This document shows, piece by piece, positions 1-64,000 of a stretch of DNA of 64,000 bases. The position numbers and the translations under genes were made by a program. Every line of letters begins with the position of its first letter. Position 1 is the stretch's first letter. Source of the DNA: Thermoplasmata archaeon (GTDB lineage: Archaea; Thermoplasmatota; Thermoplasmata; RBG-16-68-12; JAFNFQ01); assembly GCA_041489255.1 (NCBI GenBank), contig JBGPQV010000005.1, forward strand, positions 64,001 through 128,000. The letters are read 5' to 3'. The notes under the pieces are model-generated. The model ran no database searches, had not been told where the DNA came from, and saw only the letters and a list, made by a program, of their open reading frames with translations.

Positions 1-638
1 TCTTTGTCGTAGACGAGCGCGCCATCGACCAGAACGAGCAACCTATGTCCGAGGTCGTACCCCAATTCCGGGTCATGGGCGGTCAGCAGGACCGTCGCAC
101 CGTCGGCAATCGCCTGCGTCAGCAGTGATGAGACCTGCCCCCTCGCCTTGATGTCCAGACCCGAGAAAGGCTCGTCCAGCAGCAGAACCTTCGGACTCCC
201 TAGCATTGCCCTAGCGATCGAGAGCCTCTGCTTCATGCCGCGGGAGAAGGTCCCGACCCTGTCATTCCTCCGGTGGAGGAGGCCGAATCGGGAGAGCATC
301 TCGTCGATTACCGACTCCTCCGAGGGAACGCCAAGCAGATGCGAATAGAACGTCAGGTTCTCGGCTGCCGTGAGATCCTCGTACAGGAGGGTCTCGTGGA
401 GCGCAACGCCCACTAGCTTCCGCACCTCGACGGGATTATCGAGTACGCTGTGTCCCCCGATCACCGCATCGCCACTGCTTGGCCGCGAGAGCGTGCATAT
501 CAGCCTGAGCAGGGTGCTCTTGCCTGCCCCATTAGGTCCAAGGATCACGCAGAGCTGGCCCGGTTCGACATTCAGGTTCAAACCTCTGAGGGCAGGCTTG
601 CCGCCGTACCTCTTGCCCAGGTCGCGCAGAACCAGCAT
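1..638 (-). CDS. ABC transporter ATP-binding protein (CcmA/multidrug-type), runs off the window's left end
   Basis: Manual translation from ATG 638: MLVLRDLGKRYGG...GPNGAGKST (Walker A), FSRGMKQR (signature), LLLDEPF (Walker B), TAHD (H-loop). Not in the ORF track because it is truncated. Confidence 0.9.
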   Translation of the reverse strand, partial: MLVLRDLGKRYGGKPALRGLNLNVEPGQLCVILGPNGAGKSTLLRLICTLSRPSSGDAVIGGHSVLDNPVEVRKLVGVALHETLLYEDLTAAENLTFYSHLLGVPSEESVIDEMLSRFGLLHRRNDRVGTFSRGMKQRLSIARAMLGSPKVLLLDEPFSGLDIKARGQVSSLLTQAIADGATVLLTAHDPELGYDLGHRLLVLVDGALVYDK

Positions 639-664
639 GGTGCGGTGTGCAACTTTGAGGGCAG

Positions 665-670
665 TATAAA
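665..670 (-). promoter_or_regulatory. TATA box for the ABC ATPase gene
   Basis: TTTATA on the minus strand ~27-32 nt upstream of ATG 638, typical archaeal leaderless spacing. Confidence 0.55.
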
Positions 671-685
671 GCCTTTATTCGAAGA

Positions 686-931
686 TCATTGCTCCATCAT
701 GATGCGCTTGATGATAACATCCCGACCTTCCACGGTCTCAAGCACGAGTTCGGCATCCTTGAAATCCGTGTCGGCAACGAGGAGTTCGTACGCCTGCTTG
801 AGGCTCTCTGTCGAATAGCCGGAGGAGTTGCCCACGCTGAGCTCGATCAGAGTGACTTTGTTCGCTTCCTTTGCCTTCATCTCGGCAAGCGTCTTCTCGA
901 TGAGATCTTGGATCAACGCAAACTCGTGCAT
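686..931 (-). CDS. hypA: Hydrogenase nickel metallochaperone HypA, lacking the Zn-binding domain
   Basis: N-terminal MHE Ni motif, ...VTLIELSVG..SGY..ESLKQAYE...AELVLE, C-terminal GRDVIIKRI; no cysteines; last gene of a hydrogenase operon. Confidence 0.85.
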   Translation of the reverse strand: MHEFALIQDLIEKTLAEMKAKEANKVTLIELSVGNSSGYSTESLKQAYELLVADTDFKDAELVLETVEGRDVIIKRIMMEQ

Positions 932-1455
932 CGACTCGCCTCAGACTTCTCCTCTTGACTTTCGCTTCTTGGCGGTGCTCCTCGGATGGATTCCTGGGTC
1001 GTGCTGTAGCCCCATTGCGCAACGACTTTCATAACTTCTTGGACAAGAGCGGGGATTCCTCGGCGCACCTCTGCACTCACTCCCGCCCCGATAACCTGCG
1101 AGTCGCCTATCTGCATCGCGACGACGACCACGCGGCGGGGGATTGTCATTCCCGCGTGTCTCGCCAGCTCCAGAGCCTCAGGGAGTCCTAGGTAGTGGGC
1201 CGAAGGAACAATCCTGGGACCCATTTCCGACAGACTCAGCTGCACAACCTCTCCGGGTTTATCGCCGATGACGGAGTCCACGACTACGAGGTCGTCGAAT
1301 CCTTCGACTAGGTCGACGAGATACAGGCCGGAGAGAGCGCTCTTTGCGACCTTGGCTCCAGGGATTGACAGCCGCTCGAGAGCGTCTGCCGCCAGCAGGC
1401 CAACCCCATCGTCCCCCAGCAAGTCGTTTCCGAGAGCGAGGATCAGGAGGGACAT
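913..1455 (-). CDS. Hydrogenase maturation endopeptidase
   Basis: Start reassigned to ATG 1455; LGNDLLGDDGVG, VVVDS and SAH motifs; directly downstream of mvhA. Confidence 0.9.
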   Translation of the reverse strand: MSLLILALGNDLLGDDGVGLLAADALERLSIPGAKVAKSALSGLYLVDLVEGFDDLVVVDSVIGDKPGEVVQLSLSEMGPRIVPSAHYLGLPEALELARHAGMTIPRRVVVVAMQIGDSQVIGAGVSAEVRRGIPALVQEVMKVVAQWGYSTTQESIRGAPPRSESQEEKSEASRCTSLR

Positions 1456-2933
1456 GTCTCGCTCTGTCTCACGATCTCCTGCAGAAGCTTGCCGCGCAAG
1501 TCGAACACTTGCACCTTCAGTGGCATGCTCCCCGGCATGGAGTGAGTCGCGCAGGCATGGCAAGGGTCGTAGGCGCGGAAGGCCATCTCGATTTTGTTGA
1601 GTATTCCGTCATCGACCACCCCGCCCTTTATTGCGGAGCGAGCCGCCTTGTCCACCGACATCGCAATCCTAGCCGAGTTGTGTTGCGTCGCAACGAGGAG
1701 GTTGGCACTCGTGAGGATTCCTCTCTCATCGCTCTTGTAGTGGTGGATGAGAGTACCACGCGGGGCCTCCGTGACGCCCATGCCCTCGCTTGGCTTCTCC
1801 GTCGGCAAGTTCCTGATGTCGGTCCCTGTTATGTCCGGATCGTTGACCAGCTCCTTGAATCGCTCGGCCGCGTACACAATCTCGATTACCCTGGCCCAGT
1901 GGTTCGCCAGCGTGTGATGCACAGGCTTGGTGCCCAAGGTCTTGAAGAACTTCTCGTAGAGCTTCTGGGCATTCGGTGTCGCCATGCCGTCCGAGGCATT
2001 AAGTCTGGCTAGGGGTGCGACGCTGTAGATCCCGCTCTCGGGACCGTCAACGAAGCCGTGCCATCCCAGTCTCTTCAGGTACGGGAATTTGACGTACGTC
2101 CATGGCTCCGAATGCTCTGCAATGTGGCTCAGATAGTCCTGTACCCGGAATTTCTCAGTTTCCTTGCCGGACGGATCAACAACCCTGATCATTCCGTCGT
2201 AGAAGTTCACGTGGTTGTTCTTGTCCATGAGGCCCATGTAGCTGGTCTTATGAGTGTAGGCGTCGGAGACGATCATGTTCACGTAGTCCTTGTTGCTCAA
2301 CACCAGATCCTCGAGGACCTTCTCGCAAAAGAGAGCGAACTCCACGCCTCGGTCCGCCACTTTCGCGTATCGATCCCTGGCCTCCTCCGTCACGCCCTTC
2401 GCGACGCCGCCAGGCAGGCCAAATACCGGATGGATGACTTTGCCGCCCAACTCCTGGATGATGTTCCTCAGATCCTTCCTCATGAAAATGACCTTCTTCC
2501 CAACTTCCAGGCCAACCTTCTGAAGGACGCCGAGGATGTTTCTGTCCCCCTTGGGGGCAGTCGGGCCCACTATGAAGTCCGGCCCGCCGAGGAAGAACAG
2601 ATGCAGCGAGTGGTCCTCCAGTATGAAGACGCTGTAGAGCATCTCCCTGATCTTCTTGGCGGTCTTTGTGGGCTCGACCTTGAACAAGTCGTCCAGGGCC
2701 TTCGTAGCCGCCATGTGGTGGGCGGTTGGGCATACCCCGCATATCCTAGACGTAATCTGCGGAGCATCCTCAGCTTGGCGTCCAACCAGGAAGTTCTCGA
2801 AACCCCTCAGTTCGGGAATCTGGAAATAGGCCCTCGACACATCGCCACGGTCGTCCAGGAAAATGACGATCCTGCCGTGCCCTTCCAGTCTCGTTATGGG
2901 GTTTACGACTATTTGTTTGGTTGCACCGGTCAT
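1443..2933 (-). CDS. mvhA: F420-non-reducing [NiFe]-hydrogenase large subunit (group 3c)
   Basis: ITRLEGHG, L1 RICGVC, EAPRG, L2 DPCHACATH plus cleavable C-terminal tail; clustered with mvhG/mvhD/hdrA. Confidence 0.93.
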   Translation of the reverse strand: MTGATKQIVVNPITRLEGHGRIVIFLDDRGDVSRAYFQIPELRGFENFLVGRQAEDAPQITSRICGVCPTAHHMAATKALDDLFKVEPTKTAKKIREMLYSVFILEDHSLHLFFLGGPDFIVGPTAPKGDRNILGVLQKVGLEVGKKVIFMRKDLRNIIQELGGKVIHPVFGLPGGVAKGVTEEARDRYAKVADRGVEFALFCEKVLEDLVLSNKDYVNMIVSDAYTHKTSYMGLMDKNNHVNFYDGMIRVVDPSGKETEKFRVQDYLSHIAEHSEPWTYVKFPYLKRLGWHGFVDGPESGIYSVAPLARLNASDGMATPNAQKLYEKFFKTLGTKPVHHTLANHWARVIEIVYAAERFKELVNDPDITGTDIRNLPTEKPSEGMGVTEAPRGTLIHHYKSDERGILTSANLLVATQHNSARIAMSVDKAARSAIKGGVVDDGILNKIEMAFRAYDPCHACATHSMPGSMPLKVQVFDLRGKLLQEIVRQSETCPS

Positions 2934-3907
2934 TCTCGTTTCACCTCCAAGGTCCTTCTCATGAAAGAGGTTGGGAGTGAGTACCTGTAGAAGAGACCAA
3001 CAGGGTCGGGGACCTTCTCCAAGACCTTGGCGATGTCCTTCTCCTCGTTGAAGTCCACAATCGACGAGAGGAAAGCGACTCCCTTGGCCCCGTAGTCCTT
3101 GACCTCGTCAGTCGGACCGAAGCAGCCAGTGCAGGGCATGTTCCCGCCAATGCAGAGGGCCTCGCAGCCGCCACGGGTGACGGGCCCCAGGCACAGCACT
3201 CCCTGCGCCAGGAGGCACTTCTTCGGGTCAACCTGCACTTCGTGGACCCTCTTCAACTCCTTCAAGAGGAGCTTCTCTGGCTTGGACTCGTTGAGGTTGC
3301 ACTCGTGGCACAACGCCCGCGTCCCAGCCAGCACGGATCCGGGTGGCGGAAGCTTCCCGCTGAGCAGCGCCTGGACGGCATTCGCGAGGAGCTTCGGAGT
3401 CGGAGGGCATCCCGGGAGGTAGTAGTCCACCTTGATCACTTGATCGAGGGACTTGACCGTGTCCCAGAAAGACGGCAGCTCCAACATCCCCTCGGGCACC
3501 TCGACCTTCATTAGAGGCTCGCTGCCGTTCTGCCCTTGGACGGTGGGGCCCTTGTGGTAGTAGTAATCGAAGATTGAGTCTTTATCCCACAGGTTCGCCA
3601 GGCCGGGGATGCCACCCATGTGGGAGCAACTCCCGAAGGCTATGACGACCTGAGACTTCTTCCGGAGGAGCTTGGCCATCTCTTCCTGTTCGGAGAGCCT
3701 GACGGCACCGTTGATGAAGCTCACCGTTATGCTCCCGTCCTTCATGGCTTCCACGTCTTCCACCTTGAAGTCCAAGGCCACCGGCCAAAACACGATGTCC
3801 ACTGCGGCGACAACGTCCAGCACGGCCTCGGCGAGGTCAACAACCGCCTCCTCGCAGCCTCCGCAGGATGCGCACCAATAGAAAGCCACCTTCGGTTTCT
3901 TCGCCAT
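2930..3907 (-). CDS. mvhG: [NiFe]-hydrogenase small subunit
   Basis: CASCGGCE, GSC, PGCPP, CHEC, CLGPVTRGGC, PCTGC. Confidence 0.92.
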   Translation of the reverse strand: MAKKPKVAFYWCASCGGCEEAVVDLAEAVLDVVAAVDIVFWPVALDFKVEDVEAMKDGSITVSFINGAVRLSEQEEMAKLLRKKSQVVIAFGSCSHMGGIPGLANLWDKDSIFDYYYHKGPTVQGQNGSEPLMKVEVPEGMLELPSFWDTVKSLDQVIKVDYYLPGCPPTPKLLANAVQALLSGKLPPPGSVLAGTRALCHECNLNESKPEKLLLKELKRVHEVQVDPKKCLLAQGVLCLGPVTRGGCEALCIGGNMPCTGCFGPTDEVKDYGAKGVAFLSSIVDFNEEKDIAKVLEKVPDPVGLFYRYSLPTSFMRRTLEVKRE

Positions 3908-4330
3908 CTACTTGCCCCCGTTCTCTTTGACAGGTCCCAGTTTCCTTACATGCTCTGTCATTTCCTCTACCGCTCGTCTGAACTTCTCCGGCTCCGATGC
4001 AGAAATCCACTCCAGGCGGAGCCGCTCATCCTCGAAGCCTAGCTGCGAAAGCATCTTCTTCAGGAGGAGGTACCGCCTGAGGGTCTTGTAGTTGCCCTCA
4101 TTGTAGTGGCAATCCCTTGGATGGCAACCACAGATCATCACGCCGTCGGCCCCTTTCTCGAACGCGGACATGACGAACTGGGGATCCACCCGCCCGGAAC
4201 ACATCAGCCTGATGAGCCGGACATTGGGTGAGTACCTGGCCCGGGCCGTCCCGGCAGCGTCAGCGGCAATGTAGGTACACCAGTTGCACACGAAGGCCAC
4301 AATCCTCGGCTCGAACCGCTCTGACGTCAT
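3908..4330 (-). CDS. mvhD: [2Fe-2S] hydrogenase subunit D
   Basis: FVCNWCTY, CSGRVD, GCHPRDCHY, WISASE. Confidence 0.95.
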   Translation of the reverse strand: MTSERFEPRIVAFVCNWCTYIAADAAGTARARYSPNVRLIRLMCSGRVDPQFVMSAFEKGADGVMICGCHPRDCHYNEGNYKTLRRYLLLKKMLSQLGFEDERLRLEWISASEPEKFRRAVEEMTEHVRKLGPVKENGGK

Positions 4331-6312
4331 ATTGTCAACACCCCCGAGATCTCGGCCATGATCTGGTCATACTCGAACAGCTTCTGACGCGCCGCTCCGC
4401 TCGGGCAGGCCGCGACACACACGCCACAGCCCTTGCAGAGGACGTCGTTGATGACCGCCACCTTTTTCTCCTTGACCAAGGCGATTGCCGTGTATGGGCA
4501 AAGCGCGATGCAGACTTGACAGCCCGAGCACAGCTCCTCCTCGATGTAGGCGAGGTTGGGCTCCAGAGTGAGGAAGCCCTTGGAAGTTAAGGATATGGCC
4601 CCTGCTGCGGCTGCCTCGCCTTGGGCCACCGACTCCGGGATGTCCTTCGGGCCCTGACAGGTGCCTGCTATGTAGATTCCCTCGGTGATCGTGGCGACTG
4701 GCGCAAGCTTTGGGTGCTTCTCCATGAAAAAGCCTTCGCTGCTGCACGCCATGTTCAGCAGGCGCCGGACATCCTCCTTGTCCGGCTGGGGCTCCAGTCC
4801 CACACTGAGTATCACCATGTCCACAGGAATGCGCCTAATCGTCCCCAACAAGGTGTCCTCCGCGACGATTACTAGCTTCTCCCCTTCCTCCGTCGACTCG
4901 GCAACTTCAGTCACCTCTGCCACCTTGCCGCGTATGAAGTTGACACCCTCTCCAAGAAGTCGCTGATAGAACTCCTCGTATGATTTGCCAGGAGTGCGTA
5001 TGTCAATGTAGAAGTTGTAGACATCCGCACCCGTTCTTTCCTTCACAAGATGAGCCATCTTCAGAGAGTACATGCAGCACACCTTGGAACAGTACGTGTT
5101 GTAGTTCTCGTCCCTGGAGCCGACGCAGTGGATGATGCCAACGGCCTTGGGCTTCCGTCCGTTCCGATTGACAACTTCACCACCCGTGGGTCCGCTTGGG
5201 GAAAACATCCTCTCCATCTCCAGAGCATTGTACACCTCAGGGTACTTCCCATAGCCGTAGTTGCTCATCTTTGAGGCATCGAATATCTTATGGCCGGTTG
5301 CGACGATGATTGTTCCCACATCTAACTCCACTATCTGCTCCTTCTGATCGAAGTCGATTGCGTTCCTGTCTCCGCAGGCTGCCACACAGGTCTTCTTGCA
5401 GTTGTGCGTCTTGAACTCGATGCAAGTGTTTGGATCGATAGTGGCTACCTGAGGGATTGCCTGAGGGAACGGGATGTAGATGGGCTTCCTCTTCCCTAGG
5501 CCCAAGTCGAACTCGCTTGGGAACCTGGCTTCCTTGTAGACGCAATTCTCGATGCACTCATAGCAGCCAACGCATTTCTCTTCGTCGACGTACCTGGGCC
5601 TGCGTCTGACAGTAACCTTGAAGTTGCCAACATATCCGTCGACCTTAGTCACGTCGGAATAGGAGAGCAGCTTGATGTTGTGGCGGTTCTTCACTGTGGT
5701 CATTTTCGGAGTGAGGATGCAGGCCGAGCAGTCCAGAGTCGGGAAGGTCTTGTCGAACTTCGCCATGTGACCTCCTATTGATGGCTCTTTCTCCACCAGA
5801 TAGACCTGTTTGCCTGCATCTGATGCCGTGAGCGCAGCTTGGATGCCAGCAATGCCCCCGCCAATGATCAGAATCTCGTCTCTGACTGGAACTTTGCGAC
5901 GCTCCAGCGGGGTATGGTGGACAATCCTCGCCACGCCAGCGGCCACCAGCGCCTTCGCTTTCTCGGTCGCTTCGTGCTTGTCGCTTGTCACCCACGATGC
6001 TTGCTCGCGAATGTTCACCATATGGGAAAGGAAGGGATTGCCTCCAGCTTCTTCCACAGCGGTGCGGAACGTGGCCTCGTGGAGATGCGGCGAACAAGAA
6101 GCCACCACGATCCGATTCAGGCCAAGTTCGCGGACATCTTTCTTGATCATATCCTGGCCCGGGCTGGAACACATATACTTGTACTCTCTAGCCACCGCAA
6201 CTCCCCTGAGTCCTTTCGCGAACTCGACCACTTCTGGGACGTTGACGACGCCAGCTATGTTCGTACCACAATCACAGACGTAGACACCTATCTTGATTTC
6301 CTGCTCTGTCAT
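4327..6312 (-). CDS. hdrA: Heterodisulfide reductase subunit A (bifurcating flavoprotein)
   Basis: Start ATG 6312 (overlaps upstream stop); IGVYVCDCGTNI, GGGIAG, KTFPTLDCSACI, CVGSRD, CSKVCC, ferredoxin CxxCxxC motifs, GPKDIP. Confidence 0.95.
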   Translation of the reverse strand: MTEQEIKIGVYVCDCGTNIAGVVNVPEVVEFAKGLRGVAVAREYKYMCSSPGQDMIKKDVRELGLNRIVVASCSPHLHEATFRTAVEEAGGNPFLSHMVNIREQASWVTSDKHEATEKAKALVAAGVARIVHHTPLERRKVPVRDEILIIGGGIAGIQAALTASDAGKQVYLVEKEPSIGGHMAKFDKTFPTLDCSACILTPKMTTVKNRHNIKLLSYSDVTKVDGYVGNFKVTVRRRPRYVDEEKCVGCYECIENCVYKEARFPSEFDLGLGKRKPIYIPFPQAIPQVATIDPNTCIEFKTHNCKKTCVAACGDRNAIDFDQKEQIVELDVGTIIVATGHKIFDASKMSNYGYGKYPEVYNALEMERMFSPSGPTGGEVVNRNGRKPKAVGIIHCVGSRDENYNTYCSKVCCMYSLKMAHLVKERTGADVYNFYIDIRTPGKSYEEFYQRLLGEGVNFIRGKVAEVTEVAESTEEGEKLVIVAEDTLLGTIRRIPVDMVILSVGLEPQPDKEDVRRLLNMACSSEGFFMEKHPKLAPVATITEGIYIAGTCQGPKDIPESVAQGEAAAAGAISLTSKGFLTLEPNLAYIEEELCSGCQVCIALCPYTAIALVKEKKVAVINDVLCKGCGVCVAACPSGAARQKLFEYDQIMAEISGVLTI

Positions 6313-8300
6313 AATGCCTCCTCCACTAACTCTATTAGGTCCTTGATATGGAGGGTATTCTCCAATCCAGCGGCTTTCACCGCGTCCGTAAACATCACAT
6401 AGTCTTTGGGGCAAGCCACAATAAGTGTGTTCACACCCGGGAGGCCTGCCGCTTCCTTGACTCTTATCTCAGCCGGTCGCTCCTTTTCACCAGGGATTTC
6501 TTCCATCCAGATTCTCCCGCCACCGGCACCGCAGCAGAAGCTCTTCGTCTTGTTTCGGGGCATCTCCACCAAGTCAACACCCAGAGCCTTCAGGACGTTC
6601 CTGGGAGCCTGGTAAATCCCGTTGTAGCGTCCTAGGTAGCACGGGTCGTGGTATGTGACTTTATACCCGAGTTTTCGAGAGAGCTTCAAGCGACCACTTT
6701 GCATGAGTTCATCCAGAAGCTCTGTATAGTGGAGTACTCTCCCCCCGTTGACGCGCGGATATTCGTTCTTCAGAGTGTTGTAGGTATGGGGATCTGTTGT
6801 GACGATGTCATGGAAGTTGCTGCCTTTGATAGTCTCCAGGTTTTCGTCTCGCAGCTTCCCGAAGAGGCCCTCCTCCCCGGCTCTCCGAACGTCATTCCCC
6901 GCATTCCGTTCTCCCTCATACATGATTCCGTAGTCGACGCCCAGCCGTGAAAGCACGTTGGCGGTCTTGACGGATAGTTCCTGGCATCGGGCATCGTAGG
7001 ACGCGTAGTCCCCCACGAACCAGAGCTTGTCCGTCAGCTCTTTTCTCGTATCCTTGATGGGCGGTGTGATTTTCCGGGTCCACTTGGTTCGGGCCTTGGG
7101 GGTGCCCTTGAACGAGTTCCCGTACCGGTCAAGGCTCTCCAAGGCTCTTTGGAGGCCCGCGTCAACATTGCCCTTCGACACAAGGTGTCGCCGCATCTCC
7201 AGGATCTTGGAAAGATGATCGTTGAACACGGGGCAACCGTCAACACAGGACAGGCAGGTCATGCACGCCCACGTGGCTTCGGGGCTCTGGACTGAGATGA
7301 ACAAGTCTTGGGCAACCGGCACGCCGCCGTCCGCGGGCAACCTTGTCGGCTCTGCCAATGGCCCGGCTTTCCCGAGTGATGCGTCTCTCAACCGAGTCAT
7401 AAGGTGCATGGGATCTAGGGAGGTGCCGCTGATGTTGGAGGGGCAATTGTCCGTGCACCGACCGCACTCCGTGCAAGCGAAGCCGTTCAGGAGGGAAATC
7501 CATGATAGATCGAAGACCGACCGGGCTCCTGGAGAGTCGGCCTTTTCGGGCGGCACAGGGCTCATTGTCCCTAGCGGTTCGGGCCTCCTGAAGAAGATGT
7601 TGAGAACCGCGAAGATGAGGTGGGAGTGTTTTGTGTACGGGAACCAAGCCAAGAACACGAAGAGGGCCGCCAAATGGAGCCACCGCATCGAGAACTCCAG
7701 TCCCGGAGCATTCCCTGCAAGACCCGTCCAGTTCAGGCCGCTAGCTATGAAGGAACTCACGGGCCTCCATGACCCCAATGCAGTTGCCTCGTCCTCGATG
7801 ATCTTGGCCGAGTTGAGGAACAGGAAGGAGACTAGGATGGTCAGGATGAAAAGGAGCATCACGATGGCCGCGCGGTTGCCCTCATGCATCAATCGTTTTG
7901 GCTTAGAGATGGTGCGGCGATATATGGCCATACCCACGCCGACGATGCCCAGGGCCGACACCAAGTCTTGTCCCAAATACAGCGGACCGTTGAGAGGTCC
8001 GAATGGTAGCACGTAGCCCTCTATGTATCCCTCGGCGACTATCTCCGCCACGCTGAAGAAGAGAAACACGAAGGCCCAGAAGATGAAGGCATGAAGAAAC
8101 CCAGAGGACTTCTCCCTGTACACCTTCCGCTGGAAGATGCCATACACAATGACATTCCATATCCTCTGCCCTAGGTGGTCTGTCCATTTCTCTTTGGTTC
8201 CCTTCCTTACGGCGCGAATGATCTGGTACAGCCTGAAGAAGAAGAAGGCAAGACTGGCGCCTATCAGTGCAGTGAGTACGATTTGCCCCTCTAGATTCAT
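6309..8300 (-). CDS. Membrane-bound Fe-S/CCG oxidoreductase (EMO/HdrF/FadF-like: cytochrome b-like N-terminus + HdrD-like domain)
   Basis: About 6 TM helices with His residues (FLHAF, WLHL, KHSHL), two CxxCxxCxxxCP clusters, YHDPCYLGR and CCGAGGG; follows etfA. Confidence 0.88.
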   Translation of the reverse strand: MNLEGQIVLTALIGASLAFFFFRLYQIIRAVRKGTKEKWTDHLGQRIWNVIVYGIFQRKVYREKSSGFLHAFIFWAFVFLFFSVAEIVAEGYIEGYVLPFGPLNGPLYLGQDLVSALGIVGVGMAIYRRTISKPKRLMHEGNRAAIVMLLFILTILVSFLFLNSAKIIEDEATALGSWRPVSSFIASGLNWTGLAGNAPGLEFSMRWLHLAALFVFLAWFPYTKHSHLIFAVLNIFFRRPEPLGTMSPVPPEKADSPGARSVFDLSWISLLNGFACTECGRCTDNCPSNISGTSLDPMHLMTRLRDASLGKAGPLAEPTRLPADGGVPVAQDLFISVQSPEATWACMTCLSCVDGCPVFNDHLSKILEMRRHLVSKGNVDAGLQRALESLDRYGNSFKGTPKARTKWTRKITPPIKDTRKELTDKLWFVGDYASYDARCQELSVKTANVLSRLGVDYGIMYEGERNAGNDVRRAGEEGLFGKLRDENLETIKGSNFHDIVTTDPHTYNTLKNEYPRVNGGRVLHYTELLDELMQSGRLKLSRKLGYKVTYHDPCYLGRYNGIYQAPRNVLKALGVDLVEMPRNKTKSFCCGAGGGRIWMEEIPGEKERPAEIRVKEAAGLPGVNTLIVACPKDYVMFTDAVKAAGLENTLHIKDLIELVEEAL

Positions 8301-9283
8301 GCCCCACCTTTAGATTCCTTGATCTTCTCCGTGAGAACTGGAACCAAGTCCTGGACGTCCAGCGTCGTACCATAGTGGGCGACCTCAAAGATGGGGGCAT
8401 CCGGATCGGTGTTGACAGCGACTATCAGCTCCGAGTCCTTCATGCCCTCGACATGCTCAGGGGCGCCACTGATTCCCAAGGCCAGGTAGAGGCGCGGCTT
8501 CACGATTGCGCCAGACCTACCCACCTGTCGCGTTCTGGGAAGCCATCCTTGGTCTACCACAGGCCTCGTGCCGCACACGGCACCACCTAGGAGTTCGGCC
8601 AGTTCGGTCAGGGCCTTCACGTTATCAGCTCCCTGAACTCCGCGCCCAGCGCCAACAAGAACGGGGACTTTCGTCAGATCGACGTCTGCTGCATCAGGTT
8701 CGACAAGTTCCCGGAACTGGATTCGAAGGCCAGTCAAAGGCACAGGGGAGTCCCGAATCTCAACCTCTGGGACCACATTCTTCGTACCTCCTTCCTTAGG
8801 GTAGCTTCCAGACATCAGGACGCAGAGAACCATCCCCTGCTCCACTTCGCTTCGAGCTGTGAGCTTGCCGCCGTACAGCTTGCTTGTGACCAGCACCTTA
8901 CCACCGTCGAGTTCAATTCGTGTACAGTTGCCAACTGTGGTGGCACCCAAGGCGACGGAGAGGGATCCTGCGAGATCCATCCCTATGCTCGTGCTCCCCA
9001 TGAGAACGAGTCTCGGAGACAAATCCTTCAGCAGGTGGCTCAGCACCTTGGTGTAGGCCTCCGGGTTGAACGCGCCCAAAATCGGATCCTTCACAATGAT
9101 TGTTTTGTTCGAAGCGAATGGCAACGCTTTGAATGGTCCAGGGTCGCTCGTCAGGACTACGCAGATTAACCCGGACCCGGAAGCATCAGCAAGCTCCCGG
9201 CCGCAGGCCAACATCTCCAAAGTGATGTCCGCCAACTCGCCTCTTAGGTGCTCCGCCACGACTACGATGCCGCCGGGACTCAT
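8297..9283 (-). CDS. etfA: Electron transfer flavoprotein alpha subunit (copy 1)
   Basis: GAGRG, TRPVVDQGW, QVGRSG, LYLALGISGAPEHVEGM, AVNTDPDAPIF. Confidence 0.95.
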   Translation of the reverse strand: MSPGGIVVVAEHLRGELADITLEMLACGRELADASGSGLICVVLTSDPGPFKALPFASNKTIIVKDPILGAFNPEAYTKVLSHLLKDLSPRLVLMGSTSIGMDLAGSLSVALGATTVGNCTRIELDGGKVLVTSKLYGGKLTARSEVEQGMVLCVLMSGSYPKEGGTKNVVPEVEIRDSPVPLTGLRIQFRELVEPDAADVDLTKVPVLVGAGRGVQGADNVKALTELAELLGGAVCGTRPVVDQGWLPRTRQVGRSGAIVKPRLYLALGISGAPEHVEGMKDSELIVAVNTDPDAPIFEVAHYGTTLDVQDLVPVLTEKIKESKGGA

Positions 9284-10047
9284 AGCAGTCCACGCTCCTT
9301 CAAGAGACCGGCAATCCCGGCTGCGACCTTCGCCTCATCGCCTTCTAGCATCTTTGCCCTGGCACCAGCCTCAGGCTTCTGCAGCTGGGTGATGTGGACT
9401 CCCGCCACACCTGGCACGGGCGTCTTCAATTCCTTGACTTGCAGCGTCTTCTTGGCCTGCATCACCTTGCTCACGGGCACGTATCTGGGCGGTTGCTCTG
9501 AAGACTGTATTCCTAGGACAGCAGGAGAAGTGACGTCCATCACACCGATGCGACCGCCGGGGTACTCCTTCTTGACTGTGGCTTTCCCGCCACCGGGAGG
9601 CATGTCGACGCCCACAAGGCCACCCACATATGGCATTGAGAGGTGGGAGGCCAGAAGGCCACCGAGGCTACCATCCACCTGATCGGCCGCCTGCATACCG
9701 GAGAGGATGAGGTCGAATCCCCCATCTCGCAGAAGGGAGGCCAGGTGCATGGCCAGCTTGTGGTTGTCTCCGCGGTCCTTGAATTCCAATGGGACGTAGA
9801 CGGCTTCATCGGCTCCCTTGGCCACAGACGTGGCCAGAGCGTCCCGCGCCTCGCTCCCTCCGATGCCGTAGGCGGCAACATGGGCGCCATGACGCCCCTT
9901 CAGGATGAGGGCCTGCTCCAGAGCGTGATCATCCAGCTCGTTTGTGATGTACATCACATCGTCTTCGGACAGGCTCCGTCCATCCTCGGCTATCACGAGC
10001 TCTTCCACCACGTCTGGAACCTGGCGGATGATTACCGCCACCTTCAT
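9280..10047 (-). CDS. etfB: Electron transfer flavoprotein beta subunit (copy 1)
   Basis: MKVAVIIRQVPD, NELDDHALEQAL, GADEA, DLILSGMQAAD, PRY. Confidence 0.93.
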   Translation of the reverse strand: MKVAVIIRQVPDVVEELVIAEDGRSLSEDDVMYITNELDDHALEQALILKGRHGAHVAAYGIGGSEARDALATSVAKGADEAVYVPLEFKDRGDNHKLAMHLASLLRDGGFDLILSGMQAADQVDGSLGGLLASHLSMPYVGGLVGVDMPPGGGKATVKKEYPGGRIGVMDVTSPAVLGIQSSEQPPRYVPVSKVMQAKKTLQVKELKTPVPGVAGVHITQLQKPEAGARAKMLEGDEAKVAAGIAGLLKERGLL

Positions 10048-10050
10048 TCC

Positions 10051-11286
10051 CTACACGCCCCCTACGAGGCCCAAGGCATCGGCAAGCATGTGAGAAATCT
10101 CCCTCACTTGCAGACGACCCTCGAGACCGGAACTCTTTATGGCATCTTCGAAGCGTGGAATCTCCAAAGGACAGGAGACGGCAAGAATGTCAGCTCCGGT
10201 CCTTGCCGCTTCTTGGACTCTCTGGATCGGGAGGGGCACCCTCGTGCGCTCCCAGATGAAGCTGTCGAGCCACATGGCTCCTCCACCGCCACCGCAACAG
10301 AGTGCGTTCTCCTTGTTCCTCGGCATCTCCAGTATCTTGACACCTGGAATAGTCTCAAGGAGACTCCTAGGTGCCTCGTATATCTCGTTCTTGCGACCGA
10401 GGCAACAAGAATCATGGTAGGTGACTTTTGCATCGATCTTCTTTTTCAGAAGCTTGGTCAGCTGCGGAATTCTCTCCTCCAGGAACTGTGTGTAGTGGTT
10501 TATGTGGTAGGCAGTCCCCATGCGAGCGTACTCCTGGGAGAGTGCATTGTAGGCGTGGGGGTCGCCTACCAGGACTTCATTGAAACTCCTGCCGGCGAGT
10601 TGCAGGGAATTGTGTTCATAAAGCAGGTTGAACAACCCCTCTTCTCCCACAGCAGTGCAGCGCAGATCTCCAGCGCACCATTCGTCAGAACCCATGATCC
10701 CGAAGTCTACATCGAGGACATTCAGCAGCTTGGCGAGAGCTATCGTATCTTTGAGGTTCGCCTTATTGTATGAGGGAAAGCATCCGACGTGCCAGAGGAC
10801 ATCTGCCGAATCTCCTTCTTTGAGGACTCGCACCTTCACTCCGGCCTCTTTGATCCATGCGTCCCTCTTCTTTGGGGACTCCCCGAAGGGATTGCCGTAT
10901 CTGGCGGTCCTTTCGAAAGCGGTTTGCAGCTCCTTGGGAACTCCGACACCTGTCATCAGCAGCTCCTCTCGCAGGGAAGGTATTAGCCTCTCAGCCAAGG
11001 GGATGCCGCTGGGGCATCGATAGCTGCAGTTGAAGCACGTGACGCATAGCCAGATGCTGTCGCTTCGGAACAGGTCATCAAGACGCCCTGCGCGCAGCGC
11101 CGCTATTATTCGCCGCGGCGGGTAGTCCATTGCATAACCATGCGGGCAGACACCAGCACACATGCCGCACTGGATGCAGTCTCGTACCTTCATGCCGTCC
11201 GGAAGTTTCTCCAGGCGATTCATGAAGGCCTGGGTTACGCTCAATTCAGGGATCGCGGACACTTCATTCGGAACGGTGCTAGACAC
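10051..11286 (-). CDS. Soluble HdrC/HdrD-like Fe-S oxidoreductase (2x[4Fe-4S] + CCG domains)
   Basis: CIQCGMCAGVCP and CVTCFNCSYRCP, then VGCFPSY, YHDSCCLGR, CCGGGGG; GTG start with GGAGGT RBS. Confidence 0.88.
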   Translation of the reverse strand: MSSTVPNEVSAIPELSVTQAFMNRLEKLPDGMKVRDCIQCGMCAGVCPHGYAMDYPPRRIIAALRAGRLDDLFRSDSIWLCVTCFNCSYRCPSGIPLAERLIPSLREELLMTGVGVPKELQTAFERTARYGNPFGESPKKRDAWIKEAGVKVRVLKEGDSADVLWHVGCFPSYNKANLKDTIALAKLLNVLDVDFGIMGSDEWCAGDLRCTAVGEEGLFNLLYEHNSLQLAGRSFNEVLVGDPHAYNALSQEYARMGTAYHINHYTQFLEERIPQLTKLLKKKIDAKVTYHDSCCLGRKNEIYEAPRSLLETIPGVKILEMPRNKENALCCGGGGGAMWLDSFIWERTRVPLPIQRVQEAARTGADILAVSCPLEIPRFEDAIKSSGLEGRLQVREISHMLADALGLVGGV

Positions 11287-11489
11287 GTCGAACTACCTCC
11301 TTCAGAGTAGGGCTCTCCAACACAACCCAGTTCACAAGACTCGCACAAGTCTCTTCGTCGGCTCTGGTCATCTCGACTATGTTCACTGCAAAGCCTCCCG
11401 CGGACGGGTGTTATGACGAACGAGAATCGCGAAGGTTGATGATTGGTATCTTCTTATTCCATATATACACAGGAATGTCTAAAGCCGTC

Positions 11490-11534
11490 CTATATATAGC
11501 TAATATGAATATGCGCGAATGGATAATGATTATC
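11490..11534. promoter_or_regulatory. Palindromic TATA element plus GATAAT-G-ATTATC inverted repeat (candidate metal-regulator operator)
   Basis: CTATATATAG at 11490-11499; perfect 6-1-6 palindrome at 11522-11534 in an AT-rich divergent intergenic region. Confidence 0.4.
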
Positions 11535-11980
11535 GAAGAAGTCAGTCCGCAGCAAGTTAGCGATAGCTCTGTAACCGTATCGACCATCAAGGAAGATACT
11601 GGAAGCACAGAAGAGGAGATTGAATGGAGCGCCCCATCTCATACTTGCTCTCCATGAACGACTTGGCAGCAGGTCGCCAAGGCCAGTGAGTTCGATTCGC
11701 GTTTCTTGTGGCGTCATCGGCTGCAATCGAGATTGATTCATCGACGACAAGATGATGTTTCGCGGCCCGGAGAGGGATCTTAGGCGAGAAGTGTTCGCCG
11801 CTGTCGTGCGAACTCATGGGCCGACCGACTAGGTCTTTAGTGATTGCCAAGGCGATTCCGAACCGAATGGCGCATACAGTATATTCGGCATGCTCTCAGA
11901 TAAGAGGCAGATATCTATCGGCAAAAAAAAACGCTCGCAAACAAGCTCTCCACGACTCCAAGTGAAAGGAGGCTCACACA

Positions 11981-12262
11981 ATGCCCTTCACGGAGCTAGA
12001 TATCGCCCTGAATCTGGTTGCAACCGTTGTGACTGTGGCTTTTAACGCACTTGCCATGCAATAGAAGAACTTGACGCGGGCGGTCTTCTCCTTCGCAGTT
12101 GCCAGTGCGTCCCTCGCGACGTTGTTTTTCCTTCTTGCTTCACCGTTTGCCGCCGTGCTCGAACTCACCGTGGGTGCCGGGCTCATAGTTGTCTTGTTCT
12201 TGGTGGCTCTCACTCTGTCGATGGGAGAAGAGAAAGAGGTTGCCGAAGGAGGCGAGACATGA
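11981..12262 (+). pseudogene. Disrupted paralog of the first small membrane subunit (16714..16995) of the group 4 hydrogenase operon
   Basis: AGGAGG RBS and ATG 11981; MPFTELDIALN...AMQ*KNLTRAVFSFAV... aligns end to end with 16714..16995; in-frame TAG at 12062 where the paralog has CAG. Confidence 0.85.
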
Positions 12263-12501
12263 GATCGGCCAAGACGGTTGCCGCAGGAATCCTCTCGCTC
12301 CTCGTCGTTGCACTCTTGATTTCTCTTTTCTTGAAGACAACGTTTCACGAGCCCCATGCGACTCCACAGAGCGCGAGTCCTGGCGGGACTCTCTGGGACT
12401 CGCGGAACTTCGAGACGATTCTGCAGGGCCTGCTGATCCTCAGCGGTGTGTTTGCGACACTAATGCTGCTCAGGTCGTCGACGAAGGAGACGAAGCAATG
12501 A
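12259..12501 (+). CDS. Small membrane subunit, paralog of 16992..17234 (ORF intact, context degenerate)
   Basis: LWDSRNFETILQGLLIL vs LWESRDFETILQGLLIL. Confidence 0.75.
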   Translation: MRSAKTVAAGILSLLVVALLISLFLKTTFHEPHATPQSASPGGTLWDSRNFETILQGLLILSGVFATLMLLRSSTKETKQ

Positions 12502-12551
12502 CAAGCCCAGGAGACCTTGCAGTGGGGGCGGACCTCACCGCCATTGCCGCT
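12498..12551 (+). pseudogene. 18-codon 5' stub of the MrpC/NuoK-like subunit
   Basis: MTSPGDLAVGADLTAIAA matches MTTPGDLIVAVDFTAIAS (17231); similarity stops abruptly at the junction with the inverted EMO remnant. Confidence 0.8.
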
Positions 12552-13063
12552 CCCGCGTCCTGGACGATCCGAGCCGCGTTGTAGAGTAGGAAGGAGACCA
12601 GGGTGGCCAAGATGAAGAGTAGCATAACGATGGCCGCACGGTCCCCTTCGTGCATGAGGCGTTTCGGCTTCGAGACGGTCCGGCGATAGACTGCCATGAG
12701 CACGCCCACTATGCCGAGGGTGGCCACGAGATCCTGCCCGAGGTAGAGAGGTCCATTCAGCGGGCCCAGAGGGAGCGTGTAACCGGGGATGTACCCCGCC
12801 GCGACAATCTCGACGACGCTGAAGAAAAGGAACACGAAGGCCCAGAAGATGAAGGCGCGGAGAATCCCAGCCGGGCGTTCGCGGCAGATCTTCCTCTGGA
12901 AGATCCCATCCAGCACGACGTGTTTGATGAGGACTCCTAGGTGGTCCCACCATTTCTCCGGTATCCCCTTGCTGACGCCCTAGATGATCGTGACGACCCT
13001 CATGAGGACGAAGAGGGCCGAGACGCCGAGGATTCCCGTGAGGGCGATCTGATCGGGGTTCAT
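12552..13063 (-). pseudogene. Truncated paralog of the EMO/HdrF-like gene (N-terminal ~170 codons only)
   Basis: MNPDQIAL...II*GVSKG...GPLNGPLYLGQDLV...SKPKRLMHEG; in-frame TAG at 12980-12982; FLHAF His changed to Arg; no Fe-S or CCG part. Confidence 0.87.
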
Positions 13064-14046
13064 TGGCCGCCCTTCGCTTCCTTGATCTTTTCCAACAGGA
13101 TCGGGACGAGCTCGAGCAAGTCCACCGTCGCGCCGTAGTGGGCGATGTCGAAGATGGGTGCCTCTGGGTCCTTGTTCACCGCGATGATGAGCTCCGATCC
13201 GTTCATGCCCTCTGTGTGTTCCGGGGCGCCGCTGACCCCTAGCGCCAGGTAGAGCCGCGGCTTGACAGTCATCCCCGACCGACCGACCTGACGGGTCCTC
13301 GGAAGCCATCCTTGGTCGACGACGGGCCTCGTTGCGCAAAGAGCGCCTCCGAGTTCCCTGGCCAATGCCTCCAACTCGGCGAGGTTGTCCTTGGATTGCA
13401 CGCCTCTGCCTGCGGCGACCAGGAACGGAATCTTCCTCACATCGACGTCTTCCATCTTCGGCTCGATGAGTTCCACAAAGCGAACGGAGAGGGGCTTGAC
13501 GGCCGCCGGAGCCGACCGGATCTCGAAGGGCGGGACCTCGTCCCGCATTCCGAGTTCGCGGTGGAAGCTCCCGGGCATCACGAGCACGATGACCAACCCC
13601 TCCCCTTGCTCGATGCGCGCGACGAGCTTGCCGCCGCATAGCCGGCTCGTGACGACGATTCGGTCTCCTTCCGCGCGGAGCCCCACGCATCCGCTGATGG
13701 CAGGAGCCCCGAGGCCGTAGGAAAGGGGACCCGCGAGGTCGATGCCGATGCTCGTGTTCCCCAGGATTACGAGCCGTGGGGCCAGATCCTTCAGTAAACG
13801 CGGGAGGACGCGCGCATAGGCCGCCGGGTTGGGCGCCCCCAAGCTGGAATCCTTCACGACGAGGACCTTGTCTGCCACGAGCGACAGCCCCTGGAACGGC
13901 TTCGGGTCGTCCGCGAGGATGAGGCACGTGACGTGCCACCCGACGGAGTAGGCAAGCTCGCGAGCACCCGCGAGCATTTCGAGGGTGATGTCGCTGAGCT
14001 CCCCTCCCATATGCTCGGCAACGACGACGATCTCGCGCGGGATCAT
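13060..14046 (-). CDS. etfA: Electron transfer flavoprotein alpha subunit (copy 2)
   Basis: Intact 328 aa, colinear with copy 1 (TRPVVDQGWLPRTRQVGRSG, GVSGAPEH). Confidence 0.92.
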   Translation of the reverse strand: MIPREIVVVAEHMGGELSDITLEMLAGARELAYSVGWHVTCLILADDPKPFQGLSLVADKVLVVKDSSLGAPNPAAYARVLPRLLKDLAPRLVILGNTSIGIDLAGPLSYGLGAPAISGCVGLRAEGDRIVVTSRLCGGKLVARIEQGEGLVIVLVMPGSFHRELGMRDEVPPFEIRSAPAAVKPLSVRFVELIEPKMEDVDVRKIPFLVAAGRGVQSKDNLAELEALARELGGALCATRPVVDQGWLPRTRQVGRSGMTVKPRLYLALGVSGAPEHTEGMNGSELIIAVNKDPEAPIFDIAHYGATVDLLELVPILLEKIKEAKGGQ

Positions 14047-14810
14047 GCGATACCACGCTCCCGGAGGATGCGGACCAGCTGCTCCGCGACATGCTTCGCG
14101 TCACCAGGGAGCATCTCGGCCCGGGCCGCCGCGCTCGACTTGGTCAGCTTCGCCGCCCGCATCCCCCCAACCACCTGGGGGGGCTCCGCCAGCTCTATGA
14201 CCTGGAGCGTGCGCTTCGCTTGCACGACCCGGCTCACCGGGACGTACCGGGGAGGCTGCTCGGCCGACTGGATGCCGAACACGGCGGGAAGGGAGACCTC
14301 CATCACTCCGAGGCGGCTCCCGGGGAACTCCTTGCGGACGGTTCCCTTGGTCCCGTCCGGCTCGAGGGAAACCGACATCACGCCGCCCACGTACGGAACG
14401 GAGAGGTGCATCGCGAGGAGACCGGGCAAGCCGGCGTCCACCTGGTCCGCGGCCCAGACTCCGGTTAGGATTAGGCTGTACCCCGCCGACTTCATCGCCG
14501 GGCTGAGGACCGAAGCGAGCCGCACATTGTCGCCCCGATGCTCAGATGGGATGGGGACCAGGATGGCCTCGTCCGCCCCCTTTGCCGTTGCGGTCGCCAA
14601 GGCATCCTTCGCGTCGTCTCCGCCCACGGCCACCGCGGTGACCCTTGCCGCGTGGCGGGCTTTCAGGATGAGAGCCTCTTCCAAGGCGTGCTCGTCCCCC
14701 TCATTCGTGATGTGCATGACTTCGTCTTCCGCGAGGCTCCTTCCGTCCTCGGCGATCACAAGTTCCTCGACGACGTCGGGAACCTGTCGGAGGATGACCG
14801 CAATCTTCAT
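14043..14810 (-). CDS. etfB: Electron transfer flavoprotein beta subunit (copy 2)
   Basis: Start ATG 14810, MKIAVILRQVPDVVEELVIAEDGRSL; 255 aa colinear with copy 1. Confidence 0.92.
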   Translation of the reverse strand: MKIAVILRQVPDVVEELVIAEDGRSLAEDEVMHITNEGDEHALEEALILKARHAARVTAVAVGGDDAKDALATATAKGADEAILVPIPSEHRGDNVRLASVLSPAMKSAGYSLILTGVWAADQVDAGLPGLLAMHLSVPYVGGVMSVSLEPDGTKGTVRKEFPGSRLGVMEVSLPAVFGIQSAEQPPRYVPVSRVVQAKRTLQVIELAEPPQVVGGMRAAKLTKSSAAARAEMLPGDAKHVAEQLVRILRERGIA

Positions 14811-15100
14811 GGGTTGAACCCCCCAACGAGTCCCATTGCCTCCGCCACCATGTGAGAGATTTCCCGGACTTGAAGGCGGCCCTCGAGGCCCGATGTCTTG
14901 ACCATCGGAAGCTTGAGCATCCGACGCATGAATTCCTCCATGGCGCCGCCCCCCGTCCCCCGCTCTTCGAAGTTCACAAGCAACGATTCCGCAGACACGA
15001 CTCATCACTCTCCAAGTACATGCGAGGAAGAGAACTGGAGTGCCTCCGCGCCCAGCGAACCGGCGATGCCGGGAAGCGTTCGACCACAGGACAACGAGGC
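14807..15100 (-). pseudogene. Eroded remnant of the HdrC/D-like gene (paralog of 10051..11286)
   Basis: KTSGLEGRLQVREISHMVAEAMGLVGG matches the C-terminus of 10051..11286; GGGAM and VLW..FP fragments lie upstream in shifted frames; upstream boundary approximate. Confidence 0.75.
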
Positions 15101-15815
15101 TCAGGTCGGGCTCTGCACTCGAGCTGGCCGGGGTGACACGCGCCAGACCGCTGGTCCCCAACACCGCGAACGACGGACTCCCACGCGGCTCGAAACGGGC
15201 GAGGCCCTGTGAAGGGCTGCATAAGTCCCATAATCCCGATTGCCCGCGGTGGATCCGCGGACACTCCCTCTGCTCGGCGCATGTGACGCGGTGACGTTTC
15301 AAAGACCTATTGAGCATCTTCTATGTGTTCTCGGTCGAAGAATATACCATCGCGTCCCCTCGCAAGGGAATATACGGGACGCCTTCGGGCGCTTGGAGAG
15401 GGAGTACACTCCGAGTCATGCGCGTGGCTGACGAAGCATGCACGTACAAAACAATACGACAAGGGCCCTTGAATTTCGTCATCTCGGCTGCATGTGGGGC
15501 GGAACGCGCGCGACCCCAAGTTTTATGCACGTTCATCGAGGAAAACAACGGCACGGATTCCCCCCTCATCCACCTTGACACGCTCGAGGAAGGCATGCCC
15601 CTCTGGTGACCACACCGGGTGAGGCAGCGCATTCGAGGTCAATCCGACCAGGCGCAAGATGCGGCCTCCTGGAATCCGCCGAATCGTGACGGGAGAGGTC
15701 GGACTCGCTGCCCACGGACCGAGGGCAGCCACTAACGACATGCACGTTCAGATGCAGCGTCATCTCTTTATAGCCCTTCGGCGGTCTCGGGCCGGGGTTT
15801 TGTATTCGCGCGTTT

Positions 15816-16034
15816 GTGCTTGTGAAAATCGCCACGGGCAAGGAGAGGGAGGCGCTCAACGCTCTTAATGACATTGCGGGCCTGGAGGAGATTAACTTCC
15901 TCTTCGGCGACTACGACTACATCCTGACCCTGCAGGCGCCGGACACGGTCACCATGGCGAGGGTCATTAGGAATCGAATCCGGAAGGCACCGGGGACGAT
16001 CCAGACGATCACGATGATCGAAGCGCCCATGTGA
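15816..16034 (+). CDS. Stand-alone Lrp/AsnC ligand-binding (RAM) domain protein
   Basis: (IRAF)VLVK...G.ERE...LFGDYDYI...IRKAPG...T.TMI pattern; TTTATA at ~15767; true start may lie a few codons upstream. Confidence 0.8.
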   Translation: MLVKIATGKEREALNALNDIAGLEEINFLFGDYDYILTLQAPDTVTMARVIRNRIRKAPGTIQTITMIEAPM

Positions 16035-16713
16035 GATCCTGGTCCTGTGCGGGACTCGCCACAAGCATCCTTGATTGATCACGGGTTGGGTGCGCCTCTC
16101 TCGACCTGAGCCAATAGGCCTAGGTTCTCCTCGGCCTCCTCCAGGGAGAGGAGCTGGACGATTAGCCCGGCGTAGGTCAGGTCGTAGTCCCCCTTCGAAA
16201 CGCTCTGCTTCAAGGGCAGAAAGCAAGGGAGTGAAAACCGAATCCATCTTACTCAATATAAACGCCCAGTCGCTGGAGGACTGGCTATATGTAGATGTCA
16301 TGCCAATCTCTCCATGTGTGGCAATAGATATTTTCGCGTGGAAATCGGGAGAATACGAGTATAGTTTTCTGTACAATCTTGGAGGCATGCCCTGTGATGC
16401 GTGCGTTCCGGTCTGAGTGTTCATTGTGTATAGTCGTGAACGGCAGAAGAGAAGATTCGCAAGACGGCTTGTCACCGAGCACCTATCCACATGGAGTCCG
16501 CATCGCCTGTCCGCGCCATACTCGCCCGATGATCATCGGCGGTGAAGGCCAAGAGAACATCTCCGGCGCGCCGCGAGCGGTCGAACCCGCCGAGTCTCTA
16601 CAATGAATGATGTATATTCTCAGGCTTCCGATATAAATGCTAACTATTTAGTATAATGGACTTGTCGCAAACTTGCTTTCCAAGAGGTCGGATAGGGTAA
16701 GGAGGCTAATAAC

Positions 16714-16995
16714 TTGGCGCTCACGGAAATCGACCTGGTTTTGAACGTCGTCGCGGTCCTGGGCACGATCGGCTTCGGTGCCTACGCGGTGCAACAGAAA
16801 GACCTCATGCGCGCGGTCTTCTCCTTCGCGGTGTCGAGCGCGTTCCTCGCGATGCTTTTCTTCCTCCTTGCTTCACCGTTCGCCGGAGTGCTCGAGCTCA
16901 CAGTGGGCGCAGGCCTTATCCTAGTGCTGTTCCTGGTAGCGCTGACTCTCTCCATGGGGGTCGAGGGCGAGAGCCCGGAGGGTGGTGAGTCATGA
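16714..16995 (+). CDS. Small membrane subunit of Mrp/Mbh-type complex (DUF4040/MbhD/NuoJ-N-like)
   Basis: TTG start with AAGGAGG RBS; 3 TM; KDLMRAV...LASPFAGVLELTVGAGL; GATATAAAT TATA at ~16630. Confidence 0.8.
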   Translation: MALTEIDLVLNVVAVLGTIGFGAYAVQQKDLMRAVFSFAVSSAFLAMLFFLLASPFAGVLELTVGAGLILVLFLVALTLSMGVEGESPEGGES

Positions 16996-17234
16996 GCAGC
17001 AGCAAGACCGCAGCCGCCGTGATTCTTTCAGTCCTGGTCGTGATCCTCATGCTCTCACTCCTGCTCAAGGCGGCATTCCACGAGCCCGCCAATGCCCCGG
17101 ACGGCGCCAGCCCTGGCAGCGTGCTTTGGGAATCGCGCGATTTCGAGACGATTCTCCAAGGTCTCTTGATCCTTGGCGGGGTGGTCGCAATCCTGATGCT
17201 GCTCAGGTCATCGAAAGCGGAGGCGCAGAGATGA
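16992..17234 (+). CDS. Small membrane subunit (MbhE/MnhB/NuoJ-C-like)
   Basis: 2 TM; LWESRDFETILQ resembles the 'lw..R..DT' MnhB motif; ATGA coupling. Confidence 0.7.
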   Translation: MSSSKTAAAVILSVLVVILMLSLLLKAAFHEPANAPDGASPGSVLWESRDFETILQGLLILGGVVAILMLLRSSKAEAQR

Positions 17235-17569
17235 CGACACCGGGTGACCTGATCGTGGCGGTAGATTTCACCGCAATAGCCTCGCTCTTTGGCCTCGGGC
17301 TGTTCTGCATCATCTCCAAGACGAATTTGATCAAGATGGTCATCGGCATCGAGCTCATGGGGAAGGCAGTGACTTTGAGTTTCATCCTCGGCGGTTTCCT
17401 CAACGGAAATGTCGGCCTGTCGCAAGGTGTCGTCTTTACCATCATCGCGATCGAGGCGGTCGTGGCGGCGCTTGCCCTCGCCTTGGCCATCATCGGGAGA
17501 GGCGCGTTCAACACGCTAGACGTCGAGAAGATAAATGAGATCGCAGCAAAGGAGGCGAGAAGGGAATGA
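17231..17569 (+). CDS. MrpC/NuoK-like subunit
   Basis: Start ATG 17231; GLFCIISKTNLIKMVIGIELM...IAIEAVVAALAL. Confidence 0.88.
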   Translation: MTTPGDLIVAVDFTAIASLFGLGLFCIISKTNLIKMVIGIELMGKAVTLSFILGGFLNGNVGLSQGVVFTIIAIEAVVAALALALAIIGRGAFNTLDVEKINEIAAKEARRE

Positions 17570-20500
17570 TCGACCCGACAATCTTCCTCCTCGCGACGGT
17601 CCTGACGCCATTCATCGGGCTCATCGCGATAATGTCCCTCTCGAAATGGCCGAACGCGCGGGAAGGCGCGAGCATCGCCACCGCCGTCCTGACGTTCGCG
17701 TTCGCGGCGATCATGCTACCCGAGGTGTTCGCCGGCAACACGGTGAACATCACCGCCGCCGAAATCCTGCCCGGGCTCAAGATCGCGTTCTGGGCCGAGC
17801 CATTCGGGGTATTGTTCGCCACGCTCGCATCATTCCTTTGGATATTCACCACGGTTTATTCGATTGGTTACATGCGCGGGCTCAAGGAACACGCCCAGAC
17901 CCGGTATTACTCGTGCTTCGCGATAGTCATCGGGGCGACGATGGGGATTGCGCTGTCCTCCAACCTGTTCAGCCTGTTCATTTTCTATGAGATTCTGACG
18001 ATAGCCACCTACCCGCTCGTCGCTCACAAGGAGACGGAGGAGGCGTTCAAGGCCGGGCGGAAGTACTTGATATTCACGCTCACCGGCGGGCTTGCGATAT
18101 TGGCTGGGCTGGTCCTTATGTATGTCACATCGGGCACGGTCGACTTCATGGCGGGTGGCCAGACCAAGCTCATCCCCTTGTCGGCCGACATCATCAAACC
18201 GATGTTCGTGTTGCTGATTGCAGGCTTCGGCGTCAAGGCCACCCTGATGCCGTTGCACTCCTGGCTGCCGACCGCGATGATAGCGCCGACGCCGGTCAGC
18301 GGCCTGCTGCACGCGGTGGCGGTGGTGAAGGCTGGCGTCTTCGGCCTGCTGAGGGTCGTGTACTTCGTCTTCGGTCCCGCCCTGCTGGCGACGTACGGGC
18401 TGCAAATCATGCTGATTGTGATGGCGATCATCACGATTATAATCGCCTCGCTCATCGCTCTCGTCAAGGATGATATCAAGGCGCGGCTGGCCTACTCGAC
18501 GATCAGCCAGTTGTCGTACATCGTCCTTGGCGCCGCGCTGCTCACGCCCGCGGGTCTCACCGGTAGCCTGTTCCAGATAGCGGCTCACGCGTTCGCAAAG
18601 CTGACCATGTTCTTCGTTGCGGGAGCGATCCTCGTCACCTCGGGCAAGACGAAGATCTCGCAGCTGGACGGCATCGCGAAGAAGATGCCCATCTCCATGG
18701 CAATGTTCACGGTCGCGGCTATCGGCATGGTAGGTCTCCCGCCGTTGGCGGGCTTCGGCGCGAAATGGTTCCTCGCGGCAGGCGTCACGGGCGCACCGGG
18801 GCTGGGCGACTGGGCCCAGGCAGCACTCCTGCTGTCCCTCGTCGCATCCTCAGTGCTCAATGCCGCTTACTTCTTCCCGATAGTTTTCAGGGCGTACTTC
18901 GGCAAGACAGATGAGGACATCAAGGAGGCCAACTGGAAGCTCACGCTCCCGTTGACAGTCACCGCCATCGGCGCGATAGTGATCGGCATGTGGACAGCCA
19001 TGCCACTCGGCTGGTTCAATCTCTCGGCCTTAGGCCAGAACAGCATATCCAGCTTCATACCGTTGCTGGCGCCAATCGATTTCCCAATCAAAGACATCAC
19101 TTACATCCCGCCTTTCCTCATCTTCCTCATAGGCGCGCCGCTGATATTCTTCCTCAAAGGCAAGGCACGTAAGATCGGCCTCATCGTCATCGCGGGTCTA
19201 GCCCTGCTTGACGTCTTCCTCATGCCGACGTTCCTGGCGACGCCTTTCCAGGGCTGGAAGCTCGACATCATGGGATTCCAGCTCACGTTCCTGAACGTCG
19301 ATTCGCTGTCGCTGTTCACGGGTTACATCTTCGTCATCATCACGTTCCTGGCGACAATCTACCTGACCGCCTTCGACGTGAAGCACATGGAGCTGTTCGC
19401 GCTGCTCTATGCGGGCACCTCGATGGGCGCCGTGTTCGCGGGCGACTTCCTCACGCTGCTGATTTTCTGGGAGGCGATGGCGCTCACCTCAACCGCCCTC
19501 GTCGTGGTATATGGCGGGGACGCTGTGAAGGCGGGCTTCAGGTACCTGCTCTTCCACGTTTTCGGCGGGAGCATGTTCCTGGCGGGGATCGCGATGAATT
19601 ACATTGTCACCGGCGGGAGCCTTGCGCTCGGACCGATGGCATACGGATATGCGTTCGTCTTTGCGTTCATAGGGATCGCGGTGAACCTGGCCATGGTGCC
19701 CTTCCACACATGGCTGCCAGACACCTATCCGAGACCGCACGTCGCGGCCTCGGTGTTCCTGAGCGTCTACACGACCAAGGCAGCGGTATACGCGCTCGTC
19801 AGGGTGATGCCGCCGATCGACATCGGCGCGGCGACTCCCTACATGGCGATAATCGCTTACATGGGCGGCATCATGGCGGTGTACGGCGTGTCCCTGGCCG
19901 TCGTCCAGACGAACATGCGCAAGCTGCTCTCCTATCATATCGTGAGTCAGGTTGGCTACATGGTCGCCGGAGTCGGAATGGCATTCCCGATGGCCGTCAA
20001 TGGCGGCATGGCCCACGTCTTCAACCATATCCTCTACAAAGCCCTGCTCTTCATGACGGTGGGAGCTGTCATCTACAGGACTCAGCAGCAAGACATGTCG
20101 AAGCTCGGTGGGCTATGGAAAGTCATGCCCGTCACCGCCATAGCGTTCTGGATCGCGGCGTTCTCGATCTCGGGCGTTCCGCTCTTCAACGGTTTCGTCA
20201 GCAAGGGCATGGTCATCACTTCGGCGGCCGAAGGCGGCGCGGAGCTGTTCTGGTTGAGGGTACTGCTCGAGATTGCCTCGTTCGGAACGTTCCTCTCCTT
20301 CCTCAAGATGGGCTGGTTCGTGTTCATGAAGAAGAACGTGAACGGGCTTGAGGTGAAGACGCAGGGCGATGCGCCCCTGCCGATGAAGGTGGCGATGGTT
20401 GGCACGGCGATCCTATGCGTCGCGATCGGCGTCTACCCGGCGCTGCTGTTCAACATACTGCCCGTGCCGATGCACGGCGAGGAATACGTCCCGTACGCCC

Positions 20501-20835
20501 TGGAGCATGTGCTCGAGACCCTGCTGATACTCGGCGCCGCGGCGCTGTTCTTCTTCACGATTGGAGTGAGGATTCTGAAGCCAAAATCCGCGCATGAGAT
20601 CGCGGACATCGACGAGGTCTACAAGGCGGGAGGGAAGGCGGTCAACGTCGGGTCCGCGGGCATCTCCGGCGGGTTCGGCTACTTCTATCAAGGTGCGTCT
20701 GCGGTCGGCAACTGGCTCGTCAACCTCGGTCGTAGGGCGACCACCGCCGAGACCAGGGATGTGAACTGGAACCTCGTGGCTTTCGCACTCCTGATCGTGC
20801 TCTGCGTCGAGGCCATCCTGTTGGGGGTGAGCTGA
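17566..20835 (+). CDS. Fusion of two MrpD/NuoL-M-type antiporter-like subunits
   Basis: 1089 aa with two complete modules: FYEILT...PLHSWLP..APTPVSGLLH...LAYSTISQ and FWEAMA...PFHTWLPDTYP...LLSYHIVSQVGY...NGFVSK. Confidence 0.9.
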   Translation: MIDPTIFLLATVLTPFIGLIAIMSLSKWPNAREGASIATAVLTFAFAAIMLPEVFAGNTVNITAAEILPGLKIAFWAEPFGVLFATLASFLWIFTTVYSIGYMRGLKEHAQTRYYSCFAIVIGATMGIALSSNLFSLFIFYEILTIATYPLVAHKETEEAFKAGRKYLIFTLTGGLAILAGLVLMYVTSGTVDFMAGGQTKLIPLSADIIKPMFVLLIAGFGVKATLMPLHSWLPTAMIAPTPVSGLLHAVAVVKAGVFGLLRVVYFVFGPALLATYGLQIMLIVMAIITIIIASLIALVKDDIKARLAYSTISQLSYIVLGAALLTPAGLTGSLFQIAAHAFAKLTMFFVAGAILVTSGKTKISQLDGIAKKMPISMAMFTVAAIGMVGLPPLAGFGAKWFLAAGVTGAPGLGDWAQAALLLSLVASSVLNAAYFFPIVFRAYFGKTDEDIKEANWKLTLPLTVTAIGAIVIGMWTAMPLGWFNLSALGQNSISSFIPLLAPIDFPIKDITYIPPFLIFLIGAPLIFFLKGKARKIGLIVIAGLALLDVFLMPTFLATPFQGWKLDIMGFQLTFLNVDSLSLFTGYIFVIITFLATIYLTAFDVKHMELFALLYAGTSMGAVFAGDFLTLLIFWEAMALTSTALVVVYGGDAVKAGFRYLLFHVFGGSMFLAGIAMNYIVTGGSLALGPMAYGYAFVFAFIGIAVNLAMVPFHTWLPDTYPRPHVAASVFLSVYTTKAAVYALVRVMPPIDIGAATPYMAIIAYMGGIMAVYGVSLAVVQTNMRKLLSYHIVSQVGYMVAGVGMAFPMAVNGGMAHVFNHILYKALLFMTVGAVIYRTQQQDMSKLGGLWKVMPVTAIAFWIAAFSISGVPLFNGFVSKGMVITSAAEGGAELFWLRVLLEIASFGTFLSFLKMGWFVFMKKNVNGLEVKTQGDAPLPMKVAMVGTAILCVAIGVYPALLFNILPVPMHGEEYVPYALEHVLETLLILGAAALFFFTIGVRILKPKSAHEIADIDEVYKAGGKAVNVGSAGISGGFGYFYQGASAVGNWLVNLGRRATTAETRDVNWNLVAFALLIVLCVEAILLGVS

Positions 20836-22343
20836 TGGACGGTCTGATTGCGGCGGCGATGGTCTCCCCGATGATTCTCGCCATAGGCGGCATCGCGTGC
20901 TTCGGCTTCGCGAACCTGGCGAAGGGCAAGATGCGGGCGTGGACCGGGACGCTTGCCGCGATATTCTTCGTGGCCATGTTCGGCGTATTCGTCGCTCTCG
21001 CGGTCAGGGGATTCGATGCCCATGCGGAAGTCCCGTTCGCCGTCCTGGCTCCGAGCGACCTCGGCATCTTGATGGGACTATTAGTCACAGGTCTAGGCGC
21101 AGTTGCGAGCATCTACTCGCAGGGCGCGATAGATCCCGAGGGGCCGGTGGGCTACTACTACCCACTCCTGATGTTTGCGCTGGCGGGAACCGTCGCGATC
21201 GGATTCGCGGTGGACCTCTTCACGATGTTCGTCATGGTGGAGCTGTCCGCCATCCCATCGTACGCTCTCGTTGCCTACAACTACCGCAAGAGGCGGGCCG
21301 CCATGGCGGCCGCGATCAAGTACCTGATCCAGGGTGTCGCCGGGACGCTCACCGCTCTGCTCGGCATTTCCATCCTATACGTTTCCACGGGCAGCTTGCA
21401 CGTGGACGTCATATGGAGAGTGTTCACAGGCCCTGATATGCTATTGTCTCTCGCGGCAATCTTGGTCGTCACCGGGTACGGCGTGAAGATCGCATTGGTC
21501 CCCCTGCACACGTGGTTGCCGGATGCCTACTACGAGGCGCCGATGGGCGTGACCGCGATCATGGCGGGGGCCACGAAGGCGGGTGCGCTGGTTGCCCTAT
21601 TCAGGGCAGTCGCGGCGCTGCCATTCGTCAGCGTCAGCGTTGCCCAGGTCGGCCTGATTGTCAGCGTTCTCGCAATCGCGACGATGACCGTCGGCAACAT
21701 CATCGCGCTCGGCCAGAAGGACCTGAGGAGGATGCTCGCCTACTCGAGCATCGCGCAGATGGGCTACATCCTGTTGGGGTTCGGAGTCGGCCTTCACTAT
21801 GGAATCTCAATCGGGCTGGCGGCTGGGCTGTTCTACCTCACCGTCTACGGCATAATGAAAGGAGGCGCTTTCCTCTGCGCGGGGGCATTCGGCAAGGCGA
21901 CGAACGGCGGCGTCACGTTCGAGCAGTTGAGGGGAGCAGGAGTGAGGAACCCTGTCGTGGGGATCTCCTTCCTTCTCTTCATCCTCGGTCTGATCGGGAT
22001 TCCCGCCACGGCCGGTTTCCCGGGAAAGCTGATGCTCTTCCAAGCCGGGCTGGAGTCACAGGTCGTGACCAACACCTGGCTGAACTGGGGCACGTTGCTG
22101 TCGATCGCCCTTGCTCTGAACAGCGCACTATCCTTGGGCTACTACGTGCCCGCGCTGAATTATCTCCTTTTCAAGCCGGGACACCACGGAGAACATGAGG
22201 GGAAGTCGAAGATTCCAATCGCCATGGTCGCCGCAATCGTCCCGTTGGCGGTGCTCACCGTGATCTTCGGTCTGTACCCGCAGGCAGTGATGAACCTCAC
22301 GAACCCAGCTTCCACATTCTTCAAACCAGGAGGAATGCCATGA
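20835..22343 (+). CDS. Third antiporter-like subunit (NuoN/MrpD-like)
   Basis: VELSAIPSYALV, KYL, PLHTWLPDAY.EAP, RMLAYSSIAQMGY, GIPATAGFPGK. Confidence 0.9.
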   Translation: MDGLIAAAMVSPMILAIGGIACFGFANLAKGKMRAWTGTLAAIFFVAMFGVFVALAVRGFDAHAEVPFAVLAPSDLGILMGLLVTGLGAVASIYSQGAIDPEGPVGYYYPLLMFALAGTVAIGFAVDLFTMFVMVELSAIPSYALVAYNYRKRRAAMAAAIKYLIQGVAGTLTALLGISILYVSTGSLHVDVIWRVFTGPDMLLSLAAILVVTGYGVKIALVPLHTWLPDAYYEAPMGVTAIMAGATKAGALVALFRAVAALPFVSVSVAQVGLIVSVLAIATMTVGNIIALGQKDLRRMLAYSSIAQMGYILLGFGVGLHYGISIGLAAGLFYLTVYGIMKGGAFLCAGAFGKATNGGVTFEQLRGAGVRNPVVGISFLLFILGLIGIPATAGFPGKLMLFQAGLESQVVTNTWLNWGTLLSIALALNSALSLGYYVPALNYLLFKPGHHGEHEGKSKIPIAMVAAIVPLAVLTVIFGLYPQAVMNLTNPASTFFKPGGMP

Positions 22344-22684
22344 CCGACCTTCTGATGGACATCGTGACCTCGCCGCTACTGGTCTTCGCGCTGACCCTGC
22401 TCGTCGCTTGGGCCCTGTATTGGCTCGGCGGCAAGATGTCGCCGAGTTTCCTCGCCGAAGGCGGAAAGGCGAAAGCCTATACCGGCGGGGAGAATATTCC
22501 AGGCAAGAAACAGCGTGTATCCTACCAGTTCTATCATCTGGCGCTCATCTTCACGGTGCTCCACGTCACCACGCTGGTTGTGGCGACCGCATTCCTCGCA
22601 GGAGCCGGGATAGTCGCGATCTTCTACCTGCTAATTGGCACCACGGCCGTGGTCGTGGTTCTAGTGGGGTGGCAAAATGTTTGA
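22340..22684 (+). CDS. NuoA-like subunit
   Basis: TM, then K...YTGGE loop, then FYHLALIF..LH and two more TMs (NuoA topology). Confidence 0.78.
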   Translation: MTDLLMDIVTSPLLVFALTLLVAWALYWLGGKMSPSFLAEGGKAKAYTGGENIPGKKQRVSYQFYHLALIFTVLHVTTLVVATAFLAGAGIVAIFYLLIGTTAVVVVLVGWQNV

Positions 22685-23177
22685 AAATCTGGTTAAGTGG
22701 GCAAGGAAAAAGTCGCCTTGGATTCTGCTGTTCAACAGCGGCAGCTGCAACGCCTGCGACATCGAGGTGATTGCGGCTGTGACCCCGAGGTTCGACGTCG
22801 AACGATTCGGCATACAGGTCAAGGGCAGCCCCCGCCACGCCGACATTCTCGTCGTGACCGGGCCTGTGACCCGCCAGCAGGCATCGAGGCTGAGGCGGAT
22901 CTACGACCAGATGCCCGACCCGAAGTACGTCGTCGCGATGGGGAGCTGCGGTTCCACTGGCGGTGTGTTCAAAGGTCTCTACAATGTCATGGATGGCGTT
23001 GACAAGGTGCTCCCCGTGGACGCCTATGTCGCCGGATGCCCGCCGAGGCCGGACGAGATAATCGACGGTGTCATCGCGGTCCTGGGCATGATAGAATCGG
23101 GCGATGGTCGCAAGAGGGCGAGGGGAAAGGATCCGATTCGCATCGAGAGGAAGCCGCTTGCGGAGGTGACGACGTGA
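22677..23177 (+). CDS. Group 4 hydrogenase small subunit (NuoB/EchC-like)
   Basis: GSCNACDIE, SPRHADIL, GSCG, GCPPRP. Confidence 0.93.
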   Translation: MFENLVKWARKKSPWILLFNSGSCNACDIEVIAAVTPRFDVERFGIQVKGSPRHADILVVTGPVTRQQASRLRRIYDQMPDPKYVVAMGSCGSTGGVFKGLYNVMDGVDKVLPVDAYVAGCPPRPDEIIDGVIAVLGMIESGDGRKRARGKDPIRIERKPLAEVTT

Positions 23178-23674
23178 CGGACGAGAATCCCATGCTCGCG
23201 GTGGTGAAGCAGGATCTGGGCACCAAGGCGGTCGAGGTGACGGCTCCCCGCCGGAAGCGCATCACGATCGCCGCCACTCCGGGGACATATCGCGACGTCA
23301 TCAAGTACCTGCAGGACAAGATGGACTGCTATCACCTCAGCGTCCTCCAGGGTGTGGACAACAGGACGAGCTTCGAGGTGGTCTACCACTTCTGGAGCGA
23401 CCGCAACGGCATGTTCACGGTGAAGGTCGCGCTCCCGCACGACAAGCCGGCGATAGGTACGATCACGGACATCGTGCCCGCCGCGATACTATACGAGCGC
23501 GAGGTTCACGACCTGTTCGGCATAGAATTCCCTGGGCACCCGGACATGAGGCGACTACTCCTCAACGACGAATGGCCCAAGGACGAGCACCCGCTGAGGA
23601 AGGACTGGAAGATGGACGAGAAGAAGTTCTATGGCGGCGTCAGGTCTTCGACCGGAGGTGAGAAGTCTGGCTGA
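23174..23674 (+). CDS. NuoC/EchD-like subunit
   Basis: GTG 23174; YEREVHDLFGIEFPGHPDMRRLLL..W...HPLRKDW. Confidence 0.9.
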   Translation: MTDENPMLAVVKQDLGTKAVEVTAPRRKRITIAATPGTYRDVIKYLQDKMDCYHLSVLQGVDNRTSFEVVYHFWSDRNGMFTVKVALPHDKPAIGTITDIVPAAILYEREVHDLFGIEFPGHPDMRRLLLNDEWPKDEHPLRKDWKMDEKKFYGGVRSSTGGEKSG

Positions 23675-23675
23675 G

Positions 23676-24860
23676 ATGAAGATTCCGATCGGACCGCAGC
23701 ACCCCGCCCTCAAGGAGCCCGTGGGGTTCATGGTGAATGTCGAGGGTGAGAGGATCAAGTCGCTCGACCTCGACGTGAGCTACAACCACCGCGGCATCGA
23801 GAAAGGCGTGGAGCAGAGGGACTTCAACCAGTCGCTCTACCTCATTGAGCGCATCTGTGGCATCTGTTCGCACGCGCACGCGACGAACTTCGTAAAGGGC
23901 GTCGAGGAACTCATGAACCTGGAGATCCCCAAGAGGGCCACCTATATCCGACTCATCGTCGGTGAGCTCGAGCGCATCCACAGTCACTATCTCTGGGTCG
24001 GCGTGGCTGGCCACGAGATCGGCTTCGACACGCTATTCATGTACACGTGGCGGGACCGAGAGCTAGTGCAGGACCTGCTCGAGATCATAAGCGGGAACCG
24101 CGTGAACTATGCAATCAATTGCCTCGGTGGCGTAAGGCGCGACCTCAGTGAGAAGACAATCAACCTCGCCTTGGACCACCTGAAGAAGCTCGGCGAGAGA
24201 GCCATCTATTACACCAGGCTTGCGACCACAGAGGAGACCATGGTCGGTAGGCTGGCGGGCGTGGGCAAGTTGTCGCACGAGAAGGCGAAGACCCTCGGGT
24301 CCGTCGGTCCGACCGCGAGGGGTTCCGGCGTGGACAGCGACGTGAGGCGGGACGACCCCTACCTGGCGTACGCCGATGTGCCGTTCAAGGTGATCACCGC
24401 AAACAACTGCGACGTTCTCGGCCGCACGATAGTCAGGGCGGGCGAGCTGGCGCAGTCGATTGAAATGACCAAGTGGGCGCTGGAGAACCTCCCGCCCGGA
24501 GAAATCAAGAAAGCCCCGCCAAGGTCCGCGCCGCCCGGAGAGGTCATCAGCAGATACGAGGCGCCGCGCGGGGAGCTGGTGCACTACATCAAGAGCAACA
24601 ACACCGACAAGGCGGAAAGGTTCGGAGTCAGGACGCCGACGATGGCGAACTGGCCGTCGGTGGTCGAGGGCTTGACCGGGCAGAACATCGCCGACATACC
24701 GATCGTTGTAGCCGCCATCGACCCTTGCCTGAGCTGCACGTCGAGGACCACGTTCGTGGACACCGACAGCCGCAAGTCGTGGGTCTGGAACTGGGACGAG
24801 CTGAGGAACTACAGCATTAGATGGTACCGGGAGAACAAGGGCATCTATTGGGGTGACTGA
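23676..24860 (+). CDS. Group 4 [NiFe]-hydrogenase large subunit
   Basis: IGPQHPALKEP, L1 ERICGICSHAH, L2 DPCLSCTSR plus ~37-aa tail; RBS GGAGGTG at 23654 also fits a CTG start at 23667. Confidence 0.92.
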   Translation: MKIPIGPQHPALKEPVGFMVNVEGERIKSLDLDVSYNHRGIEKGVEQRDFNQSLYLIERICGICSHAHATNFVKGVEELMNLEIPKRATYIRLIVGELERIHSHYLWVGVAGHEIGFDTLFMYTWRDRELVQDLLEIISGNRVNYAINCLGGVRRDLSEKTINLALDHLKKLGERAIYYTRLATTEETMVGRLAGVGKLSHEKAKTLGSVGPTARGSGVDSDVRRDDPYLAYADVPFKVITANNCDVLGRTIVRAGELAQSIEMTKWALENLPPGEIKKAPPRSAPPGEVISRYEAPRGELVHYIKSNNTDKAERFGVRTPTMANWPSVVEGLTGQNIADIPIVVAAIDPCLSCTSRTTFVDTDSRKSWVWNWDELRNYSIRWYRENKGIYWGD

Positions 24861-25836
24861 GTTGGATGCCTGGCTGGTCTTCCTGTACGTCCTGGTCTTC
24901 CCAGGCATATTCTTCCTGCTGGGCTACAGCTTCTTCGCCGAGTGGTTCGACAGGAAGATGTACGCCAAGATGCAGAACAGGGTCGGCCCGCCGCTGGTCC
25001 AGCCGTTCGCCGACTTCATCAAGCTGCTGTCCAAGGAGGATATAATGCCGGAAGGGGTCGAGGCGAAGCCCTACAACGTCCTGCCCCTGTTCGCGTTCGC
25101 CGCCGTTGCGACGTCGTTCATCTATATCCCGACATTCATGTCTAGCAGTCCGGTCGGGTTCCAGGGCGATCTCCTCCTCGTGCTCTACATGCTGACGTTG
25201 CCGACGATTATCCTCTTCCTGGTCGGCTGGTACTCCCACAACACCTTCGCGACGATCGGCGCGTACAGGGCGGTGAGCCAGCTGTTCGTCTACGAAGTGC
25301 CTCTGTTCATAGCGGCACTCGGCCCGGCGCTGTGGGTCAAGAGCTGGTCGGTCAGCGACATCGTCTCCTGGCAGCAGGGCAACCCCTGGCTGTTCCTGAT
25401 ACAGCCGCTTGGATTCATCATCGCGATCATCTGCCTGCAGGCGAAGCTTGAGCGGATACCGTTCGACATACCCGAGGCCGAGACCGAGATCGTCGGCGGG
25501 CCTCTGGTCGAGTACTCCGGCAGGAAGCTCGCGCTCTTCCGCATAGCGACCGACATGCTGATGGTGACCGGCGCGTCGCTGATTGGGGCGCTGTACCTCG
25601 GGGGCCCCAGCGTCGGGTTCTCCCTCGATTCGCTGCCGTTCTGGGCGGCGGGCGTCATCGGCTTCGTCGCTTTCCTGCTCAAGACCCTCCTGATAGTCTT
25701 CCTGCTTTCCTTCATCAGGGCGGCATTCGCCCGCCTGAGGATCGACCAGATGACCAGCTTCGGCTGGAAATGGCTGGCATCTTTGGCGCTGTTTCAAATA
25801 TTCCTCGTGATAGGTATGCGGATGGTGGTCCAGTGA
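24853..25836 (+). CDS. NuoH/MbhM-like membrane subunit
   Basis: RKMYAKMQNRVGPP..QPFADFIKLLSKE, PFDIPEAETEIVGGPLVEYSG. Confidence 0.93.
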   Translation: MTELDAWLVFLYVLVFPGIFFLLGYSFFAEWFDRKMYAKMQNRVGPPLVQPFADFIKLLSKEDIMPEGVEAKPYNVLPLFAFAAVATSFIYIPTFMSSSPVGFQGDLLLVLYMLTLPTIILFLVGWYSHNTFATIGAYRAVSQLFVYEVPLFIAALGPALWVKSWSVSDIVSWQQGNPWLFLIQPLGFIIAIICLQAKLERIPFDIPEAETEIVGGPLVEYSGRKLALFRIATDMLMVTGASLIGALYLGGPSVGFSLDSLPFWAAGVIGFVAFLLKTLLIVFLLSFIRAAFARLRIDQMTSFGWKWLASLALFQIFLVIGMRMVVQ

Positions 25837-26228
25837 CGAGGCCAGGCGCGGCGTTCTCCGAGCTTCTAAGATCCCTGACGAAGAGGAGAGCGACGGTTCT
25901 CTACCCCTACGAGAAGGTCGACGTTCCGAGCGATTTCAGGGGAAGGATCGAGGTCAGGGACGACCTGTGCATCGGATGCTCGAAATGCGCAATCGCGTGC
26001 CCCGCCGACGCGATAGAGATGGCGGCCGAGAAGGGCGAGAAGAAGATCAAATACGGCGGCAAGGAGATTCCGAGGAAGAAGCACCCCGAGGTCAACCTCC
26101 TGAGCTGCATCAGGTGTGATGTGTGCGAGGAGGTCTGCCCGACCGCACCGAAGGCGATCTACATCACGGCCAAGTTCAGCGGCGCCTCGGACAAGAACGT
26201 CATACTGGTCGTCCCGACGGTGCCTTGA
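25833..26228 (+). CDS. NuoI/MbhN-like 2x[4Fe-4S] subunit
   Basis: GTG 25833; TVLYPYE...FRG...CIGCSKCAIACP...CIRCDVCEEVCP. Confidence 0.92.
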   Translation: MTRPGAAFSELLRSLTKRRATVLYPYEKVDVPSDFRGRIEVRDDLCIGCSKCAIACPADAIEMAAEKGEKKIKYGGKEIPRKKHPEVNLLSCIRCDVCEEVCPTAPKAIYITAKFSGASDKNVILVVPTVP

Positions 26229-26732
26229 ATGGCGGCCGAGAGCTTCGAAGAGGAGCTCAAGGCTCTCCTGAAGGGCGCGAAGAAGACCGTTGTCATGGCG
26301 GTGGGAGACGAGCTGGATCCTCGAGACTGCCTAGGGCACTTGGCAGGACGCAGGGTTTCCGCCCTGAATCTGAAGGGAGTCGATGTGCTGCTCACCTCTC
26401 AGATGCCGGAGAACTTCACATCAGTCGTCAGGCGGATGAAACCTAGTCATGTCGTCCTCATCGACGCGGCTCAGATGGGCAGGAGTCCTGGTGATGTGGC
26501 CATCATAGACTCAGGGAAGATTTCTGCCACTCGAGTCTCCACGCACGCTTTGCCCCTTTCGGTGCTTATGGACTACCTGAAGAAGGAGCTGAAGGTGAAG
26601 GTCGCTCTCATAGGTATCCAGCCAACATCCTCAGAGGAGTACGGCGAGGCCGAGCAGCCTCCCGCAATCCAGAGAGGCATCGAGAGAATCGCCAGCGGGA
26701 TCAAGGCGGCGATTGGCGGCCGAGTTCGGTGA
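26229..26732 (+). CDS. hycI: Hydrogenase maturation endopeptidase HycI-like
   Basis: VGDELDPRDCLG, PENF, IDAA, STHALPL, IGIQP. Confidence 0.88.
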   Translation: MAAESFEEELKALLKGAKKTVVMAVGDELDPRDCLGHLAGRRVSALNLKGVDVLLTSQMPENFTSVVRRMKPSHVVLIDAAQMGRSPGDVAIIDSGKISATRVSTHALPLSVLMDYLKKELKVKVALIGIQPTSSEEYGEAEQPPAIQRGIERIASGIKAAIGGRVR

Positions 26733-26808
26733 GACGGAAGCCGCTGCGGTCAGGTCCGAGCTCGCGCTCAACTGCAAGGAATTCAAGAAGCAGCGGGCGG
26801 CGGGTCCA

Positions 26809-27081
26809 TTACGCTAAGTGCAGATGTCGCCCCTCGATGTAGGTCGCCATGCGCTCGATCCCGGGCAGCGTCCTGATTTTGTGCATCATTATCTCGGCCA
26901 GATCCTCGGGACCCTTCCCTTTCACTGTCACCAGGTACTCGTACCCGTCGACGATGAAGTAGGTGTCCTTCACCTCCGGTATGTCGTATAGGCCGGAGAA
27001 GAACCTGCGCTCGGCGCCAGGCTCGACCTTGAGCAACGCATAGCCTCGAAGTTCGCCATTCTGCTGGTTCATCATGTCCAA
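26809..27081 (-). CDS. Stand-alone Lrp/AsnC ligand-binding domain protein
   Basis: GYALLKVEPGAE...PEV...YEYLV.V...KIRTLPGIERMATYI. Confidence 0.78.
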   Translation of the reverse strand: MDMMNQQNGELRGYALLKVEPGAERRFFSGLYDIPEVKDTYFIVDGYEYLVTVKGKGPEDLAEIMMHKIRTLPGIERMATYIEGRHLHLA

Positions 27082-27388
27082 GACTGCTCCGATTGATTCA
27101 TTGTATGGGCGTGGGAGGGTAACTAATTTGTCAAAATACAGTGGGGTTTGCGGGACACCGGCAAATTACATGGCGTTCATCGCGCGGAAGGCCATTACAT
27201 CCCATCCTATTCCCAGAGTCGAAATTAGTAATATGGATTAGCGTACCGCCGAACGAACTGAATATACTCTGGTCGCCGGGAACATACTTAATTCAATTAA
27301 ATCCCGAAAAATCTCAAACGGGTCGTCCTGGCCTCAAGACCAACTGGATCCGACAGATGATTGCGATTCACCATCGCTACAGAAAACA

Positions 27389-28291
27389 TCAGGCGAGGCG
27401 AGGCGCTCCTTCAGGATCCACATGGATGACGAGGTATCGACACCCGGTCGCCTCCGTCACGCGCTTGTGCACCTCGATGGATATCCGGTCTCCCTCTTCG
27501 ATCGACATTCCCCTCTTGACCTCGATGTGGAACCCCGCGTGGATGGCATCTGGCCCCACATACTCCGCCAGGATCTTGTGGACTCCGATCACGCCTTCGA
27601 CCGAGCGGGCGGCTGTCTCCAGCTTCTTGATGAACTCCGGTCCGGGGGATGTCCCGAGGAGCATGGACATGTTCTCCCTGAACAGCTTGACCGCCGCATA
27701 TGCGATGACCGTCGCGACGATGATCGCCGCAATAGGGTCAGCGAGGGGCTCTCCCCAGATGATGAACAGCGTGCCGGCAAAGGCAGCGACGAGACCGAGC
27801 TCGTCATTGATCAGCTCTCTCATCTGCGCCTTGGCCACGGGTCCACGGTTCTTGATCCGCAGGAAGCTGAGAAAGGGGATCGAGGAGATCACCATGGAGA
27901 CGGCGATCACTCCGAGCGCGAGCGGCAGGTTCTGATACACGGCTGTCTCGTGGCTATACAGTCTCGGGATTGCCTCCTCGTACAGCTTGAAGCTCGTGAA
28001 GGAAATGAAGAGGGTAGCGGCGACGAGGGCGGCCACGCCTTGAGCGCGCCCGTGCCCGAACAGATGTTCCTTGTCAGCGCCCTTGCTCGACCATATCGAG
28101 GCGAAGAGCAGGAAGCCCGAGATGATGATGTCGCTGAGGGTATGGACGGCCTCGGCGAAGAGGACGATGACCCCGGTCACGAGGAAGACGGCTATTTTCA
28201 GCACGAAGACGACGAGGTAGACGGCCACGGCGAGCTTCAGCGCCCCAGTTTCGCCGGATCCCCGAATCGCCGGATTAAATGTCTGATTCAT
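27389..28291 (-). CDS. Cation diffusion facilitator (FieF-like) metal transporter
   Basis: Start ATG 28291; AEAVHTLSD, ADKEHLFGHGR, ADPIAAIIV, C-terminal IHVDP. Confidence 0.9.
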   Translation of the reverse strand: MNQTFNPAIRGSGETGALKLAVAVYLVVFVLKIAVFLVTGVIVLFAEAVHTLSDIIISGFLLFASIWSSKGADKEHLFGHGRAQGVAALVAATLFISFTSFKLYEEAIPRLYSHETAVYQNLPLALGVIAVSMVISSIPFLSFLRIKNRGPVAKAQMRELINDELGLVAAFAGTLFIIWGEPLADPIAAIIVATVIAYAAVKLFRENMSMLLGTSPGPEFIKKLETAARSVEGVIGVHKILAEYVGPDAIHAGFHIEVKRGMSIEEGDRISIEVHKRVTEATGCRYLVIHVDPEGAPRLA

Positions 28292-28478
28292 TTTGGGTTG
28301 CGGACATGATAGGAAGGAACATGATAAGATTCTTCGGATAGATTTCGGGGGATTCCACCAGCATCGATGAGAACCTATAAATGTCGAGGCAAGATGCCCT
28401 TGAAGAATCCTGTAGAACCCTGACCAGGAGAGTGTTAGCATCAGAAAGAACGCGAAGCTTGGTAGCGTCATCCTAGGA

Positions 28479-29978
28479 ATGCTTGTGCTTGCCTCGATAT
28501 TCGTTGCGGCGATGCCTCGGACTCCGAGCGCGGCGGGAGACTCCGGGACACGTTCAAGGATCGCGACGTTGACATCCGCACTCGTGCCGACAACGCCGGT
28601 TCTGGACGGCCAAGGCACCGACACGGCTTGGAGTCAGGCCAATGAGATTGTGGTAACCGTCAGCGGTGGTGAGAACACCGTCGGGAACGTGGACGTCCAC
28701 CTGAAGTCTGCGTATGTCGGCGGCAGGGTGTATTTCCTGGCGCAATGGGCAGATCCGAATGACAGCAAGGACAGGTTCCCCTGGGAATATGATGTCGCGG
28801 CAGGCGAGTGGGAGCAGAAAGGCGACATCAGCAGCGGTCAGGAGAATACCTATTACGAGGACAAGCTCGCGATGATCTGGGACATCGGGGGGACGGTGTC
28901 CGGCTTCGGCGGCCCCACAGGCACCGGTCCGACGACCACATGCCACAGTGGCTTGCATTACACCAATGGTCCGGCAGAATTGGCGGACATCTGGCACTGG
29001 AAGCGCGTCAGGACCGGACCCGTGAACCAGATGGACGATCAGTACATGAACAGCAGCAACGGGGCCGGATGGCCTGAGGGAGGTCGACACAGCGACCCCA
29101 AGACCAGCGGTGGCTACTCCGACAACAACCAGACGCTGAATTACGAAGACAACCCGGGTGTCCAAGCGTACGTGCCCAAGGCATGGGTTCCGGCGGCATC
29201 GGGTAATGATCTGTACTGGGTCAGGAATTCCGATCTCGGTGTCAGGGCCTACAATATAACGAAGGTCTGGACGAATGGCACGATGCAGGACGAACAGGGC
29301 ACTTATATCCTCAATTCGACGGCCCAGATTCCAGGAATACTCGTCGCTCCATTCGTCGGAGATCGAGGTAACATCACGGCCGGGGCTCTGTGGAGCAGCG
29401 GCTCATGGACTTTGGAGTTCGGCAGAGACTTGGTCACCGGCAGCCAATTTGACGTACAGTTCAGCGACACCAGTCCGGCCGCCACCTACGATTTCGGCCT
29501 TGCCACTTTCAACAACTCGCAGAAGGGACACAACAAGGAGTTCAACGCGGTCTACGGGTTTGTGTTCGGGCAGCCGAACCAGCCGCCGACCACGCCGACG
29601 ATAAGCACCAGTCCCTCGAGCCCTGTTGCGGGCGAGGCGGTCACATTCACCGCCACAGCAACGGATCCGGATACAGGAGATTCGCTCACCTACACCTGGG
29701 AGTTCGGTGACGGGACATCAAGCGTCACGGGCAATCCCGCGACTCACACCTACGACTCAGTCGGCAATTACACGGTGAACGTGACGGTGGACGATGGGCA
29801 CGGGCACACGAGGTCCGCATCACTGATCATCACGGTGGGCGAGAGCACGGGGTTGTCGAACACAGTGGTAATCATCATTGTGGCGGTGATCGTGATACTC
29901 GTCCTTCTGATGGCAGTCGGGCTGAGCAGGCGGAAGAAGCCAGAGCCGCCGGCATCGCCCCCGCCACCATCACAATAA
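28479..29978 (+). CDS. Secreted, membrane-anchored ethylbenzene-dehydrogenase-gamma-like (DOMON-type heme) protein with PKD domain
   Basis: Signal peptide; TPVLDG, YFLAQWADP, YYEDKLAMIW, DIWHWK, WTLEFGR.L; PKD motif YTWEFGDG...HTY..VG.YTV.VTV.D; C-terminal TM + RRKK. Confidence 0.75.
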   Translation: MLVLASIFVAAMPRTPSAAGDSGTRSRIATLTSALVPTTPVLDGQGTDTAWSQANEIVVTVSGGENTVGNVDVHLKSAYVGGRVYFLAQWADPNDSKDRFPWEYDVAAGEWEQKGDISSGQENTYYEDKLAMIWDIGGTVSGFGGPTGTGPTTTCHSGLHYTNGPAELADIWHWKRVRTGPVNQMDDQYMNSSNGAGWPEGGRHSDPKTSGGYSDNNQTLNYEDNPGVQAYVPKAWVPAASGNDLYWVRNSDLGVRAYNITKVWTNGTMQDEQGTYILNSTAQIPGILVAPFVGDRGNITAGALWSSGSWTLEFGRDLVTGSQFDVQFSDTSPAATYDFGLATFNNSQKGHNKEFNAVYGFVFGQPNQPPTTPTISTSPSSPVAGEAVTFTATATDPDTGDSLTYTWEFGDGTSSVTGNPATHTYDSVGNYTVNVTVDDGHGHTRSASLIITVGESTGLSNTVVIIIVAVIVILVLLMAVGLSRRKKPEPPASPPPPSQ

Positions 29979-30041
29979 GCCAAGACCGCAGGTGGCAGAA
30001 AGGAGAGAGGAACGGTCGAGTCCCTCTCCATCTTCATTTCT

Positions 30042-32672
30042 TCAAGAGGCGATGGTCTTCTTTTTTACCCTCTCTTTGCGATAGAGGGTCGCCTCGGACC
30101 ACATCCTGATGCAGATCCCCGCCGCCATCAGCCAACCGCCACCCCATAGGGACGCCATCATCGGGTTCTCACGGACTCCGAACCACACGCTAGTCAATGC
30201 TGAGTTGTCCGTCCTGTACGGCTCATGCGTGAGCGGGTCGGGCTGATCGTTCACCGTGAAATTCTGATTCCCCGCATTGAAACCTGTGAAGGTGAAGTAG
30301 AGATCTCCGCCGAAGTCCGAGCGGATCAGCGGGTCCGATGCGTAGTGGAAGAAGCCTCCACTACCGCGCTGCCACATCATCTTGAGTGATAGGGTGAAGA
30401 GATGCCCGCCACCGTCCGATACGTCAACGATTGCGGTTATTTCCTCATAAAGAGTATCGCCATTGACGTCGACACCGCTCGAGTCCAGAAGCTGGAACCT
30501 GTAGCCTGACGGGATGTTCGATGCTCGGTCGGTGAACGCCGTGACATCGTGATTCGAGGCGAAGTATGTGCTCGACGCATAGCCGAGGATGAGGAGAGCG
30601 ACTCCAAGATGGACCAGCTGAGGACTCGCGCCACGGAGGACGGAGGTAAATGAGACTCTTCTATGGCTTTTCTTCTGAAGGAACTCGCGACGCGATAGGA
30701 TCACGAGCGCAAGTGCAATCATAGAGAGGGCGAGTCCTATGACGAATCCGATGAGGACGGCTCCTACCAGCGTGGAACATACCCACAGACGAATGTCGTG
30801 CTTGCTCACTGCCAGAGCGAGCAAGAGCAGCCCGACAAGAGAAAGAGCCGCGAGGGTGATGTCGAGGGGGACTGTTGTTTGGAGGTTCGATTGACGCAGA
30901 CCGAGCGAGGTTATCCCAGAACTCCACATCACGAAGGCGAGGAGGAGGGAAATGAGGGTCAGCATCGCCGCAATGCGAAGGTTTCTTGACAGGATGGCGG
31001 GAGCCCAGGATTTGGATATCCTCAGGCTGACCGCGAAGATGATCGCGAGCACCAGAGGGAAATACATGGCTCCGATGTTTGACGCGAAGAGGAAGTAGCT
31101 CGCAAGGATCGCGCTGACAAGAATGACGAGGACGATGGGCAGTCTCCTCTTGGTGAAGAGTCTCCATGTGAGGATAGCGAAAAGCACCGCCCCGACAGGA
31201 ATCAGGAGGAAAGGCAGACGACCTTCGAACTCTCCAGGACTGAGGGCATTCGCCCCCAATATCATCAGGGCGAGGGTCACGAGCGTCCAGAGGATGAACA
31301 GCGCGAGGGCTCCGCTCATTGCGTTATCGTCACTGATCCAACTCATCTTACCTTCCTTAGGAGTCTCATCGGAGGGCGAGGTCGCCAGCATCCAGAGCAG
31401 CGGGACTCCGATGAATACCATGGCCAGCAATGCAAATCCAAGTGCCCCATTGCCGAAGCTGAATGCGCCAGCGACGCTGAGCACGGCGCCGGTGATTCCT
31501 TTGGTATCGAGGATAGACCAGACGATTGCCATCAAGTAGACGGCGAGAAAAGCCCAAGGCACGACCGCCATCGCGCCGGACGTGCGTCCCTCGCGTTTCC
31601 GCATCCTGGCGAAATGGAGCATGAACAGCGCGGCGGTCGCGAGCAAAGACACCGCCATCAGCGTGAAGAAAGGAGGTGCCGCCCCGCCAGAGCCGAGGAT
31701 GTCGAGGAGCCTTGCCCCGAGGTCTTCTTGGACACCGCCAGTGGCGATGAAGCTGTGGACCGAGGCTATGATGCCCGTGCGCGTCTCGAAGGTCGCGAAC
31801 ATCGCCAGGGCGAAGACAATGGATGCCAGAGCGGGGGCAAGATGGGCGAACTGCCCCTTGCGCCTGTTCCAAAGCTGCGCATGGACGAGGGCCGTGAGGG
31901 GCAGCCATATCGTCAGATTGGCTGTCTGAACAGGGTCCCATGCCCAGTATCCGCCCCAGCCCAGCACGGTGTATGACCACAGCGCGCCGATGACAAGCGC
32001 GAGGGTCAGGAACAGCCAGGCGGAGCGCGTCCATTGCATCGAAATCCTGGTCCACTTGTCCTTGCCGCTCAACAGGTGGGCTGCGGCGGTTGCGAAGGGA
32101 ATAGTGATGATTGCATAGGAGGCGAATTCCAGCGGCGGGTGGACGACCGTGAGAGGGGTGAGAAGCAGCGGACTCAGGCCCAAACCATTTGATGTGCTTA
32201 GATTTGCGAGAAATTCCGGCGGCGTTGGACGGAAAGGGTCGGAAATGAGGAGGATGCAGAGAAAGGCCGCGAGGATGGTGAGGAGGATGACGGAGCCGAG
32301 CGACCTCAATTGCGCACGCTCTTCTGAGTCGTTTTTTCTCCAGATGAAGAACAGTAGGCTCGACAGGGACAGCAACCACGTCCAGAGGAGCAGAGATCCC
32401 TCATCTCCCGCCCAAGCTCCCGCAAGTTTGTATTGCAAAGCATAGTCCGTTCTGCTCTCGCGGAGAACGTAGTATATCGTCATGTTCGATGAGAGGAAGT
32501 AGTAGACCATCAGGAGGAATGCCGCAGATATCACGCCGAAATCAACCAGGAGAAGCATCTGGGCGAGTTTCCTGGCGACCCTCTGGCCTTTGAGGAGATG
32601 CAGTGAAAGCGAGGCCGCGGAGGCGACCGTGAGTATCAGCGAGATCCACAGCAGGGCGGAGCCCTCATTCAT
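30042..32672 (-). CDS. ccmF: Cytochrome c heme lyase CcmF (system I), enlarged
   Basis: WAGDEGSLLLW, GLSPLL, HPP, WSYTVLGWGGYWAWDPVQTA (WWD motif), SVHSF, HLGVAL. Confidence 0.9.
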   Translation of the reverse strand: MNEGSALLWISLILTVASAASLSLHLLKGQRVARKLAQMLLLVDFGVISAAFLLMVYYFLSSNMTIYYVLRESRTDYALQYKLAGAWAGDEGSLLLWTWLLSLSSLLFFIWRKNDSEERAQLRSLGSVILLTILAAFLCILLISDPFRPTPPEFLANLSTSNGLGLSPLLLTPLTVVHPPLEFASYAIITIPFATAAAHLLSGKDKWTRISMQWTRSAWLFLTLALVIGALWSYTVLGWGGYWAWDPVQTANLTIWLPLTALVHAQLWNRRKGQFAHLAPALASIVFALAMFATFETRTGIIASVHSFIATGGVQEDLGARLLDILGSGGAAPPFFTLMAVSLLATAALFMLHFARMRKREGRTSGAMAVVPWAFLAVYLMAIVWSILDTKGITGAVLSVAGAFSFGNGALGFALLAMVFIGVPLLWMLATSPSDETPKEGKMSWISDDNAMSGALALFILWTLVTLALMILGANALSPGEFEGRLPFLLIPVGAVLFAILTWRLFTKRRLPIVLVILVSAILASYFLFASNIGAMYFPLVLAIIFAVSLRISKSWAPAILSRNLRIAAMLTLISLLLAFVMWSSGITSLGLRQSNLQTTVPLDITLAALSLVGLLLLALAVSKHDIRLWVCSTLVGAVLIGFVIGLALSMIALALVILSRREFLQKKSHRRVSFTSVLRGASPQLVHLGVALLILGYASSTYFASNHDVTAFTDRASNIPSGYRFQLLDSSGVDVNGDTLYEEITAIVDVSDGGGHLFTLSLKMMWQRGSGGFFHYASDPLIRSDFGGDLYFTFTGFNAGNQNFTVNDQPDPLTHEPYRTDNSALTSVWFGVRENPMMASLWGGGWLMAAGICIRMWSEATLYRKERVKKKTIAS

Positions 32673-32733
32673 CTGCTAGTCCTCGAGGGTTGACTGGACT
32701 CTGCACTTCTCCCGAGATATAAGTAAGTCGTGA

Positions 32734-33273
32734 TTAGGGGGTGCCGCGTCTGCTGAACTTCCAGGAGCACCAAGTACCTTCAGGCAGCTTGTCGGGCGGG
32801 CACGCGACGCATTCGACGCTGACTTCTGGATCGATCTCCTTCACAAATTGCTGGAGGTATCCAAACCTAACGGGTTTGCAGGCGAAGACGCTCAACCCTT
32901 TCGAGACACGTGTATTCTGCACTCGGCAATCGGTGTTGACGAACACAGCCTCGTCTTTGCCCTCGACAATCTCCTTGTTCTCCAGATCAAGCGACCAACC
33001 GCTCAGGCGCAAAGCCTCCATAACTCCCGCAACACCCTTGCCCTTCAGTCCCATGGTCTTCTTCAACCGCTTCGCCTCTATTGAGGCCATCGTCTTCCAG
33101 ACCCCCGCGTCAATCTCGGTTGCCGGCTCTGTTCCGAATCTCTGCTCGATGCCCAGGTAATAGAGTCCATCGACTGACCATAGGTTCCTGAGGTGCAGCA
33201 ACAAGAGGTCGGCCAACTTCTCCTTGTCCATCTTCATCAGCAGTTGCCTATCGGCTTCTCGAGCGTTTGTCAT
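32734..33273 (-). CDS. DUF6125-like (V4R/ATC-hydrolase-fold) protein
   Basis: LWSVDGLYYLGIEQRFG...IDAGVW...CRVQ..R...F.CK...CVACPPD...WCSWKF. Confidence 0.7.
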   Translation of the reverse strand: MTNAREADRQLLMKMDKEKLADLLLLHLRNLWSVDGLYYLGIEQRFGTEPATEIDAGVWKTMASIEAKRLKKTMGLKGKGVAGVMEALRLSGWSLDLENKEIVEGKDEAVFVNTDCRVQNTRVSKGLSVFACKPVRFGYLQQFVKEIDPEVSVECVACPPDKLPEGTWCSWKFSRRGTP

Positions 33274-33401
33274 GGCCACCAGCCCTTCGTTAATGCCAGA
33301 TATGTGAAAAGCCCCCTCCGATAAAGCCTATCGTATATTCCGAATCAGGCACTGTGGGGGCTTCCGCAAATTGCTTATCCATCATGACGTTTCAAGCGTT
33401 T

Positions 33402-34046
33402 GTGCGACCACGAGTCACGGTCAATTGCGCGATGTCCGCGGATGGGAAGATAGGTTTCGTCACCCGCACGCAGGCGAGGATATCGAGCGAGGAGGACATG
33501 CGCAGGGTGCACAGGCTCAGAGCCGCAAACGATGCGATAGTCGTCGGCATAGGAACCGTCCTCGCTGACGATCCGAGGTTGACTGTGAAGGGAGAGTACG
33601 CGAGGGGCAAGAACCCGATTAGAATAGTCCTCGATTCGAAAGGGCGGACACCCAATCGCGCGCACGTTCTCGACAGAAAGGCACCCACGATAATCTTCAC
33701 GAATTCCAGGTGCACCCGCCAATTTGGCGGGGTCGAAGTGGCCAGGTGTGGCGGCGGCAGAGTGGATCTTGCAGAGATGTTGGATGTCCTTTCCGAGAAA
33801 GGAGTGCGGAAGGTCCTGGTCGAGGGCGGGGAGGCAGTCATCTGGTCTTTTTTGAGAGAGGGCCTGGTGGATGATTTGAAGATATTCGTCGGGAGTCTTG
33901 TGCTTGGCGGGAAGGGGGGACCGACGCCGGCTGGCGGGCCGGGAGTGACGAAGATTGGGGACGCGATACCGCTCAGGCTAGTGAGGACCAAGCGCTTAGG
34001 CGGCGGTGTCCTCCTCGAATACTCAGTGCTTCCCACGAAGGAGTAG
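33402..34046 (+). CDS. 2,5-diamino-6-ribosylamino-4(3H)-pyrimidinone 5'-phosphate reductase (archaeal RibD-C/Rib7)
   Basis: AMSADGKI, VHRLRA..DAIVVGIGTVLADDPRL, LVEGG; start uncertain (33384 or 33402). Confidence 0.9.
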   Translation: MRPRVTVNCAMSADGKIGFVTRTQARISSEEDMRRVHRLRAANDAIVVGIGTVLADDPRLTVKGEYARGKNPIRIVLDSKGRTPNRAHVLDRKAPTIIFTNSRCTRQFGGVEVARCGGGRVDLAEMLDVLSEKGVRKVLVEGGEAVIWSFLREGLVDDLKIFVGSLVLGGKGGPTPAGGPGVTKIGDAIPLRLVRTKRLGGGVLLEYSVLPTKE

Positions 34047-34049
34047 ACG

Positions 34050-34520
34050 ATGGGCATGAGCACACCGCAAGTCAAGATTCTCTGCGACCACATGCTTGGC
34101 AGTCTGGCGAAATGGTTGAGGCTCCTCGGCTACGACACGGTGTATCCCGGGCCGCTCGAGGACAGGGAGATGGCGGCGAAGGCGTATGACGAAGGACGAG
34201 TGCTCCTCACAAGGGACAAGGACTTGGCGGCAAGGGTCAAAGGTTCCGTCTTCGTGGCTAGCGACGACATCGACGAACAGCTCAAGTCCGTCATCGAAGC
34301 TCTTCACCTTGATCTCTCGAACACGCTTTCCCGGTGTTCGGTCTGCAATGTGCCGATAGTTGAGGTTGACCGCGCCGAGGTCGAGCACGAAGTCCCGCCA
34401 AAGGTTCTCGAGATCCAGGATGAGTTCTGGAAATGCCCCTCCTGTTCCCGCGTCTACTGGCGGGGCACGCACTGGGACCAGATGATGCAGAAGATCAGAC
34501 GGCTGCAGGAAGGTACTTAG
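34050..34520 (+). CDS. Mut7-C RNase (PIN-like) domain protein with Zn ribbon
   Basis: DHMLGSLAKWLRLLGYD, LLTRD, SRCSVCN, CPSCSRVYWRGTHW. Confidence 0.88.
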   Translation: MGMSTPQVKILCDHMLGSLAKWLRLLGYDTVYPGPLEDREMAAKAYDEGRVLLTRDKDLAARVKGSVFVASDDIDEQLKSVIEALHLDLSNTLSRCSVCNVPIVEVDRAEVEHEVPPKVLEIQDEFWKCPSCSRVYWRGTHWDQMMQKIRRLQEGT

Positions 34521-34544
34521 TAGCAATCCGGAGGTTGTCTCACA

Positions 34545-34712
34545 ATCGTGAATGGTTCCAGTCACCGTCACCAGCAAGCCACCTCTCCCCCCGTGTTATT
34601 CAGTATGTCGTTGGAGTAGTGAGAGACGTTGTGGGCTCCCTCGTGAAGTCTGAAGCCGCCGGAGTACGTGATTCAGCTCCCACCATCCGTACTGTACTTG
34701 GTGACATTCACC
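34545..34712 (-). pseudogene. Remnant of an Ig-like surface-protein domain
   Basis: VNVTKYSTDGGS*ITYSGGFRLHEGAHNVSHYSNDILNNT, then a frameshift into WL/LVTVTG; TGA falls where Trp is expected. Confidence 0.55.
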
Positions 34713-34828
34713 CGCAGCTGATGTCGGGACGTTCGATGCGGGACGTGGCGGGTGCGAGTCTCATTCTATCCTCCGTCGCCTTGTCTTCGCCTCCTCTGCC
34801 GCGAGTTCCGGAAGACCTGACCCAATCT

Positions 34829-35199
34829 CGGGGAACCCCGTGGGGTTCTCCGCACGGTCCGCTCCGACCTCCGGCAAGGCGGGAGGGACCGGCGGACAGC
34901 CTGAAGGGAACACCAGGCGGAGCACTCATACTTTTCCGGACTCCTCGGGAAACTGTGCGGGGGTCCGGGAAACGTGTCCGGATGTCCCCCCGACATTCCG
35001 CAGTCGCCCGAGGCTCCAGTTCGACATGCCGGAGAGGCCAGCGGACCGCCCGCATTCGGAAATGGGTGTGTCCGGGGTCCCCGCGCACCCGCCCGAAGTC
35101 CCCGGGCACTGCCGGGAGATCAGGCGGGTCGTCCGGAGTCTCCGGAAACCTGTCCGAGGCTCGGTTCGGGTGTTGAATCTCGAGGATTGAGCGGAGGTC
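34829..35199. other. GC-rich, extensively self-complementary intergenic element (candidate structured RNA or MITE-like element)
   Basis: Hairpin 34829-34852 and nested complementary pairs 34866-73/35192-99, 34893-99/35150-56, 34933-40/35141-48, 34944-49/35007-12, 35087-93/35123-29; no credible ORF. Confidence 0.35.
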
Positions 35200-35399
35200 A
35201 AGGAGGAGTGGAAGGCGCGACCTGAAGATACGAGGGTGCATGTGATTGTCGCGATGCCAATTTGGTTCCGCGATTTAAGAAAGTGGTGGAGAGGGCTGTA
35301 GCGATCATTCGCTAAAGCGCCGGCAAGGCGAACGGTGGCAGACCATGATGGAGCATGCAGCGATGCTGTCAATCACGGTGACCGGCGGCTCACCGATCA

Positions 35400-35771
35400 T
35401 CATCGGTTCTCGGGTTCGTTCGTGGAATTGGCCTCCATTCCTCCCGCCTTCAATACCCTCGCGAGCGCGACGACCAGCCCCACCATAAGAACACCCAGAT
35501 CGACGGCGGTTCCGAATCCCAGCCCTGGCGGTATGGAGAGTTGGCCGGTGACGTGGGAGGCTATCCCGGTCGCCGCCTCCGCCAGCACAAATGGCATCGA
35601 AGTGATGATGAACGCCTTCGCCACCGCCATCCCGTCCTTCCCGCCCTTCCAAGATCTCCTCTTGGACGACCAGATTCCCGCCACGAGCAGGATGATCGCG
35701 AACACCAATGCAACAATCGCCTTGTAGTTCACCGCGACATCTTGCGGCGACGATTGCCCAGTCACAATCAC
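35400..35771 (-). CDS. Orphan 3-TM C-terminal anchor module of a surface protein (possibly a gene remnant)
   Basis: EKWLAVIVTG..VAVNYKAIVALVFAIILL..WSSKRR..3 TM; no signal peptide or ectodomain; stops just upstream. Confidence 0.5.
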   Translation of the reverse strand: MIVTGQSSPQDVAVNYKAIVALVFAIILLVAGIWSSKRRSWKGGKDGMAVAKAFIITSMPFVLAEAATGIASHVTGQLSIPPGLGFGTAVDLGVLMVGLVVALARVLKAGGMEANSTNEPENR

Positions 35772-35854
35772 CGCAAGCCACTTCTCAGATTCGCGATGCC
35801 ATCATCACGCAAAGGCTAATAGGCAAACCACATTATCCGCCAAAGGTCTGGAAG

Positions 35855-36937
35855 ATGAGGGGATCCCTGGTCCTCGAAGACGGAACGGTCGTCCAGGGAA
35901 TGTTTTTCGGTGAAAAAAGACCGGTCTTCGGCGAGCTCGTCTTCAACACGAACATGACGGGCTACTGCGAGGCCCTGACCGATCCATCCTATCGCGGGCA
36001 AATCCTGATGATGACGTATCCGCTCATAGGCAACTATGGCGTGGACCCCACCACGCTGGAATCCGAGGAGATTCAGGTCAGGGGCTTCGTGGTCAGGGAA
36101 GCGTGCCGCACCCCGAGTCATCCGAATTCCAAGATGGGGCTCGGCGATTTCCTGAAGAAGTACAGCATCCCGGGAATCTCCGGGGTGGACACCCGCGAGC
36201 TGACGATCAAGACGCGGGAGCGCGGCACTATGAGGGCCGCGTTCGGCATGGATAGCGAAAACCCTGATTCTCTCCTGAAGAAGGTGAAGGAGACACCGTT
36301 CCCGGACACGGGCAATCTCGTCGCCGAGGTCAGCTGCAAGAGACAGGTCGATCACAAGGGCAAAGGCCCGCGAAAATTTGTCCTCATTGATTGCGGTGTC
36401 AAGGCAAACATAATCCGTGAGGCGCTGAACTTCGGCAGTGTTGTCCAGGTGCCTTTCGATACATCGAGTGATGATGTGCTTAAGAATCGTCCTGATGCCG
36501 TGATAGTCTCGAATGGCCCAGGCAATCCCGCGCACCCCGAGATACTCGCGACGACGGTGAAAACGATCAAGGAACTGCTCAACCGCGTCCCGGTGACGGG
36601 AATCTGCCTCGGTCACCAGATGATCGGGCTCGCACTTGGCGGGAAGACGTTCAAGTTGAAGTTCGGTCACCGCGGCGGCAACCAGCCGGTGAAAGACCTC
36701 AGGACAGGACGGGTCCACATCACTTCGCAGAACCACGGGTTTGCGGTGGATGCGAAGAGCCTTGAGGGGAGCGGGGCGGTCGTCACGCATCTGAACCTCA
36801 ACGATAACACCGTCGAGGGCATCAGCCACGAAGAGATGGCGGTGTTCTCAGTGCAGTATCACCCCGAGGCCAGCCCCGGGCCGCTGGACAACAAGTACAT
36901 CTTCGCGGAGTTCGCGAGGTTGGCGGGGAGACGTTGA
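35855..36937 (+). CDS. carA: Carbamoyl-phosphate synthase small subunit
   Basis: LVLEDG, GELVFNT, LTDPSY, SNGPGNP, GICLGHQ, TSQNHGF, QYHPEASPGP. Confidence 0.97.
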   Translation: MRGSLVLEDGTVVQGMFFGEKRPVFGELVFNTNMTGYCEALTDPSYRGQILMMTYPLIGNYGVDPTTLESEEIQVRGFVVREACRTPSHPNSKMGLGDFLKKYSIPGISGVDTRELTIKTRERGTMRAAFGMDSENPDSLLKKVKETPFPDTGNLVAEVSCKRQVDHKGKGPRKFVLIDCGVKANIIREALNFGSVVQVPFDTSSDDVLKNRPDAVIVSNGPGNPAHPEILATTVKTIKELLNRVPVTGICLGHQMIGLALGGKTFKLKFGHRGGNQPVKDLRTGRVHITSQNHGFAVDAKSLEGSGAVVTHLNLNDNTVEGISHEEMAVFSVQYHPEASPGPLDNKYIFAEFARLAGRR

Positions 36938-36938
36938 C

Positions 36939-39900
36939 ATGCCCCGCCGCGCCGACATCAAGACAGCGATGGTCATAGGCTCCGGGCCGATAGTCATCGG
37001 GCAGGCCGCCGAATTCGACTACTCCGGTTCGCAGGCGTGCAGGTCTCTGAGGGAGGAAGGCGTCCGCACTATACTCGTCAACTCGAACCCCGCTACGATA
37101 CAGACAGACCCGGACACAGCTGACGCGGTCTATGTGGAACCGCTGACGGTCGAGTTCCTTGAGAAGATAATCGCGAAAGAGCGGCCTGACGGCATCCTGT
37201 CTGGCATGGGCGGACAGACCGGGCTGAACTTGTGCTCGGAGCTCGCGGAGCACGGCGTCCTGAAGAAGTATGACGTTGAACTGCTCGGGACGAGACTGGA
37301 GGCGATCGTGGCGGGAGAAAACAGGGAGGAGTTCGCCGCGCTGATGAGGCGGATAGGCGAGCCGATTCCCAAGAGCGCCGCAGTGAAGTCTGTCGAGGCG
37401 GCGAAGAACACCATCGAGTCCCTCGGTGGCTACCCGGTGATCATCCGCGCCGCCTACACGCTTGGTGGGACCGGGAGCGGGATAGCGCACGACTACGAAG
37501 AGCTGGAGAGGATAGTCTCGCTCGGGATAGCGTATTCCAGGATCAAACAGGTCCTCGTGGAGGAGAGCGTCCTCGGCTGGAAGGAGTTCGAGTACGAGGT
37601 GATGCGGGACGCGAATGACAACTGCATCACTGTCTGCAACATGGAGAACATAGACCCGATGGGCTTCCACACGGGAGATAGCATAGTTGTCGCTCCCGCC
37701 CAAACGCTCAGCGACAGGGACCATCAGATGCTGAGGTCTGCCGCGCTCAAGATCATCCGGGCTTTGGGCATCGAGGGCGGGTGCAACATCCAGTTCGCCG
37801 TGCATCCTAAGACGGGGGAGTACAGGGTGATAGAGGTTAATCCCAGGGTCTCGCGATCCTCCGCACTCGCCTCGAAAGCCACTGGGTATCCGATTGCCCG
37901 CATCGCCGCCAAAATCGCCATAGGGCTGACCCTGGACGAGATTCCCAACGCAGTCACGAAGCGCACGCTCGCGTCCTTCGAGCCGACCCTCGACTACGTC
38001 GTGACGAAGATCCCGCGCTGGCCGTTCGACAAGTTCCCCACGGCGGATGCGAAGATAGGCACGTCGATGAAGAGCACGGGGGAGACGATGGCGATAGGGC
38101 GGACCATCGAAGAGTCGATGATGAAGGCGCTGAGGTCGACCGAGACAGGGAAATGCGGTCTGGAGCCGGAGAAATGGGATGAGGATTCGCTGATTGAGGA
38201 ACTGCGGCACCCGACTGACAAGCGCGTCTATGCCGTCGCCGAAGCGTTGAGGCGTGGTTACTCCTCGGAGAAAATCGCGGACCTCACGAAATGGGACGCG
38301 TTCTTCATCGCGAAGATTGGCACCCTAATCGAGATGGAATCGAGGCTGAAGAAAGGGCCCGTAAACCGGGAACTCGTCATCGAGGCGAAGAAGCTCGGTT
38401 TCGGGGACGAGTACATATCGCTCCTGACGGGGAAATCGGAGGAATCGGTCAGGAAGCTCGCGCCCCGAGTGACGTACAAGATGGTCGACACATGCGGGGG
38501 CGAGTTCGAGGCGAGCACGCCTTACTTCTACTCTACTTTCGAACTGGAGGACGAGGTCAGGGAGATCGAGAAGCGCAAGGTTCTCATCGTTGGCGGCGGT
38601 CCGATAAGGATAGGTCAGGGAGTCGAGTTCGATAACTGCTGCGTCCACGGCATCATGGCGCTTAGGGAAGAGGGCGTCGGCGCACTCATTGTGAACAACA
38701 ATCCGGAGACCGTGAGCACTGACTTCGATGTCTCTGATCGTCTGTACTTCGAACCGCTCATGCTTGAAGACGTTCTGAACATCATCCGGAGGGAGAGACC
38801 GGAAGGTGTCATACTTCAGTTTGGCGGGCAGACCTCTGTCAACCTGGCGGTTCCTCTGAGTGAAGCTCTCAGGGAGGAAGGGTCCAAGACTCGAATCCTA
38901 GGAACCTCCCCGGAGTCAATCGACATGGCGGAGGACAGGAGGAAGTTCGAGAAGCTGATGCGGCAGCTCGGCATCAAGCAGGCCGAAGCGGCAACTGGTT
39001 TCTCATTCGAGGAAGTGAAAGACCTCGCCGCGAAGATTGGTTATCCGGTCTTGGTCAGGCCGTCCTATGTTCTTGGCGGGCGCGGAATGGAGATAGTCCA
39101 CAACGAGGAAGAGCTTGAGCACTACATGAGGAACGCCACGATAATCTCGAAGAAGCATCCCGTCCTCGTCGATAAATATCTATCGCATGCCATAGAAATA
39201 GATGTGGACGCGGTGAGCGATGGGAAAGATGTGTTCATCGGCGGCATCCAGGAGCACATCGAGGAGGCGGGGGTCCACAGCGGCGACGCGGCGTGCGTCC
39301 TGCCGGCGCAGACACTCCCGCAATCGGTGATGGCGAGGATCAGGGAGGTCACGATCCAGATCTGCCGCGAGCTCGGCGTGATCGGGCTCGTGAACCTGCA
39401 GCTTGCAGTGAAGGAAGGAGAGGTCTATGTCCTCGAGGCGAATCCCCGGGCTAGCAGGACGGTGCCCTACGTCTCAAAGGCGATCGGAATCCCTCTCGCC
39501 AAGGTCGCCACGAAGGTCATGCTCGGTCACAAGCTGAAGGAGCTTGGGCTGGTGGGCGAGGCGAAGATCCCTCACGTGGCGGTGAAAGCGCCGGTCTTCC
39601 CGTTCCAAAAGCTTCCCGGCGTGGATGCGATTCTGGGGCCGGAGATGAGGAGCACGGGCGAGGTCATGGGCATAGATTCGACCCTCGGAGCCGCCTACTA
39701 CAAGGCCATGGTGGCCTCTGGGAATCCTCTCCCGAATGCGGGGGCAATTTACGCGACAATCAGAGACGAGGACAAGGATTTGTTCGTGACCATAGCCAAG
39801 AAGCTCACAGGCTCAGGTCTCAAGATATTCGCCACGAAGGGCACCTGCAGCTACCTGCGGGAGCATGGAGTCGAGGCCACCACCGTCTACAGGATAGCTG

Positions 39901-40154
39901 AGAACAAGGACCCCGACGCCCTCGGCCTGATGAGGAGAGGCGAGATTCAGTTGGTTATCAACACGCCAACGGTTTCATCCGGCGCGAGGCGCGATGGATA
40001 CATGATGCGGCGATTGGCGATCGATCTGGGCATACCTTTCATAACGACGATTCAGGGGGCGAAGGCGGCTGCAGACGCGATCGAGGCGGTCAAAAAGGCC
40101 GAGCTGGGAGTCAGGTCGTTGCAGGAATTCGCCAAGGCGGCACGCGCAGGTTAG
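36939..40154 (+). CDS. carB: Carbamoyl-phosphate synthase large subunit
   Basis: IGSGPIVIGQAAEFDYSG, duplicated ATP-grasp domains, EVNPRVSRSSALASKATG, MGS domain. Confidence 0.98.
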   Translation: MPRRADIKTAMVIGSGPIVIGQAAEFDYSGSQACRSLREEGVRTILVNSNPATIQTDPDTADAVYVEPLTVEFLEKIIAKERPDGILSGMGGQTGLNLCSELAEHGVLKKYDVELLGTRLEAIVAGENREEFAALMRRIGEPIPKSAAVKSVEAAKNTIESLGGYPVIIRAAYTLGGTGSGIAHDYEELERIVSLGIAYSRIKQVLVEESVLGWKEFEYEVMRDANDNCITVCNMENIDPMGFHTGDSIVVAPAQTLSDRDHQMLRSAALKIIRALGIEGGCNIQFAVHPKTGEYRVIEVNPRVSRSSALASKATGYPIARIAAKIAIGLTLDEIPNAVTKRTLASFEPTLDYVVTKIPRWPFDKFPTADAKIGTSMKSTGETMAIGRTIEESMMKALRSTETGKCGLEPEKWDEDSLIEELRHPTDKRVYAVAEALRRGYSSEKIADLTKWDAFFIAKIGTLIEMESRLKKGPVNRELVIEAKKLGFGDEYISLLTGKSEESVRKLAPRVTYKMVDTCGGEFEASTPYFYSTFELEDEVREIEKRKVLIVGGGPIRIGQGVEFDNCCVHGIMALREEGVGALIVNNNPETVSTDFDVSDRLYFEPLMLEDVLNIIRRERPEGVILQFGGQTSVNLAVPLSEALREEGSKTRILGTSPESIDMAEDRRKFEKLMRQLGIKQAEAATGFSFEEVKDLAAKIGYPVLVRPSYVLGGRGMEIVHNEEELEHYMRNATIISKKHPVLVDKYLSHAIEIDVDAVSDGKDVFIGGIQEHIEEAGVHSGDAACVLPAQTLPQSVMARIREVTIQICRELGVIGLVNLQLAVKEGEVYVLEANPRASRTVPYVSKAIGIPLAKVATKVMLGHKLKELGLVGEAKIPHVAVKAPVFPFQKLPGVDAILGPEMRSTGEVMGIDSTLGAAYYKAMVASGNPLPNAGAIYATIRDEDKDLFVTIAKKLTGSGLKIFATKGTCSYLREHGVEATTVYRIAENKDPDALGLMRRGEIQLVINTPTVSSGARRDGYMMRRLAIDLGIPFITTIQGAKAAADAIEAVKKAELGVRSLQEFAKAARAG

Positions 40155-40328
40155 GACTTGAGTTCCGACGTTCGTCGGAATGCGGAGACCCATAATCCGC
40201 TCGCTCACGGACACGAGATCGATTGTGGAAGCGCCCCACCGGAATTGCCGCCGAGCACTGACTCCTCTGCGCACCGCAAGAATTATGAAGCGCATTCACG
40301 CTTATTCATCGGGATTCGAGGGAATGAT

Positions 40329-40847
40329 ATGTCCTATCAGCCTCAACCTCCGATTTACGTGCCGCCACAGAAATCCAGTGATTCGAAAACGGTTTTAATC
40401 GTGGTCATCGTCGTTCTCGCGGTCGTGATGGTGCCGATAGTGGCGTCCGCCATCCTGTATGTCATGGTGTCGGGTCTCCTTGACGGAGGTGGAGCTCCAT
40501 CCCACCCATACGTTGCCATTTCGCTGCAGGAAGGCGGATCCGATTCGAACAGCACCGCGAATCTTACGGTGACGGGGATGTCCTCGCCGTATTCATTCTC
40601 CGACTACAGCATGCAAATCAGCATGGATGGCAATATCGTGGGAAGCCAGACGCCGTCCCCTGGCGTCGTCGTCACCTTCGGCGGCGCGGCGAAGGTCATA
40701 GTTATAGACCGCGGCACATCGGGTAGGCTTGACACAGGAGACATCTTCCGCGTCTACGGCCTCGGAGGCGCGCACACATGGAGATTTGCTCTGGTATGGG
40801 CGTCTGACGGCTACACCATACAAACCGCATCTTGGACCACACCCTAG
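40329..40847 (+). CDS. Membrane-anchored pilin-like hypothetical protein
   Basis: Pro-rich N-terminus, long TM ending AILYVMVSG (archaeal pilin-like), beta-rich ectodomain with GRLDTGD. Confidence 0.6.
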   Translation: MSYQPQPPIYVPPQKSSDSKTVLIVVIVVLAVVMVPIVASAILYVMVSGLLDGGGAPSHPYVAISLQEGGSDSNSTANLTVTGMSSPYSFSDYSMQISMDGNIVGSQTPSPGVVVTFGGAAKVIVIDRGTSGRLDTGDIFRVYGLGGAHTWRFALVWASDGYTIQTASWTTP

Positions 40848-41003
40848 TCGCCGATGTCGCTGGCTCGCTCATGAGAATCCCTTGGCGAGCCGGATTCCGT
40901 GTGATGTCAACGCGTGCCGTGGGATTCCATGCGCGCGAAAGCATTTATTGGAGTGGATTGTATCGGTTTCAAGCGCCCGCAATCGCAGGAGCGAGGTTCA
41001 AAC

Positions 41004-41960
41004 ATGACAGAAGCTGACACGACAAATGACCAGGTCTTCGGCATCGTCGGAGTCGGGCCGGTGGGGAGCATCCTTGCGGGCCACCTCGGGAAACACGGAC
41101 AGCGTGTTGTTCTCGTGGACATCCTGAGGGACCATCTCGATACAATCAAGACGAAAGGTCTCACGGTGTCAGGCTTCACTCAAATCAAGGTCAAGATAGA
41201 TGATGTCTGCTATTCGATCGCGGAACTCAAGAAGCACAAGGTCGACGCTGCCTTCGTCTGCGTCAAGGCATCTATACTGCCCCGTATCATGAAGGACTTG
41301 AAGGCGTCGGTGACGCCTGGAGCCTACGTCATAAGCTTTCAGAACGGCCTTGACACCGAGAATCTGATCGCTCAGGAATTCGGAAAGGAGCGCACGCTCC
41401 GTTGCGTCGTCAACTACGGCGGGGACATAGTCGGGAACGGCCATGTGGACATGACGTTCTTCAACAAGCCCAACTACGTCGGCACGCTGGCGGGTGGTGC
41501 GGAGGACTATGCTAAGCAGCTCGCTGAGATCATGACATCGGTGGACCTCGAGACGAAGTTCACGGACAACATCAGGAAGTACACATGGGAAAAGACGATC
41601 CTGAACGCTGGGATGAGCGCCCTCTGCTCAGTGACGAAACAGATGATGAAGGACGCGATGGACTTCCCCCCGACCCGCCAGATCGTCGAGGGGCTCGTGA
41701 AGGAGGGCATCGAGATCGCGAAGGCGGACGGATACGACTATGGCCCGCAGTTCTTCGACTTCTGCATGGGCTACCTGGGGAAGACCGGACGCCACAAGCC
41801 GTCGATGCTCGTCGATGTGGAGAACCAGAGACCGACGGAGATCGACTTCCTCAACGGCAAGATTGTTGAGTTCGGAGAGAAGTTCAACATGCCGACCCCG
41901 TACAACCAGACGGTCACCAGCATCGTGAAAGCACTCGAGGCGGGCTACAAGAAACCGTAG
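41004..41960 (+). CDS. panE: Ketopantoate reductase / 2-ketoacid reductase family protein
   Basis: GVGPVG, CVKA, FQNG, WEKTILN, SMLVD, TEIDFLNG. Confidence 0.88.
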   Translation: MTEADTTNDQVFGIVGVGPVGSILAGHLGKHGQRVVLVDILRDHLDTIKTKGLTVSGFTQIKVKIDDVCYSIAELKKHKVDAAFVCVKASILPRIMKDLKASVTPGAYVISFQNGLDTENLIAQEFGKERTLRCVVNYGGDIVGNGHVDMTFFNKPNYVGTLAGGAEDYAKQLAEIMTSVDLETKFTDNIRKYTWEKTILNAGMSALCSVTKQMMKDAMDFPPTRQIVEGLVKEGIEIAKADGYDYGPQFFDFCMGYLGKTGRHKPSMLVDVENQRPTEIDFLNGKIVEFGEKFNMPTPYNQTVTSIVKALEAGYKKP

Positions 41961-42016
41961 ATCCACGCCAGAAAGGCAAGGACTGAAATCCAGAGACGCA
42001 TTATGAGAGACGGTCC

Positions 42017-43249
42017 ATGACCGAGACAGGGCAACGGAAGGAGATCCGCGCCGCCGCCGAGCTGAAGCAGCTGCTGACAGACTACTACCATGAGCTTGAC
42101 TCTGCCCATGAAAGCGGGCAGAAGGTCGCATGGTGCACAAGCGTCGGACCAGCGGAGATCCTGCGGGCATTTGGCTTCAAGGTCTACTTCCCCGAGAACC
42201 ACGCCGCGATGATCGGCGTGCAGAAGGCAGGTGAGAAGTACATCCCCGTGGCGAACGCGGCGGGCTACTCGCCCGAGATATGCTCCTACCTCACCAGCGA
42301 CGTCGGAGCGTACATCCAGCATTGGACGCCGCTGGACAAGACCTACGGCGTGAAGAGCATCCCGAAACCGGATGTCCTCGCCTACAACACGAACCAGTGC
42401 AGGGATGTCAAGGAGTGGTTCTCGTACTACTCGCGCGAGTTCAGCGCTCCCCTCGTCGGCATAAACTCCCCCAAGTACATCGACGAAGTCGAGGACATGT
42501 ACGTCGACGATGTCGCAGCCCAGATCGAGAGGGTCGTGAGGCAGCTCGAGGAGATCACGGAGTCAAAGTTGGATGAATCGAGGCTTGAGGAAACCGTTCG
42601 TCTTTCCCTAGAAGCCACGAAGCTGTGGAAGGAGATACTCGAGACTGCCGCGAACGCGCCGTCGCCGCTCACCTTCTTCGACGGAACCGTCCACATGGCT
42701 CCGATCGTCGTCCTGCGCGGGGACCAGAGGGCGGTCGACTATTACCAGCTTCTTCTCGAGGAGATGAAAGAACGCATTGCGGCGGGTGTGGGGGCCGTGG
42801 ACGGCGAGAAGCACCGTCTCTACTGGGAAGGCATGCCGATATGGGGCAAGCTGAGGGCGCTCTCTGAGCAGTTCGCGGAACTCAGGACGTGTGTCGTCGC
42901 CTCGACCTACTGCAACAGCTGGATATTCGACGACATGAAGGAGAGCGATCCGGTCAGGAGCATGGCTCTGGCTTACACAAAACTCTTCATCAACCGCTCA
43001 GAGTTGGCTAAGGAGCGCTACATTGCCGAGATGGTGAAGAGGTTCAAGGTCGACGGCGTCATTTTCCACGATTCCAAGACATGCCCGCACAACTCCAATG
43101 TGCGCTACGGGATGCCCGGGAGGATCAAGCTGAATTGTAGAATCCCGACGCTGATAATCAACGCCGACCTCAACGACCTAAGGCTATACTCGGAGGAGCA
43201 GACGAAAACGAACATCGAGGCGTTCGTCGAGCAGATGGAGGGGGCGTGA
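42017..43249 (+). CDS. 2-hydroxyacyl-CoA dehydratase / benzoyl-CoA reductase family subunit
   Basis: VAWCTSVGPAE, FPENH, ICSY, NQC, DGVIFH..KTC, TNIEAFVE. Confidence 0.87.
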   Translation: MTETGQRKEIRAAAELKQLLTDYYHELDSAHESGQKVAWCTSVGPAEILRAFGFKVYFPENHAAMIGVQKAGEKYIPVANAAGYSPEICSYLTSDVGAYIQHWTPLDKTYGVKSIPKPDVLAYNTNQCRDVKEWFSYYSREFSAPLVGINSPKYIDEVEDMYVDDVAAQIERVVRQLEEITESKLDESRLEETVRLSLEATKLWKEILETAANAPSPLTFFDGTVHMAPIVVLRGDQRAVDYYQLLLEEMKERIAAGVGAVDGEKHRLYWEGMPIWGKLRALSEQFAELRTCVVASTYCNSWIFDDMKESDPVRSMALAYTKLFINRSELAKERYIAEMVKRFKVDGVIFHDSKTCPHNSNVRYGMPGRIKLNCRIPTLIINADLNDLRLYSEEQTKTNIEAFVEQMEGA

Positions 43250-43253
43250 GACC

Positions 43254-44048
43254 ATGGCCACGAGGATGTTCGCGGGCATCGATGTCGGCGCATCCGCCAC
43301 CAAATGCATGATAATCTCGGAGAAGAAGGAGGAAGCAGGATCGGCCATCGCGAAGACCGGAATCGATCTGGCGGGAGGCGCGAGGCAGGTCTTCGAGGAA
43401 GCGCTGTCGAGAGTCGATGGCGGTGGCGTGGCTGTTACTCGAATAGTCTCCACTGGGTTCGGCAGGAAGAACGTCCCGTTCGCTGACGCATCGAAGACCG
43501 AGATAAGCTGCCAGAGCAAGGGCTGCTACGTCTACTTCCCGAAGGCGATCGTGATAGTCGACATCGGCGGTCAGGATACCAAGGTCATAAGGACCGATGC
43601 CGACGGGAAGCTCTTCGGTTTCAAGATGAACAGAAAATGTGCGGCGGGGACTGGAACGTTCCTGGAGGAGATCTCGCACAGGCTCGACGTCTCTCTCGAG
43701 GAGATGAACGCACTGGCGATGCGGTCGAAGAAGGACGTGGAGATCGGCGCGTTCTGCACCGTGTTCACCGGCACCGAGATACTCGCGAGGATTAGGGAAG
43801 GTGTGAGCAGGGAGGACCTTGCCAAGGGCGTCTACAAGTCCGTCGTCAAGAGGGCCATGGAGATGGACACCCTCGTCGGCGATGTCGTCCTCACCGGAGG
43901 CGTCGTGGCGCACAACGATATACTCATTGACATGTTCAGCGAGATTCTCGGACGCAAGGTCCTGATATCGCCAAACCCGCAGTTCACCGGCGCGTTCGGC
44001 GCTGCTCTCTACGCGCTCCAGGAAGCGGGACAGCCTCGTCTCGAATGA
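43254..44048 (+). CDS. CoA-substrate-specific enzyme activase (HgdC/BcrAD-like ATPase)
   Basis: GIDVGASATK, STGFGR, DIGGQDTK, MNRKCAAGTG, CTVF, GGV. Confidence 0.92.
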   Translation: MATRMFAGIDVGASATKCMIISEKKEEAGSAIAKTGIDLAGGARQVFEEALSRVDGGGVAVTRIVSTGFGRKNVPFADASKTEISCQSKGCYVYFPKAIVIVDIGGQDTKVIRTDADGKLFGFKMNRKCAAGTGTFLEEISHRLDVSLEEMNALAMRSKKDVEIGAFCTVFTGTEILARIREGVSREDLAKGVYKSVVKRAMEMDTLVGDVVLTGGVVAHNDILIDMFSEILGRKVLISPNPQFTGAFGAALYALQEAGQPRLE

Positions 44049-45893
44049 TCATGAGGAGATATCCACACCTAGCGACCTCAATCGCTTTGCTGTCGGTCTG
44101 CCGTTCTCGTCCCAACCTCGCGCATCGTAGTACGCCTTGATCGCCCGATCCAGCTCGTCTTGCAGAATCGCCTCCGACCTGTCCTTGAACGGAAGTGCGG
44201 ACACCTTGAACCTCTGCGGCAGGTCATCGTCTTTCCTTGACAACCCCATGCGCACGGAGAACATCCTCGCGAGATTGTACGCCCTCTCACCGACCCTCAT
44301 CATCTCGCCGCGGTCCATCCTCAACCCCGTGACCGCCGATGTCATGTCCCGCACGATGGGCAGATTCGCCGTGTCGGCGCTCTCGTCCACATCGAACACG
44401 CAGAGCAGTAGGGAGTTCACGAAGGACCTCGCGTCCTCGAACTTCTTCAGGACTTCCGCCTTCCCGTCCATGACGAACCTGTTCATGGTCTTGCCAACGC
44501 CTATGTCCGGCGCGGCGACCTTGCCGATCTGGGTGTCGTGGAAACCCTCCATGTGGCTGGCGCCCCGGGGCGATACTGCGTAGCTCAGCCCGAGACCCTT
44601 CTTCCCCCTCGGTTCGTGCATCGCTACCTCCAGCCCCTTGACATGCATCGCGAAATCCTTGCCGCCGGCCCATTCGCTCACCGCCGCCACGCCCCCGGCG
44701 AGTATGTCCCCTATCCCCTTCCGGTGCGCGATCTTTCCGATGAGCTCGCAGGCTCTCTTGCAGTCGCCCCACTGTATCACGTCGTCGATGAGGCCCAGCT
44801 CCGAGGCCTCCATTGCGTAAGCTATCACGTTCCCGGTGCTGATGGTGTCGAGCCCGTAGGCATTGCAGAGCTGGTTCGCGAGCGCGATCCACTCGAGCTT
44901 ATCGTTCATCTGGAGCGAGCCGAAGGAAGCGATCGTCTCGTACTCCGGACCGCCATAGTCGGGCGTGACCTTCTGCCCGCCCGCCTCGGTCTGCACGACT
45001 CGCTTGCACCTGACGGGGCACGATGCGCACGTGTCCCTGTCGACCATGATCGTGTCGTGCATGGTCTCGCCGGATATCCTGGAGGACCCTGCGAAGCTGC
45101 CCGCCTGGAAGTTCTTGGTCGGCAGGATGCCCATATGGCTCAGCGCCTCGACGCCGCCGGAGGTTCCATATTTCCCGAAGGAATTCATGTCCTCGGTTAG
45201 GAGGGTCTTGGTGTACGCCCTTCTGGCCTCGTCGAAGGCCTTAGGGTCGTGCACAGAGGGGTTGAGGTTGCCTTTGACTGCGACTGCCTTGAGGTTCTTG
45301 GAACCCATGACGGCCCCCACGCCGCACCGCGCGTTCGCGCGGTTCCTGTCGTTCATTATGGCGGCGAAGCGTACCTGGTTCTCACCGGCAGGCCCTATGC
45401 AGGAGACTTTGACGTCCCTGCCGTGCTTGGCCCTCAGCCAGTCCTCCGTCTCGCCGCTTGTCTTTCCCCAGAGCTCCCGAGCGCTGTGAAGCTCGGCGGA
45501 GCCCTCCAGGATTGTGAGATACATCGGTTCGCTGGCGGCACCGCGGAACATCAAGCCGTCATAGCCCGTCCTCTTCAGCTCCGTCCCGAAGAAGCCGCCG
45601 CAGTACGCCTCGCCGAAGAAGTTGGTCAGGGGGGAGTGCGTCACGACCACGTGCCTTCCGCTCCCTCCAATTGATTGGCCGACCAGCGGGCCGGTCATGT
45701 AGATGAGGCTGTTGGATGGGGCGAGCGGGTGCGACTTCCTGTACTCCTTCAGGAGGATCCTGGCCGCCAGTCCTTTCCCGCCCAGGTAGAGGCGCTGCCA
45801 GTTCTCCGGAATCGAGTACTTGCCCATGCGGCCCGTCGTCATGTTGACGTCAAGTAATTTCCCGAAGAGGCCGTCCACCCTATCCCCGCTCAA
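44049..45893 (-). CDS. aor: Aldehyde:ferredoxin oxidoreductase (W-pterin family)
   Basis: YLGGKGL, SPLT, IGPAGEN, GVGAVMGSKNLKA, CASCPVRC, GPEYET, GLDTIS, YYDARGWD. Confidence 0.93.
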   Translation of the reverse strand: MSGDRVDGLFGKLLDVNMTTGRMGKYSIPENWQRLYLGGKGLAARILLKEYRKSHPLAPSNSLIYMTGPLVGQSIGGSGRHVVVTHSPLTNFFGEAYCGGFFGTELKRTGYDGLMFRGAASEPMYLTILEGSAELHSARELWGKTSGETEDWLRAKHGRDVKVSCIGPAGENQVRFAAIMNDRNRANARCGVGAVMGSKNLKAVAVKGNLNPSVHDPKAFDEARRAYTKTLLTEDMNSFGKYGTSGGVEALSHMGILPTKNFQAGSFAGSSRISGETMHDTIMVDRDTCASCPVRCKRVVQTEAGGQKVTPDYGGPEYETIASFGSLQMNDKLEWIALANQLCNAYGLDTISTGNVIAYAMEASELGLIDDVIQWGDCKRACELIGKIAHRKGIGDILAGGVAAVSEWAGGKDFAMHVKGLEVAMHEPRGKKGLGLSYAVSPRGASHMEGFHDTQIGKVAAPDIGVGKTMNRFVMDGKAEVLKKFEDARSFVNSLLLCVFDVDESADTANLPIVRDMTSAVTGLRMDRGEMMRVGERAYNLARMFSVRMGLSRKDDDLPQRFKVSALPFKDRSEAILQDELDRAIKAYYDARGWDENGRPTAKRLRSLGVDISS

Positions 45894-45936
45894 GTAAACC
45901 CCGCTTGCCTAAAAAGATGGTGCCTCGCCCTCGGGA

Positions 45937-45987
45937 TAGAAGAAAAGAAAATAAGGAAAAGTGGAGCCGGGCTTGGCGCCCGACTCC
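45937..45987 (-). terminator. Hairpin + long U-rich tract after the giant solute-binding protein gene
   Basis: GGAGTCGGGCG/GCCCGGCTCC stem followed by TTTTCCTTATTTTCTTTTCTTCT on the minus strand. Confidence 0.55.
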
Positions 45988-46000
45988 TTCTTGTCTGCGT

Positions 46001-49000
46001 CTAGGCCTTGGGTTCTTGCGGCTTCACCTCAGGCATCGGCGCCTCTTCGGGCTTTGGCGCCTTCGGTCTCCTCCCGATGAGGATTCCGATGATGATGCCG
46101 ACGACGAGGAAGACGATGCCCAGTCCGATTGTCATGATCAGGTCGCCGCCGGCTCCGCCCGCCGTGAGCGAGCCTTGAACCGACGATGAGCCGATCACGA
46201 GCGTCAGCGTGTGCGCGGAGGCGTCGTAAGGCACGTACGTGAATGACACCGTCGCTGTTCCGGGCGCTCCACTGAGATCTTTTCCGGCGACATCGACAGT
46301 CATCATCTGATAGTCGACATTGTCGATCCTCAGCACCACCACCGCAGTGTCCAGCACCGGCCCGTTGTTCGTGACCGTCGCCGTGACTGTCGCCTTCTGG
46401 CCCACAGTCGCCGATCCGGGAATCTGCAGGCCGCTAAGGACGAACGAGCCAACTCCAACCAATGTGCCCATTTGTATAGTTGTGGTCAGAGTCTCGTTGG
46501 CGAGTTCGAACAGTGTTTCCCAGGCATCGGTGGCAGTCGGGTTGGTGGTGCCCGGCGCAACGGACAACGTGACGGTTCCAGCTGCGGTCGTCTTCGCCGT
46601 CACGTTGCCAGCCACCTTTGCTCTCACCGTGACGTCCTGGACAGGCTGGCCTCCAACGTCCTTCACGGTGATCGTATAGGTCTGCAAGTGGTTTGCTCTC
46701 ACTGCCGTGGTTGGTGGCGTCCCTGTCGGGAACAATGCTCTTATTCCCGCTGACGTCACCAAGTAGGCGAAATTCTGCTCGAATGGAACACTGCCGACGA
46801 CTCCGCCGAGCGCGTAGTTCGTGTCGGTGTAGACCACTGTGAACCCTAGTGACGTGTCCACATCGTGGACGGCCTCGGTCCACCCAGTCTTCACTTGGCC
46901 ACTGCCGTCCGTGACGAAGTCGCCGATTTTGATCGCGCCCCTGCCCGGCCTTAGGTCTCCGAGGCCGCGGTAGAGTGATACGGGCAAGCCCGCCTTCGGT
47001 CCTGCGCTATCCGCGAAGTTCACCGTGACGTTCGTGAATGTATTTTCCTTCGTCAGCACAGGGTCCTCCATCGCCCATGACGACACTGCCGCAAGCTTGT
47101 TCCTCTTCTCGATCAGATGCTGGGTGAAGTACATGGTCGACGGAGATCCGAGCAGGAACGCGCCCTGTGGTCCGAAGCCGGCTATGCCCGTCTCCAGCGT
47201 GACAACGCTGTCAGCGGGGAACGACTTCATGTTGATGGTGGTGGTGATCCGACCAGCGCCGTTGGTGACGTCTGTGAACACATTGCCCACGTAGGTTATG
47301 GTCGACCACTCAGGCAAAGTGACCGTTGTCGGGTTGCCCTGCTCGTTGTACGGAATCAAGATGTCGACTTCGACGCCAGGTGCTGACGCTCCGGTGATGT
47401 CATAGACATCCACCGTGAGGCTGACCGCGGAGTTCGGGTCCGCGAACCGCGTCGCTAAAGTCATCGAGGTGGCGTAATCCGCTGTCGTGCCGTCCGTGAC
47501 GAGCAGGCAGAGTCCAGACATTGCGAAGAACGCCTTCTGGACGGTGAAGTTGACCGAGACTGGGGTCGATACCGATGTCTGTGCCGTGAACGTGAACGAC
47601 ACAGTGCCGGTTCCGCTCGTGGTCTTGGTCGCTTGGTCGATGCTCATCGCGGTCGGCTGAGATACTGTCGCCGTCACAGCTTGACCACTGATCGGGTTGC
47701 CCGTTTGGTCAGTCAATAGGACAGTCACGGTGCTCGTCGCTGGGATTGGGGAAACTGGATCCGTGTCCACAATGTAGTCCGTGACGCTCTGGACCTCGAG
47801 TACTTGCCAGTCGTAGGCGCTGTTCTCCACGCCTATAGCCAGCGTCTGTTTTTTGATTTCCGGGAGTTTCGGTCTCGTGGGCATATCCACTTCAGCCTTG
47901 ATATAGTCGAATTGGTTGCGATTGGTTATCTTCGAGACTGGCGGGGGTGTGTAGGTGAATGTTGTCGTGCCGGCTACACCCGTCGTTCCCTGTGCGGGCG
48001 TCACTGAGCCGAGGACCAGTTCCGGTATTATGCCGACAGGTACGTTGGCAATTGGATTGCCCGCTTTGTCGACGACCTTCGCAGTGATTGTAGCGCTGCC
48101 GCCTGTCGTCACGACCGGCGTGGTCGTCGAAAGCAGCACCTGAGCTATATCGTTCGGTAGTACCACGTTTATGTTGAGGATGTCACCGCCGATGTCCCCC
48201 AAAGTAGTGGTCGCTTTCGCGATAAAGGCCGTTTCACCCGAAACGTATGGTATCGGGAAGTTTATCGCCGCATAGCCGGCAAAGTTGGTCGTCCCATTCG
48301 CCCAATCGCCTGTCACGGCCGTGATGTTAACATCGACGTTCGCCGCTGGCTGACCTTGTTGCACGACGTACGCTTGGAGAGTGGCCGTTGTGCCGGCCAA
48401 TACTTGGCCTGGTCCGTTCAGGCTGACAGTCAATGGGCCGGTCGGGACAGACGGTCCGCCTTTGCCCAGGACACCTATGGAGAACGCGTTGAATATCTCA
48501 CCGTTAACAGATATCCAGCCGCCCCAGATGTCCTGCCTGTAGCCCTCGATCCACCGCTTGCTGTAGAGGGTGTTGTAGGGCAGGTCCCTCGTGAGTATGC
48601 CCTCGGCGTCCTTCGCTGCTTGTATCCTCACCGCGTCGTTCATCTCTTGGTCGAGTATCGTGAGCTTCTGCTCCAGCTCCGTGCTGCAATACCCTGGCGC
48701 GTTTGACCCAACTCCCAGGAGCACGTCGCTATCGCACCCGAAGAACTCGGCCAGGTATGTCTCGGGGTATGGGCCTAGGCTGACCCACCCAAGGACGAAC
48801 ATGTCGAAGCTGGCTGAGACGAACGCCGCGCTGACGATAGCGTCGAACGCCGTCGGGGCGCTATCGATATTGAGGCCTATGGCCTTGAGGTTGTTGGCGA
48901 TCATTATGCCGGCATCTGCTCTGCTCGGATCGTAGTCCTTGGCCGGCGTGAGGATGTTATATTTTATCGGTCTCCCGTCGGGGAAGTCGCGCCATCCGTC

Positions 49001-50278
49001 GCCGTCCTGGTCGGTGTACCCGGCAGCATCGAGAATCGAAATCGCCTGCGTCTTGTCGAACGGTGGTGTGGTCGCGCTTGAGTTGATGTACGCCGGGTTG
49101 ATTGGGGAAATCGGGGACTGACCCTTGATTCCGAATCCCGCGAGCAGCCTGTCAACGATGAAGTCCTTGTCTATGGCGTAGCTGACCGCCTTCCTGAAAT
49201 TGAGGTCGTTGAAGGGTTCTCTGCGCATGTTGAAAGCTAGGTAGAAGAACCCGTCAGCAGCCGAGATTTGGAAGCCTATTCTCGGGTCATGTCTCAAATC
49301 GTTGTAGAAGCCGGAAGGCAAGTCCCATGGCACCACGTGGACATCGCCATTCTTCAGGGCGAGTATGGCCACATCGAGAATGCCGTAGATGTTGAACTGG
49401 ATCGTCTTCAGGTTGTTCGGGAAGAATGGCCACTGCCTGCCCTGCCAGGTGAGTGTCTGCGTCTTGCCCCAGTAGCCTTCGTAGATTCTCAGCTTGGCGG
49501 ATGTGAGCGGTGTCCAGTAGTCGAGGTACCACGGCCCGGTTCCGATCGTCGCTTGGACCTCGCTGCTCGAGGAACCGAAGTTCCTGTCGAAGTCGAACTC
49601 TGTTCCCTGGTTCAGCGTCACGCCGCCAGGGATCGTGAAGGCACCCAGTGCGACCTCGACCAGGTGATCCTTCCAGATATGCATGGGCATGATTGGGGTC
49701 GTCAGCGTACTGAAGAAGAACATCGAGTACGTCTGGCGCAACTGGAATCGGACATGGGTGGCGTCCACCTTTATGATCCCGACGTGGCTCTCGTGGGTCG
49801 CTCCCCACGCGCTTGTCGTCGCGTTCCACCTGTCGAACATCGGTGGATCTTGCCACGTTATCGACTTGAGCACCGCATCGGACAGCTGGCTGTTGAAGCC
49901 CATGGTCTGGAAGGTGAATATCACATCATCGGCGGTCATCGGCGCCCCGTCGGTGAATGTGATCCCCGTCCTCAACGTGACCGTTACATTGAGCGGGTCG
50001 GACGGGCTCACCGTGAAGCCAGAGGCCAAGACGGGGTAGATCGATCCGTCAGGGCTTAGGCCATACAGTCCTTCGTACACCCATTGCCTCCACAGGAACG
50101 ATTTCCACACCGAGTTTGTTGCCACGTCCCATGGGTGGAGGTTAGGAGTGTCGTTATGCACGCCCACAATTAGCGTGTCCTGCCCGGAGCCCTGAGCCAT
50201 CGCGACTTGGGGCATGCCCAGCAGGAACGCTAATATCACTGCTACGAACGCTGCACTCATAGCTGATGTTTTCATCAT
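46001..50278 (-). CDS. Family 5 (peptide) ABC substrate-binding protein fused to Ig-like repeats, a CARDB-like domain and a C-terminal TM anchor
   Basis: Signal peptide; LRTGITFTDG.PMTADDVIFT, GTGPW, FNMRREPFND..FRKAV..AID; Thr/Val-rich TD..G repeats; TM + KPEE tail; AGGAGG RBS. Confidence 0.88.
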   Translation of the reverse strand: MMKTSAMSAAFVAVILAFLLGMPQVAMAQGSGQDTLIVGVHNDTPNLHPWDVATNSVWKSFLWRQWVYEGLYGLSPDGSIYPVLASGFTVSPSDPLNVTVTLRTGITFTDGAPMTADDVIFTFQTMGFNSQLSDAVLKSITWQDPPMFDRWNATTSAWGATHESHVGIIKVDATHVRFQLRQTYSMFFFSTLTTPIMPMHIWKDHLVEVALGAFTIPGGVTLNQGTEFDFDRNFGSSSSEVQATIGTGPWYLDYWTPLTSAKLRIYEGYWGKTQTLTWQGRQWPFFPNNLKTIQFNIYGILDVAILALKNGDVHVVPWDLPSGFYNDLRHDPRIGFQISAADGFFYLAFNMRREPFNDLNFRKAVSYAIDKDFIVDRLLAGFGIKGQSPISPINPAYINSSATTPPFDKTQAISILDAAGYTDQDGDGWRDFPDGRPIKYNILTPAKDYDPSRADAGIMIANNLKAIGLNIDSAPTAFDAIVSAAFVSASFDMFVLGWVSLGPYPETYLAEFFGCDSDVLLGVGSNAPGYCSTELEQKLTILDQEMNDAVRIQAAKDAEGILTRDLPYNTLYSKRWIEGYRQDIWGGWISVNGEIFNAFSIGVLGKGGPSVPTGPLTVSLNGPGQVLAGTTATLQAYVVQQGQPAANVDVNITAVTGDWANGTTNFAGYAAINFPIPYVSGETAFIAKATTTLGDIGGDILNINVVLPNDIAQVLLSTTTPVVTTGGSATITAKVVDKAGNPIANVPVGIIPELVLGSVTPAQGTTGVAGTTTFTYTPPPVSKITNRNQFDYIKAEVDMPTRPKLPEIKKQTLAIGVENSAYDWQVLEVQSVTDYIVDTDPVSPIPATSTVTVLLTDQTGNPISGQAVTATVSQPTAMSIDQATKTTSGTGTVSFTFTAQTSVSTPVSVNFTVQKAFFAMSGLCLLVTDGTTADYATSMTLATRFADPNSAVSLTVDVYDITGASAPGVEVDILIPYNEQGNPTTVTLPEWSTITYVGNVFTDVTNGAGRITTTINMKSFPADSVVTLETGIAGFGPQGAFLLGSPSTMYFTQHLIEKRNKLAAVSSWAMEDPVLTKENTFTNVTVNFADSAGPKAGLPVSLYRGLGDLRPGRGAIKIGDFVTDGSGQVKTGWTEAVHDVDTSLGFTVVYTDTNYALGGVVGSVPFEQNFAYLVTSAGIRALFPTGTPPTTAVRANHLQTYTITVKDVGGQPVQDVTVRAKVAGNVTAKTTAAGTVTLSVAPGTTNPTATDAWETLFELANETLTTTIQMGTLVGVGSFVLSGLQIPGSATVGQKATVTATVTNNGPVLDTAVVVLRIDNVDYQMMTVDVAGKDLSGAPGTATVSFTYVPYDASAHTLTLVIGSSSVQGSLTAGGAGGDLIMTIGLGIVFLVVGIIIGILIGRRPKAPKPEEAPMPEVKPQEPKA

Positions 50279-50305
50279 GTGTCTCCTCCTAATGCTAAGA
50301 AATCC

Positions 50306-50373
50306 GACTCCCAAACGGAGTCTATTTATAAATAGATTGCCCGATTAAAAAGGCGGAGACTCCGTTCGGAGGC
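50306..50373 (-). promoter_or_regulatory. TATA box flanked by two GACTCC-N4/5-GGAG operator-like sites
   Basis: Perfect palindrome TCTATTTATAAATAGA at 50321-50336; AACGGAGTCT 50314-23 and AGACTCCGTT 50357-66 form an inverted pair. Confidence 0.55.
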
Positions 50374-50401
50374 GATGCGATACCAATCGGGCACGTTTCG
50401 A

Positions 50402-51241
50402 TCAATCGTCCGGGCAATCGGTGACGGCCGGTTTCTGATTCACAATGCCGATGTTCAGCGTGCTGGCTATCAAAGACCATCTGCTGAAATCGAGTCTGCC
50501 AGCGTCAAGGCGGGACGCAATTTCCTCTTCCACCTTCCCGGACCGCAACCGCTCGAATTCGAGCCCGTGGTCGACATCGACCAGCACCAGCGCCTCGGGT
50601 CGCGCCAATCCGAAGTCGTTCTTCTCGCCCGCCAAGGTCTTCTCGATCTGGCGGAGGGTAATCTCGCCGAGGCAGTAGGATTCCACGCAAGAGGCGATCC
50701 TGCGGACCATTCCCCAGAGGAAGCTCTGTCCTTCGACATCGAGGCAGATGAAGTCGCCCTTCCTGCTCGCCTGCACGGAGTCCAGGGTCTTGATGGTGCC
50801 CGTCTTCGCTCGGGTGAACCATCTGAAGTCATGGCGGCCCTGGAACAGCCTGGCGGCGGCGTCAGCCCTCTCCGCGTCGAGTCGCGCGGACAGGTGATAC
50901 CTGTACAACCTCCGCCTCGCTCGCCTGGGGTTGAAGTCGTCCGGGACCGAGGCGACGGCCCATGCCCAGACGTCCCTGGCGCGGGAGTTGAATGCTCCGA
51001 GGAGGGCCCGATTGGCCATCGCGGTGTCAAGAGCAATCACGTTTCCCGCCGCGCTGACTCCGGCATCCGTGCGGCTAGCTGACTGATACCTCGATTCCTT
51101 CGCATCTCTGATGGCCCCTATTTTTGTGAGGACGAAGATGCACTCCCCGTCGACGGTCCTGACCTCAGGCTGTCTCTGAGAGCCAGAGAACTTGGTGCCA
51201 TCGTAGGCGATCTTGAGCGCGTGGCGCACGGCAACGGTCAT
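50402..51241 (-). CDS. truA: tRNA pseudouridine(38-40) synthase
   Basis: KIAYDGTKFSGSQRQP, SRTDAGVSA, HDF, SFLWGMVRRI; start may be GTG 51229. Confidence 0.93.
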   Translation of the reverse strand: MTVAVRHALKIAYDGTKFSGSQRQPEVRTVDGECIFVLTKIGAIRDAKESRYQSASRTDAGVSAAGNVIALDTAMANRALLGAFNSRARDVWAWAVASVPDDFNPRRARRRLYRYHLSARLDAERADAAARLFQGRHDFRWFTRAKTGTIKTLDSVQASRKGDFICLDVEGQSFLWGMVRRIASCVESYCLGEITLRQIEKTLAGEKNDFGLARPEALVLVDVDHGLEFERLRSGKVEEEIASRLDAGRLDFSRWSLIASTLNIGIVNQKPAVTDCPDD

Positions 51242-51276
51242 ATTGTCACGGGATATATAGAGGGCGAAGGCGGGTC

Positions 51277-52041
51277 ATGGGCGAGTTTTCGGTGGTCCTG
51301 GTCGAGCCGAAGTATGAGGGCAACATCGGCGCCGTCGCGAGGGCGATGAAGAACTTCGGGGTCAGGAGGCTTGTCTTGGTCAACCCGCCGCCGATCGGCG
51401 ACGAAGCCCGGAAGAGGGCGATGCACGGGCTCGACGTGCTCGAATCGGCAGTGAGCTTCGAGACCTTGGACAAAGCGATCAACGGCGCTGATCTCGTCGT
51501 CGGGACGTCCGGCATCGACACGAGGAACGAGAAGAAGTTCCTCCGGATGGCGGTGACTCCCAGGGATTTCGCGGAGAAGGTCAGCGAGATGGACGGGAAG
51601 GTTGCCATACTCTTTGGCCGGGAGGACTATGGCCTTCTCAACCCCGAGCTGATGAAGTGCGATATGCTCGTCACAATCCCGGCAGACCCGGAATACTCGA
51701 TATTGAATGTCGCGCAGGCGGCGGTGATCGTCCTCTATGAGCTGTACCGGAAGCCGGCAGGAAGCGTCGGCAGGGAAGCATCCGCAATGGAGAAGGAGAA
51801 GCTCCATGAAGCATTCGCCGACCTCCTGGCCGCCACGAACTATCCCCCGCACAAGACGGAGAGGACGAAGGTCATGTTCAGGCGGATGGTCGGGCGCGCG
51901 GTGCCGACCAAGTGGGAGTTCCACGCGACGATGGGCGTCCTCACACGAGCGACGAAGCGCATCAAGAGGCTGGAGTCAGGCGAGGGCTACGACAAGCCAA
52001 GGAAGTCTGGCCGGGCCAGGCGGAAGCGGCTCAGCCCGTGA
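51277..52041 (+). CDS. trmJ: tRNA (C32/U32) 2'-O-methyltransferase, TrmJ/SpoU family
   Basis: VLVEPKYEGNIGAVARAMKNFG, LFGREDYGL, YSILNVAQA. Confidence 0.9.
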   Translation: MGEFSVVLVEPKYEGNIGAVARAMKNFGVRRLVLVNPPPIGDEARKRAMHGLDVLESAVSFETLDKAINGADLVVGTSGIDTRNEKKFLRMAVTPRDFAEKVSEMDGKVAILFGREDYGLLNPELMKCDMLVTIPADPEYSILNVAQAAVIVLYELYRKPAGSVGREASAMEKEKLHEAFADLLAATNYPPHKTERTKVMFRRMVGRAVPTKWEFHATMGVLTRATKRIKRLESGEGYDKPRKSGRARRKRLSP

Positions 52042-53044
52042 TGCCGAGCGCCTTGTCGGTCTTCTCGATGCTCTTCTTCCCGTCCTTTTCCAGCTTCATC
52101 ATCGCCCGAATCGCGTCGATGTTCTCCGGGACGACGTCGCTCTCTTGGTGGACCGCCTGGAAGTAGTAGAGATGCTTGTCGTTCACGACGTGCACCCCGT
52201 CCTCCCAGACCGCGATCTCGTAGAGGTCGGACCTGTTGCGGGACATGTCCCGCGCGACCTCCATGATCTGTGCGGTGGATTTGACACCATCCTCCCCCCT
52301 GACGAACTTGATTCTCGGCGACCTGCTCCAGACGTCGAGGACATCCTTCGGCGTGGCGGTCCTCTTGAGCTTCACCGAGATAGCGTGCAGGTGCATGATC
52401 GTTGTCGGGACCTTGACCGCAATCGTGTGGATGTTCAGGCTTTTCAGCACGCTCTGCACGTCAGGACCGTGGTGCGAGGGCATCTCCAGCTCGGGCTCGA
52501 TCGCGTTGATCGGCCCCTTCTTGCTGTCGTACGGGTCCGTGGCCCTGCGGACCATCACCGCCAGGACGCTCTCGATGCCGAAGCTTGACTCGAGGGGATG
52601 GAGCGTTCGGATGAGACCGGTCGTGTTGCAGCTCGGGACTCTGACGTAGCTCGCGCCGTAGCACTCGGAGTAGTTGACGGCGGCATTGAACGAGAGGTTG
52701 GTGAGGCTGTGTTCCTCGCCTCCCTGCCAGATGCCTTTGATGTTGGCCTTCTCGTAGACGGGCTTGTAGCCGCTCTCCTCTGGCGTGCAGTCTATGACGA
52801 TCTCGCATTCCTTCAGCAGGTCGTCCAGGGTTCCTCTGACCTTGACGCCCGCCTTGTCGAACTTCGCGAGGCTGTCCTTGTTCGAGGCATAGAGCGCATA
52901 GCCCTTGGCGAGGGCCATCTTCGCCTCGTAGTTCGGCTTGGTCTTCGCGACTCCGACGATCTTCATGTCATCTTGCTTGATCACCGCGTCGGCCACTCGT
53001 TTTCCTATCGTCCCGTATCCGTTGATCGCGACCTTTGCAGGCAT
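52031..53044 (-). CDS. gap: Archaeal type II glyceraldehyde-3-phosphate dehydrogenase
   Basis: INGYGTIGKRVADAV, QGGE, SCNTTGL, PSHHGPDV, HQESDVVPENIDAIRA. Confidence 0.96.
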   Translation of the reverse strand: MPAKVAINGYGTIGKRVADAVIKQDDMKIVGVAKTKPNYEAKMALAKGYALYASNKDSLAKFDKAGVKVRGTLDDLLKECEIVIDCTPEESGYKPVYEKANIKGIWQGGEEHSLTNLSFNAAVNYSECYGASYVRVPSCNTTGLIRTLHPLESSFGIESVLAVMVRRATDPYDSKKGPINAIEPELEMPSHHGPDVQSVLKSLNIHTIAVKVPTTIMHLHAISVKLKRTATPKDVLDVWSRSPRIKFVRGEDGVKSTAQIMEVARDMSRNRSDLYEIAVWEDGVHVVNDKHLYYFQAVHQESDVVPENIDAIRAMMKLEKDGKKSIEKTDKALGITG

Positions 53045-53118
53045 TTGATCCCCTCAACAGTGGGAAGGGGGACACGGAGAAAAACGTTTGCTGAGACCAC
53101 GCGATGTGATAGCCAATA

Positions 53119-54084
53119 TCACAGGTAGAGGTCTCTCCTGATGCGCGGCAGGAAGGCGGTGAAGATGGCAATCTTCGTGATCTCCTCGCGGTCGAGCCGC
53201 CCGTGGCTGAGGTATCCTATGGCGCCCTGCTTCGACCCCATGCCCTTGATGCCGGTGATACGCTCCATGGCCTGACCCACTGTCATCCCCTTCTCGACGA
53301 GCGAGACGACCGCAGGGGGGTAAGCGAAGCCTGGGCCGTGGCCGACCGTCAGCCGCCCCGCCTTGTCCACTACCGCGCAGTACTGCACATCCAGGTGATC
53401 TCTGATTGATTCGTTCCAGAACAGGCCCGCCTCGATCCCGACGCCGAAATCACCGCCACCGAGCGCTCTCCTCGCCCTGTTGATCGCGCCGAGCACGACG
53501 TCCTGTTCGAGCGGCTCCGGTGGCACCCCGCTCTCGACCGACACGCCGCGCACCTTGACCTTGGAATACAATTTCGAGGCGACCGTCCTGACAGCGCTCA
53601 CCTTCAGTCGGTTGTTCGTGCCGACGTTGATGACAAGAGTCCTCAACATTCGCCCTGTCCGACCGACTTCCTTCGCCCTGATCCGCGTCGAAGAGATCGG
53701 GATGCAATCCTCTGCAAGGACCATCGGGACCGGGAGGAGGTCCAATGGCGGGAACCCTCGCATCGCGCGCTCCTCGTTGACCCGCACCGCCACCGCCCTT
53801 TTCTCGGCGGAGACGACGAGTGCATCGAGCTCCTCGCTGACTGCAGGCCCGAGTTCATCGTCGATTCGCACGATCTCGAATCCTTTCGCGCCCTTGCGGC
53901 GGAGATAGGATTCCAGGTTGCGTTTCCTCAACGCATACGGCGAGACTCTCTTTCTAGTGCGCCTTGCCATCTCGTCGCTCGTGAGCCCGACCAGCAGCTT
54001 CCCGCCAGTGTCGATTGCTTTCTTCAGCAGTGCTTCATGGCCGGCGTGGAGGATGTCGAACGTCCCGCCGACCGCCACCCTCAC
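53119..54084 (-). CDS. coaD: Bifunctional phosphopantetheine adenylyltransferase / inosine-xanthosine triphosphatase
   Basis: GTG 54084; VGGTFDILHAGH...ISSTRIR, then YjjX-like GTNNRLKV..V, SGVP, GVGIEAGL, GAIGYLS. Confidence 0.9.
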   Translation of the reverse strand: MRVAVGGTFDILHAGHEALLKKAIDTGGKLLVGLTSDEMARRTRKRVSPYALRKRNLESYLRRKGAKGFEIVRIDDELGPAVSEELDALVVSAEKRAVAVRVNEERAMRGFPPLDLLPVPMVLAEDCIPISSTRIRAKEVGRTGRMLRTLVINVGTNNRLKVSAVRTVASKLYSKVKVRGVSVESGVPPEPLEQDVVLGAINRARRALGGGDFGVGIEAGLFWNESIRDHLDVQYCAVVDKAGRLTVGHGPGFAYPPAVVSLVEKGMTVGQAMERITGIKGMGSKQGAIGYLSHGRLDREEITKIAIFTAFLPRIRRDLYL

Positions 54085-54086
54085 GC

Positions 54087-54287
54087 TTAGGCCCCCCAGA
54101 GCCAGATGACAATCACGACCGCGAAGGCTATGAAGCTGCCGAAGTAGAGCATGAGCAGCTGGCGCTTCTTCTTGCGGATGAGGTTCTCCCGTTTCGCTTT
54201 GCACTCGTCGGAGCAGTATTTCTCGGTGCCGACCATGGCCTTCTCGCACTCTGCACAATGGCGGTGCTGGGGAATCCGCTCGACCAC
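54087..54287 (-). CDS. DUF2116-like Zn-ribbon membrane protein
   Basis: GTG 54287; HRHCAEC...YCSDEC plus C-terminal TM; TTTATAT TATA at 54307-54313. Confidence 0.82.
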   Translation of the reverse strand: MVERIPQHRHCAECEKAMVGTEKYCSDECKAKRENLIRKKKRQLLMLYFGSFIAFAVVIVIWLWGA

Positions 54288-54363
54288 GATGTCGCATGGG
54301 AGCGGGATATAAAGAGGTTGGCGGCGGGACCGTTCGAGGCGGGGCGGCAACGATCGGACCGAC

Positions 54364-54831
54364 TTGTGGATACTTATCCACAACCGCCCGCTGCCGCCTC
54401 AGGGAGCGGAGGCATTCATCTTCATCACTGCTAACCTCCTATCCACCTCCTTCTTGATCGAAGAGTAGTGGGCGGTCAACGACTCCAACGCCCGTCTCCT
54501 CGTTCTATCGGCACCTGCGGGCCCCAGGTACCGCCATCTCCTCCTGCTGTATCCGTTCTCTCGCGTGTACGACCAGAGGTAGACATACCGCCTTCCGTTG
54601 ACCCTCCGGACCTCGAGGCCGCATCCGATCTCCATGTGGATACTTATCCACAAACCCGGCTTGAACGGCATTGCGGGGGAGGGGCGAAAGTGACCTCGCC
54701 CGCTCGGGGGGAAGTGAGCTGACTTGTGGAACTTATCCACAAGTCCCGAAAGCGGCCTCTCCCCGGCCGTGGCGGCTTGCGACCGGAGCGGCGTTTGCAG
54801 GATTTGTCGAGTTGTGGATACTTGTCCACAA
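54364..54831. repeat. Four palindromic TGTGGATA-CT-TATCCACA (DnaA-box-like) sites
   Basis: 54364-83 TTGTGGATACTTATCCACAA; 54635-52 TGTGGATACTTATCCACA; 54721-45 GACTTGTGGAACTTATCCACAAGTC; 54812-31 TTGTGGATACTTGTCCACAA. Confidence 0.95.
54399..54635 (-). CDS. Small basic putative DNA-binding protein (78 aa; 3-stranded beta-sheet + helix)
   Basis: MEIGCGLEVRRVNGRRYVYLWSYTRENGYSRRRWRYLGP... carries the G..YvY...w.YlG pattern of archaeal D-335-like/DUF6788-like small proteins; fills the gap between repeats 1 and 2. Confidence 0.72.
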   Translation of the reverse strand: MEIGCGLEVRRVNGRRYVYLWSYTRENGYSRRRWRYLGPAGADRTRRRALESLTAHYSSIKKEVDRRLAVMKMNASAP

Positions 54832-54885
54832 GAGGGTAATCGATTTGACCCTTGCGGGCAAGGTTTTTACATTTTTCGCCACGAG

Positions 54886-54914
54886 CATTTAAAGGACGCC
54901 GAAGCGCCTTTATA
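54886..54914. promoter_or_regulatory. Divergent TATA boxes (minus: toward the repeat array; plus: gar1-tfb)
   Basis: ATTTAAAG at 54886-93 and TTTATA at 54909-14. Confidence 0.5.
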
Positions 54915-54954
54915 CTACATCGGCATTGAACGCGGGAGTCTGCCGGTGGGGGTC

Positions 54955-55218
54955 ATGAAGAAGCTAGGTGTCGTGGACAACCTCTCCTACGACGGCTCGA
55001 TACTCGTGCGGGCCGAGTTCGCCCCGGGCAGGGGCGCGCAGGTTCTTGACGCAAAGAAGAACCCGGTCGGCAAGATTTTCAAGGTGTTCGGCCCGGTCAG
55101 GAGGCCTTTCGCTGCGGTGAGACCGAGCAGGAAGGTGTCGCTGAGCCTCATCGGTTCCGAGGTCTATCTCGAAGAGGGAGAACATGCCGAAAAACCCAAG
55201 AAAGGTCGAAGAAGCTGA
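54955..55218 (+). CDS. gar1: H/ACA RNP component Gar1
   Basis: MKKLG.V...[18 protein letters not shown]; conserved position upstream of tfb. Confidence 0.85.
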
Positions 55219-56125
55219 TGAAGTCACAAGGTGCCCCGAGTGCAACAGCACGCACCTGAGGTTCGACTACGAAAGAGGCGAGCTGGTCTGCGACGAGTGC
55301 GGTCTCGTCATTTCCGACCAGATGATCGACCAGGGCCCGGAGTGGCGGGCGTTCGACATGGAGCAGGGTGAGAAGAGGGCGCGCACCGGCGCGCCGATGA
55401 CCTACACGATTCACGACAAGGGCCTTTCCACGACGATAGGCTGGAAGAACAAGGACTCCTACGGCAAGAGCATCCCGACGAGGAGCCGCGCGCAGCTGTA
55501 CCGCCTGAGGAAGTGGCAGCGCAGGATCAGGGTGAGCAACGCGGCTGAGAGGAACCTTGCGTTCGCCCTCAGCGAGCTCGACCGCATGGCGAGCGGCATG
55601 GGCCTGCCGAGGAATGTGCGGGAGGCGGCCGCCATGATCTACCGCAAGGCGGTGAACAAGAACCTCATCCGGGGAAGGTCGATCGAGGGTGTCGTCGCCG
55701 CCAGCCTCTATGCGGCTTGCAGGCAGTGCAACGTCCCGAGGACCCTCGACGAGATTGCGGGAAGCAGCCGCGTCGGGAGGAAGGAGATAGGCAGGACCTA
55801 CAGGTTCATGACGCGCGAGCTGAAGCTGAAGCTCATGCCGACCCGCCCCCAGGACTACGTCTCACGGTTCTGTTCCGAGCTCAAGCTGAGCGGTGAGGTG
55901 CATTCGAAGGCCATCGAGATCCTCAAGGATGCGGCAGACAAGGAGCTCACCTCGGGCAGGGGACCGACCGGCGTGGCGGCAGCCGCCATATACGTCGCGT
56001 CGATCATGGCGAACGAGCGCAGGACGCAGCGCGAGGTCGCTGATGTGGCGGGAGTGACCGAGGTCACCATCAGGAACAGGTACAAGGAGCTCACCGAAAA
56101 GCTCGGCATAAAGATCGAACTCTAG
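55184..56125 (+). CDS. tfb: Transcription initiation factor IIB
   Basis: CPECNS...[43 protein letters not shown]. Confidence 0.98.
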
Positions 56126-56182
56126 ACTGGTGATTGCGAGCACCGTCGACTTCAAACACAGCGCGAGCATTTCGTGGCGGGA

Positions 56183-57754
56183 ATGAGCGACTCGGTCGAT
56201 GCGAACCTGGTCTTCGTGAATGCCCTCCTCTGGAGCCCTGGCTTTGAGAAGCCGAGACGCGGAGCGATCGCTGTCGGCGGCGGGAGGATTGTGCGGGTTG
56301 GCAGCGACGCGAGGTGCGAGGCTGAAGCCGCCAAGAACGCGAGGGTAATCAACGTCCACGGACACCTCATCCTGCCCGGTTTCATCGATGCCCATGCTCA
56401 CCTGCTCCACACCGGCCCGCGCATGGAGTGGCTGCAGCTCCAAGGCATCTCGTCGATGGCAGGCGTGCAGGTTGTGGTGGCCCGGAAGGCCCGCGAGACG
56501 AAGGGGCGAGTCTGGATTCTAGGTCGCGGCTGGGACGAGAGCACTTGGCCCGAGCGCAGGTACCCGACCAGGCACGACCTCGACGAGGCGGCGGGCGACA
56601 AGCCGGTCCTGCTGCGGCGGGTGGACGGCCACATGTGTGTCGTCAACACCGCTGCCCTTAGAATCCTGCGGATGCCCAAGAACACCCCGGGCCTGGAAGT
56701 CGACGCCGCAGGTCAGCCGACAGGCATCCTGAAGGAGGCCGCTGCGGAGTTGGCGGGAGAGAGGGCAAAGCCAACAATCGCCCAGCTCGTGAATTCGTTT
56801 CCAAGGATGCTGCGTCTGGCGCACAGCCTCGGAATATCCTCGATCCACGACGTCGTCGACGAGCGTGGCCTTCAGGCGTACGAGAGACTCGCCAAACGAT
56901 GCGACCTCGGTCTGAGAGTCTCGGTGATGCCAGAAATCGATCTACTTCCTTTGATGAAGACGCGAAAAGGGAAATCCGGATTCGACGGAGAATGGTTGAG
57001 ACTCGGGGCCCTGAAGGCCTATTCCGACGGCTCGCTCGGCGCGAGGACGGCGGCACTGCACGAACCCTATGCAGATGCCCTCACCGAGAGAGGGCAGCTA
57101 ATGTACAGCGGCGGGAAGCTGGAGACGGTCGTGGGGAGGGCGGTGCGCTCCGGGTTCCAGCTGGCGATCCACGCAATCGGCGACAGGGCGATTGACGCGG
57201 TAATAGATGCTTATGAAGCTGCCCTCGGAGAGGAACCCGAGAATAATCGCCGCCATAGGATCGAGCACTTTGAGCTACCGAGCGAGGAAGCGCTCGAGAG
57301 GTGCAGGAGCCTCGGCATCGTCCCGGTGATGCAGCCGAACTTCGTGGTGAACTGGAGCCAGCCTGGCGGATTGTACGATGCGCGACTGGGCCCGGAGAGG
57401 ACTCGGCGCAACAACCCGCACAGACTCATCCTCAAGAAAGGACTCCGGCTCGCGTTCGGCTCCGACGGCATGCCGTACGGGCCTCTCCTCGGTCTGCATG
57501 GGGCAGTGACCCCGCCACATCCGGGTCAGCGCATCTCGCTCCAAGAAGCGCTTGAGGCCTACACGCTTGCAGGTGCATTCGCGTCTTTCGATGAAAAGGA
57601 GAAGGGCAGCTTGGCTGAGGGGAGGCTCGCGGACCTCGCGGTCGTCGACGGGGCGTGGGATGGCGGTGGGCGCAACCTCTCGCACTGGATGATCGCCACC
57701 ACGATCGTCGGCGGGAGAATCGTATACAGGAGTCCCGCCATCGCGCGCGAATGA
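56183..57754 (+). CDS. Amidohydrolase 3 family (YtcJ-like) metal-dependent hydrolase
   Basis: PGFIDAHAH, DGH, DGSLGARTA, HAIGD, RHRIEH, GSD, ADLAV. Confidence 0.92.
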   Translation: MSDSVDANLVFVNALLWSPGFEKPRRGAIAVGGGRIVRVGSDARCEAEAAKNARVINVHGHLILPGFIDAHAHLLHTGPRMEWLQLQGISSMAGVQVVVARKARETKGRVWILGRGWDESTWPERRYPTRHDLDEAAGDKPVLLRRVDGHMCVVNTAALRILRMPKNTPGLEVDAAGQPTGILKEAAAELAGERAKPTIAQLVNSFPRMLRLAHSLGISSIHDVVDERGLQAYERLAKRCDLGLRVSVMPEIDLLPLMKTRKGKSGFDGEWLRLGALKAYSDGSLGARTAALHEPYADALTERGQLMYSGGKLETVVGRAVRSGFQLAIHAIGDRAIDAVIDAYEAALGEEPENNRRHRIEHFELPSEEALERCRSLGIVPVMQPNFVVNWSQPGGLYDARLGPERTRRNNPHRLILKKGLRLAFGSDGMPYGPLLGLHGAVTPPHPGQRISLQEALEAYTLAGAFASFDEKEKGSLAEGRLADLAVVDGAWDGGGRNLSHWMIATTIVGGRIVYRSPAIARE

Positions 57755-57766
57755 GCGATTCGGCAG

Positions 57767-58819
57767 CTAAGGTCTGACCCTCTGGAGTTTCAGGTATGTA
57801 ATCTTCTCGCCCGCCTCGCCGAAGAGTATCTCCTTCTTGACCCCGTGAGCGAGGCGCACAGCCCTGCTGATCTCGGGCCACATCCCCCTGAACTCCGCGG
57901 GGAACGCGTGGATTAGGTACTTCGCGTGGTGCTTCTCCGGATCGCCCTCGTACGCCCTGAAGTGCGAGCCGTACTTGAAGCCGGTCTTTACGACTATCCC
58001 CCTCTCCCTGAGGTTCTCGTATGTGCGGAGCCTCAGGTCGAAGTCGGGCTGGATCCTCCGCGCCTTCCTGAGCACGCTCTCGAGCGTCAGCATCCTCCCC
58101 GACTTGGCGTTCCTAACGGCGAACGACCCGCCCTTCATGATGTAGACTGTCTCGATGAGCGAGAGATGGAGTCGACGCCCGACCATCTTGCCGTAGAAGC
58201 CCTCCTCGTACAGGGCTTGGGCTTGCTGCCCGTCCACGACGGTCGCCCTGTCCTCGGTGAGGAACGCCTCGATCCTCCCGCCATGGCTGGCGCGCTGCCA
58301 CTTCCCCCTGGGGAACGCTTCCTTGACACCGTAGTAGGTGAGGTCGCTCTCTTCGTCCACGACCGCCAGTAGCAGCTTCTTCCTCAGGGATGAGACCTTC
58401 CTCTGCTGGTGGATCAGCGCCTCCATGTCGAACACCGCGCGCTCGGAGATTGCCGCCACCCAGAACAGGCTCGGCGTCTTCTTCGGACCACCGCCGCGGG
58501 GATAGACCATGAAATCGAGCGGCTCGCGGTTCTCCTTCACCACATAGCCACGTTGTCTGAGGTCGCGAAAGACCACGTAGCTGATGACGAAGTTCGGATA
58601 TGCGGCGTTCGCCGCCCTGAGCAGTCGCTCGTGGCTCACCGGCTTGCCGCGCGAAGTCAATTGCAGCCTGTCTCCTTCTGCCAAATAAAGCGCTTCGAGC
58701 AAGGTCAGCTTCAGACCGCCACCGGAGATAGGACTGCCGTAGTAACCGCGGTTGTAGATCTGACTCGCCTCTGTCTCGTCGGCGACTAGGACGGAATCTC
58801 CCTGCAGTTCCCCGGACAT
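57767..58819 (-). CDS. endA: tRNA-splicing (intron) endonuclease, tandem-repeat alpha2 type
   Basis: Start ATG 58819; two L.L.EALYL units; KTGFKYGSHFRAY...H...RLAHGVKK catalytic unit. Confidence 0.93.
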   Translation of the reverse strand: MSGELQGDSVLVADETEASQIYNRGYYGSPISGGGLKLTLLEALYLAEGDRLQLTSRGKPVSHERLLRAANAAYPNFVISYVVFRDLRQRGYVVKENREPLDFMVYPRGGGPKKTPSLFWVAAISERAVFDMEALIHQQRKVSSLRKKLLLAVVDEESDLTYYGVKEAFPRGKWQRASHGGRIEAFLTEDRATVVDGQQAQALYEEGFYGKMVGRRLHLSLIETVYIMKGGSFAVRNAKSGRMLTLESVLRKARRIQPDFDLRLRTYENLRERGIVVKTGFKYGSHFRAYEGDPEKHHAKYLIHAFPAEFRGMWPEISRAVRLAHGVKKEILFGEAGEKITYLKLQRVRP

Positions 58820-58939
58820 CGTGTCGATGGTCTGATATGCGCCCCGCGTATTAGCCTTGCTTTGGCGGGTTTTCCGCAATCCTCCATCCATGTACTGACC
58901 AAAACCCCTTAAATAGAAGCGCTTCCATGGTCTCATCTG

Positions 58940-59881
58940 TTGAACCGCGAACAGCTCATAAACGAGATCAGGGACCTGCTGGCGAAGACCGGCTTCTACC
59001 TCTCCGACAAGGCGAACACGAGGGGGATGAGCTTCGACATCATCGCAAGGAGAGACCAGAACCTCCTGCTGATCAAGGTTCTCGCGAACGTCGATGCGTT
59101 CACCGAGACGAACGCCGGGGAGCTCAAGCTGATCGCGAGGACGCTCGACGGCTCGCCGATTCTGGTCGGGCAAAGGAGCGGCGGCGGGCGCCTCGAGGAG
59201 GGCGTGATATACAGCCGGTTCGGGGTCCCGATACTCTCCAAGGAAACGTTTGTCGACTTCTTCGCCGAGGGAGTCCCGCCATTCGTCTTCGCGGCGCCAG
59301 GCGGCCTCTATGTCCGCCTCGACGGCGACCTGCTCAGGAAGCTGAGGGACACCAAGAACATCTCTCTCGGCACGCTCGCCGAAGTGGCCGGCGTTTCGCG
59401 AAGGACCGTCCAGATGTACCTGGAGGGGATGAGCGCGACGATAGACATCGCCCTCCGCCTCGAGGAGTTCTTCGGCGAGCCTCTGGTGATCCCCGTGGAT
59501 CCTTTCGCCTACACCAAGGACCTGGAACAGGCATTGGTCAGCTGGGACGAGTTCGACACATTCGAGAAGCACGTCTTCCAGAAGCTGCAGAACCTCGGAT
59601 TCGAGGTGCTGCCGACCCTCAGGTGCCCGTTCGAGGCGCTGACAGCCGACCGCGAGGCGATATACCTGACCGGGGTGAGGACGAAGAACGAGAATGTCGA
59701 GGAGAAGGTGGCGATGGTCAGCAACATCTCGAAGGTGGCGGAGAGAGACTCCGTGGTCTTCGTCGAGAAGAGCAGGCTCAGGGTGAGCATCAGGGGCACG
59801 CCAATAATCAACAAGGACGAGCTCAGGAAGATCAAGGAGCGAGAGGAGATCCAGGACCTGATCGAGGAGCGCAAGAAGTGA
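58940..59881 (+). CDS. Archaeal HTH transcriptional regulator (COG1395-like)
   Basis: SFDIIARR, LIKVLANVD, APGGLYV, SLGTLAEVAGVSRRTVQMY HTH, PFEAL. Confidence 0.88.
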   Translation: MNREQLINEIRDLLAKTGFYLSDKANTRGMSFDIIARRDQNLLLIKVLANVDAFTETNAGELKLIARTLDGSPILVGQRSGGGRLEEGVIYSRFGVPILSKETFVDFFAEGVPPFVFAAPGGLYVRLDGDLLRKLRDTKNISLGTLAEVAGVSRRTVQMYLEGMSATIDIALRLEEFFGEPLVIPVDPFAYTKDLEQALVSWDEFDTFEKHVFQKLQNLGFEVLPTLRCPFEALTADREAIYLTGVRTKNENVEEKVAMVSNISKVAERDSVVFVEKSRLRVSIRGTPIINKDELRKIKEREEIQDLIEERKK

Positions 59882-59882
59882 C

Positions 59883-60512
59883 ATGGACGTCATCGACTGG
59901 CCGACCGGCCACCGCGTGTTCCTGCTGCCGGTGATTCGTGGCCTTGAGTCCGAGAGAATGAAAGTGGGGAAAGCCCTCCAGGAATGTTCGCCCAAGATGA
60001 TTGCAATCTCGGTCTCGCCCGAAGAACTCGACGGATTGTGCAAGTTCGAAGGAGGCGAGGTCGAAGCGTCGAACTTCGAGGAGGAAATCTATATGGAAAG
60101 ACTCGCGGCATTCGGAGAGGTCAGCAAGCCCCCGCCATGTTTCCTCGAAGCGCGGGACCAGGCAAAGGAGAGGGGCCTGAAGCTCGAAGCTCTCGATCTG
60201 AACAACGAGGACTTCACCGAGGCCTATGTGACGAACGTCAGCACAGTGGAGATGATGACGCAATCGTGGATAGCGAACAAGCTCCAAGGCCCGAGCCTCG
60301 AAGCGGGGACGCCCGAGGAATTCGTCCTGAAGTTCGACTGTGCGGTGAACCGCAAGGATGGGTTCAAGCGGCTTGAGCAGGCCAGGGAGAAGCACATGGC
60401 GAAGCGACTGGTCAGGCTGATGGAAGAGTCGAAGGACACGCTTGCCCTGATCGAACTGGAGCGCCTGGAAGGGGTGAGGCGGGCGCTGGCTCCCGCCTAC
60501 CTACCCCTGTGA
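59883..60512 (+). CDS. Conserved hypothetical protein (TraB-like fold possible)
   Basis: Coupled to the upstream gene; protein-like composition; RE.HMAKRL...IELER.EG. Confidence 0.7.
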   Translation: MDVIDWPTGHRVFLLPVIRGLESERMKVGKALQECSPKMIAISVSPEELDGLCKFEGGEVEASNFEEEIYMERLAAFGEVSKPPPCFLEARDQAKERGLKLEALDLNNEDFTEAYVTNVSTVEMMTQSWIANKLQGPSLEAGTPEEFVLKFDCAVNRKDGFKRLEQAREKHMAKRLVRLMEESKDTLALIELERLEGVRRALAPAYLPL

Positions 60513-63500
60513 TTCGCGTTGCTCGCGTCTCCCAAATCGATTGCCCAGATTGGCACACCGACGAGGAATCCTGGAACGTTCGGGTTGACCCAGTTGCCCG
60601 CGTTGTTTCTGTAGTAGACGACGTGGCCGATGTTGGTTCCACCTGTAGTCACGACAATGTCGTCGTCACCGTCGCCGTCGATATCTCCCGCGGCCAATGC
60701 CTTCGTGGCTTCGCCGCCGGGTGTGGTGAGCGTCTTGATGAGGGTGCCTGTAGTTCCGAATCCTGTATAGATGTACACGGAAGTCCCTGTGGAGGTGACG
60801 ACCTCGAGTCCTGTTTTCGTGAGGTAGCAGTCTGCGAGCTTCACGCCTGTGATGCTGCCTCCGGGGGATGCGAACTTCTGCGATGGCGGAATAAGGCCCC
60901 CTGCGCTACCCATCAGTTTGTAGACATTGCCGGCTGACGTCCCGACCACGAGGTCGTCAAAGGTATCGGTCGGACCGCTGTTCTGGTTCCCCGCATCGAG
61001 CACCATCCCGTTGGCGCCGTCATCCAGGTTGATATCGATTCCAGTGACTCCGCCGGGTGTTTGGACCGTGATATTCAAGACGTTCACATAGAGGTCGTCC
61101 AGATTGATGTTGTTGATAGTTCGATCTGTGTCAACGACTTTGATCCATATGCTCTGGCCGCCGAGGTTCGGGAGGACGTAGCTGAAGGTCGTGTCTGGCG
61201 CAGGCTGGCTCACGGTGATTGTAGGTCCGATATATGGTCCGGACTGTCCGGATGTCGAGTAGTAGAATGCGAAATTGTCCGCCTCAGCATTATTTGGCCT
61301 ATAGCCTACCACATAAAGCGTGTATGAGCTGCCCGGTCTGTTCGGCAGTGTCTGCAGCTTCCAGTAGTGTTCCAGCGCGCTTCGCTCGCCTGCCGGAATG
61401 ACAGTCTCGATGTACATGTAGTCTACGTATGTCCTGTCAGCCGTCTCTCCATTTGATTGAACGGTGTCGAGCACACGAATGTAGACATTGCCGCTAGTGC
61501 CCGATGGGAGGGTGTAAGAGTAGGAGTACCCCGTGTCGGAGGTGTTCGTGACAGTGAACATGTCAGTCCACGGACCACTTGTGGATGTGGCGTACTGGAA
61601 TTTGAAGTCGTCATTCGGATTGGAGCCGGACGACTTGTAGCCGTTCAATTTGACTTTGTGGGAGGAGCCAGCAGGTACGTTGAAGGTCCAGTAGGCCTGC
61701 AGGCAGTACTTGTTGGCTTGGCAGGTCCCTTCGAGGAGGGTCTCATATACGCTGTTGTCCGATCTGGTGTCGGTGTAGCTTCCGGAATCGATCGAGCCAT
61801 ATGTGAACGACGCTTCTTGGTTCGCCGTGTCATTGCTGTAGGTCGTGGGGAAATTCTTCTTCTCTTCTCTGAACTGCTCGTATGCTGAGTCCGAAGTGAA
61901 CGTCGATGTGTAATCCCCCGAGACAATCGAGCCATAGACAGTGTTCTCCTGAGTGGCCCTCCACCAGTCTGTCTGCTGGGTCGTGGTGAACTTGCCGTTC
62001 CCGTCTATGTTCGGGTACCATGTGACTTCCTTCGTGTTCCCATTTCTCGCTACAGCGATGTCCATGTCGTGGTCGCCGTCGAAATCACCCAGGTCGATCG
62101 AGTTGACTTGTCCGCTCCGCGAGATGTCCACGCTCACCTTCGTCCAGGAGCCGTCGTTCTTGTAGTACCAGACCTTGCCACTGGTCGAGCCGACGATAAT
62201 TTCAGGCGCCGTGTCCCTGTCAATGCTTCCGGTCACTATTGCGGTGATCAAATCGTTACCTGTATTCTCCAGAATGAACGGCGTCCAGACGGTATTGCCG
62301 CTCGTGTCCAAATCTCTCCTGAACAAGTACAGCCACGCGGTATTCTGGTCCTGCTTGAGACTTGCAGCGATGTCCAAGTCTCCATCCTGGTCGAAATCTA
62401 GATATTTGATCGCCACGCCCGCGATCCACTTGGTTGCATCGGACGGTCCACTAAGGATTCTGTACTTCGTCCATCTGTCCCAACTGTTGACATTCTCCAG
62501 GTAATAGCCTAGGTCATGGGTCCCCCATCGCGGATCCATTGTGTCGTCGTTCGCGATTGCGATGTCCAGCTGGTACTCTGGAGCGCGTATGGTGAGTTGG
62601 CTCTGCAAGGCGAGCGTGTACTCCTCGTCAGCGTCCCTGATGCTTATGACCCTCAGCGCATAGTTCTGAGTTCCTGGCACCCACGGATCCTGATTGACGA
62701 GGCTCAGGTTCAGAGCGAATCTGTAGGATATGCTGCCGTCGTGCTTCTCCACCGCCAGCAAGCCAGCGGTGCACGCGCCAGTCACGGGGCAAATCGGCTC
62801 GTTGACGTTCTTCCCGCTCAGCGGCGCCTTCCACACCTGTGTCCCGCCCAGGTAGTCCTGGATTACAATATTCCCCATGTAGTAGGTCGTATCCACAGTC
62901 TTCATCGTGACGCGGACGTACACGACGTCTGTGCTGTTGAATGTGTTCGACTTTTGAGTGAACCCTGAATCCTTGAACGTCTCCAGCATGGGGTACAGTC
63001 TCATGTTGCCGTTATTGTCGGTGATGTTTATCGTGTCAGTAGTGTGGAACTTGTTTGGCTGCGGGGTGACGTCGTCCCACAGCGTGATCTCCAGCGGGTA
63101 CCTTCCGAAAAAGTAGTACGGCGGGTGGGTCGGGTTGTTCAGGAAGTAGTTGATGCCGACGGACGACGCATTGTTCAGCTCGAACCTGTAGGTGAATACG
63201 TTGTAACCGTTGACGTAGTCATAGTAGGTGAATGCCGCAGTATTCGACGCCTGCGTGTCGGCGGTCGGAACCTTGATCGTGCCGTACACAACATATTCCG
63301 GAGGGAGGTTCGAGAACGGATCATACATGAAGAACTCATCATGCGCACCCTTAGAGTTCCTCAGCAGCGCGCTTGCGACGACTACGACGACGGTCTCTTT
63401 CTCTTTGAAGGTCCTTGTCTCGTTCGCGGCGTAGTCATTGTTATCCCATTCGGTCGCGTTGAAGATGTTGTACCCCTGCAGCCCATTATAGTTCAGGTTC

Positions 63501-64000
63501 GGCGGAGCACCCGAGCCCGGCCTTTTGCCGGGCGTGGTCCCTCCGCCGGCAGGTCCCTGAACGACCGTCAGTGTCATGCGTGCAGTCGTCTTGTGCCCTT
63601 GCATATCGGTCGCGTTGAATATCACGACCGAGCCGTCCCAGCTCATATTCACCGGCTTCAACCAGGAACCCGTCAGCGTGAAGATTCCATCATTCGCGAC
63701 CTGGTCTCCGCCGGTCCCGTTGTCCCTCATTTTCCAGGGCTGGTTTCTGAAGTCGGGGATGCCAAAGAGCGCTGCGAATGAGACGTAAACCGATTGCTTG
63801 TTGAGATCCCCGTCCGGATCGATGACGTTGGCATAAACATAGAATTGCACATTGGTCGCGGGCGGCTCGCGGATCGACGTCGTGGGATCCTTGTCCGCCC
63901 ATTTGTCCACGAACACAGGGGGATTCAATCCAGCCAGGCCCTGAAGCGTGGCCCGCCACAGGAGGACGCTCTTGCCGGTATCGACGATCATTACCTCGAC
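60497..64000 (-). CDS. Large surface/adhesin protein with choice-of-anchor-X-like and FG-GAP/VCBS repeats; 5' end outside the window
   Basis: Open frame to 64000; MRDNGTGGDQVANDGIFT; DFDQDGDLDIA, GDFDGDHDMDIAV, GDIDGDGDDDIVV; duplicated DNF.F.YSTS..GP module. Confidence 0.85.
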   Translation of the reverse strand, partial: VEVMIVDTGKSVLLWRATLQGLAGLNPPVFVDKWADKDPTTSIREPPATNVQFYVYANVIDPDGDLNKQSVYVSFAALFGIPDFRNQPWKMRDNGTGGDQVANDGIFTLTGSWLKPVNMSWDGSVVIFNATDMQGHKTTARMTLTVVQGPAGGGTTPGKRPGSGAPPNLNYNGLQGYNIFNATEWDNNDYAANETRTFKEKETVVVVVASALLRNSKGAHDEFFMYDPFSNLPPEYVVYGTIKVPTADTQASNTAAFTYYDYVNGYNVFTYRFELNNASSVGINYFLNNPTHPPYYFFGRYPLEITLWDDVTPQPNKFHTTDTINITDNNGNMRLYPMLETFKDSGFTQKSNTFNSTDVVYVRVTMKTVDTTYYMGNIVIQDYLGGTQVWKAPLSGKNVNEPICPVTGACTAGLLAVEKHDGSISYRFALNLSLVNQDPWVPGTQNYALRVISIRDADEEYTLALQSQLTIRAPEYQLDIAIANDDTMDPRWGTHDLGYYLENVNSWDRWTKYRILSGPSDATKWIAGVAIKYLDFDQDGDLDIAASLKQDQNTAWLYLFRRDLDTSGNTVWTPFILENTGNDLITAIVTGSIDRDTAPEIIVGSTSGKVWYYKNDGSWTKVSVDISRSGQVNSIDLGDFDGDHDMDIAVARNGNTKEVTWYPNIDGNGKFTTTQQTDWWRATQENTVYGSIVSGDYTSTFTSDSAYEQFREEKKNFPTTYSNDTANQEASFTYGSIDSGSYTDTRSDNSVYETLLEGTCQANKYCLQAYWTFNVPAGSSHKVKLNGYKSSGSNPNDDFKFQYATSTSGPWTDMFTVTNTSDTGYSYSYTLPSGTSGNVYIRVLDTVQSNGETADRTYVDYMYIETVIPAGERSALEHYWKLQTLPNRPGSSYTLYVVGYRPNNAEADNFAFYYSTSGQSGPYIGPTITVSQPAPDTTFSYVLPNLGGQSIWIKVVDTDRTINNINLDDLYVNVLNITVQTPGGVTGIDINLDDGANGMVLDAGNQNSGPTDTFDDLVVGTSAGNVYKLMGSAGGLIPPSQKFASPGGSITGVKLADCYLTKTGLEVVTSTGTSVYIYTGFGTTGTLIKTLTTPGGEATKALAAGDIDGDGDDDIVVTTGGTNIGHVVYYRNNAGNWVNPNVPGFLVGVPIWAIDLGDASNANHRGR

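Follow-up and report, generated by a model that had tools for sequence, protein, structure and literature searches.

RAYT (TnpA-REP) genes of bacteria are flanked by cognate REP palindromes and encode HUH/Y1 enzymes of ~150-300 aa, and the REPs number in hundreds while the RAYT gene is present in a single copy. Small autoregulated binders with arrays of sites beside their own gene are known from plasmids (ParR-parC) and from archaea, where AspA and SegB are centromere binders. Other points of reference are the IS200/IS605 elements, the SSV-type elements, in which the integrase gene is split upon integration, and the arm-type DNA-binding or AP2 fold, in which a three-stranded antiparallel sheet is packed against a helix.

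The locus described here lies in a stretch of 64,000 nucleotides from a Thermoplasmata archaeon (hereafter the window), and it holds a gene for a protein of 78 aa that belongs to a family with a recurrent gene-palindrome layout. As in RAYT-REP systems, a single gene is bracketed by clade-specific short palindromes, different gene-palindrome pairs are found within one genome and extra palindromes occur away from the gene. Unlike the RAYTs, however, the proteins are of 75-83 aa with no HUH motif and no match to a HUH family, the gene is multi-copy (1-11), the palindromes of the commonest type number 2-14 per genome (five genomes) and, set against RAYT-REP, they hold the same spacer orientation at both ends. 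The unit that carries the gene recalls IS200/IS605 elements in its minute size, in palindromes close to either end that could form hairpins and in the lack of terminal inverted repeats and of a visible target duplication in seven copies. It differs from them in size (0.32-0.51 kb as against ~0.7 kb or more), in encoding no Y1 HUH transposase (TnpA; no Pfam match, and HxH is absent from a 30-member alignment), and in having its left palindrome 40 nt or more inside the boundary. With ParR-parC, AspA and SegB it has in common a small basic protein and an array of own sites overlapping the promoter, sites and promoter both being candidates here, but there is no partner ATPase gene, the units are chromosomal, multi-copy and dispersed, and the protein is of another family. 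On balance we favour, with some reserve, the explanation that the 78-aa protein is a sequence-specific, probably dimeric, self-repressing binder of its own palindromes and that it is carried on a duplicative unit. The features on which this is based are as follows.

54399..54635, minus strand: coding sequence of the 78-aa protein with its stop codon (open reading frame and homolog alignment)
54634..54653, TTGTGGATAAGTATCCACAT on the gene strand: promoter-proximal palindrome; hairpin of -5.4 kcal/mol as single-stranded DNA
54364..54383: downstream palindrome, 15 nt past the stop codon, with the spacer orientation of the upstream copy
54724..54743: third palindrome, on the upstream side and 89 nt from the promoter-proximal copy, its left arm one base shorter; hairpin of -10.2 kcal/mol
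54811..54831, TGTGGACAAGTATCCACA on the gene strand: fourth palindrome, at the upstream edge of the duplicated unit
54660..54692, minus strand, CACTTTCGCCCCTCCCCCGC...GTTCAAG: non-coding but conserved segment on the upstream side of the promoter-proximal palindrome
54322..54831, minus strand: whole duplicated or inserted unit, comprising the gene with three palindromes upstream and one downstream, plus a further ~40 nt

The ATG of the gene sits at the last base of one TGTGGATAAGTATCCACA palindrome, the A (54635) being the final base of the promoter-proximal core, its stop codon lies 15 nt (54384-54398) before another at 54364-54383, and two further copies are found upstream; the coordinates thus bear out exactly the arrangement of frame and repeats given in a preliminary description of this DNA. 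The core TGTGGATACTTATCCACA is exact at 54365-54382 and 54635-54652 and has one mismatch at 54813-54830, giving six strand matches where 0.01 would be expected, a number reached in none of 100 shuffles. Across the family the palindrome takes the general form of 22 bp with 9-nt arms and an asymmetric 4-nt spacer, GTT[AG]NNNN[TC]-N4-[AG]NNNN[TC]AAC. A CRISPR array was considered and rejected, as the 70-nt intervals are mutually related and the repeats, which are palindromic, go with a single gene.

The frame of 78 codons runs on the minus strand from ATG (54635-54633) to TGA (54401-54399), and the protein begins MEIGCGLEVRRVNGRRYVYLW. A mechanical list of open reading frames opens the same frame farther up, at GTG 54740, giving 113 aa, but the ATG at 54635 is preferred because all 30 of the 30 aligned homologs start at M-x-[IVL]-G-C-G. 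Eight positions (G4, C5, G6, Y17, Y19, W21, Y23 and G38) are invariant in the alignment of 30 members, and all of them fall in the N-terminal half, which the sequence pattern suggests to be beta-rich, whilst the C-terminus would form an amphipathic helix. In alignment averages residues 1-12 are alternately hydrophobic and residues 49-75 are hydrophobic at a spacing of 3-4, and the Arg/Tyr/Trp-rich composition and amphipathic end that had been remarked upon earlier are as described. The ratio dN/dS was 0-0.35 across 11 pairs of family genes and 0.16-0.19 for the window gene against its closest copies. The 78-aa frame is a real gene under purifying selection. A predicted two-copy complex scored 0.19 where the mark is 0.42, which counts neither way for dimerisation.

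The window genome holds three copies of the gene, namely the window gene itself, a 94% identical paralog on another contig and a 45% identical paralog. Of 301 Thermoplasmata genomes 22, all of one order, contain the family, with 1-11 matches per genome; 148 representatives were found at E<=1e-3 among 1.84 billion proteins, and the distant relatives include Nitrosopumilus. Members are stand-alone proteins of 75-87 aa. Neither the window protein nor its family matched a Pfam, NCBIfam or PHROGs model at threshold. A sequence search of the PDB with the narrow family profile gave no match, and with the broad profile it gave weak coiled-coil matches alone (best E 0.031, others E 0.3-10). The ESM Atlas returned unnamed Thermoplasmatota clusters together with a weak lead to DUF6788 (0.84, two queries), a lead that was dropped as the DUF6788 model has no match in the window genome. 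Searches for viral carriers were equally negative: none of 52 matches to the family pattern in viral contigs was a relative, tblastn of a phage collection with a distant member as query gave no match and a metagenome scan queried with the Nitrosopumilus member yielded no relative. The full-text literature searched contained no description of the family or of the gene-palindrome layout. The family is uncatalogued, and it is archaeal.

The preliminary description had guessed at an integrase-arm-like binder, a guess that is weakly supported. When the broad family profile was compared by hhalign with the N-termini of eight fusellovirus integrases, a pairwise comparison, the probability was 94.3% (E 1e-7) over 33 columns; with the narrow profile the same comparison, again pairwise and not a database search, gave 74.7%. 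The family and the N-terminus of SSV-type integrases (PF07935, SSV1_ORF_D-335) have in common the motif G-x-x-Y-[VLI]-Y-...-Y-...-Y-[VLI]-G-P, and three distant members score 13-15 bits with PF07935 against a gathering threshold of 22 bits, whilst the window protein and the 30 aligned members have no match to it. Two distant members give sub-threshold matches to PF17293 (Arm-DNA-bind_5), the better at 16.7 bits and E 0.011 for a cut-off of 22.6. In the window genome the Pfam models PF07935 (at E<=10), PF17293 and PF20586 had zero matches. Like the arm-type domains of the lambda, Tn916 and P4-type integrases and like AP2, the family protein is predicted from its sequence to consist of a small beta-rich domain with a helix after it, is rich in Arg, Tyr and Trp and has repeated DNA sites near its gene. 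The guess draws its support from the hhalign alignment and the sub-threshold Arm-DNA-bind_5 matches, set against the failure to reach any Pfam threshold. For IntSSV2, multimerisation is reported as the role of its N-terminal region (PMC8371274). The part of the family protein that is homologous to this region may accordingly not be a DNA reader.

Such a likeness raises the question of whether the frame is simply a leftover int(N) fragment of an integrated SSV-type element. The resemblance is indeed to the first ~45 residues of SSV-type integrases, and the SSV1 attachment site lies just past that part of the integrase gene. Unlike those integrases, however, the family protein stands alone, lacks a catalytic domain and ends in a coiled-coil-like tail, and the frame is complete in all 30 aligned members, each having the conserved C-terminal helix and a stop. 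In the window genome the family profile matches the three short genes and no longer form, no fusion of recombinase size occurs among the best 148 representatives, and the tyrosine recombinase genes are on other contigs or far from the units. An int(N) remnant was rejected on the grounds of a full-length frame under purifying selection with a C-terminal helix of its own, and we regard it as close to negligible.

The association of the gene with its palindromes was assessed at 96 distinct family loci, from which five loci (L001-L003, L011 and L012) and identical sequences had been removed beforehand. The best palindrome ending near the ATG had perfect 8-nt arms in 81 of the 96, one mismatch in 10 and two mismatches in only 5, as compared with perfect palindromes at 4 of 163 neighbouring ORF starts and 9 of 480 random positions (2-3%); co-occurring palindromes on the flanks of homologs had been proposed at the outset as a test of the pairing, and they are abundant. 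The palindrome is repeated between stop-30 and stop+100 in 72 of 90 evaluable loci, the other 18 having no detectable downstream copy, and in 69 of the 72 the spacer points the same way in both copies. This constancy of orientation is not required by a symmetric dimer on duplex DNA. Among metagenomic sequences, where relatives have 37-51% identity to a distant query, three loci (L155, L157 and L158) have (G)TTATACC...GGTATAA(C) palindromes upstream, although in such AT-rich loci palindromes may be due to chance. For a strand bias of G-T versus A-C mismatches in imperfect palindromes, the data are dominated by one clade.

The palindrome type also changes with the protein. In the window genome the 94% paralog retains TGTGGA(T/C)AAGTATCCACA in five copies, and the 45% paralog has GTTATACCTACTTAGGTATAAC in the same layout; more than one type can occur in a single genome, every type next to the protein clade to which it belongs. 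Mapped onto a tree of 90 proteins, the 12 half-site types call for 11 changes, the fewest possible, compared with 21-23 in shuffles, but these counts overstate independence as the loci are kin, many of them orthologs, and 67 of the 90 rows carry a single half-site core. Linkage alone would make palindrome type track the protein tree. The palindromes are associated with the gene and co-vary with it, and the notion of a cognate protein-palindrome pair is supported, palindrome type following protein clade even within one genome. In a clade of 51 rows the diversity per site was 0.002 for the 18-nt palindrome core, 0.62 for fourfold-degenerate sites and 0.70 outside the unit, a comparison in which the class was first picked by left arm and spacer, a bias that is partly repaired by counting within the protein clade, where the ACCTCT core is kept in 51 of 51 and the ACTT spacer in 50 of 51. 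Two clades have the ACCTCT core in common and differ in the spacer (ACTT against AAAC) and at position 2. The sequence of the palindrome is conserved, beyond mere pairing.

Another suggestion is that the palindromes are 5' and 3' stem-loops of the mRNA, acting in cis on stability, termination or occlusion of the ribosome binding site, or bound by the protein in translational feedback. In favour of it, they directly precede the ATG and recur at the stop codon, the orientation of the loop is kept, and AGAGGTAT, the right arm in the largest clade, ends 4 nt before the ATG and holds a Shine-Dalgarno-like GAGGT with which the left arm would pair. Structural hairpins would be expected to drift, but the core is invariant whilst fourfold-degenerate sites are saturated and there are zero compensatory changes within the clade. 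Other copies are found 90-290 nt ahead of the gene, orphan copies are far from any family gene, the window palindrome ends on the ATG and leaves no room for a leader, and no Rfam family was matched in the window region. A role at the RNA level is accordingly judged quite improbable.

The window palindrome includes TTATCCACA, the E. coli DnaA-box consensus. Its presence had been pointed out in the preliminary description and is confirmed, and it has to be asked whether the palindromes might constitute a replication origin (an ORB or DnaA-box-like array) or the operators of an unlinked host regulator, with the gene a passenger. There is an Orc1/Cdc6 gene (nearest Cdc6_C match) 20 kb off on the same contig, and the genome encodes a DnaA-type AAA+ protein (Bac_DnaA match in a 705-aa open frame). 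That protein, however, terminates in a different domain, and a search of the genome (96.5% complete) for DnaA domain IV with PF08299 turned up nothing at E<=1. There are up to 11 units per genome, and where palindrome types coexist beside their own protein clades an unlinked factor would need to have diversified in step with them. For Methanomassiliicoccales the ORB consensus is reported as GTTCCAGTGGAAATGG-AGGGGT (PMC4153887), which is unrelated to the window palindrome. An origin of ORB or DnaA-box type was rejected on this count and because the unit is an insertion absent from relatives; whether as origin or as operators of a distant regulator, the passenger explanation seems highly improbable. 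The further proposal that the protein had converged on the DnaA box finds no support in that form, as TTATCCACA occurs in only one of the 12 half-site types and no DnaA domain IV was found in the genome, and the resemblance is best read as coincidence.

The gene and its palindromes are copied together. The window unit and a copy on contig C8 of the same genome align over 514 bases with 88.5% identity between unrelated flanks, and in one MAG five copies are 90-95% identical from -65/-71 to +251/+260, with a right edge that coincides with the end of the downstream palindrome. Units are 0.3-0.5 kb in size (0.32 kb in one clade, 0.51 kb in the window), and the left boundary is ~40 nt or more past the upstream palindrome, reaching 180 nt past it in the window. 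The search for empty sites that had been recommended was productive: the window unit forms an insertion of 510 bp that separates the divergent promoters of DUF2116 and Gar1-TFB, and the spacer between DUF2116 and Gar1 is 668 bp here, as against 156-176 bp in 11 of the 12 relatives listed (431 bp in the other) and 155-161 bp, by coordinates, in three more. The boundaries of the unit are sharp and the relatives represent empty sites. An alternative put forward at the start, of a minimal gene cassette between recombination sites with a 2-bp core, is thus right in so far as the unit is discrete, duplicated and inserted, but it extends past the upstream palindrome by ~40 nt or more and the spacer is of 4 nt. 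The neighbours of family genes are unrelated housekeeping genes, with no partner gene among them. Many units are syntenic across species, so movement is rare. Solo palindromes exist, some with the flanks of the unit kept.

These properties recall a mobile element of the IS200/IS605 or RAYT-REP kind, though with a different protein, in which single-stranded DNA hairpins mark the ends and the protein, alone or with a host enzyme, mobilises the unit, regulation being secondary. Sharp bounds with the right edge at the end of the downstream palindrome, the lack of terminal inverted repeats or target duplications in the copies seen, a conserved 4-nt loop with equal orientation at both ends in 69 of 72 loci, possible stable hairpins of -5.1 to -10.2 kcal/mol, solo palindromes with unit flanks, insertions set against empty sites and the remote likeness to an integrase N-terminus, with invariant Tyr and Cys residues, are all consistent with it. 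It sits less well with a protein of 75-83 aa that matches no catalytic family and has no HxH in the 30-member alignment, with a left boundary ~40 nt (180 nt in the window) past the upstream palindrome, with upstream arrays of 3-4 further palindromes, which would be unexpected at element ends, with the widespread synteny and with palindromes that, unlike REPs, are so few per genome. On the whole a hairpin-end mobile element of this kind is unlikely. A related and somewhat less doubtful suggestion, though still an improbable one, is that the units constitute a new minimal class of autonomous archaeal mobile element of ~320 bp, whose sole product is a 75-83-aa relative of the SSV-integrase N-terminus; the protein would recognise the element's clade-specific palindromic or hairpin ends and either drive its copying into intergenic DNA or recruit a host enzyme to do so.

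Returning to the self-repressing binder, what we infer is binding, dimerisation, self-repression and the manner in which the unit spreads. The 78-aa frame is the sole gene of a compact, self-contained unit, and its product is most likely a sequence-specific reader, probably dimeric, of the 22-bp palindrome found on either side of the gene. The conserved stretch at 54660..54692 is also found in clades with other palindromes and is a candidate promoter region, a role that we assign by inference, but upstream of the window gene there is no AT-rich TATA box such as is seen at the neighbouring DUF2116 and Gar1 promoters, and the promoter assignment is therefore weak. Since the upstream palindrome lies on or just before the start codon and downstream of this promoter-like stretch, it is proposed that binding of the protein represses its own transcription, an effect that would be reinforced or insulated by the stop-codon copy and by the additional copies upstream. 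Copies of the unit have entered intergenic DNA between unrelated housekeeping genes, and the unit decays into interrupted genes and solo palindromes.

If this reading holds, uncultured Thermoplasmata of soil and sediment carry uncatalogued, very small sequence-specific binders, in at least a dozen protein-site pairs with several in a single genome. These would be natural orthogonal pairs for protein-DNA recognition, with fewer than 85 residues and 22-bp sites, and would offer material for studying the evolution of specificity and possibly orthogonal regulators of compact size. As for the units, they may represent a novel and exceedingly small duplicative element of archaea; were they autonomous in the sense outlined above, they would be the smallest self-encoding mobile element known and would point to a sequence-reading role for the poorly understood N-terminal region of SSV-type integrases. 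The link to that N-terminus in any case provides a testable idea as to what the region reads. For the organism itself, the window unit has the promoter of a zinc-ribbon gene on one side and that of Gar1-TFB on the other, and its presence may therefore influence the expression of a general transcription factor.

The 78-aa frame and the palindromes that bracket it are arranged in the window as listed below, and the layout of frame and repeats reported in the preliminary description is borne out in all its details by these coordinates.

54399-54635, minus strand: 78-codon frame, ATG at 54635, end at 54399
54365-54382: 18-base palindrome TGTGGATACTTATCCACA, exact
54635-54652: 18-base palindrome TGTGGATACTTATCCACA, exact
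54724-54743: fourth copy of the palindrome, shorter by one base
54813-54830: palindrome TGTGGATACTTATCCACA with one mismatch

There are 6 strand matches to TGTGGATACTTATCCACA in the window compared with 0.01 expected. The start codon overlaps one palindrome core by its A, the final base of that core, and 15 nt separate the stop codon from the downstream palindrome. In this stretch of archaeal DNA, on one side of the gene lies a DUF2116 zinc-ribbon gene, which comes after a phosphopantetheine-adenylyltransferase-like/NTPase fusion gene, and on the other side lies Gar1-TFB. The fusion (53119-54084) is a single frame combining a cytidylyltransferase-like (PPAT-type) domain with an NTPase_I-T (DUF84) domain, and its position beside DUF2116 is kept in relatives. 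The Gar1 frame (54955-55218) overlaps the TFB start (55184) by 35 nt and this pairing is conserved across the order.

The frame is a real gene of an uncatalogued family. Its own genome holds two paralogs, one 94% identical on contig C8 and one 45% identical on contig C1, the sister species has six matches, and the family was found in 22 of 301 sampled genomes of the class at 1-11 matches per genome, all 22 belonging to one order (by family, f1 1/1, f2 3/7, f3 1/5 and f5 16/17). Relatives occur in MAGs annotated as uncultured Thermoplasmata, Methanomassiliicoccales or 'Methanobacteriota'. Across eleven close pairs dN/dS was 0-0.35, and 30 aligned members have in common the start M-x-[IVL]-G-C-G and invariant Y17, Y19, W21, Y23 and G38. 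Among 1.84 billion representative proteins, a search by profile gave just 148 matches at E<=1e-3; no member scanned reached the thresholds of Pfam, NCBIfam or PHROGs, none of the family libraries searched contains the 78-aa protein, and solved structures yielded no match except weak coiled-coil ones to the C-terminal part. Distant members, one of them a 'hypothetical protein' of Nitrosopumilus MAGs, are without the GCG start, and their relationship is real since a profile built from them alone finds all three genes of the window's genome (E 5.6e-11 to 4.8e-9).

If the protein is the cognate binder of the repeats, as had been proposed, homologs should carry flanking palindromes, and they do. 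Once duplicates (L001-L003), an interrupted gene (L011/L012) and identical sequences had been dropped, 96 distinct family loci were scanned, many of them orthologs, which bears on all locus counts. When the best palindrome with its end close to the ATG was taken, its 8-nt arms were perfect in 81 of the 96 and had one mismatch in 10 and two mismatches in 5, whereas in the same loci a perfect palindrome was found at only 4 of 163 starts of neighbouring ORFs and at 9 of 480 positions chosen at random. A downstream repeat of the palindrome, sought from -30 to +100 nt of the stop end, was present in 72 of the 90 loci with enough sequence, at a spacing of 255-307 nt (median 262) from the upstream one; in the largest clade it overlaps the final codons and provides the TAG stop. 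Ten loci, the window among them, have additional upstream palindromes. Three loci of a distant AT-rich metagenomic subgroup (L155, L157 and L158) have, 37-91 nt upstream, candidate palindromes of the form (G)TTATACC...GGTATAA(C), which may include chance matches.

Gene and palindromes have been copied together. The close copies in the window and on contig C8 are 88.5% identical over 514 aligned bases between unrelated flanks, from the outermost shared palindrome to some 40-60 nt beyond the downstream one (window 54322-54831), and the sister species also has each of these positions occupied. Another MAG has five copies, 90-95% identical from -65/-71 to +251/+260 and with unrelated flanks, that stop exactly where the downstream palindrome ends. 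Neither target duplication nor terminal inverted repeat was seen in the unit copies compared. Empty-site alleles, a check named in the preliminary description, exist in relatives belonging to four further families of the order, where PPAT-DUF2116 and Gar1-TFB stand back to back: the DUF2116-Gar1 spacer measures 156-176 bp in 11 of the 12 loci listed, with 431 bp in the other, and by coordinates 155-161 bp in three more relatives, compared with 668 bp in the window. The family gene was detectable in none of the relatives' loci examined, which makes the unit an insertion lying between two divergent promoters. The 431-bp spacer (locus L145, in the genome of a relative) has neither family gene nor matching palindrome, so that other DNA was inserted at the same spot. 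Other units adjoin unrelated housekeeping genes (CDP-archaeol synthase, KaiC-like ATPase, thiolase, DNA ligase, FtsX, EamA, MoaE, pyruvate oxidoreductase, HflX and ribosomal protein S7), and the neighbours of the units include no recurring integrase, transposase or partition ATPase. What is said here of how the unit spreads is drawn from its boundaries and the empty sites. The units also leave products of decay, and three incomplete forms were found elsewhere in the window's genome.

Contig C14, 33992: solo palindrome, left and right flanks resembling both outer flanks of the 45% unit on C1
Contig C1, 379538: second palindrome with the first ~15 codons of the family gene only, 2.7 kb from the intact unit
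Contig C28, 14073: the window's palindrome as an orphan copy, with 1 mismatch

The C14 site, to judge by its flanks, is what recombination between flanking palindromes would leave. The C28 orphan lies ~130 nt upstream of an ORF starting like a small Ras/Rab-type GTPase (MALVGDSGVGKTS...) and may be an additional target of the 78-aa protein. Another genome has 14 palindromes of the commonest type, 8 of them with no family gene within 800 bp. At L011, in the sister species (contig C23, about 1501-2700), a GTTATACC-type family gene is interrupted after ~codon 23 by ~0.96 kb with no obvious long ORF inside, then resumes in frame-equivalent sequence and stops at its own downstream palindrome; it is a disrupted copy.

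Palindrome type follows the protein. All sites follow the plan GTT[AG]-NNNN-[TC], 4 nt, mirror image, and vary in the inner core; the 94% paralog has the window's palindrome in five copies and the 45% paralog has GTTATACCTACTTAGGTATAAC at equivalent positions. Mapped on a tree of 90 proteins, 6 of the 96 rows being left out for a poor palindrome or odd protein length, the 12 core types need 11 changes, which is the minimum, as against 21-23 for shuffled labels. Two clades with the common ACCTCT core differ in spacer (ACTT versus AAAC or GAAC) and at position 2, and coexist within the same genomes. Such congruence alone could follow from linkage, because kin share labels. Conservation of the site sequence strengthens the case: among the upstream sites of a 51-protein clade, ACCTCT occurs in 51 of 51 and ACTT in 50 of 51, and per-site diversity, in a class initially picked by left arm and spacer, is 0.002 in the 18-nt core compared with 0.62 at fourfold-degenerate positions and 0.70 outside the unit. 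The core is without the compensatory drift possible for a purely structural hairpin, which implies that a trans-acting factor would read the sequence of the palindromes; the 78-aa protein is the sole candidate reader encoded by the unit. The main rival is an element with hairpin ends like those of IS200/IS605 or RAYT-REP, to which three observations are better suited than to a plain operator: the spacer is conserved and asymmetric and points the same way at both ends in 69 of 72 cases, the unit's right boundary is at the palindrome end and the hairpins would be stable. The protein has no known catalytic motif, and this reading is therefore kept as a rival.

The likeness to integrase arms proposed previously has weak support. 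The broad family profile matched the N-termini (52-72 codons) of eight fusellovirus integrases from a phage collection with 94.3% probability (E 1e-7, 33 columns, window residues 7-42), the narrow profile with 74.7%, and the beta-rich motif G-x-x-Y-x-Y...Y-x-G-P is a lead towards common ancestry with the SSV-type N-terminus. PF07935 (SSV1 integrase N-terminus) matched three distant members and the arm-type DNA-binding domain two (better E 0.011), all below threshold. The likeness does not amount to membership, because the Pfam models tried (PF07935, PF17293 and PF20586) match nothing in the window's genome. According to a review, both halves of IntSSV1 bind target DNA and the N-terminal extremity of IntSSV2 controls multimerisation (PMC8371274), so that the shared part may have either role. 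In the alignment the C-terminal 30 residues have hydrophobic positions spaced 3-4, and coiled coils are the sole database echoes of this part.

The idea that the protein had converged on the DnaA box was not supported: TTATCCACA, within the window's palindrome, is peculiar to the clade of the window gene, and no DnaA box-binding domain was found in its genome. An ORB origin was likewise rejected, as the order's ORB consensus (PMC4153887) differs from the palindrome and the distance to the nearest Orc1/Cdc6 gene is 20 kb. Outside the window, on contig C3 (27998-30112), an open frame of 705 aa with native GC content matches the AAA+ domain of bacterial-type DnaA strongly (PF00308, E 5.4e-65). 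Since PF08299 was found nowhere in the genome, the tail of this frame is not DnaA domain IV, and the frame is a predicted archaeal DnaA-like ATPase.

In the working preferred here the 22-bp palindrome would be read by the 78-aa protein, probably as a dimer formed through the C-terminal helix. Clades with different palindromes share a conserved, GC-rich stretch upstream of the promoter-proximal one, reading CACTTTCGCCCCTCCCCCGC...GTTCAAG in the window (54660-54692), ATTCGC-CACC...GGTTCA in large clades and CACTTTCGCCC-CTCCCCCG in some. On the opposite strand it reads GGGGGAGGTG, resembling a strong Shine-Dalgarno sequence. The stretch fits a candidate promoter and the palindrome a putative operator over the transcription start, the usual site for archaeal repressors. 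Through cooperative binding or looping, the stop-codon palindrome and the array upstream could make repression tighter, or alternatively they could insulate host promoters on both sides. The multi-copy, self-bracketed architecture of the units is unusual, and the literature searched contained no description of the protein family or of the palindrome-gene layout. That the units form a new class of minimal mobile element seems unlikely; they would rather work like known gene-plus-cognate-site modules, with a new and very small protein.
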